Origin: Macrostomum hystrix
Lineage: Eukaryota > Animalia > Platyhelminthes
DNA length: 64,000 bases
Assembly (NCBI GenBank): GCA_950097015.1
Contig: CATNEN010000005.1
Span: 1,054,001-1,118,000, forward strand
Reading direction: 5' to 3'
Shown here: positions 1 to 64,000 of the stretch, piece by piece
Layout: each line of letters starts with the position of its first letter
How positions within the stretch are numbered: the first letter of the stretch is position 1
Program-made: the position numbers and the translations under genes
The notes under the pieces: generated by a model
Database searches by the model: none
The model's input: only the letters and a program-made list of their open reading frames with translations
What the model was told of the DNA's origin: nothing

Positions 1-299
1 AAATGCCCCAGGGCAAGCCGCCGAATGAGTTCGCCTTCAATGGCGAATATCGCGATCGCGACTTCGCCCTGGGCGTCATTAACGAGACGCATCGCCAGTG
101 GAAGGCTCTGATGCTTGGCGCCGATGCATCTGACTCGCACGGCATCGCCAGACAGAATGTCTCAGTCATTGGCAGCTCGTCCGGCATCGATCAGGCCGCC
201 GCTGACGCCATTCTGTCATCGGCTGCCGCCGCGCCGGCCGACGGAAACCATGCCGATTCGCGCATTCCCGACGGCGTCGGAAAATGGCACTTCGTCTAG
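1..299 (+). CDS. PPA1/PPA2: Soluble inorganic pyrophosphatase (family I), final coding exon, 5'-partial
   Basis: Translation (K)MPQGKPPNEFAFNGEYRDRDFALGVINETHRQWKAL...KWHFV* matches the recalled C-terminus of eukaryotic PPA1/PPA2 (IPDGKPENQFAFNGEF...THxxWKAL...WHF). The ATG at 3 is internal; the gene continues upstream of the window. Confidence 0.85.
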   Translation, partial: MPQGKPPNEFAFNGEYRDRDFALGVINETHRQWKALMLGADASDSHGIARQNVSVIGSSSGIDQAAADAILSSAAAAPADGNHADSRIPDGVGKWHFV

Positions 300-479
300 A
301 AATATATCTGGATGACTGACCAACTGACTGGCTCTAGTTTTATAAAGATATTAATCATATTTAAACTGACCATTTCTGACACTGTTTGTGCAACTCGACA
401 CAGGTAGACTAGCATATTATTGCGCCATTGAATGATTTTTACTTTTTTAGCAAACTAGACAGCTCTAGATTCACCTTAA

Positions 480-578
480 AATGTCCTTTAGTTGGCTGGT
501 ACATCCTTCAGCCAATGTCCTTCAGTTTTGTTTAAAAGGACATTGTCTGAAGGATGTACCAGCCAACTGAAGGACATT
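480..578. other. Near-perfect 43-bp inverted repeat (long hairpin) downstream of the PPA stop
   Basis: 480-522 pairs with 536-578 with one mismatch and one G-T pair; the core AGTTGGCTGGTACATCCTTCAG (490-511) is the exact reverse complement of 547-568; loop about 13 nt. Confidence 0.8.
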
Positions 579-1127
579 GGCTGAAGGATGTTAAAAGGAA
601 TTGAATGGACAATCAATGGACATTTATGAAACCAATACTAGCTAATTAAACAAAACATTGGGCTGCTTAGCTAATTTGATTAAAAGAGCATTGCTAAAAG
701 TGCGTAACAACGAATAATGTCCCGGTTTTGATTATTTTTATTCACCGTTAGTCGAAGTTTTCAATTCTGTGCGTTTAACAACTGTTGAAGAATAACTGAA
801 GTCTATTTTCTCACCAATCGTAATTACATATTTCTGTTTTTTAGTTGCTTGATAATAATTAATAATAATACAATACATTCTATTTGTCATATCCCGCTCA
901 TTCATTCTATTCTTTGTACTCGTACGTATAAGTTTATTTATTACTACTTCATAAATAGGCAGTTTAATCACGAGTTTTTATACTTAACTACAGTTTTGAG
1001 TAACGATAATGGTCATCAAAAATATATCATTTAGCTGTTTGCATTAATGGGCAATCTACTATTTACTAAATGATTTGCCTACTGGAAGCGTTTGCTTTTA
1101 TTTATATTGCTTTTTTCAACTTACAGA

Positions 1128-2470
1128 TCTGACACCCACTTATCTGTCTGACACCCACTTATCTGTCTGACACCCACTTATCTGTCTGACACCCACTTAT
1201 CTGTCTGACACCCACTTATCTGTCTGATACCCACTTATCTGTCTGACACCCACTTCTCTGTCTGACACCCACTTCTCTGTCTGACACCCACTTATCTGTC
1301 TGATACCCACTTATCTGTCTGACACCCACTTATCTGTCTGACACCCACTTATCTGTCTGACACCCACTTATCCGTCTGACACCCACTTATCTGTCTGACA
1401 CCCACTTATCTGTCTGGCACCCACTTATCTGTCTGATAACCACTTCTCTGTCTGACACCCACTTATCTGTCTGACACCTACTTCTCTGTCTGGCACCCAC
1501 TTTTCTGTCTGATACCCACTTATCTGTCTGACACCCACTTTTCTGTCTGACACCCACTTATCTGACTGACACCCACTTCTCTGTCTGACACCCACTTATC
1601 TGTCTGACACCCACTTATCTGTCTGACACCTACTTCTCTGTCTGGCACCCACTTTTCTGTCTGATACCCACTTATCTGTCTGACACCCACTTATCTGTCT
1701 GACACCCACTTATCTGACTGACACCCACTTATCTGTCTGACACCTACTTCTCTGTCTGGCACCCACTTTTCTGTCTGATAACCACTTTTCTGTCTGACAC
1801 CCACTTATCTGTCTGACACCTACTTCTCTGTCTGGCACCCACTTTTCTGTCTGATACCCACTTATCTGTCTGACACCCACTTATCTGTCTGACACCCACT
1901 TATCTGACTGACACCCACTTATCTGTCTGACACCTACTTCTCTGTCTGGCACCCACTTTTCTGTCTGATACCCACTTATCTGTCTGACACCCACTTATCT
2001 GTCTGGCACCCACTTATCTGTCTGACACCCACTTATCTGACTGACACCCACTTATCTGTCTGACACCCACTTATCTGTCTGACACCCACTTATCTGTCTG
2101 ACACCCACTTATCTGTCTGACACCCACTTATCTGTCTGGCACCCACTTATCTGTCTGACACCCACTTATCTGACTGACACCCACTTATCTGTCTGACACC
2201 CACTTCTCTGTCTGACACCCACTTATCTGTCTGATACCCACTTATCTGTCTGACACCCACTTATCTGTCTGACACCCACTTATCCGTCTGACACCCACTT
2301 ATCTGTCTGACACCCACTTATCTGTCTGGCACCCACTTATCTGTCTGATAACCACTCTGTCCGACACCCACTTATCTGTCCATGACGCCCACTGTCTGAC
2401 ACCCACTTCTCCGTCTGACACCCACTCTGTCTGACACCCACTTCTCTGACTGACACCCACTTCTGTCTGA
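1128..2470. repeat. 19-bp minisatellite (CTGACACCCACTTATCTGT)n, about 70 copies
   Basis: Directly visible 19-bp period with point variants; degenerates after about 2350. Confidence 0.95.
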
Positions 2471-2887
2471 CGCATCAATCTTAAAAGGCATGCCAAATTT
2501 ATTTTACCATCGCAATGTAGTATTAATTTTTTTAATCTTAAACAGCTGTTAGCAAAAAATGAACTTTTTAAATAAGACGTATACAGCTTGATTAAGATAA
2601 ATAATATTTATTACAAGGCATTGTCCTCTGATTGAATTAAAGCTTTAAAGCGAAAGTCCGAGATGTGCAGTCGTAATGTACACTACTCCTTTTTTCCGTT
2701 CGACTTCTGATTGGCTAGCATGAGTGAGCCACTTTAAGTGGGGAGGGTTATTTGCTCAGCCAATAAAATTAGCTTTGGAAATTTGTCATGATCGGCGCAA
2801 ATATAAAAAAGCTTACAGATAGAAATTTATCTAAGGTTCAATCAAAATCAACGGACAGTGAAAACAGAAAATACTCAATACCAGGCC

Positions 2888-5800
2888 ATGGCTTCGACCG
2901 AAACAGGCACACATCAGCAGCAGCAGCAGGCATCTTCGCAGACTGTGGCCACAGACACTAATCGGGCGGTTCTCATCGCTATCGACCGCAGTCGGCACAG
3001 CGAGCGAGCCCTTCGCTGGTACTTTAACAAACTGCGCTCCAGCGAAGATCGCCTGGTATTCGTCAATGTCACTGAACCGCCTGACATGGCGATGGGATTT
3101 GGAATGGCTGGTGAGTTTGTTTAATTAGACCAGTATTCCAAGAATCCCCAGTCTAACAATTATTCCAGGAATCCCCAGTCTGACAAGTATTCCAGGAATC
3201 CCCAGTCTGACAATTATTCCAGGAATCCCCAGTTGTAGTGCACTGCGTTGCCCTGTCCCTCCCACGCGGGCATAGTCAACGTGCACTGCTCTTGGCACGT
3301 ACTGTATGTATGCACGCACTGTTGCGTAATGCGCTCATGGCTGGACTGCACGTCGGCCTGCCTGCACTGGACGGCACTATATAACAACTCAAATATACGG
3401 CCCAAGAGGCCACATTCCTTTCTCACTCAACTGCACTACAATGGCATCGCAAGTCAGTATTCAAACCCCACCCGCACTGGACCTGCGCACGGACCCTAGC
3501 ACAGCCCAGACAAAATGGAAGAAATGGCTCGCCCAGTTCCAGCTGTTCGCGGTCGCCGCAGGCATCGACGACAAGAAGCGGCTGCGCCAGCTGCTACTGT
3601 ACACCGCCGGCGAGGACCTGCAGGCGATCGCGGCCGGCCTCACCAACGAGGCGGCGGGCAAGGACATCGATACACTCGTTGTCGCGCTCAATCAGCACTT
3701 CGACGGCAAGCGGAATCTGCCGTTCACCCGCTACCAGTTCAGGCTCTGCACTCAGCGCCCCGGTGAGCCCATAGACGACTGGCTCCAGCGCCTCAAGGAC
3801 GCCGCCGACTGCTGCGCCTTCGGTGACCTGCGAGAGTCTCTGATCCGTGATCAGGTGATTGCCTGCTGCAGCTCCGACCAGCTCCGTCGAAAGCTGCTAG
3901 CCATCGACAACGTGGACCTGGAGCAGGCGGTGCGGGCGGCCCGGGCCATGGAAGCGGCGGAGGCCCAAGCGAGCGTCATGGAGGCCAACGATGCGTCTGT
4001 GCAGCGGCTCCGACGTCAGGAGGCCGGTGCAGCAGCCCCTGCAGCGCGGCGGCCGACAGGGCAGCCGCAAGACAAGCAGCCGAACGGCAGGCAGACCAGG
4101 TGCATCAGGTGCGGAGCCCCCGGCCACCGCACGTGCAGCGCAGCCGAAGGCAAGACGTGCAACCGCTGCGGCAAGCGAAATCACCTGGCGAGGGCCTGCC
4201 TGTCCCGGCCGAAGGAAGACGTCCACGCCCTGCAGGCTGACAGCGACAGTTCAGCGGCGGAGGACGGCGTGTTCTGCCTGACCGTGGCAGCCACAGGAAC
4301 CGCGGCAGCCGGAGCCCAGACGTCGGTGTTCGTCGGTTCAACGCAGCTGCCCGTGCTGGTGGACAGCGGCGCTGACTGCAACATCATCACCGAGCAGGCC
4401 TGGCGGACACTGCCGGGACCCCCGCAGCTGCAGGCAACTCGCACGAAGATCTTCGCCTTCCGCTCGCCGAAGCCGCTCAGCACTCTGGGAGCCTGCAGCC
4501 TTCGGGTGTCAACGGGGCAGAACAGCAGGACGGTTCGCTTCATCGTCGTCCCCGGCGGCGGCACCAACATCCTGGGACGTGAGGCCTCGACTGCGCTCCG
4601 GCTCCTGAGCCTGGGGCCTCAGGTCCACGCGATCGAGGCAACCGAGACGGAGGACCCCGCTATCCAGGCGGTCGTCAGGCAATTTCCCGAGCTCTTCAGA
4701 GGCCTCGGCAAGGTCAAGGACGTCTCTGTGCAGATCAACATCAAATCCGACGCCAGACCAATCTGCCACCCGCCCTCCCGCGTTCCGGTGCACCTCCGGG
4801 AGGCGCTGGACCGCGAGCTAGACGAGCAGGAGCAGCTGGGCATCATCCAGCCAGTCGAGGGCCCCACGCCGTGGGTCAGCCGCATCGTCGTGGTGCCGAA
4901 GGAGGACGGCAAGAGCGTGCGGATCACGCAGGATCTGCGCGACGTGAACAAGGCGGCGCTGAGGGAGCGACACCAGATCCCGACATTCGAGGAGGCGACA
5001 AGCGACATGGCTGGCTCATCGATCTTCAGCAAGCTCGACATCTTCAAAGCATTCCACCAGATTGAAATCAGCGAGGACAGCCGGAAGTACTTCGTGTTCT
5101 CAACGCCCCGAGGAATGCGGCAGTTGACTCGCCTGAGTATGGGATTCGCCTCTGCGTCAGAGATCCTACAGCGCGTGATGCAGCGAGTGCTGGAGGGCCT
5201 GACGGGTGTTAAGTGGATCCACGACGACATCATTGTCCACAGCCGAGACCTGAAGGCTCACAAGACTCACGTGGCTGCCTGCCTGACCAGACTGCGAGAG
5301 CACGGCATCACCCTCAACGGCAGCAAGTGCCGCTGGGGGATCGGCAAGGCCAAGTTCATGGCGATGACGCTGTCCAAGTTTGGGATCCAGCCATCACAAG
5401 AGAAGATCGCCGAGCTGCAAGCCTTCAAAGACCCACAGTCCGTCAAGGAGGTCCGGTCGTTTCTCGGCCTGGCCAATCACCTGGAAAAGTTCATGCCCCA
5501 GCTAGCGGACATGGCGGAGCCGCTCAGGCGGCTGACACGGAAGGGCCAGGAGTTTGTCTGGGACAGCGAGCAGCAGCAGACCCGGCCGGTGGCCTACGCG
5601 AGCCGCACCCTCAGCGAGGTCGAGCGGCGCTACAGCCAGATCGAGCGCGAGGCCCTGGGCGTCAAGTTCGGCTGCCTAAAGTTCGCGTTCTACCTGGAGG
5701 GCTGTCCTCATTTCGACGTCTACACCGACCACAAGCCGCTGCTGGGCATCTACAGGCCAGACTCCCGGCCACCGCCGCGACTCGAGCGCATCATGCTACA

Positions 5801-8800
5801 GACGCAGCACTTCTCGTTCACGCTACACTACCGCAAGGGCGAGGACAATCCGGCCGATCCCCTGAGCCGCAACCCGCTGCCGGAGACGTCGCCGGGCATG
5901 GACGTGGCCGCGGAGACCAGGCTGCTCAACGCCGTGGTCCAGGCCGCGACACCGAAGGGCCTGACGATGGACAGGATTCGCGCTGCAACCGAGAGGGACC
6001 CCGCCCTGACGGTCGTCATGCAAGCCCTAGCGACGGGCCACTGGCGCTGCGGCGCCGCGGCCCCGGCGCACAGCTTCCGGTCCCTGAAGGATGAGCTCAG
6101 CGTCCACGACGGCGTGGTGCTCCGGGGCAGCAAGATCGTGATCCCGGCGGAGCTGCAGCAGCTGACCATCGCACTGGCACACCAGGGTCACCTCGGCCAG
6201 AAGAAAACGTGCGACCGGCTGCAGCGGAAGGTCTGGTGGCCCGGCATGACACAGCAGGTCGAGGTCGTTGTCTCCCGCTGCCGCCCGTGCCAGGCGGCTC
6301 GACCGGACGGCGCCGTCAAGCAGCCGCCGATGCAACCGACACCGCTGCCCCCGGGGCCGTGGCAATCGCTGAGCGTGGACGTCTGCGGACCGTTCCCGAC
6401 GGGCGAGAACGTGGTGGTCCTGGTGGACTACTTCAGCCGGTACCCGGACACTTACGTGGTGCGCAGCCTCACGAGCGCCAGCATCATCACCTGCGCCATG
6501 GCCTCGTTCAGTCGCTTCGGCGTGCCACAGCAGATCACCACGGACAACGCGACCTACTTCACGAGCGAGGAGTTTAAGGAGTTCCTCGACGGCCTCGGAG
6601 TCCAGCACCGCAGGGTCACCCCACTCTACCCGGCAGCGAACGGCGAGGTCGAGCGATTCAACCGCAGCCTCAACAAGTGTGTCAACGCCGCGGCAGCGGA
6701 GGGCAAGGACTGGCGCCGGGCCATCCATGAGTGGCTGCTCGGCTACCGCAACTCAGTGCACCGCGGCACGGGCCGGTCGCCCAACGATCTCATGTTTAAC
6801 AGGGCCGTAGGCGACCTCCTGCCGGCCGGCCCCGCGGAGCAGCTGGACGACGCCGGTCGGCAGCTGCAGCGTCATGACCGCAGCTACAAGCAGGCGATGC
6901 GCCGCGCGACTGACAAGCGACGAGCGGCAGCACCACACGGCATCGCGGCGGGCGCCCGCGTGCTGCTTAGGAACCGCGGCAAGGCCAAACTGCGGTGCCC
7001 GTTCGACCCGCGCCCCTGGCTCGTCAAAGCGGTCCACGGCGAGCCAGACGAACCGCGGGACGGCCGGCCCGCTCATCCGCAGCCCGCCACAGACGGCGGC
7101 GCCACGGACGGTGCCATAGCGCAGAGGCCCCACCCCAGGCAGGCTAAGAGGCACATCTGCTATAAGGAGTGACTGTAGTGACAGGGCCTGAGAGGCATCT
7201 TTCCATGCGAACTATTTGCGTTTTTTTTGCGTTCTGATTTTTCAAGACCCACTCAATGCGCCGCGCGTTTGACCTTTTTACTCTGAGGGGGAGAGATGTA
7301 GTGCACTGCGTTGCCCTGTCCCTCCCACGCGGGCATAGTCAACGTGCACTGCTCTTGGCACGTACTGTATGTATGCACGCACTGTTGCGTAATGCGCTCA
7401 TGGCTGGACTGCACGTCGGCCTGCCTGCACTGGACGGCACTATATAACAACTCAAATATACGGCCCAAGAGGCCACATTCCTTTCTCACTCAACTGCACT
7501 ACACCAGTCTAACAATTATTCCAGGAATCCCCAGTCTAACAATTATTCCAGGAATCCCCAGTCTAAAAATTATTCCAGGAATCCCCAGTCTGACAAGTAT
7601 TCCAGGAATCCCCAGTCTGACAATTATTTCAAGAATCCCCAGTCTGACAAGTATTCCAAGAATCCCCAGTCAGACAATTATTCCAGGAATCCCCAGTCTG
7701 ACAAGTATTCCAGGAATCCCCAATCTGACAATTATTCCAGGAATCCCCAGTCTGACAATTATTCCAGGAATCCCCAGTCTGACAATTATTTCAAGAATCC
7801 CCAGTCTGACAATATTTCAAGAATCCCCAGTCTGACAAGTATTCCAAGAATCCCCAGTCAGACAATTATTCCAGGAATCCCCAGTCAGACAATTATTCCA
7901 GGAATCCCCAGTCTGACAATTATTCCAAGAATCCCCAGTCTGACAAGTATTCCAGGAATCTAGAAATCTGACAGCTATGTCAGGAATCTACAAATCTGAC
8001 AGCTATGTCAGGAATCCCCAAATCTGACAGCTATGTCAGGAATCTACAAATCTGACAGCTATGTCAGGAATCTACAAATCTGACAGCTATGTCAGGAATC
8101 CCCAAATCTGACAGCTATGTCAGGAATCTACAAATCTGACAGCTATGTCAGGAATCCCCAAATCTGACAGCTATGTCAGGAATCTACAAATCTGACAGCT
8201 ATGTCAGGAATCTACAAATCTGACAGCTATGTGAGGAATCTACAAATCTGACAGCTATGTCAGGAATCTACAAATCTGACAGCTATGTCAGGAATCTACA
8301 AATCTGACAGCTATGTGAGGAATCTACAAATCTGACAGCTATGTCAGGAATCTACAAATCTGACAGCTATGTGAGGAATCTACAAATCTGACAGCTATGT
8401 CAGGAATCTACAAATCTGACAGCTATGTTAGGCATCTACAAATCTGACAGCTATGTCAGGAATCTACAAATCTGACAGCTATGTCAGGAATCTACAAATC
8501 TGACAGCTATGTCAGGAATCCCCAAATCTGACAGCTATGTCAGGAATCTACAAATCTGACAGCTATGTCAGGAATCCCCAAATCTGACAGCTATGTCAGG
8601 ATCGAATCCCAATCAGTCAGTCGGCACAAGCATCCTCAATCCGATGTTATTTCAGGCGCGGCAGTGGCAGAAATCTACGCCAAAGCTATTGATGAGACAG
8701 TGGAAGCTGCCAAGCGTCTAGCCACCAGTGTGAAAGCCATCTGCCATTCTTTTGGCATCGAGAAGATCAGATTTATTGAACGCATCTCACACTCACCAGG

Positions 8801-9160
8801 CCAGGCTATTGTCGATGTTGCAGAAGAGGAACAGGTTAGCAAGTCGCAGAGTTATTTAATTTATTTAATTATGTACATCTAAATTTGAATTGATTGAAGA
8901 CAAATTAATATTTGCTACTCAAGGCTGATCTAATTGTACTCGGCAGTCGAGGCGTCGGCCTACTAAGGCGCACTTTCCTAGGCTCAGTCAGCGACTATGT
9001 GCTTCATCATTCGCGTCGCGCTGCTGTCCTAGTGGTCCCGGCTGCCGACGTGCATCATCATGATGAACCAGAGACTCGCGTGTCTTCAGTTGTCTCTGCG
9101 AAGAAAGCTGACTCGTTGCCGGGGTTGGAAAATGACTTCCATCACAAGATCAAGGAGTGA
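2888..9160 (+). CDS. Universal stress protein (USP-like), 3 exons: 2888-3110, 8656-8834, 8924-9160
   Basis: Exon 1 [20 protein letters not shown]...LVFVNV; exon 3 [29 protein letters not shown] carries the USP ATP-binding motif G-x2-G-x9-GS. Phases are consistent: G|GTGAGT at 3111 joins TTCAG|GC at 8656; CAG|GTTAGC at 8835 joins AAG|GCT at 8924. Confidence 0.9.
3130..3233. repeat. 27-bp minisatellite, left portion (interrupted by LTR element)
   Basis: Unit CCAGTCTGACAATTATTCCAGGAATCC; resumes in register at 7504. Confidence 0.9.
3234..3440 (+). repeat. 5' LTR (207 bp)
   Basis: TGTAGTGCAC...CTGCACTACA; contains TATATAA near 3378; matches 7297-7503 by eye. Confidence 0.95.
3441..3458 (+). promoter_or_regulatory. 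Putative primer-binding site overlapping the gag start codon
   Basis: TGG-initiated sequence (A-TGGCATCGCAAGTCAGT) one base after the 5' LTR, the canonical PBS position; cognate tRNA not identified. Confidence 0.55.
3441..7172 (+). CDS. Gag-Pol polyprotein, 1243 aa (Gag with 2 zinc knuckles, aspartic protease, RT, partial RNase H, integrase)
   Basis: [18 protein letters not shown] knuckle; [11 protein letters not shown] protease; [13 protein letters not shown]...WIHDDII; RNase [11 protein letters not shown]...EREAL...TDHKPL; integrase HQGH...CRPC zinc finger and D(VDVCGP)-D(TDNA)-E(NGEVER) triad. Confidence 0.95.
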   Translation: MASQVSIQTPPALDLRTDPSTAQTKWKKWLAQFQLFAVAAGIDDKKRLRQLLLYTAGEDLQAIAAGLTNEAAGKDIDTLVVALNQHFDGKRNLPFTRYQFRLCTQRPGEPIDDWLQRLKDAADCCAFGDLRESLIRDQVIACCSSDQLRRKLLAIDNVDLEQAVRAARAMEAAEAQASVMEANDASVQRLRRQEAGAAAPAARRPTGQPQDKQPNGRQTRCIRCGAPGHRTCSAAEGKTCNRCGKRNHLARACLSRPKEDVHALQADSDSSAAEDGVFCLTVAATGTAAAGAQTSVFVGSTQLPVLVDSGADCNIITEQAWRTLPGPPQLQATRTKIFAFRSPKPLSTLGACSLRVSTGQNSRTVRFIVVPGGGTNILGREASTALRLLSLGPQVHAIEATETEDPAIQAVVRQFPELFRGLGKVKDVSVQINIKSDARPICHPPSRVPVHLREALDRELDEQEQLGIIQPVEGPTPWVSRIVVVPKEDGKSVRITQDLRDVNKAALRERHQIPTFEEATSDMAGSSIFSKLDIFKAFHQIEISEDSRKYFVFSTPRGMRQLTRLSMGFASASEILQRVMQRVLEGLTGVKWIHDDIIVHSRDLKAHKTHVAACLTRLREHGITLNGSKCRWGIGKAKFMAMTLSKFGIQPSQEKIAELQAFKDPQSVKEVRSFLGLANHLEKFMPQLADMAEPLRRLTRKGQEFVWDSEQQQTRPVAYASRTLSEVERRYSQIEREALGVKFGCLKFAFYLEGCPHFDVYTDHKPLLGIYRPDSRPPPRLERIMLQTQHFSFTLHYRKGEDNPADPLSRNPLPETSPGMDVAAETRLLNAVVQAATPKGLTMDRIRAATERDPALTVVMQALATGHWRCGAAAPAHSFRSLKDELSVHDGVVLRGSKIVIPAELQQLTIALAHQGHLGQKKTCDRLQRKVWWPGMTQQVEVVVSRCRPCQAARPDGAVKQPPMQPTPLPPGPWQSLSVDVCGPFPTGENVVVLVDYFSRYPDTYVVRSLTSASIITCAMASFSRFGVPQQITTDNATYFTSEEFKEFLDGLGVQHRRVTPLYPAANGEVERFNRSLNKCVNAAAAEGKDWRRAIHEWLLGYRNSVHRGTGRSPNDLMFNRAVGDLLPAGPAEQLDDAGRQLQRHDRSYKQAMRRATDKRRAAAPHGIAAGARVLLRNRGKAKLRCPFDPRPWLVKAVHGEPDEPRDGRPAHPQPATDGGATDGAIAQRPHPRQAKRHICYKE
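7285..7296 (+). promoter_or_regulatory. Polypurine tract
   Basis: GAGGGGGAGAGA immediately before the TG of the 3' LTR. Confidence 0.9.
7297..7503 (+). repeat. 3' LTR (207 bp)
   Basis: Matches the 5' LTR; followed by TSD CCAGT. Confidence 0.95.
7504..7960. repeat. 27-bp minisatellite, right portion
   Basis: Same unit as 3130-3233, about 17 copies. Confidence 0.92.
7961..8600. repeat. 28-bp minisatellite (AGGAATCTACAAATCTGACAGCTATGTC)n, about 23 copies
   Basis: 28-bp period; shares the TCTGACA and CAGGAATC blocks with the adjoining 27-mer. Confidence 0.92.
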
Positions 9161-9527
9161 TATTGTGCAGTGTATCGAATTCGTGAACCATTTTCGATGA
9201 ATAGACTGAAACAGCTAGGATCTTTAATTTTTTGAGCTAATAAGTGCTAGATCTCACACTTCGAATAAAAAATCAATTTATTGTTTCGATTTTTATTTCG
9301 ATTTAAAATATAATTATAGACACCTGTTTAATGAAGAACTAGACTTTCATGTTCCTAAAGCTGTTACCTCTTTATTATTTAACTGTCGAACTACCAAGCC
9401 ATTTTGCCCCGGGCGTTTTTATACCATGGGAGGGGCCGGATTCCCCCCCCCCCGGAAAATTTCTCCGCCCCTGACATTTTTGGTAGCGCCTGAATGCTAA
9501 ACGCGTTGAGTGGTGACGGGTTGGTTG

Positions 9528-9795
9528 ACTGGCACTTGACGGCTGGCACTTGTCGGCTGGCAGTTTAACAACTGGCACTTGTCGGCTGGCACTTGTCGCC
9601 TGCACTTGTCGGCTGGCAATTGTCGCCTTGCACTTGTCGGCTGGCACTTGTCGCCTTGCACTTGTCGTCTGGCAGTTGTCCGGCTGACACCTGTCGGCTG
9701 GCACTTGTCGCCTGCACTTGTCGCCTGCACTTGTCGGCTGGCACTTGTCGCCTTGCACCTGTCGGCTGGCAGTTGTCCGGCTGGCACCTGTCGGC
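9528..9795. repeat. Degenerate 13-14-bp tandem repeat (CTGGCACTTGTCGG / CTGCACTTGTCGC)
   Basis: Visible short-period repeat; source of the overlapping ORF calls at 9375-9961. Confidence 0.85.
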
Positions 9796-12658
9796 TGGTT
9801 GGAGAGCTCCCAAAAAACTGTGCAGCAGTGTGAGTGTTAAACTTGAAAAACTCGGTGAGATCTTCTTTTCTACGCTAGTTATATATATTATTTTCGTCAT
9901 TATCGGATTATTTCGATTATCGGATTTAGAAGGACTGCCAGAGTTTTCTTTACCCCTTTAGCCCGCCAAAGGTGACTACACCGACGTGACTCAATTTTTA
10001 ATAATGTCCTTTTCCAACTCCTTCAAAAAGTTTCAGGAAAACGCAGCTCACCACGTCACCTGAACTCACGTGCGTCGGTTGCGAGGACTATAATTTAAGA
10101 ATATCTTACTCGAGTCGTCCTTGCGCGGTTGACGCACTTCCAAGGCCGAGCCTTATCTCTTTTTACCTTTGGGTAACGATAGGGCCTCGTCGCCTATCGC
10201 GGTGTTCCGCTCCGACTAATAAGTATAGTAATTAATTAAAAGTTGCTTAAAACTGCATGGACTTCTAGTGCTACTATTTTCCACGAACAGAGTCTTGCAC
10301 GAGTAGTCTATGTTAGATTTTCGGTAACGTGAACTCTCTGAAATTCGATAGTGCATTGTTTTTGCCAATTTCTATTATGAGAAAGTGTGAAATCACTTTA
10401 TTCCTTACTTGAAAGGTACATTAAGCCGGCATTAAGCACAAAAAACGTTATCAATTACAATAATTATATCAGATGTCTTCAAGACTTTTTTAAAATTTAC
10501 CACTCGATACTAAAAATATAAACCAGAGAAAAGAAAACACCAAAAATCTAGTGGATAAAAAGCACACATTTGCTTTGTTTTAAATTAGCACTTTAAATTT
10601 AACATTACGTTTCCTCGCATTTATAAATCTAACCCGGCAGAGTCTCTTGGTCTGCTAAGTTCTTGCGGATGTACATTCACAGCTGTTTCGTGGCTAGCTT
10701 AAATGTACATTGTCATACCGAATGGCCAGCGTGCGTTTCATTTTATGGCATTTATAAAATTTTGTTATGTAATTGCAGCTTTGATAATGAATAAGAGTAC
10801 TTTAATTATTTTCCGAATCTCGGGCCAAAAAGGAAATAATGTACATGCTTACTTTGTCTTCAGTGTAGTTAAGGCCTAGTTAATTCAGTTTGTAAGAAAT
10901 ATTCATTAGCTCATACTAAGTATCACTATGCATATCAGCCTATTACTAGCTAAAAGGACCTATGCATATTTATTATTATCAATATCAGTTAGTGCCAGAT
11001 AAAAATATAACAGTGCCCAAATTCATTTTAATAGTTTTTTAATCAAGCCATATGGCCATCAAGACCAAGGGACAAGGGTCAAAACACTCATTAATAGAAA
11101 TCGATATTTCTAAGTAATATTTATTTGAGAGCCTGTCTCTTTATCAATACCAGCTAGGCCCTATTATATGCACCTATATACCAATGTCAGTATCGTGTGC
11201 TGGTGTACATGGAATGAAATTTGATTCCCTAGCTCCTGTACGCCAATGTATGCCAGCAGATTTATGTCGCTCACAAAAATACACCAAGCAAAATTTGCAC
11301 TTACTTACATTAACTTTATTGTATATTTTGTTCGCATGTATCTATCAGAAAAGGAATTATAAAGTCTATTAAGTTTACAACAAACCAACCAAAAAAAGAT
11401 TTTGAAAAAAGGTTGGTTAACAATGTTAAACAAAGTGTTGACAGTAAAAAAGTAATTTACTAAAGAAGATTTTTGTCTTTCAAACATTGTATATTTAAAT
11501 AACAAATAAAACGCTTAAAGAAAAATTTCAGCAATTGTTAGTACTGTACTTTTGGAAATTGACGTGATGTTGGTAGCAGTGGCAGAATTTTGAGAAATAT
11601 TATGCTGTCAATGTTATGCCATAAATGCCTTATGCCATGTTTTGCCGTTAACGCCATACGCCAAGTTACGCCTTTACACCAGAGATGGGTATATGCCAAG
11701 GCAGACTAGCCAGACTCCAGATTGTGATCTATTGTGACAGCCAGACTATGCAATGAGACAGTGCTAGTATAGGGTAATGTATCATCAACCAAACAAGAAT
11801 GTGTATTTTTTTAACTTCAAACCTAAGCTACAGATTTTCTATTTAAGATATGATTATAAATCAAAAGCCAAGTTATAGAAAACAGTTACATCTTTCTAAA
11901 AGTATCTGCTTTTGCTATTTTGTCAAATAGAAAAAAAGTTATTCCTGCTTTTTATCTAAAACCGAACAATGATTTTCATGTATCTTCAAACCAAACAGAG
12001 AATTTGATGTTTGGTTTTAAAATTTGAGTGAGTGGTTTAATCTTATTTTAAGGAGTGAACTATCATGAATTATGTCATTAGAAAGCATTTTTCATGCTCC
12101 AAAAATAACTACATTTATGGTCATTTAATTGGCAAGCAACCACATACAATCTTTGTTTAAAGTACATACTGAAAAAATGTTGTTAAAAAGTATGCTTTTG
12201 CAATAAAAATTTCTACTGAAACATCAATATCTTTCTTTCCTCTTAATGCTTCATTGCACATCATGCCTCAGATTGTAGATAATTTCTTCAACTTTCAAAT
12301 TAGTTGTTCTGTGAGACACAATAGCTTGTTTCTGTCTTGCACGAGACCAAGGAAGGAGTCAAAATTCTTGTTCGGTTTTGAAGATACACTGTTCGGTTGA
12401 TGATACATTACCCTAGCTGCACTCAAACTCTCCTAATCTCAGTCTAGGTGAGGTGGGGATGGTGTCCCCAACCAGCCAGCTTGCTAAGCTGGGGGGTTGG
12501 CAGACTTTCACACTACTTATTTGCACCGAGCCCTTGGCCCCTTAATCTTGCACTATTTTAGTATTTACTTAGTTTAGATATATAGTGCAGTAAGTCTAGC
12601 TATTTACTATTACTTATATTAGTGTTCTTGGCTCTAGTATTTTACTTTTAGTAGTGAG

Positions 12659-12939
12659 CATACATGCGCAACACCCGGCCGACCCAGCCGAACCGGCCGG
12701 GTGAAACAAGGGCCAAGCAAGGTAAGTTGCAAAAACCAATCGACCAAGCGCCAAAAAATCAAAGGGGGGACCAAGGGACAAAAAAGGAAGGCGTGAAGAA
12801 AAGGAAAAAGGGGAGAGAAAAAGAGAGCACATGAGAGCAAACTAAGTCGTAAATAGAGCAATGAAACAAACTAAGTCGCAAATGAGAACAAAAACTAAGT
12901 CGCAAGGCCGGCTAAGATTTGGGAGGTTGCGCATGTATG
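12659..12939. mobile_element. Non-autonomous DNA transposon (MITE, hAT-like), 281 bp
   Basis: 14-bp perfect TIR CATACATGCGCAAC (12659-12672; reverse complement 12926-12939) flanked by an exact 8-bp TSD GTAGTGAG (12651-12658, 12940-12947). An 8-bp TSD is typical of hAT (also P and Merlin). Confidence 0.88.
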
Positions 12940-13939
12940 GTAGTGAGCTTCTTAGGCCTAAACTTTAATTTAGCCTATAAGTCTTTATGGCCATGGGCTT
13001 GAGTTTTTATAACATTTTGTGTAAGCTGCATAGAATTGTTTGACTTAAGTTTTCTTTCTACATTAGGGGCCTATCATGTCTCTATATTGTGCTTTTTTGT
13101 TTAACTCACTTCAAGATTCGGAAGCTAGATAACCATAGTCAAGATCATGCTAGCCATTTGCCAGAATAAATTTGACATGCTTTCTTTATCTTATGCCAAA
13201 TTTGGCTAATTGAAAAAATGTCCCCAAAGCCTTATGCCAAATTGCCGGTCAAAAATGTAGTTAAAAAGTGGAAAAAAGGTTATTCAAATGATTGTTTGCA
13301 TTAAAATTGAATAATATATAATATAGCTCCAATGCATTGCCTTTGTAACATGTAAAAATATTAACTTTTTTAATAGTAACAAGCAACAAGAACACTAAAA
13401 AACAATCAAACAAATTTATAATGTTAGTCAACTTAATTTAATGAACAATAACATTATAAAAGTGGTGACCAAAGTTGTGTTAGTTCTTATGCCATCCATA
13501 TTTCACATTTGCAGGCCTACGTAACAATTAAAAACAAAATGGTATGTAAAATATCAGTTTAAAAAATGATTTACCTTTATGCCTCATTTTTTGCAAGCAT
13601 AAATTATATGAAATAAATTAATTTTTGATAGTTAGGCCTATTAATGCAGATCTTAGAATAAATATGAAAGTGCCACTCATTAAACTTACTTTTGTGTTAA
13701 TTTTATTTATTTGTTTTCAAGGAAAATTTTCAGGGTGATTGTATTTACATCAGGCACATTTTATCCATTTTTTCTGACCAACCTAGGCCATATATGCTAA
13801 CTTAATTGTGATAAGCTTCTATAAAAATATCAGTACTGGATTAAAAAAATTTATTTGTCCTTTTTATCAGTAACCGGCTCTGTTATATTAATATTAGTAT
13901 GTGTTGTTGTATCAATTTTGCATCGATTCTCACTTTCAG

Positions 13940-16900
13940 ATACTTGCAGACCATCCTAGCCTAGTAAGCGAATATTTAAGAAGCATGCTCAGTGGCTCAG
14001 GTGATAGGCCAATATGTGCCCCAATGCACTCATGGAGCGCTGAACTTCAAGCAGCATATCGCATTCTGCAAGACTTTCTAGGCTCCTCGCTGCGTCACGT
14101 GGCTTACGTGTTTATTAATCCAGTTGATAGTAGCGAGCCAGGCGCTGAAGATTATTATGAAAGGATTAAGGAGCCGATGTGTCTGCTCAAAAGTAAGTTA
14201 ACATAATACAAAAAAGTAAATTTTTATATTTTTAAACTGTGATTTTTGTAAAAATTGCAGTGAAAGAAAAGTTTGGCCAGTCAGTCTACTCGCAGATTGG
14301 CGACTTCGTATGCGATTTTCGTCTGATGCTATTTAACTGCTATGTCTACAATGGTGTCGACAGTCAGCTAGGTAAACTGGCTGCCAAGATGGAGACAATG
14401 TTCGAACAGAAGATTGGACTTCTGTCGAGGTATGCACAGTAGACAGTTAAATCTTAAAAATATATTTTTTAAATTCACTAGCTTAGCGCGCTAAAGATTG
14501 GTCAGGAATCGGAGCATTTGGTAGGTCAAAGATAGGTCAGGAATCGGAGCATTTGGTAGGTCAAAGATGGGTCAGGAATCGAGGATTTAGTAGGTCAAAG
14601 ATGGGTCAGGAATCGAGGATTTAGTAGGTCAAAGATGGGTCAGGATCGGATGATTTGGTGGGTCAGGAATCGGAGGATTTGGTAGGTCAAAGATGGGTCA
14701 GGAATCCTATGAGCTGGTGGGTCAAAGATTGATCAGGAATCCGAGGATTTGGTTGGTCAAAGATTGGTCAGGAATCCGAGGATTTGGTTGGTCAAAGATT
14801 GGTCAGGAATCGGAGGATTCGGTTGGTCAAAGATTGGTCAGGAATCGGAGGATTTGGTAGGTCAAAGATTGGTCAGGAATCGAGAATTTGGTAGGTCAAA
14901 GATGGGTCAGGAATCCTATGAGCTGGTGGGTCAAAGATTGGTCAGGAATCCGAGGATTTGGTGGGTCAAAGATTGGTCAGGAATCCGAGGATTCGGTTGG
15001 TCAAAGATTGGTCAGGAATCGGAGGATTTTGTAGGTCAAAGATGGGTCAAGATTTAATTGATTTGGTTTGGTAGGTCAAGAATCAGAGGCCTCAATGGGT
15101 CAAGGATGTGTCAGGAATCCGTGAATTCGTTGATCAAAGATGTGTCCCTGATTGGTAAGAGTTGGCGGGTCAATATTATTAGAAAACTTTCTATTCCATA
15201 ACTCAGAGATCTACGCGAGCGTTGCACAATCGGTGCCACAATGGGTGCGGCAGCTTTAGCCACCGTGCTAGACTCGCGATCCTATCTGCACGAGAATCCT
15301 GTTGGCACAGCTTCAACTAGCACTACTGGCGCATCGGCTGGTAATAGCGACGATCCGGCGGAATGGCGAGCGGCTAGACGCGCCGCGGCCGCCATGCGAG
15401 TGGTTGCCGGCACCGGTGGGGGCGGCGGCGGCGGCGGCAGCAGCATCGTCGGAGCTGGCAATCGCGAGAGCCTGCCAGTCCAGGCGATGGCTCGCGACAC
15501 CGAGGACACGCCGGCGACTAGGGAGGAGGCCAGTTTGAGGATTGAAGCCATTGTTAAACGCCTGCGTCGGTGGGAAGTTCGCCGACACGAGGAGCGGCTG
15601 CTGGTTGAGTTCGAGCCCTGGCGAGCGGACCTAACTACAGCCGAATCAGAGCACTGTCTGCGACATTGCGCCGAGTTGGCCGAAGTGGCGCACTTCCTGC
15701 TCATGATGGGACCAGAAATGCTGGCATTGCAGGCGTCCGGGCTGGCCGAGGTAATGGGCTATGCTTTTCCCTAAATCTCCCAGATCCAGTTTCATCCTCT
15801 GATTCTCTCAGATTTTCAGTTTCATTCTCTAAATCTCCCAGATCCCAAATTTTTTTATTCGGATCTACCAGATCCTCAGTTTATCATTCAAATATCCCAG
15901 ATCCTCAGTTTATCATTCAAATATCCCAGATCCTCAGTTTATCATTTAAATATCCTAGATCCTCAGTTTATCATTTAAATATCCCAGATCCTCAGTTTAT
16001 CATTTAAATATCCCAGATCCTCAGTTTATCATTTAAATATCCCAGATCCTCAGTTTATCATTCAAATATCCCAGATCCTCAGTTTATCATTTAAATATCC
16101 CAGATCCTCAGTTTATCATTTAAATATCCCAGATCCTCAGTTTATCATTTAAATATCCCAGATCCTCATTTTATCATTTAAATATCCCAGATCCTCAGTT
16201 TATCATTTAAATATCCCAGATCCTCAGTTTATCATTCAGATATCCCAGATCCTCAGTTTATCATTCAGGTATCCCAGATCCTCAGTTTATCATTCAAATA
16301 TCCCAGATCCTCAGTTTATCATTCAGGTATCCCAGATCCTCAGTTTATCATTTAAATATCCCAGATCCTCAGTTTATCATTCAGATATCCCAGATCCTCA
16401 GTTTATCATTTAAATATCCCAGATCCTCAGTTTATCATTCAGATATCCCAGATCCTCAGTTTATCATTCAAATATCCCAGATCCTCAGTTTATCATTTAA
16501 ATATCCCAGATCCTCAGTTTATCATTCAAATATCCCAGATCCTCAGTTTATCATTTAAACATCCCAGATCCTCAATTAAATCATTCAAATATCCCAGATC
16601 CTCAGTTTATCATTTAAATATCCCAGATCCTCAGTTTATCATTTAAATATCCCAGATCCTCAGTTTATCATTCAGATATCCCAGATCCTCAGTTTATCAT
16701 TTAAATATCCCAGATCCTCAGTTTATCATTTAAATATCCCAGATCCTCAGTTTATCATTCAGATATCCCAGATCCTCAGTTTATCATTCAGATATCCCAG
16801 ATCCTGATTTTATCATTCAGATATCCCAGATCCTCAGTTTATCATTTAAATATCCCAGATCCTCAGTTTATCATTCAAATATCCCAGATCCTCATTTTAT

Positions 16901-19900
16901 CATTCAGATATCCCAGATCCTCAGTTTATCATTTAAACATCCCAGATCCTCAATTAAATCATTCAAATATCCCAGATCCTCAGTTTATCATTCAAATATC
17001 CCAGATCCTCAGTTTATCATTCAAATATCCCAGATCCTCAGTTTATCATTCAAATATCCCAGATCCTCAGTTTATCATTCAAATATCCCAGATCCTCAGT
17101 TTATCATTTAAATATCCCAGATCCTCAGTTTATCATTTAAATATCCCAGATCCTCAATTAAATCATTCAAATATCCCAGATCATCATTTTATCATTTAAA
17201 TATCCCAGATCCTCAGTTTATCATTCAAATATCCCAGATCCTCAGTTTATCATTTAAATATCCCAGATCCTCATTTTATCATTTAAATATCCCAGATCCT
17301 CAGTTTATCATTCAAATATCCCAGATCCTCAGTTTATCATTCAAATATCCCAGATCCTCAGTTTATCATTCAAATATCCCAGATCCTCAGTTTATCATTT
17401 AAATATCCCAGATCCTCAGTTTATCATTTAAATATCCCAGATCCTCAATTAAATCATTCAAATATCCCAGATCCTCAGTTTATCATTTAAATATCCCAGA
17501 TCCTCAGTTTATCATTTAAATATCCCAGATCCTCCATTAAATCATTCAAATATCCCAGATCCTCAGTTTATCATTTAAATATCCCAGATCCTCAATTAAA
17601 TCATTCAAATATCCCAGATCCTCAGTTTATCATTTAAATATCCCAGATCCTCAATTAAATCATTCAAATATCCCAGATCCTCAGTTTATCATTTAAATAT
17701 CCCAGATCCTCAATTAAATCATTCAATTATCCCATATTCATTTGGATTCATTGGGTCCTCATTGTAATTATCAAAATGTTATTCTATCGTTTGTTATCCG
17801 CAGGCCCTGACAGTTCGTGAGATTCATCTGGCCCTACTATCGCCACAAAGCAGCGCCCTATTAACTGGCATTATGTGCGGGCTGTTTGCCAAATTGAAAT
17901 GCGGCTTAGCCAGAGCTACAAAGGATGCCGCCGCGGCCGCCGCCGCCGCAGCAGCCGCAGCCTATGGAAGCGGCTCGTCAAATTATTATTACAATCGAGC
18001 ACCTCTGCCAACTATTGTCTATCATCATTGGCACGATCGATTGAAGCAGCGAGTTGCCGCATTCTATCGACATCTAGCTAGTATTAACGGTGCCACTACC
18101 GTTGATTCTGCTGCTGATGCTGCTGCTGACAGTTCAGCTCAGCAGCAGTCGAATTTGGCAACCTGCAGCTTCTTGTGTCCGCAATTTGCCGACGTTGTTG
18201 GGCACAGAAATCCGTTAGAGATTAGAATGTATCACGAGTTGAGCTTGTTTCAGGTTGGCACACTGTCTGATTTATGTTTTTGTTTTGTACTAGGGCTGAT
18301 AGTTTTGTACATTCTGGGCTTTAGATTTTGTACATTCTGGGCTTCAGATTTTGTACATTCTAGGCTTCAGATTTTGTACATTCTGGGCTTCAGATTTTGT
18401 ACATTCTGGGCTTCAGATTTTGTACATTCTAGGCTTCAGATTTTGTACATTCTGGGCTTCAGATTTTGTACATTCTGGGCTTCAGATTTTGTACATTCTG
18501 GGCTTCAGATTTTGTACATTCTGGGCTTCAGATTTTGTACATTCTGGGCTTCAGATTTTGTACATTCTGGGCTTCAGATTTTGTACATTCTGGGCTTCAG
18601 ATTTTGTACATTCTGGGCTTTAGATTTTGTACATTCTAGGCTTCAGATTTTGTACATTCTGGGCTTTAGATTTTGTACATTCTGGGCTTCAGATTTTGTA
18701 CATTCTGGGCTTCAGATTTTGTACATTCTAGGCTTCAGATTTTGTACATTCTGGGCTTTAGATTTTGTGCATTCTGGGCTTCAGATTTTGTACATTCTGG
18801 GCTTTAGATTTTGTGCATTCTGGGCTTTAGATTTTGTACATTCTAGGCTTCAGATTTTGTACATTCTGGGCTTTAGATTTTGTGCATTCTGGGCTTTAGA
18901 TTTTGTACATTCTAGGCTTCAGATTTTGTACATTCTAGGCTTCAGATTTTGTACATTCTGGGCTTTAGATTTTGTACATTCTAGGCTTCAGATTTTGTAC
19001 ATTCTGGGCTTTAGATTTTGTACATTCTGGGCTTCAGATTTTGTACATTCTGGGCTTCAGATTTTGTACATTCTAGGCTTCAGATTTTGTACATTATGAG
19101 CTTCAGATTTTGTGCATTCTGGGCTTTAGATTTTGTACATTCTAGGCTTCAGATTTTGTACATTCTAGGCTTTAGATTTTGTACATTCTGGGCTTTAGAT
19201 TTTGTACATTCTAGGCTTCAGATTTTGTACATTCTGGGCTTTAGATTTTGTACATTCTGGGCTTCAGATTTTGTACATTCTGGGCTTCAGATTTTGTACA
19301 TTCTAGGCTTCAGATTTTGTACATTATGAGCTTCAGATTTTGTACATTCTGGGCTTCAGATTTTGTACATTCTAGGCTTCAGATTTTGTACATTCTGGGC
19401 TTCAGATTTTGTACATTCTGGGCTTCAGATTTTGTACATTCTGGGCTTCAGATTTTGTACATTCTGGGCTTCAGATTTTGTACATTCTAGGCTTCAGATT
19501 TTGTGCATTCTGGGCTTTAGATTTTGTACATTCTAGGCTTCAGATTTTGTACATTCTAGGCTTCAGATTTTGTACATTCTGGGCTTTAGATTTTGTACAT
19601 TCTAGGCTTCAGATTTTGTACATTCTGGGCTTTAGATTTTGTACATTCTGGGCTTCAGATTTTCTACATTCTGGGCTTCAGATTTTGTACATTCTAGGCT
19701 TCAGATTTTGTACATTATGAGCTTCAGATTTTGTGCATTCTGGGCTTTAGATTTTGTACATTCTAGGCTTCAGATTTTGTACATTCTAGGCTTTAGATTT
19801 TGTACATTCTGGGCTTTAGATTTTGTACATTCTAGGCTTCAGATTTTGTACATTATGAGCTTCAGATTTTGTACATTATGAGCTTCAGATTTTGTGCATT

Positions 19901-22900
19901 CTGGGCTTTAGATTTTGTACATTCTAGGCTTCAGATTTTGTACATTCTAGGCTTCAGATTTTGTACATTCTGGGCTTTAGATTTTGTACATTCTAGGCTT
20001 CAGATTTTGTACATTCTGGGCTTTAGATTTTGTACATTCTGGGCTTCAGATTTTGTACATTCTGGGCTTCAGATTTTGTACATTCTAGGCTTCAGATTTT
20101 GTACATTATGAGCTTCAGATTTTGTACATTCTGGGCTTCAGATTTTGTACATTCTAGGCTTCAGATTTTGTACATTCTGGGCTTCAGATTTTGTACATTC
20201 TGGGCTTCAGATTTTGTACATTCTGGGCTTCAGATTTTGTACATTCTGGGCTTCAGATTTTGTACATTCTAGGCTTCAGATTTTGTACATTATGAGCTTC
20301 AGATTTTGTACATTCTGGGCTTCAGATTTTGTACATTCTAGGCTTCAGATTTTGTACATTCTGGGCTTCAGATTTTGTACATTCTGGGCTTCAGATTTTG
20401 TACATTCTGGGCTTCAGATTTTGTACATTCTGGGCTTCAGATTTTGTACATTCTGGGCTTCAGATTTTGTACATTCAGTGCCTCAACTTTTGTACATTCA
20501 GTGCCTCAACTTTTGTACATTCTGGGCTTATAAATCTGTATATTAAAGATTTAAGTTCTGCAAAACCTGTTTCTAACTTCGCCCACACTCCAGCGAGTCC
20601 ACATCCTGAAGGCCCTAATCGACAGTCTCCTAGCTAAAGGCGAGCCGTTCGTTCGCGAATTGGACGAACGCTGCCAACCGGAGGACTACCGGGAAATTAT
20701 TCTGGGCGCTGTGAATCGCTGGGTCTACATTCGCCTAGAAGGCCTCGATCTGGAAGCTAAGCATTGGGTCTATCGCCGTGCGGAGTATCCCATTATCGAA
20801 TACTGCGTTCAGCCTCCCAAACCAGCAAGCGGTAGGAAGTCTGCGAAGTCAGGCAAGCTGGATACTCCGACAGCTGCTAAGACTGGTCGAAAACGCAAAG
20901 CTTCGGCCTCTGATTCGACGCCGGCTTCAACGCCGACGCCGGTTAAAACGACGGCGAAGTCGAAGGCTACGGCGACGCCGGCGACGGCAACGTCGAGACG
21001 GCGAGGGCGAAGATCGGCTAGTCCGATGTCAGCCGCTACGGTTGAAACGCCGAATCCTTCAGCTCCGACACCGTCGTCCAGGCGAGGCCGGCGATTGTTG
21101 AAGAAACCAGGCGTTGACGATGTCGATCTCGATGTCGATGTCGAAGGCGACAATAAAGTAGTTTCTTCGACGCCCCCGCCACCGGAGCTCATGCGGGAAG
21201 AAGGCGAGAAGGCTTCGCAGACAGCCGACATAGACGACAAAGCCAATGTTAAAAGCGGCGATGCTCCGGAACTTTGTCGAGCGAACGGCCAGGGCGATGA
21301 TTGCGCCGATGACGTTGTCATGGCAACCGCTTCAGCTTCGACGTCAGCTTCTACTGCGCCGGCTGCAGCTGGTGACGATTGCGAAGGCCTCGACGGCGAT
21401 GAAGATGTTAAAGTCGAGCTGGTGGACCAAGTCAAGGGCGAGGTCGAGGATGAAGACGACGACGAAGAAAGTGCAAAGAGACTTATCGAAGAAATGTATA
21501 AAGTCAATATTGAGGTGAGTGCCCTATCATTGGTCGTTTGTCTTTTAATTGATTGATAGAAACATATAGAGATGAAAAGTTTAGCAAGAGAATCGAGAGC
21601 TTTGTAGCTCAATGGTTTTAAGAGGTCCGAAGTTCGAATCTGAGGTCAGTGTAAACCCTTTTTTATCAGGGTTTGTAGCCTTGAAAGTCTGGTATTCGAT
21701 TCCCGACTCCACTGGAACAATTTGTGCCATTTAGCAAGACACTTAACTCTGCATTGCTTCAGTTCACCCAGCTGTTGAATGGGTACCAGTAATAACCGGG
21801 TGATAATTAATGGATGTGGAATTTAAACAATAAATCTGATGCCCTTGAGTAAGACTCATATATTATGTCTTTTTGAAGGGTGAGGGGCAGCACGGAAGGT
21901 CCCTGAGCTCGATTCCGCGGCGAGGCAGAGGCAGAGAGAAGGCTTTGGCGGTTTTTCGTGCAATTTGCGCCCTTGAGGGCCAACCTCCAAGTGAAAGTCA
22001 GGGCAGATGTTACACCCCTGTGTGTGAGTGTGCGCTCAGTAGTCAGCGAATTGGGCAGAATTGCCTCCTCGCTGGTTGCGGGTCTAGTGTCACTAAGTGA
22101 TGTGCCATTTCCCGCAGCCCTCCTGCAATTCTCATTTCTATTAATTACGTATCCTGACAAACTTTTTTTTGTTAATAAAAACTTCCCTCAGCAACCCGAC
22201 GCATCCGCGTTCGAACTAGTCGCTCAAAACCTGTCCGAACTGCGTTCTCTAATGCGCAATCTGCGTTCGGAATTGGAAGCATTGGAGAACAGCAAAGAGG
22301 ACTTCTCTACTAAGATGAGCATGCGAGGTCGAAAATCCAAGTCTGTTTTGTCGGTATGTGCCCACAATAGTGATTATTGTTATATCTCTAGTAAACTTTT
22401 TTCCCTTTATAAAAACTAACAATTATTATTGATTTTATAAGCAGGTTAATAGCGAAGTTCTAGATAGTGAAATCGCGGCCTACACTGAACTGATCGACGT
22501 CCTGACAGCGTTGGAGACTGATTGGGAAGCATCGGCACCTCGTATTAGTCAGCGAGACAGGCGCATGCGAGTGCGGGTCATGCACGAATTTCAGGAATTC
22601 AGCAAGAACCAGGTTGGATCACTTTTTTATCTACCTGTTCTAATCTGTCATAATGAGCTATGTTCAATACTTGTACTCTCCTTTTAAATTAGATTTAAAA
22701 GGTTTCAGATTTAAATAAGATAAAATTAAGCCTATATTTAAATCTAGATATCTTCCTGCCTACCTACCTTTCTGCTAACCTACCCGTCTACCAACCTACC
22801 TGACTACCAACCTACCTGTCTACCAACCTACCTATCTACCAACCTGCCTGTCCACCAACTTACCTATTTACTATCCTACCTGTCTACCAACCTACCTGTC

Positions 22901-25900
22901 CACCAACTTACCTATTTACTATCCTACCAATCTACCAACCTACCTATCTACCAACCTACCTGTCTACCAACCTACCTAACTACCAACCTACCTGTCTACC
23001 AACCTACCTGACTACCAACCTACCTGTCTACCAACCTACCTATCTACCAACCTACCTATCTACCAACCTGCCTATCTACCAACCTACCTATCTTACCTAT
23101 CTACCAACCTACTATCTACCAACCTACCTATCTACCAACCTACCTATCTACAACCTACCTATCTACCTATCTACCAACCTACCTGTCTACCAACCTACCT
23201 ATCTACCAACCTGTCTACCAACCTACCTGTCCACCAACTTACATATCTAACAACCTGTCTATCAACGCACCTATTTACTATACTACCTATCTACCAACCT
23301 GCCTATCTACCAACCTGCCTATCTACCAACCTACCTATCTACCAACCTACCTATCTACAAAACCTACCTATCTACCAACCTACCTATCTACCAACCTACC
23401 TATCTACCAACCTACCTATCTACCAACCTACCTGTCCACCAACTTACCTATTTACTATCCTACCAATCTACCAACCTACCTATCTACCAACCTACCTGTC
23501 TACCAACCTACCTAACTACCAACCTACCTGTCTACCAACCTACCTGACTACCAACCTACCTGTCTACCAACCTACCTATCTACCAACCTACCTATCTACC
23601 AACCTGCCTATCTACCAACCTACCTATCTTACCTATCTACCAACCTACTATCTACCAACCTACCTATCTACCAACCTACCTATCTACAACCTACCTATCT
23701 ACCTATCTACCAACCTACCTGTCTACCAACCTACCTATCTACCAACCTGTCTACCAACCTACCTGTCCACCAACTTACATATCTAACAACCTGTCTATCA
23801 ACGCACCTATTTACTATACTACCTATCTACCAACCTGCCTATCTACCAACCTGCCTATCTACCAACCTACCTATCTACCAACCTACCTATCTACAAAACC
23901 TACCTATCTACCAACCTACCTATCTACCAACCTACCTATCTACCAACCTACCTATCTACCAACCTACCTATCTACCAACCTACCTATCTACCAACCTACC
24001 TATCTACCAACCTACCTATCTGCCAACCTACCTATCTACCAACCTACCTATCTACCAACCTACCTATCTACCAACCTACCTATCTACAAAACCTACCTAT
24101 CTACCAACCTACCTATCTACAACCTACCTGTCTACAAACCTAGCTATCTACCAACTTATCTACCATCCTTTTAACGGACCTACATTTCTGCACTTATCTA
24201 CGAACCTTGCCTAAATTTGTATAGCTATCTAACAATCAAATTACATAAGCTATGTATATTCGAACCAATCTTTCTCACCAAATAAGCCATCTTAATCCAC
24301 TATACTAAAAATGAATACGCTCTATTTATTTACGAAATCCCAGGATTATTATCTACGCGGTACTTTAGTGGAGGAAGAGGAGGCCGACAGTTCGCCAGAC
24401 GGTGACGATAACAAAGACAACGGCGAGGCTGACTCAGATGACGACGACATCGACGAAGAAGACGACGAGGGCGATGACGACGACGATTTCAACGGCGACA
24501 ACCACGGAGACGGCGGAGATTCCGTTGGCATTGACGACGAGAATATCGGCGTGTCCACCAGACGTCGAAAATATCGGATTCGAAGGACGCCGCCTCCGCC
24601 ACCGCCCCCGCCGCCCCCGCCTCCGCCGCCGTCTCAGCAGATGCCGCAGCATTTGCGCACGATGCCGCTGTCGCGTCTGGCGCAACAGTCGCGGGAGCAG
24701 CCGAGACTGGCAAGCCAGCAGCAGCAGCAGCGTAAACCTGCTACAGCAATTGTTAGACTAATGGGAGCCACTAACAATGCAAGCAGCAGCTCATCATCAG
24801 CCTTTGTTAGCAATGTTCACGTGCAGTACGAATCTGCGGCTAGACAGGTTTGACATATTTTTTGTGATTGTGAGATTCCAAGAAATATTCGTGTTTTGGT
24901 TTGTTAGGGTCGAGATTTTAAGACACCTGTCGTGCTCTGGTTGAGTTTCTAATAAAAAATGTGTGTTTTAAGTAAGATTATAAGAACTAATCGTATCATG
25001 TTATGATTTCGGCTTGTATTGAGTTAATTGGTTTCCAAGAAACTAGGTATTTCAGGTATAAGTCCTCTAACTGTAATATAGATTATATTATTTCAATTGA
25101 CTCAACTTTTACTCCCCTTGTAGGCGACCGCTTCGGCTCTGCTTCATCAGCACTTTCACGCCAACAGCAATCCGAACAATTCTTCAGCAGCGGCATTAGC
25201 TACTACTTCTAGTAGTCATCAAGTGAGCGTGTCCAATTCGACCAATCAGCAGTTACCAGTTTTAAGCATTCGTTTAACAACGCCACCAGTTAGTGGGACA
25301 ACGCTGAGTTCGTCAACTGTACCGCCGGCTATTGTTCTAGGCCTAACAAAGCCTTCGAGTGGCTCAACTGTATCCGGTAATCCATTACCAGCTACACTGA
25401 TCCGATCGGAGCTTACTCAAACTGTCAATTGTGTCCGAGGTCCCATACCGACTACTAGACTACAGCAGAATCCTGCTACGGCTGGTATCATTACTGCTCC
25501 TAGAGCCACAGTTCAGCAGCAGCAGCAGCAGTTATTTGTACTCAGCAGTCCCTCCGGTCATCTAGTTGCTGTCCAACAGTCGCTTGCTCCATCTGTAGGC
25601 ATTGTGAAGACTATTAATACAGCCGGCCTGTTAGCCAGTCATACAGGCCCAGCTGGTGGCGGCACTGGTGGTGTCTTCTTAGTTGCTGCTCCAGCATCGG
25701 CTAACTCAGCTTCGTCATCTAGTCCGACAGCTGTCAATCAGACGAGTGTGCTACGTTTAACTCAACAGCAACAACCCGCTGCACTGATTTCTTCGGCTGT
25801 TAATTCTCCTATTGTTATCCAGCAGCAGCAGTCAGCTAGAAAGAATGTGACCCTGTACAATGTTGGCGGCATTCTGTTTACACCTGATTGTCGACCGGTT

Positions 25901-26050
25901 ATTGTAGAAAATCAGACAATGCGATTTCTGCCAACCGACGGTATCGATCCTAAACTCATGTCGGCGGCTAAGCAAGTTATTACCGAGGCTGTCAAATCTC
26001 AGCAGCAGCAGCAGCAGCAGCAGTTGCAATCAGTTGTTGGCTTGCGATAG
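13940..26050 (+). CDS. BRD10: BRD10/KIAA2026-like bromodomain protein, 9 coding exons: 13940-14192, 14261-14429, 15207-15750, 17804-18253, 20594-21514, 22192-22353, 22445-22612, 24344-24847, 25124-26050
   Basis: Spliced ELQAAYRILQDFL...MCLLK|MKEKF...DFRLMLFNCY...FEQKIGLLSR|DLRERCTI and later LCPQFADVVGHRNPLE...YHEL match recalled KIAA2026 segments (ELQQGYRILGEFL, MCLLQMEEKF, LEQKLALLSRHLREK, LCPQFFKVLGEVNPLE). All eight introns are GT-AG and phase-consistent. Start uncertain (acceptor at 13939 or ATG at 13985). Confidence 0.8.
14493..15055. repeat. About 35-bp minisatellite in BRD10 intron 2 (AAAGATTGGTCAGGAATCGGAGGATTTGGTAGGTC)
   Basis: Visible periodicity with variants. Confidence 0.88.
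15868..17732. repeat. 29-bp minisatellite in BRD10 intron 3 (ATCCCAGATCCTCAGTTTATCATTTAAAT)n, about 64 copies
   Basis: Homogeneous 29-bp period. Confidence 0.95.
18300..20525. repeat. 23-bp minisatellite in BRD10 intron 4 (CAGATTTTGTACATTCTGGGCTT)n, about 96 copies
   Basis: 23-bp period; explains the spurious ILGFRFCTFWASDFVHS ORFs. Confidence 0.95.
21605..21800 (+). mobile_element. tRNA-derived CORE-SINE-like element
   Basis: A-box-like TAGCTCAATGG (21605), B-box-like GTTCGAATC and GTATTCGATTCC, then TGTGCCATTTAGCAAGACACTTAACTCTGCATTGCTTCAGTTCACCCAGCTGTTGAATGGG, which resembles the recalled MIR/CORE domain; a second related copy lies at 45972. Confidence 0.65.
22765..24160. repeat. 16-bp minisatellite (CTACCAACCTACCTAT)n in BRD10 intron 7 with a 536-bp higher-order duplication
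   Basis: The landmark ATCAACGCAC occurs at 23261 and 23797, and flanking variant order repeats at the same 536-bp offset. Confidence 0.9.
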
Positions 26051-26789
26051 CTTCACAATTATATGAATCGACAAAATAAACTATTCATATAATTGTTTTC
26101 TTTCCAAAAACACTGACCAGTTTAAAATCCTCTTTATACCCGTTGTTATGAAACGCTATCATTGTATAATTAGTTTATTTTTTTGACAGTTTAATTTTTC
26201 TTACTCTTTTTCTTACCTTTGTTCGTGCATGTTTAAGATCTCGAAAAATATGTTTAGAAACTGCGGCAATTTTGCATTTGTTTGTTTAAACTAATTAAAT
26301 CTGAATTTTATCTTTTTTGTTTCTCTAAAATACTACTGACGATATGGTGTCAGTAGTAGTATTTTATCGCTACTTTAATTTATGAATAAATAATGGCTGT
26401 CCATCGCACTCTGTGCACCCTTGTCATCTTTTCTTAACTAATTAATAACTAAGCAATTGCTTCTAGTAACAAAACCAAGAAAAATTTTTTTTTCTCTAAT
26501 GGAAAAGTAATGACAAACAAATAAAAACAAATTTACGAATGCATATTAGTGTTGTAAAATAAAAAATAAAAAATCCCATTCATTCGTCATTTAGTTATTA
26601 ATTCTTAATACGCTTCTTACTTATCTGCTGATTCAATGCAGTGCATGTTACTGTTTGTAAATGATGTGGTAATTTTTTTATTTCATAACTATATTATATT
26701 GAAGCATTGTAGTACTGCAGCTAAAAATACATTGTTTCATATTTGTGCGAATCGCTGCTTTCTTGTTTTGAGATAATAGTTTATGGTTT

Positions 26790-27036
26790 AACAGGTAGCA
26801 ACGGTAGATTTATCCCCTTCTCACTGCCTAGCAACCAGGTAGCAACAATAGATTTGTACCTTTTCTCACTGCCTAGCAACGACTTAGCAACGATACAGTT
26901 TCACTTTTCTCAACGCGTAGCTACCACGTAGCAACGATGGATCTTCCCTTTTCTCACAGCCCAGCAACCGGGTAGCAAAGATGGAATTTTCCCTTTTACC
27001 ACTGCCTAGCAACCAGGTAGCAACGATAGATTTGTC
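26790..27036. repeat. Degenerate about 46-bp repeat (5-6 copies) rich in TAGCAAC, upstream of NUBP1
   Basis: CACTGCCTAGCAACCAGGTAGCAAC recurs at about 26822 and about 27000, with diverged copies between. Confidence 0.75.
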
Positions 27037-27122
27037 AATTGCAACAATCAATCAAAAAGCTATTTAACTACTGCTTAGCAATTTATTTATTTTTCAGCCA
27101 AAGAGCTCGCAATACTAAACCA

Positions 27123-28518
27123 ATGTCCGACGAAGTCCTACCCGCTGATCACAAGCCGGACAATGCCCCGGCACATTGTCCAGGCGTCGGCAGCGATTCT
27201 GCAGGTCGCGCCGCGCCGTGCGCCGGCTGTCCGAATCGCGGCGTCTGCAGCAGCGGGGCCGGTCGTCAAGCCGGCCCGGATCCAGATCTCGAACGAATCC
27301 GCGATCGTCTAGCCGGGGTCCGGCGAAAGATTCTTGTGCTATCCGGCAAAGGCGGGGTTGGCAAGTCCACTGTTACTGTCTGCCTGGCCCGTGCCTTGTC
27401 ATCGGCGATGTCAACAGATGGCACAGCTGCAGGCGATGAGAAACCAATGCAGGAACAATTGCAGGTATAAAGGACTTTTAACTCACCCCTTTCAGCCCTC
27501 TCTTCCGCCCTTCTAGTCCGATCCGCCCCTCTCTTCCGCCCTTCTAGTCCGATCCGCCCCTCTCTTCCGCCCCTCTAGTCCGATCCGCCCCTCTCTTCCG
27601 CCCCTCTCTTCCGCCCTTCTCGTCTAATCCGCTCTCTTCCTCTCTTTCGCACTATTAGTCTGATCCGCCGTATTCCTCTCTTCCGCTGTCTTCCTCTTTT
27701 CCGCCCTTCTAGTCTCATCCGCCCGTATCTTCCGCCCCTCTATCCGCCCTTTAAGACTGATCCGCCCCTCTCTTCCACTATTCTAGTCTGATCCGCCCCT
27801 GTCTTCCACCCTCTGATCCGCTCCTCTCCGATCTGTTCCTCAGGTCGGCCTACTCGACGTTGACATCTGCGGCCCGTCGGTGCCAACAATGCTCGGCCTC
27901 CTGGGCGAGACCGTCCACCAAAGCGCCGTCGGTTGGTCACCAATCTACGCCGAAGATTCCCTCGCCGTAATGTCCATAGCCTTCCTGTTGTCGTCGCCGG
28001 ACGAAGCGGTGGTTTGGCGAGGCCCGCGTAAGAACGGCCTTATTAAACAGTTTCTTCGCGATGTCGACTGGGGCTCTCTTGACTATCTGGTCATCGACAC
28101 ACCGCCTGGTACAAGCGACGAGCACCTGTCCATTGTTCAGCTATTGAAATCGGCCGGCATTGACGGCGCCATCATTGTCACCACGCCGCAGGAGGTGTCA
28201 CTAATGGACGCCAGAAAGGAGATTAATTTCTGCCGACGCCTTGGCGTCAACATACTCGGCGTTGTGGAGAACATGTCGGGATTCGTGTGCCCGAACTGTA
28301 CACGCAGGTCGGATATTTTCCCAGCCACTACGGGCGGCGCTGCAGCCATGTGCGAAGAATTCGGTCTGCCATTGTTGGCTAAACTCCCGATTGAGCCAGC
28401 TCTAGCTAGGGCGCTGGATAATGGACAATCGCCTGCCGAGGCTATGAAAGATGACGACAGCGAAACTTTGGTTGCTATGCGTTCCCTGGCTCAAATGGTG
28501 CGGCAGATTCTGCCGTGA
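27123..28518 (+). CDS. NUBP1: Cytosolic Fe-S cluster assembly factor NUBP1 (Nbp35), 2 exons: 27123-27464, 27844-28518 (338 aa)
   Basis: N-terminal CX13CX2CX5C ([24 protein letters not shown]), deviant Walker A GKGGVGKS, spliced LQ|[49 protein letters not shown]. Confidence 0.95.
27495..27830. repeat. About 31-bp C/T-rich repeat in the NUBP1 intron (TCCGCCCCTCTCTTCCGCCCTTCTAGTCCGA)
   Basis: Visible, progressively degenerate. Confidence 0.8.
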
Positions 28519-28614
28519 TTCCTTTGGCTTATTTAAATAACTGAGTTTCATCATTCGTCATGACTGATTACACTATAGGCTACGCGTTAGCCGCTGTTAG
28601 ATTACCCTTTCTCA

Positions 28615-29478
28615 TCCGCCATTCTATCCATTCTCCTCCGCCCCTTTCTACCCATTCTCCTCCGCCCCTTTCTACCCATTCTCCTCCGCCCCTTTCTACC
28701 CATTCTCCTCCGCCCCTTTCTACCCATTCTCCTCCGCCCCTTTCTACCCATTCTCCTCCGCCCCTTTCTACCCATTCTCCTCCGCCCCTTTCTACCCATT
28801 CTCCTCCGCCCCTTTCTACCCATTCTCCTCCGCCCCTTTCTACCCATTCTCCTCCGCCCCTTTCTACCCATTCTCCTCCGCCCCTTTCTACCCATTCTCC
28901 TCCGCCCCTTTCTACCCATTCTCCTCCGCCCCTTTCTACCCATTCTCCTCCGCCCCTTTCTACCCATTCTCCTCCGCCCCTTTCTACCCATTCTCCTCCG
29001 CCCCTTTCTACCCATTCTCCTCCGCCCCTTTCTACCCATTCTCCTCCGCCCCTTTCTACCCATTCTCCTCCGCCCCTTTCTACCCATTCTCCTCCGCCCC
29101 TTTCTACCCATTCTCCTCCGCCCCTTTCTACCCATTCTCCTCCGCCCCTTTCTACCCATTCTCATCCGCCCCTTTCTACCCATTCTCATCCGCCCCTTTC
29201 TACCCATTCTCCTCCGCCCCTTTCTACCCATTCTCCTCCGCCCCTTTCTACCCATTCTCCTCCGCCCCTTTCTACCCATTCTCCTCCGCCCCTTTCTACC
29301 CATTCTCATCCGCCCCTTTCTACCCATTCTCCTCCGCCCCTTTCTACCCATTCTCATCCGCCCCTTTCTACCCATTCTCCTCCGCCCCTTTCTACCCATT
29401 CTCCTCCGCCCCTTTCTACCCATTCTCCTCCGCCCCTTTCTACCCATTCTCATCCGCCCCTTTCTACCCATTCTCATC
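28615..29478. repeat. 24-bp minisatellite (CATTCTCCTCCGCCCCTTTCTACC)n, about 36 copies, between NUBP1 and SFMBT
   Basis: Near-perfect 24-bp period; explains the LSTHSPPP and MGRKGRRR ORFs. Confidence 0.96.
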
Positions 29479-29871
29479 TACCTATTTTCATTTTTCTGTC
29501 TTCTACCATTCTATTCTCCGTAACATTTACAATCGTAATCATGTGCTTTGTCAGATCAAGGCAACATTTTAATATTCGAATGCACTAAATATTCAGTTGA
29601 TGATTTGTGAGAAAATTGATTGTTATCTTTGGGTACATCTTTTGCTGATCACTTATTTTAGTATTAGAAATATACCATTGTGTATAAGTGCAATTATCTT
29701 TTTGACCGAACGAATTTTGAGTTATTTTGGATTTATTTTAAAATTAAATAAAAGTCGACTTATTACAAAAACTTTTTCTAAACATATCGGTTATGTATCT
29801 AAAAACGTCTAACTGTCTACTGACTAAACAATCCCTAATAAGTAGTATAATCATCGCCTTATCTGTTGCAG

Positions 29872-32800
29872 AACTCGTCGGAATTAATATCAACGGCTTC
29901 AGCAGCCGCCGTCGCTACGGACGACGATCAAAGCGGCTACCGACAATTCACCTGGGACGATTATCTGCAGAGCACTGGAGCGATCGCTGCAGACTCCGAC
30001 GCATTCCATCATGTTGAGGCTGCTCACGCTAGCCTATGCCGGCCTGGCATGCTGTTTGCGTTGCCATGGCAACGGGACGCCTATTGGCCAGTTCGCATAG
30101 CAACCGTTAGCGGACCATTGCTAGGCCTACAATTTGTTGGCTCCAGTGTTGCTAGGCAGCCAGTTTGGTACAGTATAGCCAGTCGGACGGGCAAATCCCT
30201 TGCCTGGTGCCGCGAAAATCCTCACCTGGTCAGACCGCCGCCTGATCTTGTGTCAGGAGTAGGCGAGGATCTGGCTAGCGAACCCAGCGCCGATGATTCC
30301 GCGGTGTTGAAGAGTCTATTATTAGACAGAGGCGAAGGCGAAGGCGAGGATGCGCCAGCCGAGATGCTTGAGGGCGACGCTTTGCAACCGGCTGAACGAA
30401 TCAAAGAGGGCGGCCTGCTGGAATGTAGCGCTCCGCTCATGCCATACGCGCTGTGGTTTGTTCAGGTTGGAGTTCATTTGCTCACTGGTTTGCACTGCCA
30501 ATTGGTGTACGACATTTGAACAATGTTTTCTCGAGTTTTTCTGAAAATTTTCCACATTTTCCCGTTTTGTTCCACAATAGATTAGATCCTAACCTCTTAA
30601 AATATATTCTCAAATTTATTAGGAATTACTACGATGACAAAAATATCCCAAAATTAGTCGATTTTTTTGTTCAGATATGGCCCCAAACTTGTTAGATATG
30701 GCCTCCCTAAAGTGTCACGTAAATTCATGTAAAAATCACTAACAGGTGCTGAAATTTGTAGATAAAAATATCGATATAATGTCAAATAAGTGTAGGCATA
30801 TTTTCTGAGGTTAATATCCAATAAATGTAGGGATATTTTCAAAGGTTTATTTCTAATACATTTCTGCCTTTTGTGAAAGGCAACTTAATATCTGGGATTT
30901 CTTAATATAGCTCGTATTATTCGTTCGTTTCTTTAAAATGATTTTTTTTTAATTATTTGATTTCTCAAAATGAAAACTTGCGGTTGTTAAACATGCTGTC
31001 GATTCGGTGTTCCATCAATCAGGTCATCAGCAACCGGGGCGGCAGACTGCAGCTTCGCTGGATGGACGATTGTTGTCAACAGATTCGGCCAGGCGGTGAA
31101 GCATTTCACCTGTTCTTCACTAGTCACCGCCTGCATGCATTGGGATTTGGGCTAGACAACAACAGCGATACTGAGCAGCAGCAGCAGCAGCAGCATCAGT
31201 CTTCCCTCGCCTATTTTTATTCGCCTAGTTTTAGCGAGCATAATCGCGTCCCATTCGACAAAGCTTCCAGCCTACTGTCGTCATGGCAACCGGCGTTAGC
31301 CGGCAAATTCCTACGTCCTCACAAGCTCCCACCGCAGCACAGATTTCGAGTGGGTCATCGCGTCGAAGCTGTCCATCCTGGGCACCGGAGGACTGTACAA
31401 CCGGCCACTGTTGTCAAAGTTATTGATCGTTATTTCTTTATCATCGAATTGGATGATTTGAGAACGCCAAATGAGCGAATCAGCGTTCAAAGATTGTGCA
31501 CGGCTGACACCTGCGAGATTATGGCGGCCAACACTTGCGCTTCAAGGTCGTTGCCACTGACGCCACCGCCTGGTAAGCTCCCATTGTCAATTTTAACTAG
31601 CTGTTTTGCTCAGTAGCTTAAATTATTGTTAAAATACGGATACAAATATATAAATATAGGCTAGAAAGGTATAGTGATTAGTCGAGATAGTGACTATAAA
31701 CTAGGGTACTCATTATAAATAAGAATGGGGTAACTATAGATAAGAAATGGGTAATTATAGATAAGAATGGGGTAATTATAGATAAGAATAGTGTAATTAT
31801 AGATGAGAATGGGTAATTATAGATAAGAATAGTGTAATTATAGATGAGAATGGGTAATTATAGATAAGAATAGTGTAATTATAGATGAGAATGGGGTAAT
31901 TATAGATAAGAATGGATGTTTATTATCCTACATGGAAGAAAAGAGTTGTTGTTCTTGAAAAGAATTCAAAGCTACATCCTAACCAATCTTTGCCAGGTCA
32001 CAGCGGCCATTTTACCTGGGCAGGCTACCTATCCAATCTCCCAGCCTCATCAACTGACGGCCAACCAGCCCAGGCGCCCCCAGATTCTTATTTTCAACTG
32101 CCCGACGAAGAATTCGACTTTTGTCTGGGAGAAAAATTGGAAATTGTTAGCCAGGAAGATCCGGCGGACACTCTGGTACCAGCCACCATCACCAGGTTTA
32201 TTGGCAGGCTAATGCAGCTGCATTTGAATCACATGAATCCCTTGGCGCCTCCGATTCTGATCGACATGGGATCAACTAGCTTATTTCACGTTGGCTGGGC
32301 CGAACTGAATGGTCACAAACTGTCGGTGCCATTCTGTTATCAGCAGGTGACTAATTACTTCATTGTTCATTGCATTCTCACATTCTTTATTGGTCATTAC
32401 CTATTCCGATTCTTCATTGGTCATTACCCAATCAGATTCTTCATTGGTCATTACCCAATCAGATTTTTCATTGGTCATTACCCAATCCGATTCTTCATTG
32501 GTCATTACCCAATCAGATTATTCATTGGTCATTACCCAATCCGATTCTTCATTGGTCATTACCCAATCAGATTATTCATTGGTCATTACCCAATCAGATT
32601 ATTCATTGGTCATTACCCAATCAGATTATTCATTGGTCATTACCCAATCAGATTATTCATTGGTCATTACCCAATCAGATTATTCATTGGTCATTTCCCA
32701 ATCAGATTATTCATTGGTCATTACCCAATCAGATTATTCATTGGTCATTACCCAATCCGATTCTTCATTGGTCATTAACCTTATCACATTCTTAATTGGT

Positions 32801-34067
32801 CATTACCCAATCAGATTCTTCATTAGTCATTAACCTTATCACATTCTTAATTGGTCATTACCCTATCTGATTCTTGATTGGTCAATACCCTCTCATATGC
32901 TACTTTTTAGTTCAGAATAAACTACTAAACAAATGAGTAGTATATGCAGCAATGAAAATGCTTTCTCTCTCTCCGGCCCAATCGCAGGCCGCCCACCACA
33001 AGCGGTTGCTAACCAATGTGCATCCGCCAAGCTGGTGCAGCAAAATCTACGTCAACAATCGCTGCCATGTTGGCCCAAGCATATCCAAGAGTTCAGCTGA
33101 CGGCCTACCGAAATCGTTGGGTCCTGGCGACGTCTGCGTCCTCCTAGAAGACCTGATTGGCCGAATAGTGCAAGCAGCGTACAATCCAACCAAAGTTTTA
33201 AAAGACATCGAGCGCGACCCCGAAGAGCCGAGAGAGTCGCTCACTCAGCGACAAATGAAAGCCAAATTCAAGGGCAAATCTTATTCGTCTGTAGTGCAGC
33301 TGTGCAATAACAGCATGTTCTTGGACGAATACTTGAAGCAGTTCTGCATCCGTCTAAAGGCGTGTCCATATTTCGTTAGCGTTTTTCGGCTCAGAAATTC
33401 CTGTCCGCAGACATGTCCGGCTAGGCTAAAAAAACTGCTCACGATTGAACGCTTGCCTAGGAAGAGTCGGCCGCCTCGACTATTGAGACCGAATGCTTCC
33501 ATGGGAGATTTGCCCCAGCTGGAGCAGCAGCAGCAGCATCAGCCTCAGCCGCTAGGCGAAGACGACAGTCTTCAAGGTGTGGGCGACGATGACGACACGG
33601 CTAGCAATCATTCGTCGGCTAACGGCGGAGGCCTTCGAGTCCCGGGTTCCCAGGCTCGAGTCCAGACCCGAGGCGTTCGTTTGCCCAGCTATGCCCTGCT
33701 GGATAAGCGCAGTAAAAGATTGCGCAATGAGCAGCAGCAGCAGCAGCAGTCTTCGGGCGCCCCTTCGTCATCTTACGCTTCTAGCGGTCCGTCGGGCAAG
33801 AAGGCCAAGTCGGCTCCGCCGCTGATCTCAAATCCGTTGCACTGGTCTGTTGAAGAATTACTGTTCTATCTGAAATCTAACACCGACATTTCTGACGACG
33901 TCTGCGAGCTCTTGGTCTCCGAGAAAGTCGACGGTCAGGCTTTTCTGCTCCTAACTCTGCCCACTGTGGAGACTGGACTAGGCTTGCCTTTGAACTCCGC
34001 CGCTCAGCTGTGCCACTGCGTCTGGCAGCTGAAGAAAGCCTTCTTCCAGCAGTTTGCTGGCAATTAA
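29872..34067 (+). CDS. SFMBT1/2: SFMBT-like Polycomb group protein (4 MBT repeats, SLED, SAM), 4 exons: 29872-30465, 31023-31572, 31997-32346, 32988-34067
   Basis: MBT motifs [23 protein letters not shown]...[21 protein letters not shown]...PATIT...[10 protein letters not shown]; SLED-like [12 protein letters not shown]; SAM WSVEELL...[14 protein letters not shown]...AFFQQF. Exons total 2574 nt and are phase-consistent. No in-frame ATG precedes the first MBT repeat. Confidence 0.88.
31715..31912. repeat. About 21-bp repeat (AATTATAGATAAGAATGGGGT) in SFMBT intron 2
   Basis: Visible periodicity. Confidence 0.8.
32385..32880. repeat. 27-bp minisatellite (TTCATTGGTCATTACCCAATCAGATTA)n in SFMBT intron 3
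   Basis: 27-bp period, giving 9-aa repeats in ORF calls. Confidence 0.92.
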
Positions 34068-34198
34068 TCTGCAGCTCTTGCCTGAAATTCTGCTTTTGCG
34101 AACTAGCTGGAAACAAATTAATATTCAACTGCATTTGCTACCGCGATTTCCAAGGTTGCTGATTCGTTGTTTCAAATTTCAGCTCAAATACTGCCTGA

Positions 34199-34806
<608 letters not shown>

Positions 34807-36099
34807 GCTCAATGTTATATCTATCTGTGTATATATGCGTGTTATTATTTATTTCCGTGTTTTTAAACACATTTTGTGTCCATCCAATCCGACTGCAGCC
34901 AAAGTGTTATATGTATAACTATTATTGTTTCATAATAATTAATTCCGTATTTTATAACTCGCTGACTTTTCCGTACATTTTTCTACAATACTAGCTAGTA
35001 ATGGTATTAATTAATATTACTAATATTCTAAGACTGATTCTATTGCTTAATGAACCAATGGTCTTTGCCATTGCCATTGCTTTTGTTTGGCTTAGTCGCT
35101 TAGTCAACAATAAACTTGGCAGTTTTTTAAGCAATTTTTCTTTTAATTACACATTATAATTAATTAATCGCATTATTGTTGTCAAAGTTTCTGTCTCGCT
35201 GTAACAAATGTGTAGAACAAATAACTAAAACTTTTTTATTCGTGGTTTAAAATAAAAATAAGTATAATTTATTATACTTTTGGCCATAGACAGCAGCTGT
35301 TTATTATAGCTGTCTGGCAGCTTCTTGATTTCTACGGTTTAACTAAAACAACAAAAACTTACATTTCCAAATTTCATTCGTGGAACTCGTGGAAGTCTAT
35401 GGTCAAGAGTCCGACACTCCTATCTATCTAGCTCGTACTTTATAAGTTGGTAGAAGTTGCAAAGAAAAATGAACAGAACATAGGGATTTATAAATCGATT
35501 TATTCGTCTGTCTAAAACTTCCCAGACTTTAGTCAGTCACCCCATTTGAAATATTCGTTGCCATGCACCTAGTTACTTGACCAACTAGCTTATAGAATCA
35601 GTATTTTCTTATTTCTTCCCCTTTCAAACTAGCGAAATCACGTGCTCCATATTTTTTACTAATAGTGGAGATCTAATTCAGCTATACGAGTGTATTACGG
35701 TCCTATTCTTAACAATATGTTGCCCAAAGTTAAAATCTAGCGCGCACAATTCTTGTTCTCCAGCTAATATAGGCATGTTGCCAACTACTCGCTTATCAAC
35801 CAATCAGAAGCCAGTGGAGTACAGTTCTGAAAATCCACTCCCTACCCTTTAATATATGCTTCATAGAGTTTTTACAAATCCATTTTTATTCTAAGGGTTT
35901 GAGCTTAATAGAAGTTGAACTTGACTAGTATAATCCAATATGAAATTGTGACACTTTTCGGCACTTACGAAAATTACCAAATTCAATGGTGAGAAATGCC
36001 ATTTATTACTAATCAAAGATTCGAAACGGCAGTCTACGCGCGAGCCGCTTTTAGGTAAGACTCGAAAGGATTCTCATTTTGAGGGGCTAATATTTGGCT

Positions 36100-37650
36100 G
36101 TGTCTAATCTCTGTATCTAATCTCAGATGTCTAATCTCAGATGTCTAATCTCTGTATCTAATCTCAGATGTCTAATCTCTATATCTAATCTCAGATGTCT
36201 AATCTCTATATCTGATCTCAGATGTCTAATCTCTGTATCTAATCTCAGATGTCTAATCTCTATATCTAATCTCAGATGTCTTATCTCTGTATCTAATCTC
36301 AGATGTCTAATCTCTGTATCTAATCTCAGATGTCTAATCTCTATATCTAATCTCTGTATCTAATCTCAGATGTCTAATCTCAGATGTCTAGTCTCATGTC
36401 TAAACTCTGATGTCTAATCTCAGATGTCTCAGGTGTTTAAACTCTATCTAATCTCAGATGTGTAATCTCAGATGTCTAATCTCTATATCTAATCTCAGAT
36501 GTCTAATCTCTATATCTAATCTCAGATGTCTTATCTCTGTATCTAATCTCAGATGTCTAATCTCTGTATCTAATCTCAGATGTCTAAACTCCGTATCTAA
36601 TCTCAGATGTCTAATCTCTGTATCTGATCTCAGATGTCTAATCTCTATATCTAATCTCAGATGTCTAATCTCTATATCTGATCTCAGATGTCTAATCTCT
36701 GTATCTAATCTCAGATGTCTAATCTCTATATCTAATCTCAGATGTCTTATCTCTGTATCTAATCTCAGATGTCTAATCTCAGATGTCTAATCTCTATATC
36801 TAATCTCTGTATCTAATCTCAGATGTCTAAACTCCGTATTTAATCTCAGATGTCTAATCTCTGTATCTAATCTCAGATGTCTAATCTCTGTATCTAATCT
36901 CAGATGTCTAATCTCTGTATCTGATCTCAGATGTCTAATCTCTATATCTAATCTCAGATGTCTAATCTCTGTATCTGATCTCAGATGTCTAATCTCTATA
37001 TCTAATCTCAGATGTCTAATCTCTGTGTCTGATCTCAGATGTCTAATCTCTGTATCTGATCTCAGATGTCTAATCTCTATATCTAATCTCAGATGTCTAA
37101 TCTCTGTATCTAATCTCAGATGTCTAATCTCTATATCTAATCTCTGTATCTAATCTCAGATGTCTAAACTCCGTATTTAATCTCAGATGTCTAAACTCCG
37201 TATCTAATCTCAGATGTCTAATCTCTGTATCTATTCTCAGATGTCTAAACTCCGTATCTAATCTCAGATGTCTAATCTCTATATCTAATCCCAGATGTCA
37301 ATCTCTGTATCTGATCTCAGATGTCTAATCTCTATATCTAATCTCAGATGTCTAATCTCTGTATCTAATCTCAGATGTCTAATCTCTATATCTAATCTCA
37401 GATGTCTAATCTCTATATCTAATCTCAGATGTCTAAACTCCGTATTTAATCTCAGATGTCTAATCTCTGTATCTAATCTCAGATGTCTAAACTCCGTATC
37501 TAATCTCAGATGTCTAATCTCTGTATCTATTCTCAGATGTCTAAACTCCGTATCTAATCTCAGATGTCTAATCTCAGATGTCTAATCTCTATATCTAATC
37601 TCAGATGTCTAATCTCTGTATCTATTCTCAGATGTCTAATCTTTGGATCT
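36100..37650. repeat. 27-bp composite minisatellite (TCTAATCTCAGATG + TCTAATCTCTGTA)n
   Basis: Alternating 14- and 13-bp subunits sharing TCTAATCTC. Confidence 0.92.
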
Positions 37651-38535
37651 TAACTAGTGTGTCTATTATCAGGTGTCTGATTTCTCTATCTCAGTAGCCT
37701 AATCAGGTGTGTCTATAAAATCTCAGTTAAAATAACAGCGTCTGTATCTCAGGTTTCTAACCTGAATTCTCGAATAACAGGTAATCTCATCTCAGTGTCT
37801 ATTTTCTGTATCTATTCTCACCTATTTAGTTACACTGTCTAATATCAGTCAAAAATATGAATGTTAATATTTGTATGTATATAACCTTAATTAGCGACTA
37901 CAAAAAATGTCAATATCTAATCTTGGATGTCTAAAATCTCAGTACCTTGTAATGGGGCGTTAATCAGTTTAATCGATAAATTCGTGAGATTGTAACCACA
38001 GCCTACTTATGTTGCTACACCTGAGGCAGATATCCTCTGAGTATCTGGATTTCCATAAATTTCTAGCCACGGCTAATCCTAAATGCAGTTTTTTTCGAGA
38101 GAGCAATTCTTGATCCTCCCTCGGGGTGGGATCAGTGTAGGGATAAAAATCCTTATAAACGAACTATGGAATTAAGGCTTATATAAACTATTTAGAATGT
38201 TAAAAGATAGTTTTCTTCTAGTCACCGATAATTATAAGCTTGGCTACGTATAGCAGCTCGGAGAGGAATGACTGAGTACGAAATAAGTACTGAGTTGATA
38301 AGAACGTTAAAATGACTCCCAAAAGCGACTAAAGATAAGAAGAATTCTAGATTCATATGCGACTCGCCCTAAAGATAAGAGTTTATTTCTCACTGTAAAA
38401 CTGAGTATTATATTAAGTTTGACAATTTTTTACATATAATTGAATTGTCATACTATGATTTTAGAATAATTTCTAAAATATTATTACTTTTTTACTAAAC
38501 ATCAATGTCACCTTAGTAGGATTCGTTATTGGGTG

Positions 38536-38703
38536 GCTATTTTTAGCATAATTTCAAGGCTGTCTGGCACGTGACCGCGTGATATAGTAGGGTTCTGTCT
38601 ATTCAGCCTGCTGCTATTTTTAGCATAATTTCAAGGCTGTCTGGCACGTGACCGCGTGATATAGTAGGGTTCTGTCTAATTCAGCCTGCTGCTATTTTTA
38701 GCA
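38536..38703. repeat. 77/78-bp tandem duplication containing CACGTG
   Basis: GCTATTTTTAGCA begins at 38536, 38613 and 38691; two full copies differ by a single inserted A. Confidence 0.9.
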
Positions 38704-39743
38704 CTCTGAGGTCACTTGGCGCGTGATCGATAAATCGAAAAATCGAAAATAATTGTCAAGTTTTTCATTGGCTGGACTTTCTCTGTGGACAGCCGCTCCG
38801 ACGGTCACAGAATTCGTACGTGCCGAAATAGATCAAATCGCGCGCATACTTCAAAAGTTCCAAGTCTTTCGAAACAAGAAAAAACTAAATTTTTATCCAA
38901 ATTTCAGCCAGGAACGATCCTCAATTACTTCACATTTCGTTTGTAGATTGCTAAATTTGCTTAAAGATATCCTATAGTTATCTAGGCTGTAGTCGCAGAT
39001 TCCAAATTTGGCCTATGAAAAGTACGTCAAAATCTAGTTGCTATAGCGCACGCTTGTCTTTTACTGTATTCTAGCTACTCGAGTTGTTTAAACAATGCCA
39101 AATAAACCTGGAGCATATAGAATGTGAGTCGCACACTAGAGTAAAATAAATTTGTTATAAAGTGGCATTCTCTCTCCTTCTGCACTGTGCATATCTGCTT
39201 CAAGTCCAAGCAATTAATGTACAACTACCCGCCTTTGGCGTGGTTGGCTGAAGACCAGGGCGACTGTACTCCTACCTCTTCCCCCTGCTCTGAAATAATT
39301 TTTCTCTAGTCTACAATTTAACTATTCACCCAACGGCCATACCTTTACTGTTCGCGGCTTATTTCATACAGTCATTAGCAGAAATAGCAATTCACCTATT
39401 CTGTCTTCTATTCTATAAATTTCCACCTTGTATGTATTTATGCGCCGTTGTTCGAACTGCTAATATTGCTTAGAAGAAGAGAAATTATCTAAAAAAACGT
39501 TAAAGCCAACCCGCATAAATCAGTGTTTCGCATAGAGTTAACTTTGATTTCGATATTGCTAGGCATAGTGCTAGGCTAGGTTTTATTCATTAATAGTAAT
39601 TATAAAGTCTACTTTGCGGTCTCTGCTGTTGCTGCTGCTGCTGCTGTTACTATACTTTACCGTCAATGCTTTGTTATAGACTTTAGTATGTAAAAAGGTA
39701 TCCCATTGCTGCTCTTCAATTGTGATTGAAACTGTAGACCAAA

Positions 39744-44951
<5,208 letters not shown>

Positions 44952-45536
44952 AACTTGTTTTATATTTTTCTTAATTAAAAAGAAATATATATTTTCAAAT
45001 AAACAATGACTTTGTACGCTCACCAGCCTACTAACCAGCAAGTGTAGTTAGTAGCATTTTAGACATTTTTCTGCGGAAATAGTTTGAAGCGCGTAGTAAA
45101 TAGGAGACCGATTAATTCTGTCTTGTTAAATTATGCTAGATATTGTACTCGTATTTCCTGATTTACGAAAGCGGACGTAATATGCTGCACCTCTTTCAAC
45201 AATTGCTCACCTCACAATCTTCTGATTTTCGTTCAGTATTTATTGTTAAATAACTCATACATGCGCCTCATGCTCTTGCGCACTACTGATGTTTCCTAAG
45301 AAGTAGTATTTAAGTGTATTAGTTTGCTTCGATTTTTTTAAAAATAAAATTGAGGTAATCAAACTAACTTGTAATTGATTCAATTCAGCTGACGATTAAA
45401 AAACGAATTACCATAGACAAAACTCAGGAATTGCTATGGAAAAAAGTGTTAACTGATCAACCAAAAGTGAATGTCTTTCAAAACTAGCAGATTCAGATAT
45501 CTTACTATAGTTAGGATTAACAATCAACCAATAAAT

Positions 45537-48500
45537 ATGAAGCCATTCCCAGTAGCCAGCACTAGCAACAGCGATCCAGCACCCGGTGGGCGCCGATTTA
45601 AAAAGGTTCTCGTAGCCAACAGAGGCGAAATCGCCATGAGAATCTACCGGGCCCTGGCCGAAATGGAAATCAAATCCGTCGGAGTCTACAGCCAAGCCGA
45701 CACAATGCACATGCACAGAACAATGGCCGATGAGTCCTATCTCATTGGTGATGGTCTGCAGCCTGTTCAGGCCTATTTGAGTATACAGGACATTATAAAG
45801 GTGGCCAAGGATACAATGGCTGACGCTGTGCATCCTGGCTATGGATTTCTGTCTGAGTGCGCTGAGTTTGCTCAGGTGATTGCACCTTCTAGGCATTCAT
45901 TATGCGTAGATTTAATTATCTTCTGCTTAAGTTAGCTTTCTGTGCACCTGCTTCTGAAGGCTGCGTTCAATTTGTGTCCTTTAGCAAGAAACTTTACTCT
46001 GCATTGCTTCAGTTCGCCCAGCTGTTAAATTGGTACCAGCATCAGCTGGGTAATTGAGGGTGGGTGTGGCGTCCCCCCAGTCCACGGACTGAACAGTCGT
46101 ACGCAGACTTCAGATGCGCCGCGCAATAGCTGCACCTGGGCAATCGGGGCAGGTGTAATCAATTATTATTATTATTATTATGTACATTAAGCAATACATT
46201 ATTCATGTACATTTACTGATGCGAGTGGACCTCGGTGCGAGAGGCGAACCCTCTGCCACTGACCCTCCTTGGAAGGTACCAAAGAACTTGGTCTAGCAAA
46301 ATTAGAAAAATGTTACTATTCATTAACACTTCAGGTTTGCCAATCAGCTGGCATCGCATTCATCGGTCCAAAGCCGGAGACTGTCCGTCTGCTCGGCGAC
46401 AAGGTGCTGGCCAGAGAAGCTGCCATCAAAGCCGGAGTCCCCATTGTGCCCGGCTCGCCAGGCGCTGTGGTCGACGCTTCGGCCGCAGCCGAGTTCTGCA
46501 GGAAGCACGGCCTGCCGGTGATTTTGAAGGCGGCCGCCGGCGGCGGCGGTCGAGGAATGCGAGTTGTTCGCCGACTAGAAGACGTTGCTGAAGCGTTCGA
46601 AAGAGCCTCGTCGGAAGCGACTGCGGCGTTTGGCAACGGATCGATGTTCGTTGAGAGATACGTCGAATCGGCTCGGCATATTGAGGTTTCACAATAAAAT
46701 TTATTTTATATTAAAACATGTCCAACGAAATTTTTAAGCTCAGTGACACGTAAGGTTGGTGTATATTTAATGTGCAGTGAAAGTTAGGCTGATGTACATT
46801 CAATGTACAGTGAAAGTTAGGCTGATGTACATTCAATGTACAGTGAACGTTAGGCTGATGTACATTCAATGTACAGTGAAAGTTAGGCTGATGTACATTC
46901 AATGTACAGTGAAAGTTAGGCTGATGTACATTCAATGTACAGTGAAAGTTAGGCTGATGTACATTCAATGTACAGTGAAAGTTAGGCTGATGTACATTTA
47001 GTGTACAGTGAAAGTTAGACTGATGTACATTCAATGTACAGTGAAAGTTAGGCTGATGTACATTCAATGTGCAGTGAAAGTTAGGCTGATGTACATTCAT
47101 TGTACAGTGAAAGTTAGGCTGATGTACATTCAATGTACAGTGAAAGTTAGGCTGGTGTACATTCAATGTACAGTGAAAGTTAGGCTGATGTACATTCAAT
47201 GTGCAGTGAAAGTTAGGCTGATGTACATTCAATGTACAGTGAAAGTTAGGCTGATGTACATTCAATGTACAGTGAAAGTTAGGCTGAAGACCCTGCCGGT
47301 GACAAGGACAACTAACATTGCTCGGTATGAACGTCTATTGCGAATCTTTATTAGTTCAATAATATGGAAATTAGCGGATTATAATTCTAAATTCTAAACG
47401 TTGTGAGCAGAGAAATTATGCCATTATTGGTGGTTTTCGCCACCAGACACCCCGATGAGAATTGTTGAATATCTCGACGATGGCAATGTTTTGTGATACC
47501 CCCTTTAGTTTTTCTACTCTTAATGTACATTTTCAGATTAACTATGATAGGTCAGCTTATGTACATTAAAGTACACTAGAAATTAAACTGACGTAACTCA
47601 ACGTACTTTTATTAAATAAAAAGGTGCAAATATTGGCGGACAAGTCCGGCTCAGTTATTCACCTATTTGAGCGCGACTGCTCAGTGCAGCGCCGACACCA
47701 GAAGGTGATAGAACTCGCGCCTGCCTACAAGCTTCGCCCGGAAGCCCGGGAGGCCATACTGGCTGACGCAATTAAGCTAGCTAGCTTTGTGGGCTATGAG
47801 AACGCCGGTACGGTTGAGTTCCTATTCGAGGAATCGACTGGGAAACACTATTTCATGGAGGTCAATCCTAGGGTGCAAGTTGAGCACACCGTTACTGAGG
47901 AAGTCACCGGTGTGGACATTGTGCGGACTCAGGTATGACTTGCAATTTCAGTCTGACCAATATTTTGACTCTCCTGACCCACCTCGACCCATTTCAAGAC
48001 GATTCTGACCCACCTCGACCCATTTCAAGACGATTCTGACCCACCTCGACCCATTTCAAGACGATTCTGACTGACCTAGACCCATTTCTAGACGATTCTG
48101 ACTGACCTAGACCCATTTCTAGACGATTCTGACTGACCTAGACCCATTTCTAGACGATTCGGACCCACCTCGACCTATTTCAAAACGCTTCTGACCTACC
48201 TCGACCCATTTCAAGACGATTCTGACCCACCTCGACCCATTTCAAGACGATTCTGACCCACCTCGACCCATTTCAAGACGATTCTGACCCACCTCGACCC
48301 ATTTCAAGACGATTCTGACCCACCTCGACCCATTTCAAGACGATTCTGACCCACCTCGACCCATTTCAAGACGATTCTGACCCACCTCGACCCATTTCTA
48401 GACGATTCTGACTGACCTAGACCCATTTCTAGACGATTCTGACTGACCTAGACCCATTTCTAGACGATTCTGAGCCACCTTGACCCATTTCTAGACGATT

Positions 48501-51500
48501 CGGACCCACCTTGACCCATTTCTAGACGATTCTGACCCACCTCGACCCATTTCTAGACTATTCTGACCCACCTTGACCCACATCTCGACTATTCTCAACT
48601 ACTTCGACCCATTTCTCGAATCTGCTGACCCACCTCGACCCAGCACCCAACCCTCCTGACCCACCCGGCCCGCAGATTCGCATAGCCGAAGGTCACACCC
48701 TGTCTAGCATGGGCCTCGTCCAATCGGCGATCAGTTGCAACGGCTGCGCCATGCAGTGCCGGGTCACCACGGAGAATCCCGAGAGAGATTTCCGTCCAGA
48801 CTCGGGCCGCATCGAGTACTTCAGACCCGGCCTGGGACCAGGTATCAGGCTGGATTCGGCGAGCGCTTTCGCTGGTGCAATCATCTCGCCGTATTATGAC
48901 AGCCTGCTGTGCAAGGTCAGCCAGTATATTAGCTATTGAATGATTACTGAACATGTTAGACAACTTGTTAGACAGTGAACAAAGACACCTGTTGGATAAA
49001 GAGCAACGACACTTTTTAGATAGGGAACAATGACACATGCTAGACAGTGAACAAAGATCACAAAGAAAAAGAACAAACAACTGTTGATAGTTCACAAAGA
49101 CACCTGTTAGAAACTAAATAATGACACGCCTGTAAAACAGGCAAAAACAGCAAATACACATGCTAGACAGTGAAGAAAGACATCTGTGAGACAATGAACA
49201 AAGACACATGTTAGACAGTGAACAAAGACATCTGTGAGACAGTGAACGAAGACACATGTTAGACAGTGAACAAAGACACCTGTTGGATAATGAGCAATGA
49301 CACTTTTTAGACAGGGAACAAAGACACATGTTAGACAGTGAATAAAGATCACTGTTAGACTGTGAATGTAGGCACCTGTTGATAGTTCACAAAGACACCT
49401 GTTAGAAACTAAATAATGACACGCCTGTAAAACAGCGAGCAAATACACATGCTAGACAGTGAACAAAGACACATGTTAGACTGTAAACAAAGGCACATGT
49501 TAGACGGTAAACAAAGACACATGTTAGACAGTGAACAAAGACATCTGTGAGACAGTGAACAAAGACATCTGTTAGACAGTGAACAAAGACACATGTTAGG
49601 CGTGAACAAAGACACATGTTAGACAGTGAACAAAGACACCAGTGGGCACGAATCACACCGCTGCAGGTGATAGCCCACGCCAGCACATTCGAGGACAGTG
49701 TGGCCAAGATGCGGCGAGCTCTGACGGAGTTTCGCGTTATCGGCGTGGACACGAACATCGCCTTCCTATTGAACCTCCTGGCTTGCGAGGAATTCCGCAC
49801 TGTCGCGGTGGACACAGGATTTATGGAACGAAATCCCCAGCTGATGAAACAGAAGCCACCGAGGGAGCGGGTGCAGAAGCTGCTTCGGTTTCTGGGTTTG
49901 AATCGTTCACTGCTCTGATGGCCTGTTATCTACAGATTTTGAGCCAGGAGACTTAATGAGAATCAAGGAGAGTCAGGGAGAGTCAAGGAGAGTCAGGGAG
50001 AGTCAGGGAGAGTTAGGGAGAGTCAGGGAGAGTCAGGGAGAGTCAGGGAGAGTCAGGGAGAGTCAGGGAGAGTCAGGGAGAGTCTAGGAGAGTCAGGGAG
50101 AGTTAGGGAGAGTCAGAGAGAGTCAGAGAGAGTCAGGGAGAGTCAGGGAGAGTCAGGGAGAGTCAGGGAGAGTCAGGGAGAGTCAGGGAGAGTCAGGGAG
50201 AGTCAGGGAGAGTCAGGGAGAGTCAGAGAGAGTCAGGGAGAGTCAGGGAGAGTCAGGGAGAGTCAGGGAGAGTCTAGGAGAGTTAGGGAGAGTCAGGGGG
50301 AGTCAGGGAGAGTCAGGGAGAGTCAAGGAGAGTCAGGGAGAGTCAGGGAGAGTCAGGGAGAGTCAAGGAGAGTCAGGGAGAGTCAGGGAGAGTCAGGGAG
50401 AGTCTAGGAGAGTCAAAGGCAGTCATGAAGAGTCAAGGAGAGTCAAGGAGAGTCAAGGAGAGTCAGGGAGAGTCAAATAGCCAGAGAGAGTCAGGGTACA
50501 AACTAATCGTTAGTAGACTCAAGCCACCCTTGTCTCACCCCTCCCTTCCGTTTGTTAGCCGAGACGCTGGTCAATGGTCCGCAGACACCTGTTCCAAATC
50601 GAGACATGCGGATTCCTGAAGTCTCCCCGGAGCCGCCCGCGATAGACTACTGTGAGTAGGATTGTTAAGTTTTTGTATTTTTTTAAAGTAAAACTTATAA
50701 AATTATCAATTTCTGCAGCCGCTGTGCCGCCACACGGCTGGCGAAAGATTCTAAAGGAGGAAGGCGCCGATGCGTTTGCCAAGGCCATTCTGAACAATCC
50801 CAGTGTACTGCTGACCGATACTACAATGCGGGACGCGCATCAGTCATTGTTAGCTACTAGGGTTCGAACCTACGACCTAGTGAAGATTGCGCCATTTGTT
50901 TCCAGACGGCTGATGAGCCTACTATCGCTTGAGTGCTGGGGTGGCGCCACATTCGATGTGTCACTGCGCTTTCTGCGCGAGTGTCCTTGGCAGAGGCTGC
51001 GAGAGCTGCGGGAACTCATACCGAATATTCCCTTCCAGATGCTGCTCAGAGGTGCTAATGCGGTTGGCTACACAAACTATGCCGACAATGTGGTGAGTGA
51101 CCGGTTGATTGACGAGATATGGGATACGGGACAGAGGACTGGGAGAGACGGAGAGATAGAGACCGTCCCCAAAGTGCTGGGCACTGACAGGTAAATATTG
51201 TTAATATTCTTCGTCAGGGAAGAAGGTGAGAGCAAGGGAGAGAGTGGGAGAGGAAAGGGAGAGGGTGAGGGAGAGCGAGGGAAAGAGAGGAGAGAGAGGA
51301 GAGAGGGGAGAGAGGAGAGATAGGAGAGAGAGGAGAGAGAGGACAGAGGGGAGTGAGGAGAGAGGAGAGAGAGGAGAGAGAGGAGAGAGGGGAGAGAGGA
51401 GAGAGAGGAGAGAGAGGACAGAGGGGAGAGAGGAGAGAGGAGAGAGAGGAGAGAGAGGAGAGAGAGGACAGAGGGGAGAGAGGAGAGAGGAGAGGAGAGA

Positions 51501-54500
51501 GAGGAGAGAGAGGAGAGAGAGGAGAGAGAGGACAGAGGGGAGAGAGGAGAGAGAGGAGAGAGAGGAGAGAGAGGACAGAGGGGAGAGAGGAGAGAGAGGA
51601 GAGAGAGGAGAGAGAGGACAGAGGGGAGAGAGGGGAGAGAGGAGAGAGGAGAGAGAGGAGAGAGAGGAGAGAGAGGAGAGAGGAGAGAGAGGAGAGAGAG
51701 GAGAGAGAGGACAGAGGGGAGAGAGGGGAGAGAGGAGAGAGGAGAGAGAGGAGAGAGAGGAGAGAGAGGAGAGAGGGGAGAGAGGAGAGAGAGGCCTTGG
51801 CTAGCCTGGCGCTCTAGCCATTAGGCTATAGGCGCTTGTTCAAATCCAGCTTTCAATCTCAACATATCGTAATCGATTCGGTAGCGCCCCGCAACTCAAT
51901 CCATACTCACTCAACTCCGTGGAACTGACTCGGTCGTACGAGACGCCGGTGCTGGCCTGATAGAGAGGAAAGAGAGGAGAGAGGGCAGAGAGGGGAGAGA
52001 GGGGAGAGAGGGGAGAGAGGGGATAGAGGAGAAAGAGGAGAGAGAGGAGAGAGAGGAGAAAGAGGAGAGAGAGGAGAGAGGGGAGAGAGGGGAGAGAGGG
52101 GAGGGAGAGGAGAGAGAGGAGAGAGAGGAGCGTATAGAGAAACATTTCCATTATTTAATTATTAATATAAAAAACTATAGGTGTACAAATTTTGCGAGGA
52201 GGCGGTGAAGGCGGGCATGGACATATTTCGAGTTTTCGACTGTCTCAATTACGTGCCCAACTTGCTAGTTGGCATGGACGCTGTTCGCAAGGCTGGTGGA
52301 GTGGTCGAAGCAGCTATATGCTACACTGGCGATGTGCTCACCTCGACCAAGTACACAACGGCATATTATTTGGACACAGCTGAGCAGCTGGTCAAGTGAG
52401 GCCGCCGTTTATGACATGTTTTTATCCCATTTCTTAGAATCGCATTTCAATTCTGGGATATCTATATTCGGTTCCTGGAAACCTATTCTCATTTCCAGGA
52501 AACTGTTTCCATTTTTAAGGCTTTTTTATTTCTTGGATTCCTTTTATATAAACTTGTTCCGATTTCTAGAATACATGCTTAATTTTTGAAGAACTAATTC
52601 TTTTTTAGGAATTTCTAAGAAAACTGCACTATAGTCCAGGAAACTAGCCACAAGACACTATTGTCTGCATGCCCTTCTCAAGGATACTTGTTCGGTTATC
52701 TGGAACAGCCATTCCAATTTCTATGAAACTAGTTGCCATTACTAGGCAAGCGAGAGACAATTTCCAGGAAACTAATTTTACATTTCCATGCACAATGGTG
52801 GCGATTTCCACGAAACTAGTTATAATTTCTTCGAAACTAGTTCTCATTTCAAGAAACTGGGTATCGTTTCACATAGTTACATTTTCCAGGAAACAGTTGT
52901 CTTTTATCCTAAAACAAACTGTTCAGATTATTTAAATGATACTGTTTAAAGTCCGTATACGAGTATCAAAATTATCTTGAAATTGCTTCAGTATCCTACG
53001 TCACCAACAATAAAAACAGTAGAAAAAATGTAATCTCCTCAACGCAGAGCCGGCGCTCACATCCTGGCCATCAAGGACATGGCGGGCCTACTCAAACCGC
53101 ACAGTGCTCACCATCTAGTCTCGGCTTTGAAGCAGAGATTTCCCAATCATCCGCTGCACATTCACACTCACGACACGGCCGGAGCTGGGGTCGCCACCCT
53201 GTTGGCCTGCGCCGATGCCGGAGCCGACATTCTGGATGTGGCAGTCGATGCGATGAGCGGCATCACATCTCAACCGTCCATGGGAGCAATTATTGGCTGC
53301 CTGACCAAGTCTATCGATCTCCAACCGGAAGATGTGGCCCAATACAATTCCTACTGGGAGATAACTAGGCGACTGTACGTCAACTTTGAATGCACCAACA
53401 CAATGCGCAGCGGTAACGCTGACGTCTACGAGAACGAAATACCCGGCGGGCAGTACACAAATTTGCACTTCCAATCAATCAGTTTGGGACTAGCCGATCA
53501 GTTCGCCTTGGTCAAAAAGAAATTCGCCGAGGCTAACGAACTGCTGGGCGACCTGATTAAGGTTGGAAATAATTGTTCATCAAGGATCCCTGTTCATTGA
53601 TCAAGGATGCCTGTTCATTGATCAATCATACCTGTTCATTGATCAAGGATGCCTGTTCATTGATCAAGGATGCCTGTTGATTGATCAAGGATGCCTGTTG
53701 ATTGATCAATCATACCTGTTCATAGATTAATGATTTCTGTTCATAGATCAGGAATACCTGTTCATAGATCAAGGATACCTGTTCATAGATCAGGAATACC
53801 TGTTCATAGATTAAGGATACCTGTTCATAGATCAAGGATACCTGTTCATTGATAAAAGCTACTTGTCCGCTTGGATCTCTTAGATCTATTGTGCCTTTTT
53901 GTTGATCGAGGACACATCTTTGTAAATTATTTTAATTAGAAGTAATTTGTAGACAACTTATATTGCAGTAAATGACACTTTTTTCTTTCACCCTGACTGT
54001 GTTGTCAAGGTAACGCCAAGCTCCAAGGTGGTGGGAGATATGGCGCAGTTTATGGTTCAGAATCGCCTATCGAAGCAGGATGTACTAGATCGCGCCTCCG
54101 AGCTGTCCTTTCCCAGCTCGGTGGTGCAATTCTTTGACGGCTGCATCGGTCAACCGCCTGGTGGGTTCCCGGCCCAGCTGGCCTCCGCTGTGCTGCACGG
54201 CAGGAAGCCAAAGTGAGATTTTACGTTTTCCTTACGAGTAATATAGGGGTCTATGACATTTTACTGCCAGCTATATGATCCTGGCACCAATACCCTAACC
54301 CTAACCCTAACCCTAACCCTAACCTTAAACCAGTCTTTAAAAAGTGGCTGGAAGTAAAAAAGTCGCCGGTAGTCAAATTGCTGGCAGTAAAATGTCGTGC
54401 TCCGTGATTAGATATTTTGTATTTTTTGTACTCCATCGGCCGCCTTGAAGATACACGAGTCGGCCCGGTGCAGACATGCCACCATTCAATTTCAATGAGC

Positions 54501-55590
54501 TTCGTCGCGATCTAGAAGCCCGCTTTGGCCAGGGTCTAATCTCCGAGCACGATCTGGTTAGCGCCGCTCTCTATCCGAAGGTGTTCGACGAATTCGCCGA
54601 ATTCCGGCGTCAATATGGCGACGTTTCTAAGCTTACAACGCGCAGCTTCTTCCAGGGGCCGAAGATTGCCGAAGAGTTGGAGCTATGCCTGGACAAAGGC
54701 ATCACCGTCTATGTGAAGAGTTTGGCTGTGACTGAGCCGGATAAAGTTGGGCAGCGCAGGTAAGCAGCAGTTTTTCTAATTGCAAACTAAGGCGACGAAA
54801 GTAGAGTTGTGCCGGAGTGAGGTGGTTGTGCCGGAGTGAGGTGGTTGTGCCGGAGTGAGGTGGTTGTGCCGGAGTGAGGTGGTTGTACCGGAGTGAGTTG
54901 GTTGTGCCGGAGTGAGGTGGTTGTGCCGGAGTGAGGTGGTTGTGCCGGAGTGAGGTGGTTGTGCCGGAGTGAGGTGGTTGTACCGGAGTGAGTTGGTTGT
55001 GCCGGAGTGAGGTGCTTGTGCCGGAGTTAGGTGGTTGTGCCGGAGTGAGGTGGCTGTGCCGGAGTGAAGTGGCTGTGCCGGAGTGAGGTGGTTGTGCCGG
55101 AGTGAGGTGGTTGTGCCGGAGTGAGGTGGTTGTGCCGGAGTGAGGTGCTTGTGCCGGAGTGGGTGGTTCGGTGTGAGTTTGTGGGTGCGAGGTGAGGCAC
55201 GCGGCGACTATTATCAAAGTAACTATAAGTAATAAAAAACTGTAAACACCAAACCGCAGATGCTTTTTCGAGGTAAACGGTCAATTGCGCATGCTACACA
55301 CCCGTGATCGTGTGGCTTCGAAGGGCATGGTGTTTCGGCGCAAAGCCCAACCGACAGTCGACAAAGGCGAAGTAGGCGCGCCAATGCCCGGCGAAGTGCT
55401 GAATGTACGCGTGAAGGCTGGCGAGTTAGTGACTAAAGGCCAGGCTCTGCTAACACTGTCGGCAATGAAGATGGAGCTAACTGTCACCAGTCCCCTTTGT
55501 GGCACAGTCAAAAGTGTGTGGATCAAAGTGGGCGACAAGGTTGAGGGCGACGATCTTGTAGTATCTGTTGAGGCTAGCAAAGTCGACTGA
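45537..55590 (+). CDS. PC: Pyruvate carboxylase, 1168 aa, 12 exons: 45537-45875, 46335-46685, 47624-47932, 48676-48915, 49667-49895, 50559-50651, 50719-51092, 52181-52395, 53048-53561, 54010-54212, 54451-54759, 55260-55590
   Basis: [112 protein letters not shown]|[10 protein letters not shown] and biotin site AMKM. All junctions are phase-consistent; total 3507 nt. Confidence 0.96.
45972..46180 (+). mobile_element. CORE-SINE-like copy with 3' tail (5'-truncated) in PC intron 1
   Basis: TTGTGTCCTTTAGCAAGAAACTTTACTCTGCATTGCTTCAGTTCGCCCAGCTGTTAAATTGGTACCAG is highly similar to 21722-21790; ends in (ATT)n. Confidence 0.7.
46775..47286. repeat. 33-bp minisatellite (AAAGTTAGGCTGATGTACATTCAATGTACAGTG)n in PC intron 2
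   Basis: 33-bp period, giving 11-aa ORF repeats. Confidence 0.94.
47975..48620. repeat. 31-bp minisatellite (GACCCATTTCAAGACGATTCTGACCCACCTC)n in PC intron 3
   Basis: Visible period. Confidence 0.92.
48945..49640. repeat. 24-bp degenerate repeat (GACACATGTTAGACAGTGAACAAA) with a 295-bp internal duplication in PC intron 4
   Basis: GATAGTTCACAAAGACACCTGTTAGAAACTAAATAATG occurs at 49086 and 49381. Confidence 0.85.
49962..50470. repeat. 10-bp repeat (AGAGTCAGGG)n in PC intron 5
   Basis: Direct observation. Confidence 0.95.
51230..52130. repeat. GA-rich low-complexity tracts in PC intron 7 (about 51230-51795 and 51960-52130)
   Basis: Nearly pure purine on the + strand, interrupted by about 160 bp of unique sequence. 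Confidence 0.92.
53575..53850. repeat. 21-bp repeat (GATCAAGGATACCTGTTCATA) in PC intron 9
   Basis: Visible period. Confidence 0.88.
54255..54396. mobile_element. Small fold-back (MITE-like) element enclosing (CCCTAA)5
   Basis: Perfect 17-bp inverted repeat GACATTTTACTGCCAGC (54255-54271) / GCTGGCAGTAAAATGTC (54380-54396), with telomeric hexamers at 54293-54322. No clear TSD. Confidence 0.65.
54808..55160. repeat. 19-bp minisatellite (GTGCCGGAGTGAGGTGGTT)n in PC intron 11
   Basis: Visible period. Confidence 0.93.
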
Positions 55591-56224
55591 GCACACAGGA
55601 CTTTTTTGAGCTGGTTGCTACTTCTGTGCAGACAAAATTGACTTGCAAACGATACTTTTATACTTAAAAATAGCAAACGAATAATTAGTGGTAGATGAAC
55701 AAACCTGTCAAACAAATGAAGTTTCTGTTTTGACAATCTGAAAAGTCGACTCCACATTTCTGGGACAATTGACGATTGCGTAATAGAAGGCGGTTTAAAA
55801 ATAAACCCGGAAACAGTTTTAGGCTAGCCAGAATCGTGAAGTCGACTGTGTGACTATTTGAAGGTCATTTAAACTATTTTAAACGATTTCGAGCGTAATA
55901 AATAAAAAACGCGTAAAAAGACGACCGCACACAGGCAAGTACAATAATTTGTGTATAGCAAAAAATTCGCTTATTTTATTTATTTCTATTAGATTGGTGC
56001 GGGACATTTAGCCACTGATCCGCCCTCGGTTAATGTGGGTGCTTTGAAAAGCGATAGAGTCGGTTGTCTACCAGCCCAGCTACCCGCGGAACTGTCACTG
56101 AGAGAGGGGGGGAGAAGAAGAGGAGAGATGGAAGGGTTCAGTGGATGTTGGGAGTGGTCCTATTGGCCTCAGGCTAGCCAGTCCCACTCGTCCCATAGGC
56201 CACGTGCATAATGGCCATGCCTAC

Positions 56225-56785
56225 TGTAGTGTCGGCATGTTTTTATAATGCGTATATTTCTACTTGCAGTAACTTATTCGCGCACGTCAATATTATGAAT
56301 TATTTTAATGTATCTGATAGGTTAGTTGTTTGTACATGCGCACCCCAGCCAGGCCTAACACGCGACCGGCCGGTCACCCCTGCTCTACAGCCAAGGCATC
56401 AGACTAGCCCTGGTCTGGTGGGCCCAACCAATGGGAGGACGGCTAGCCGATTGAGGTGAACCGACTTAAGTGCGACACCCCGAGCCGGGCCAATCAGCAG
56501 CCGGTTCGTTAACCGTCAGGGTCGACCTGGCAGAAGAACAAGCGGCGCGGCCGGCACCCAGGCTTTGATGAGGGCTGGGGCGGGCGCTTGACTATAAAAC
56601 TGACTATTGCGCTGAAATATTGTTCTCATGTGATTCTGGTCTCGCGTTTGACCTTGCTCTTGCTCTTGATCTTGATATTGTTCTCATTCGTGTTACGCAT
56701 CCTAGTAAATAGATACCGGGACAGGTAAACCGGTCCAACTAGTTAGTCAAAGAAAACCCCCACACTCAACCCCACGTCAGTAAGT
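56225..56785 (+). promoter_or_regulatory. Pol II promoter-like or LTR-like segment
   Basis: CCAAT at 56428 and 56490, GGGGCGGG at 56577, TATAAAA at 56593, AGTAAA at 56704, then CA|GTAAGT at 56779/56780. No partner LTR, TSD or downstream ORF found. Confidence 0.4.
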
Positions 56786-57777
56786 AGCTTGCGCTGAGCT
56801 CGGTACGTCTGGCCAACTGCTGACGGAGTGTTAGATAGGGATTGGCAAGCACGGAAGCACTCTCCATATCACCGACAATCATCGGTGGGACGCCGTCGAA
56901 CAGACATTAGGTGTGGCACGATAGAACTATCGTTGTGCCATAGTGCAGAAGTGCTTGCTGGTCGCCTCGGTTTTATGTTAGGGATTTTGGTTAGGTTTCG
57001 CGTTATTTGTCTTGTTTGTTATAGGGACTATCTGTTTGTCTAGGATTTATTTGTGTTGTTTATCGTGTCGTATTATCGAGTAGAGTTCGTGTTTTGTGTT
57101 GCGGTTATCGAGATTTTGTTAGTGCGAATTGTGAATTGGATTGAATTAAGTACAGTACCTGGCAGGGGACGAAAAGAGCGCTGCCAGGGGAATTGATCAG
57201 TGATCATAGCTTTCTCTTATTTACTGGTTAACACTTAAATATCAGCTGTTTAGCTTGGAATTTGAATCGTCTTGTCTTCGTTATTTCGAGTTGCGAAAAG
57301 AGAATCTCTCACAAAGAGTAGGACACCCGACCTCATTTAGGAATCTCAACGTAAAGAGAGACCTAAGTCAAAATATCACACTACCCCAAGCTGTGCTCGA
57401 AACCGGCGAAAAGTCTAAGGGAATTTGGATTGCCCGGAATCGGACAAGACAGGGCCTGGGTAGCCTACTGTCGCCAGAAATTTTGTGAGTAGAAAAATGA
57501 TGATAATATTGGAGGTTTTTTTACACCAGGCACCTGGACGAGAATCATTGAATATCTCGATTCTAATTCTCATGGAAGTTGTTTCATCGCATAGAGCGGA
57601 AAATTTTAGCCTGTTTGTTGGAATTTCGTGGCGATTGGTTGAATAATTTAGGAGATAAAGAGAAAAAATCGAAATGTCCCATCGTAGTCTTTCGACTGAA
57701 AAAGTCTTGACTCGGAATAAGCCTTCAAATTCTCAACTTTAAATTAGACTGCACAAGTACGTAAATCAGTACTTCAG

Positions 57778-60700
57778 TCAGCTGTACAAGGCAGTTTTAA
57801 TCCAGCCGCTAGAGAATACGGCAATGACTCCAGCCATGCTGCTCAGCATGCCGATCACGTTTAATGTCAGGGCCATTCGACCCTGGTTGCTAGCCTGTCT
57901 GCGCCAGTTGTCGCCCTGGCGTTGCGTAAGAAACCTGTGTGAACGCAGCGAGAATACCAGTGCCAAAATGCCGAATGGCATATTGATGAACAGGGCGGTT
58001 AATACTGACATCAGCAGGTAGGTTGTTCGATTGGCATTAGCTTTGCTGGCTGGCTCGGTCGACGGAATCGAATCGTGGTCGAAATGGTCGTCTAGGCGTG
58101 ACAGATATAGATACGATGTCCGGGGCGGCTCTGGAATACGGTGGTATGATGCGACAAAAAAATTATGATAATGGACTGGATGAAACGGTCTTTACCTTTG
58201 GATACGAAAGTATAGGATGGGGTGAGTGAAACAGCATGTACACTGGGGACGAAAAAGGAGGATGGGGTGGGTGCGACTGTCTGTTTACTGAGGGACGAAA
58301 GTGGAGGATGGGGTGGGTGCGACAGTCTGTTCACTGGGGGACGCGAAAGTGGAGGATGGGGTGCGTGCGACAGTCTGTTCACTGGGGGACGAAAGTGGAG
58401 GATGGGGTGGGTGCGACAGTCTGCTCACTGGGGGACGAAAGTGGAGGATGGGGTGCAACACGATTTTGCTTTGGACAACTCCGGGCTGCCTCAGCTAAGT
58501 GAGATTTTGTTCAACTTGCAGTAATAAACACGAAAGTATGCTTTACTAATATTTCATGCATGCACTTTTTCTGGACCCTGTCTTATGTCTGTCTTTACAA
58601 TGCCAAATATGATTGATTTAACTAGTCCTATCTGCTCTTTCGATTCCAAAATCTTCGAAAATTCATGGCTTTAATTAAAAATTTATAAGCAACTTAAAAT
58701 GGCTAGCAAAATATATGTGACAGACAGTGTTGTTGCCGACTCCCAAACAACGCATATAAAATTCAAGTGCATCTAAATATAATTTTGGGTAGCCACAATA
58801 GGCAAGATTGAGAAATATCAAAACGGAGTGAGAGAGAATGTCCTGCGTAAAATTTAGCTGACAGCTAGAGAAAGTGAGAGCTAAATGAAATGCATGCGGC
58901 CCCTGTGCATACTCAGCTAATGAAGATCCCACGCCGCCTTGACAAATCCCATTGGGGGAACATTGATAAATTAGATAGTAATTTGCCAAGTCATGCTCCA
59001 GTGAGTGATCAAGTCCAGAAAGGTAGTGCGGGGGGAACTCACTCTATGTCTATGAGGATCTGATTAGTTGGATTCCAATCGAATCTGATTTACGAATTGA
59101 TGACGCGCCGCTGACTAACTCAGGCGCGAATCAACTCAGAGGTTGACGGGGGGTAATTTACAGGCCCTACTAATGGAGCCCTAATAGTTGAATGAGTGCA
59201 CTTGCAAGCCTGTCCATGCGAGATTTACTAAGCCATCAGTTTTTTATACTGTGCTTGCCAAATTGGCAGACAAGTACATAGAAAGAGAAGTACTTTTTAT
59301 ATTTGAAGTCGGGATCCCAAGGAACAGGTGTACTGTAGTTTAATTGAGTTGGGATCCAAAGGAACAGGTGTACTGTAGTTTAATTGAGTTGCGATCCAAA
59401 GGAACAAATGTACTGTAGTTTAATTGAGTTGGGATCCAAAGGAACAGGTGTACTGTAGTTTAATTGAGTTGGGATCCAAAGGAACAGGTGTACTGTAGTT
59501 TAATTGAGTTGCGATCCAAAGGAACAGGTGTACTGTAGTTTAATTGAGTTGGGATCCAAAGGAACAGGTGTACTGTAGTTTAATTGAGCTGGGATCTCAA
59601 GGAACAGGTGTACTGTAGTTTAATTGAGTTGTGATCCAAAGGAACAGGTGTACTGTAGTTTAATTGAGTTGGGATCCAAAGGAACAAATGTACTGTAGTT
59701 TAATTGAGTTGGGATCCAAAGGAACAGGTGTACTGTAGTTTAATTGAGTTACGATCCAAAGGAACAGGTGTACTGTAGTTTAATTGAGTTGGCATCCAAA
59801 GGAACAGGTGTACTGTAGTTTAATTGAGTTGGGATCCAAAGGAACAGGTGTACTGTAGTTTAATTGAGTTGGGATCCAAAGGAACAGGTGTACTGTAGTT
59901 TAATTGAGTTGCGATCCAAAGGAACAGGTGTACTGTAGTTTAATTGAGTTGGGATCCAAAGGAACAGGTGTACTGTAGTTTAATTGAGCTGGGATCTCAA
60001 GGAACAGGTGTACTGTAGTTTAATTGAGCTGGGATCTCAAGGAACAGGTGTACTGTAGTTTAATTGAGTTGCGATCCAAAGGAACAGGTGTACTGTAGTT
60101 TAATTGAGTTGTGATCCAAAGGAACAGGTGTACTGTAGTTTAAATGAGTTGGGATCCAAAGGAACAGGTGTACTGTAGTTTAATTGAGTTGGGATCCAAA
60201 GGAACAGGTTTACTGTAGTTTAATTGAGTTGTGATCCAAAGGAACAGGTGTACTGTAGTTTAATTGAGCTGGGATCTCAAGGAACAGGTGTACTGTAGTT
60301 TAATTGAGTTGGCATCCAAAGGAACAGGTGTACTGTAGTTTAATTGAGTTGGCATCCAAAGGAACAGGTGTACTGTAGTTTAATTGAGTTGGCATCCAAA
60401 GGAACAGGTGTACTGTAGTTTAATTGAGTTGGCATCCAAAGGAACAGGTGTACTGTAGTTTAATTGAGTTGGCATCCAAAGGAACAGGTGTACTGTAGTT
60501 TAATTGAGTTGGGATCTCAAGGAACAGGTGTACTGTAGTTTAATTGAGTTGGGATCTCAAGGAACAGGTGTACTGTAGTTTAATTGAGCTGGGATCTCAA
60601 GGAACAGGTGTACTGTAGTTTAATTGAGTTGGGATCTCAAGGAACAGGTGTACTGTAGTTTAATTGAGCTGGGATCTCAAGGAACAGGTGTACTGTAGTT

Positions 60701-62270
60701 TAATTGAGCTGGGATCTCAAGGAACAGGTGTACTGTAGTTTAATTGAGCTGGGATCTCAAGGAACAGGTGTACTGTAGTTTAATTGAGTTGGGATCCAAA
60801 GGAACAGGTGTACTGTAGTTTAATTGAGTTGGCATCCAAAGGAACAGGTGTACTGTAGTTTAATTGAGTTGGCATCCAAAGGAACAGGTGTACTGTAGTT
60901 TAATTGAGTTGGCATCCAAAGGAACAGGTGTACTGTAGTTTAATTGAGCTGGGATCCCAAGGAACAGGTGTACTGTAGTTTAATTGAGTTGGCATCCAAA
61001 GGAACAGGTGTACTGTAGTTTAATTGAGTTGGCATCCAAAGGAACAGGTGTACTGTAGTTTAATTGAGTTGGGATCTCAAGGAACAGGTGTACTGTAGTT
61101 TAATTGAGTTGGGATCTCAAGGAACAGGTGTACTGTAGTTTAATTGAGTTGGGATCTCAAGGAACAGGTGTACTGTAGTTTAATTGAGTTGGCATCCAAA
61201 GGAACAGGTGTACTGTAGTTTAATTGAGTTGGGATCTCAAGGAACAGGTGTACTGTAGTTTAATTGAGCTGGGATCTCAAGGAACAGGTGTACTGTAGTT
61301 TAATTGAGTTGCGATCCAAAGGAACAGGTGTACTGTAGTTTAATTGAGCTGGGATCTCAAGGAACAGGTGTACTGTAGTTTAATTGAGTTGGCATCCAAA
61401 GGAACAGGTGTACTGTAGTTTAATTGAGTTGGCATCCAAAGGAACAGGTGTACTGTAGTTTAATTGAGTTGGGATCTCAAGGAACAGGTGTACTGTAGTT
61501 TAATTGAGTTGTGATCCAAAGGAACAGGTGTACTGTAGTTTAATTGAGCTGGGATCTCAAGGAACAGGTGTACTGTAGTTTAATTGAGCTGGGATCTCAA
61601 TGAACAGGTGTACTGTAGTTTAATTGAGCTGGGATCCAAAGGAACAGGTGTACTGTAGTTTAATTGAGCTGGGATCTCAAGGAACAGGTGTACTGTAGTT
61701 TAATTGAGCTGGGATCCAAAGGAACAGGTGTACTGTAGTTTAATTGAGCTGGGATCTCAAGGAACAGGTGTACTGTAGTTTAATTGAGCTGGGATCTCAA
61801 GGAACAGGTGTACTGTAGTTTAATTGAGCTGGGATCCAAAGGAACAGGTGTACTGTAGTTTAATTGAGCTGGGATCCAAAGGAACAGGTGTACTGTAGTT
61901 TAATTGAGTTGGCATCCAAAGGAACAGGTGTACTGTAGTTTAATTGAGCTGGGATCCAAAGGAACAGGTGTACTGTAGTTTAATTGAGTTGGCATCCAAA
62001 GGAACAGGTGTACTGTAGTTTAATTGAGTTGGCATCCAAAGGAACAGGTGTACTGTAGTTTAATTGAGCTGGGATCCAAAGGAACAGGTGTACTGGATTT
62101 GGCTTAATACAGTTTGTAGTATATCCATTAAACAGCAATCAAAGCTTACCAATGTTACATTCCATTATTCTATGATCGACCAAAGTTTCTACGCCATTAA
62201 CTTTCTCTGCACTAGTGGCCTCCTTAACAGTGGAAAGTTCAGCTTCGTGTACATGATGACTAGTCTCCAT
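57778..62270 (-). CDS. CD225/dispanin-family (IFITM/PRRT-like) membrane protein, 157 aa, 2 exons: 62270-62150 and 58130-57778
   Basis: TTYLLMSVLTALFINMPFGILALVFS...GRMALTLNVIG resembles the CD225 domain. Exon 1 METSHHVHEAEL...MECNI-G|GTAAGC is phase 1 and joins TTCCAG|AG-PPRT (phase 1); total 474 nt. Confidence 0.7.
58243..58455. repeat. About 45-bp repeat (CTGGGGACGAAAGTGGAGGATGGGGTGGGTGCGACAGTCTGTTCA), 4-5 copies
   Basis: Visible recurrence in the CD225 gene intron. Confidence 0.85.
59311..62095. repeat. 40-bp satellite (GGAACAGGTGTACTGTAGTTTAATTGAGTTGGGATCCAAA)n, about 69 copies
   Basis: Exact 40-bp register throughout; variation is almost confined to the GAG(T/C)T-G(G/C/T)(G/C)ATC(CA/TC)AA segment. 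Confidence 0.97.
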
Positions 62271-62604
62271 GCGTTACGAACACTCTGTTGAGTTGCCTTT
62301 TAGTTACATGTGCCCGGATATAAAAGTTCGACACAAAATTGCTTTTGCCAACTCTCGCTGGCGATCAGCTCCTGATTGGCTAAGAGTATGGCTGAGTCCA
62401 TTAGCTTTGGGAGAACTTTTTAGTAAAAAATGTTGGATACTTTGCACGAGAATAGTTTTTTGTAAAAAAAAACGAATGCAGTAAAATTTGGAAATCGTTA
62501 CTGACTTTGCAAATGGCTTCTGATTCTATGAAATGAAATTGAAATCAACTGAAAGATAATTTCTTGCAGCCCGATGTAGAGAGAGTTTGAAAATAGAAAA
62601 TGTA

Positions 62605-63415
62605 ACACAGATGGCAGAGATTGGTTAGACACCAAGGAATCTAACACAGATGGCAGAGATTGGTTAGACACAAAGGAATCTAACACACAGATGGGTTAGA
62701 CACTGGGAATCTAACACAGAGATGGGTTAGACACTGGGGAATCTAACACACAGATGGGTTAGACACTGGGGAATCTATAACAGATGGGTTAGACACTGGG
62801 GAATCTATAACAGATGGGTTAGACACTGGGGAATCTATAACAGATGGGTTAGACACTGGGGAATCTATAACAGATGGGTTAGACACTGGGGAATCTATAA
62901 CAGATGGGTTAGACACTGGGGAATCTATAACAGATGGGTTAGACACTGGGGAATCTATAACAGATGGGTTAGACACTGGGGAATCTATAACAGATGGGTT
63001 AGACACTGGGGAATCTATAACAGATGGGTTAGACACTGGGGAATCTATAACAGATGGGTTAGACACTGGGGAATCTATGACAGATGGTTTAGACACTGGG
63101 GAATCTATAACAGATGGGTTAGACACTGGGGAATCTATAACAGATGGGTTAGACACTGGGGAATCTATAACAGATGGGTTAGACACTGGGGAATCTATAA
63201 CAGATGGGTTAGACACTGGGGAATCTATAACAGATGGGTTAGACACTGGGGAATCTATAACAGATGGGTTAGACACTGGGGAATCTATAACAGATGGGTT
63301 AGACACTGGGGAATCTATAACAGATGGGTTAGACACTGGGGAATCTATAACAGATGGGTTAGACACTGGGGAATCTATAACAGATGGGTTAGACACTGGG
63401 GAATCTAACACACAG
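62605..63415. repeat. 30-bp satellite (AGACACTGGGGAATCTATAACAGATGGGTT)n, about 22 near-identical copies plus degenerate leading units
   Basis: Exact 30-bp register from about 62750. Confidence 0.96.
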
Positions 63416-64000
63416 ATAGTTTAGACTTTAGACATGTAAAAAATCAAAAGTCTATCTAACAGAGCCAGCCTAATGAACGGACCAAATAATATTAGGTAAT
63501 CTAATAACCTGCGATGGCACACAATGTCCACGCCTATTTAGCGAAAGCAGAAGAGAGCACGGGTTTGTTTAAATCCTCAAATTCTGAATACCAAGCACGC
63601 AAACGTATATATGGCTTGTGAGTTTGGCCGAAATTAAATTGACTAACAAAGTTAATTTAAGAAGCACTTTTATTAGTTGCTAGGCCTTTCGGCTTTCTGC
63701 TAGATAGAGTGCAACTTGCAGCTTTAACCTGAAATGTATGTATTTTAATTTCATTAGGGAAAAACGTAATAAATAAAACAATTCGTTACTTACAGATGTA
63801 ACGAATAACTGCAATTAACGGTACCGGGCTAAACTTGGTAACTTCACAGCATTGGTTACATTTCAACGATATGTTAATAAATAAACGATGCTCTTAAATA
63901 ATTAGAATAGCTGTTCAGACCAGCGTTTAGAAGCTACGCACTTTTAATAGCCTAGGTGGTCGAGAGTTCGAATCTTTAAGCCCAAAAGGGAAACAATTAA

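Follow-up and report, generated by a model that had tools for sequence, protein, structure and literature searches.

The 64,000-nt window of Macrostomum hystrix DNA described here contains two neighboring genes transcribed in the same direction, a NUBP1-type P-loop NTPase gene and, to its right, an SFMBT gene (Table 1). The NUBP1 stop codon (28518) and the SFMBT splice acceptor are separated by 1353 nt, most of which is occupied, as the first-pass annotation of this DNA had described, by a 24-bp minisatellite (873 of the 1353 nt, 65%), with 480 nt of other sequence. The SFMBT gene is modeled with four exons that together encode 857 codons plus a stop (the predicted exon 3/4 junction included), and the model reproduces the acceptor (TTGCAG/AAC), the exon beginning at 29872 and the phase-0 frame of 857 codons that had been proposed in the first-pass annotation.

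Table 1. Features of the NUBP1-SFMBT locus. Positions are those of the 64,000-nt window; a slash marks a splice boundary.
Feature	Position	Strand	Description
Last exon of NUBP1-type P-loop NTPase gene	27880..28518	+	Stop codon 28516-28518; Pfam ParA/NUBPL E = 7e-69
24-bp C/T-rich minisatellite	28603..29475	.	36.5 copies, 98% matches (Tandem Repeats Finder); outron or intercistronic region
Candidate cis first exon	29600..29632	+	ATG...TGG/GTACAT, 11 codons (MICEKIDCYLW), in phase; no RNA support
In-frame TAA	29848..29850	+	Shuts the frame, 8 codons before the acceptor; frame open from 29851
SL trans-splice acceptor TTGCAG	29866..29871	+	Pyrimidine-rich tract upstream; SL-bearing contigs join here
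SFMBT exon 1	29872..30465	+	198 codons, phase 0, without initiator ATG; NSSEL..., MBT1, first part of putative MBT2; Pfam MBT match; contig pieces 29871-30461
First AUG downstream of leader AUG	30011..30013	+	Out of frame, A at -3; 29-codon ORF running past 30049
First genomic in-frame ATG	30049..30051	+	Codon 60 of exon 1, in RPGMLF, inside MBT1
SFMBT intron 1	30466..31022	+	GT..AG; absent from RNA contigs; joint 30461/31019, cut +4, in X3, X5, X1
SFMBT exon 2	31023..31572	+	Remainder of putative MBT2, Gln-rich linker, MBT3; Pfam MBT E = 2e-11; contig pieces
SFMBT intron 2	31573..31996	+	GTAAGC..CAG; holds 21-bp minisatellite (Tandem Repeats Finder); contig loose end behind 31574 is the sequence from 31999 onward
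SFMBT exon 3	31997..32346	+	MBT4 (FTWAGYL arm and core); Pfam MBT E = 6e-13; 3′ boundary predicted by junction enumeration
SFMBT exon 4	32988..34067	+	SLED, low-complexity linker, C-terminal SAM, stop codon; 5′ boundary predicted by junction enumeration

Introns 1 and 2 of SFMBT are confirmed by RNA contigs, and the donor of intron 1 (30466-30471) is GTTGGA, departing from the GT[G/A]AG reported as typical for M. lignano. The exon 3/4 junction (CAGCAG/GTGACT ... CAATCGCAG/GCC) is predicted, and is the best among the frame-preserving options. Pfam identifies MBT repeats in exons 1, 2 and 3, such that three of the four repeats are supported by a search tool; the second probably extends across the exon 1/2 junction (LECSAPL..WFVQ/) and was recognized only by inspection, a phmmer self-search for it with MBT4 as the query being too insensitive. 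The repeats are followed by a SLED domain (PF12140, E = 6e-23), and the last 95 residues match the SAM domain of Scm (1pk3; phmmer E = 1.6e-6) over residues 8-82. This SAM domain is missed by Pfam, with no SAM match in the SFMBT C-terminus at E ≤ 1, and is seen through the PDB sequence match alone. For exons 1 and 2 the 4MBT region of Drosophila Sfmbt gives the best PDB matches, with MBT3 as the best for exon 2. A word search with the 198 aa of exon 1, among proteins of 109-346 aa, a range that excludes full-length SFMBT, gave no hit at E ≤ 0.001.

The gene architecture, with four MBT repeats (the second as recognized by inspection), SLED and SAM, is therefore that of SFMBT; in SFMBT and dSfmbt, the PhoRC Polycomb subunit, four MBT repeats are likewise succeeded by SLED and, at the C-terminus, SAM. 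Fly Sfmbt has a long N-terminus, whereas only a short stretch precedes MBT1 in the Macrostomum protein. In vertebrate SFMBT1 the N-terminus before MBT1 is short.

The sequence at 29857-29880 is CCTTATCTGTTGCAG/AACTCGTCG, with exon 1 opening at 29872 (AAC). The hexamer TTGCAG that precedes the exon fits the [T/C]TNCAG motif for which spliced leader (SL) acceptors of M. lignano are enriched (PMC8629364, Ustyantsev & Berezikov 2021), and GC content steps from ~29% to ~57% at the acceptor, as expected of the start of an exon. Translation reveals no in-frame ATG between the TAA at 29848-29850 and the acceptor. The FTWDDYL motif, which the first-pass annotation had placed near the start of the exon as the first MBT motif, is found at codon 26 and lies upstream of the first in-frame ATG (30049, codon 60), itself situated within MBT1 (RPGMLF) as had been stated. 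Solved MBT repeats in the PDB align from exon residues 22-26 onward, the FTWDDYL arm included, so that initiation at Met60 would leave MBT1 without its N-terminal arm. As judged from the sequence, the genome appears to be without any ATG able to give a complete MBT1. Residues 1-25 are of low complexity, and a Met donated by the leader is followed by a 25-residue tail leading to MBT1 and completes no targeting or lipidation signal.

Exon 1 is present in six public RNA runs, and four were aligned over 29476-31700. The RNA evidence consists of assembled Logan contigs rather than raw reads, in which rare variants are dropped and which carry no information on isoform proportions, true 5′ ends or strand. 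A junction between the leader and the acceptor is present in intron-less contigs from three runs and two studies, which read ...CTGCGAAGACTCAATTTATTGCATG/AACTCG.... Runs X3 and X5 (organism C, study P2) each contain a single contig, of 2755 and 2759 nt respectively, that includes exons 1 and 2 without intron 1 and continues into exon 3, with 24 loose letters, CTGCGAAGACTCAATTTATTGCAT, directly before 29871; run X2 (organism B, study P1) contains a 152-nt contig with the last 22 of these letters in the same place. The loose ends (...GACTCAATTTATTGCAT and ...TTATTGCAT) are followed by the G at 29871 and then by AACTCG. This G fits both the AG of the acceptor and the final G of the leader, so the RNA reads ...TTGCATG/AACTCG and corresponds to the published leader joined at 29872.

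The 35-nt M. lignano spliced leader, CGGTCTCTTACTGCGAAGACTCAATTTATTGCATG, has ATG as its last three letters (PMC8629364), and the 24-25 leader letters visible in the contigs are identical to it; the AUG-ending leader anticipated in the first-pass annotation is thus found in the RNA, with letters matching the published leader ending in ...TTGCATG. The leader is present on each of the three contigs extending to the acceptor. The RNA contig reaches ~157 nt beyond the SFMBT stop codon, and the 2755-nt length corresponds to 24 nt of leader, a 2574-nt coding sequence and ~157 nt of 3′ UTR, suggesting that these contigs represent essentially full-length mRNAs. A search of the 64,000-nt window for an SL RNA gene with the 3′ 21 nt of the leader, allowing ≤3 mismatches, gave 0 matches. 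Trans-splicing of the SFMBT acceptor at 29871/29872 to the Macrostomum spliced leader is confirmed at the RNA level, and the SL-bearing RNA at 29872 that had been set beforehand as a check on this locus is present as leader-joined contigs in three runs.

The last three bases of the leader form its sole AUG. No AUG precedes it in the mRNA, and it reads in phase 0 into the SFMBT ORF; no stop codon intervenes in ATG/AAC TCG and the ORF remains open for 857 codons. In the proposed mechanism, the SFMBT pre-mRNA would be trans-spliced at 29871/29872 to the 35-nt Macrostomum leader, the terminal AUG of the leader would land in phase 0 immediately before AAC TCG, and this AUG would initiate M-NSSEL..., an 858-aa protein whose domains are four MBT repeats, SLED and SAM. 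We consider it highly probable that this account is correct as a whole, with the leader trans-spliced in phase, its AUG serving as the initiator of the 858-aa SFMBT, and the genome holding no ATG for a complete MBT1. The leader AUG is both first and in frame, the two AUGs that come before the in-frame codon at 30049 (30011 and 30036) lie out of frame, and the MBT1 arm lies before Met60, making the leader AUG by far the likeliest initiator. We infer that ribosomes start there, in which case full-length SFMBT depends on trans-splicing. Of the earlier proposal that the SL AUG plus AAC TCG gives M-NSSEL..., the junction is present in RNA and is in frame, and initiation and SL dependence are its probable consequences.

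A genomic start codon would exist if an upstream ATG exon were cis-spliced to the 29872 acceptor in a substantial share of transcripts. Nine in-frame ATG.../GT candidates lie between 28519 and 29871, flatworm acceptors are often common to cis- and trans-splicing (PMC12582326), and the non-consensus GTTGGA donor of the confirmed intron 1 indicates that weak donors are usable. However, none of the nine has a GT[GA]AG donor or is covered by an RNA contig, in keeping with the view of the first-pass annotation that the gap holds no convincing ATG exon. Contig depth is zero over 29476-29850 in all four runs, including the candidate exon ATGATT...TGG/GTACAT near 29600-29632 that had been singled out as the kind of exon that would speak against a leader-donated start; the GC content of the region (29%) is as in introns, and the contigs that do reach the acceptor all carry the leader. 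A substantial contribution from such an exon is therefore very unlikely. A minor cis-spliced isoform of SFMBT may exist, and a rare one could escape detection because the contigs drop rare variants.

The mRNA could alternatively be trans-spliced and the leader AUG skipped, with translation beginning at Met60 (30049) or a non-AUG codon and giving an N-terminally shorter product. The leader AUG has a T at -3 (TTGCAUGA), a pyrimidine that makes the context weak by vertebrate Kozak rules and some leaky scanning conceivable. It is also just 32 nt from the cap, which is of the trimethylguanosine type in SL RNAs in general, and this too counts for an internal start, as does the low complexity of the first 25 residues. 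A ribosome that skipped the leader AUG would nonetheless meet the out-of-frame AUGs at 30011 (A at -3) and 30036 before 30049, and the ORF opened at 30011 overlaps 30049; Met60 is inside MBT1 and past the conserved FTWDDYL arm that aligns to solved MBT repeats, and the leader AUG is documented as an initiator in Schistosoma. An internal start is thus improbable, and it is scarcely credible that the SL-exon junction itself is an assembly chimera with the true 5′ end elsewhere. Thousands of transcripts share the leader in the de Bruijn graph, the evidence is in the form of Logan contigs, and only 22-24 nt of leader are attached, but the identical junction is present in three runs from two studies, lies precisely on an AG acceptor conforming to the published SL motif, and coincides with the GC step. 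A stub of 24-25 nt is, moreover, what a shared 35-nt leader would be expected to leave in a k=31 graph.

To our knowledge, all reported flatworm leaders end in AUG, and we know of no published leader-AUG case that includes SFMBT; a search of the flatworm literature found no mention of SFMBT in the context of an SL-donated start codon. Cheng et al. 2006 demonstrated a requirement for the leader AUG in more than 40 S. mansoni cDNAs (cited in PMC9851317 and PMC12582326). The Schistosoma type similarly has an AUG-ending leader, a phase-0 acceptor and an ORF without an AUG of its own before conserved sequence, and as in that type the leader of SFMBT would give the cap, the 5′ UTR and the start codon. 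Schistosoma is a trematode with a different leader sequence, whereas the host of this SFMBT gene is a free-living macrostomorph in which initiation at the leader AUG is probable. With M. lignano the leader is identical over its visible letters and the acceptor motif is shared, and SFMBT is a conserved gene, a class enriched among the trans-spliced genes of M. lignano. The Macrostomum SL likely contains its final ATG as a start codon, and this ATG was left untrimmed (PMC10468722, Wiberg et al. 2023); the M. lignano papers (PMC8629364, PMC10468722) contain no analysis of which genes need the leader AUG. SFMBT is a new example of an SL-donated start codon, and the mechanism is one already known in flatworms, such that knowledge of it is unchanged by this case.

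In annotation, gene finders that ignore the leader AUG would either cut SFMBT to Met60, destroying MBT1, or invent an upstream exon, and other genes of the Macrostomum genome are at the same risk. SFMBT is an RNA-supported chromatin regulator in a transgenesis-capable flatworm model, and its full-length translation should require trans-splicing.

The arrangement of the two genes raises the question of an operon. In M. lignano, operons are recognized by a same-strand neighbor at a repeat-adjusted distance of <1 kb and a downstream gene that is trans-spliced (PMC8629364). The NUBP1-SFMBT pair has this organization, with a repeat-adjusted distance of 480 nt and a trans-spliced SFMBT, and because 480 nt is below the 1-kb threshold a polycistronic NUBP1-SFMBT precursor is plausible. 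The contigs leave the outron uncovered between 29476 and 29850, a result with no bearing on rare precursors. It is a tentative possibility, and one that we would not favor, that SFMBT sits second in an operon of two genes, lacks a promoter, cap and start codon of its own, and relies on the SL for all of its expression after transcription. If this were so, the output of a PhoRC Polycomb subunit could be switched by the efficiency of trans-splicing in stem cells, in which trans-splicing is reported for 85% of specific genes.

The non-coding parts of NUBP1 and SFMBT are largely tandem arrays (27500-27810, 28603-29475, 31712-31915, 32378-32890 and ~34190-34800). The NUBP1 intron contains C/T-rich repeats of the TCCGCCCCT type, similar to the 24-bp intergenic unit; minisatellites with units of 21 bp and 27 bp lie in introns 2 and 3 of SFMBT respectively, and a long (CTGT)n array begins just past the SFMBT 3′ end. 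Neither AATAAA nor ATTAAA is present within 180 nt after the NUBP1 stop or 330 nt after the SFMBT stop, which is uninformative. NUBP1 has an SL-type acceptor of its own, TTTCAG/CC (27097/27098), located 25 nt before its ATG (27123). Leader splicing at this position would create, from the leader AUG, a 7-codon upstream ORF whose end (27116-27118) lies 4 nt ahead of the NUBP1 ATG.
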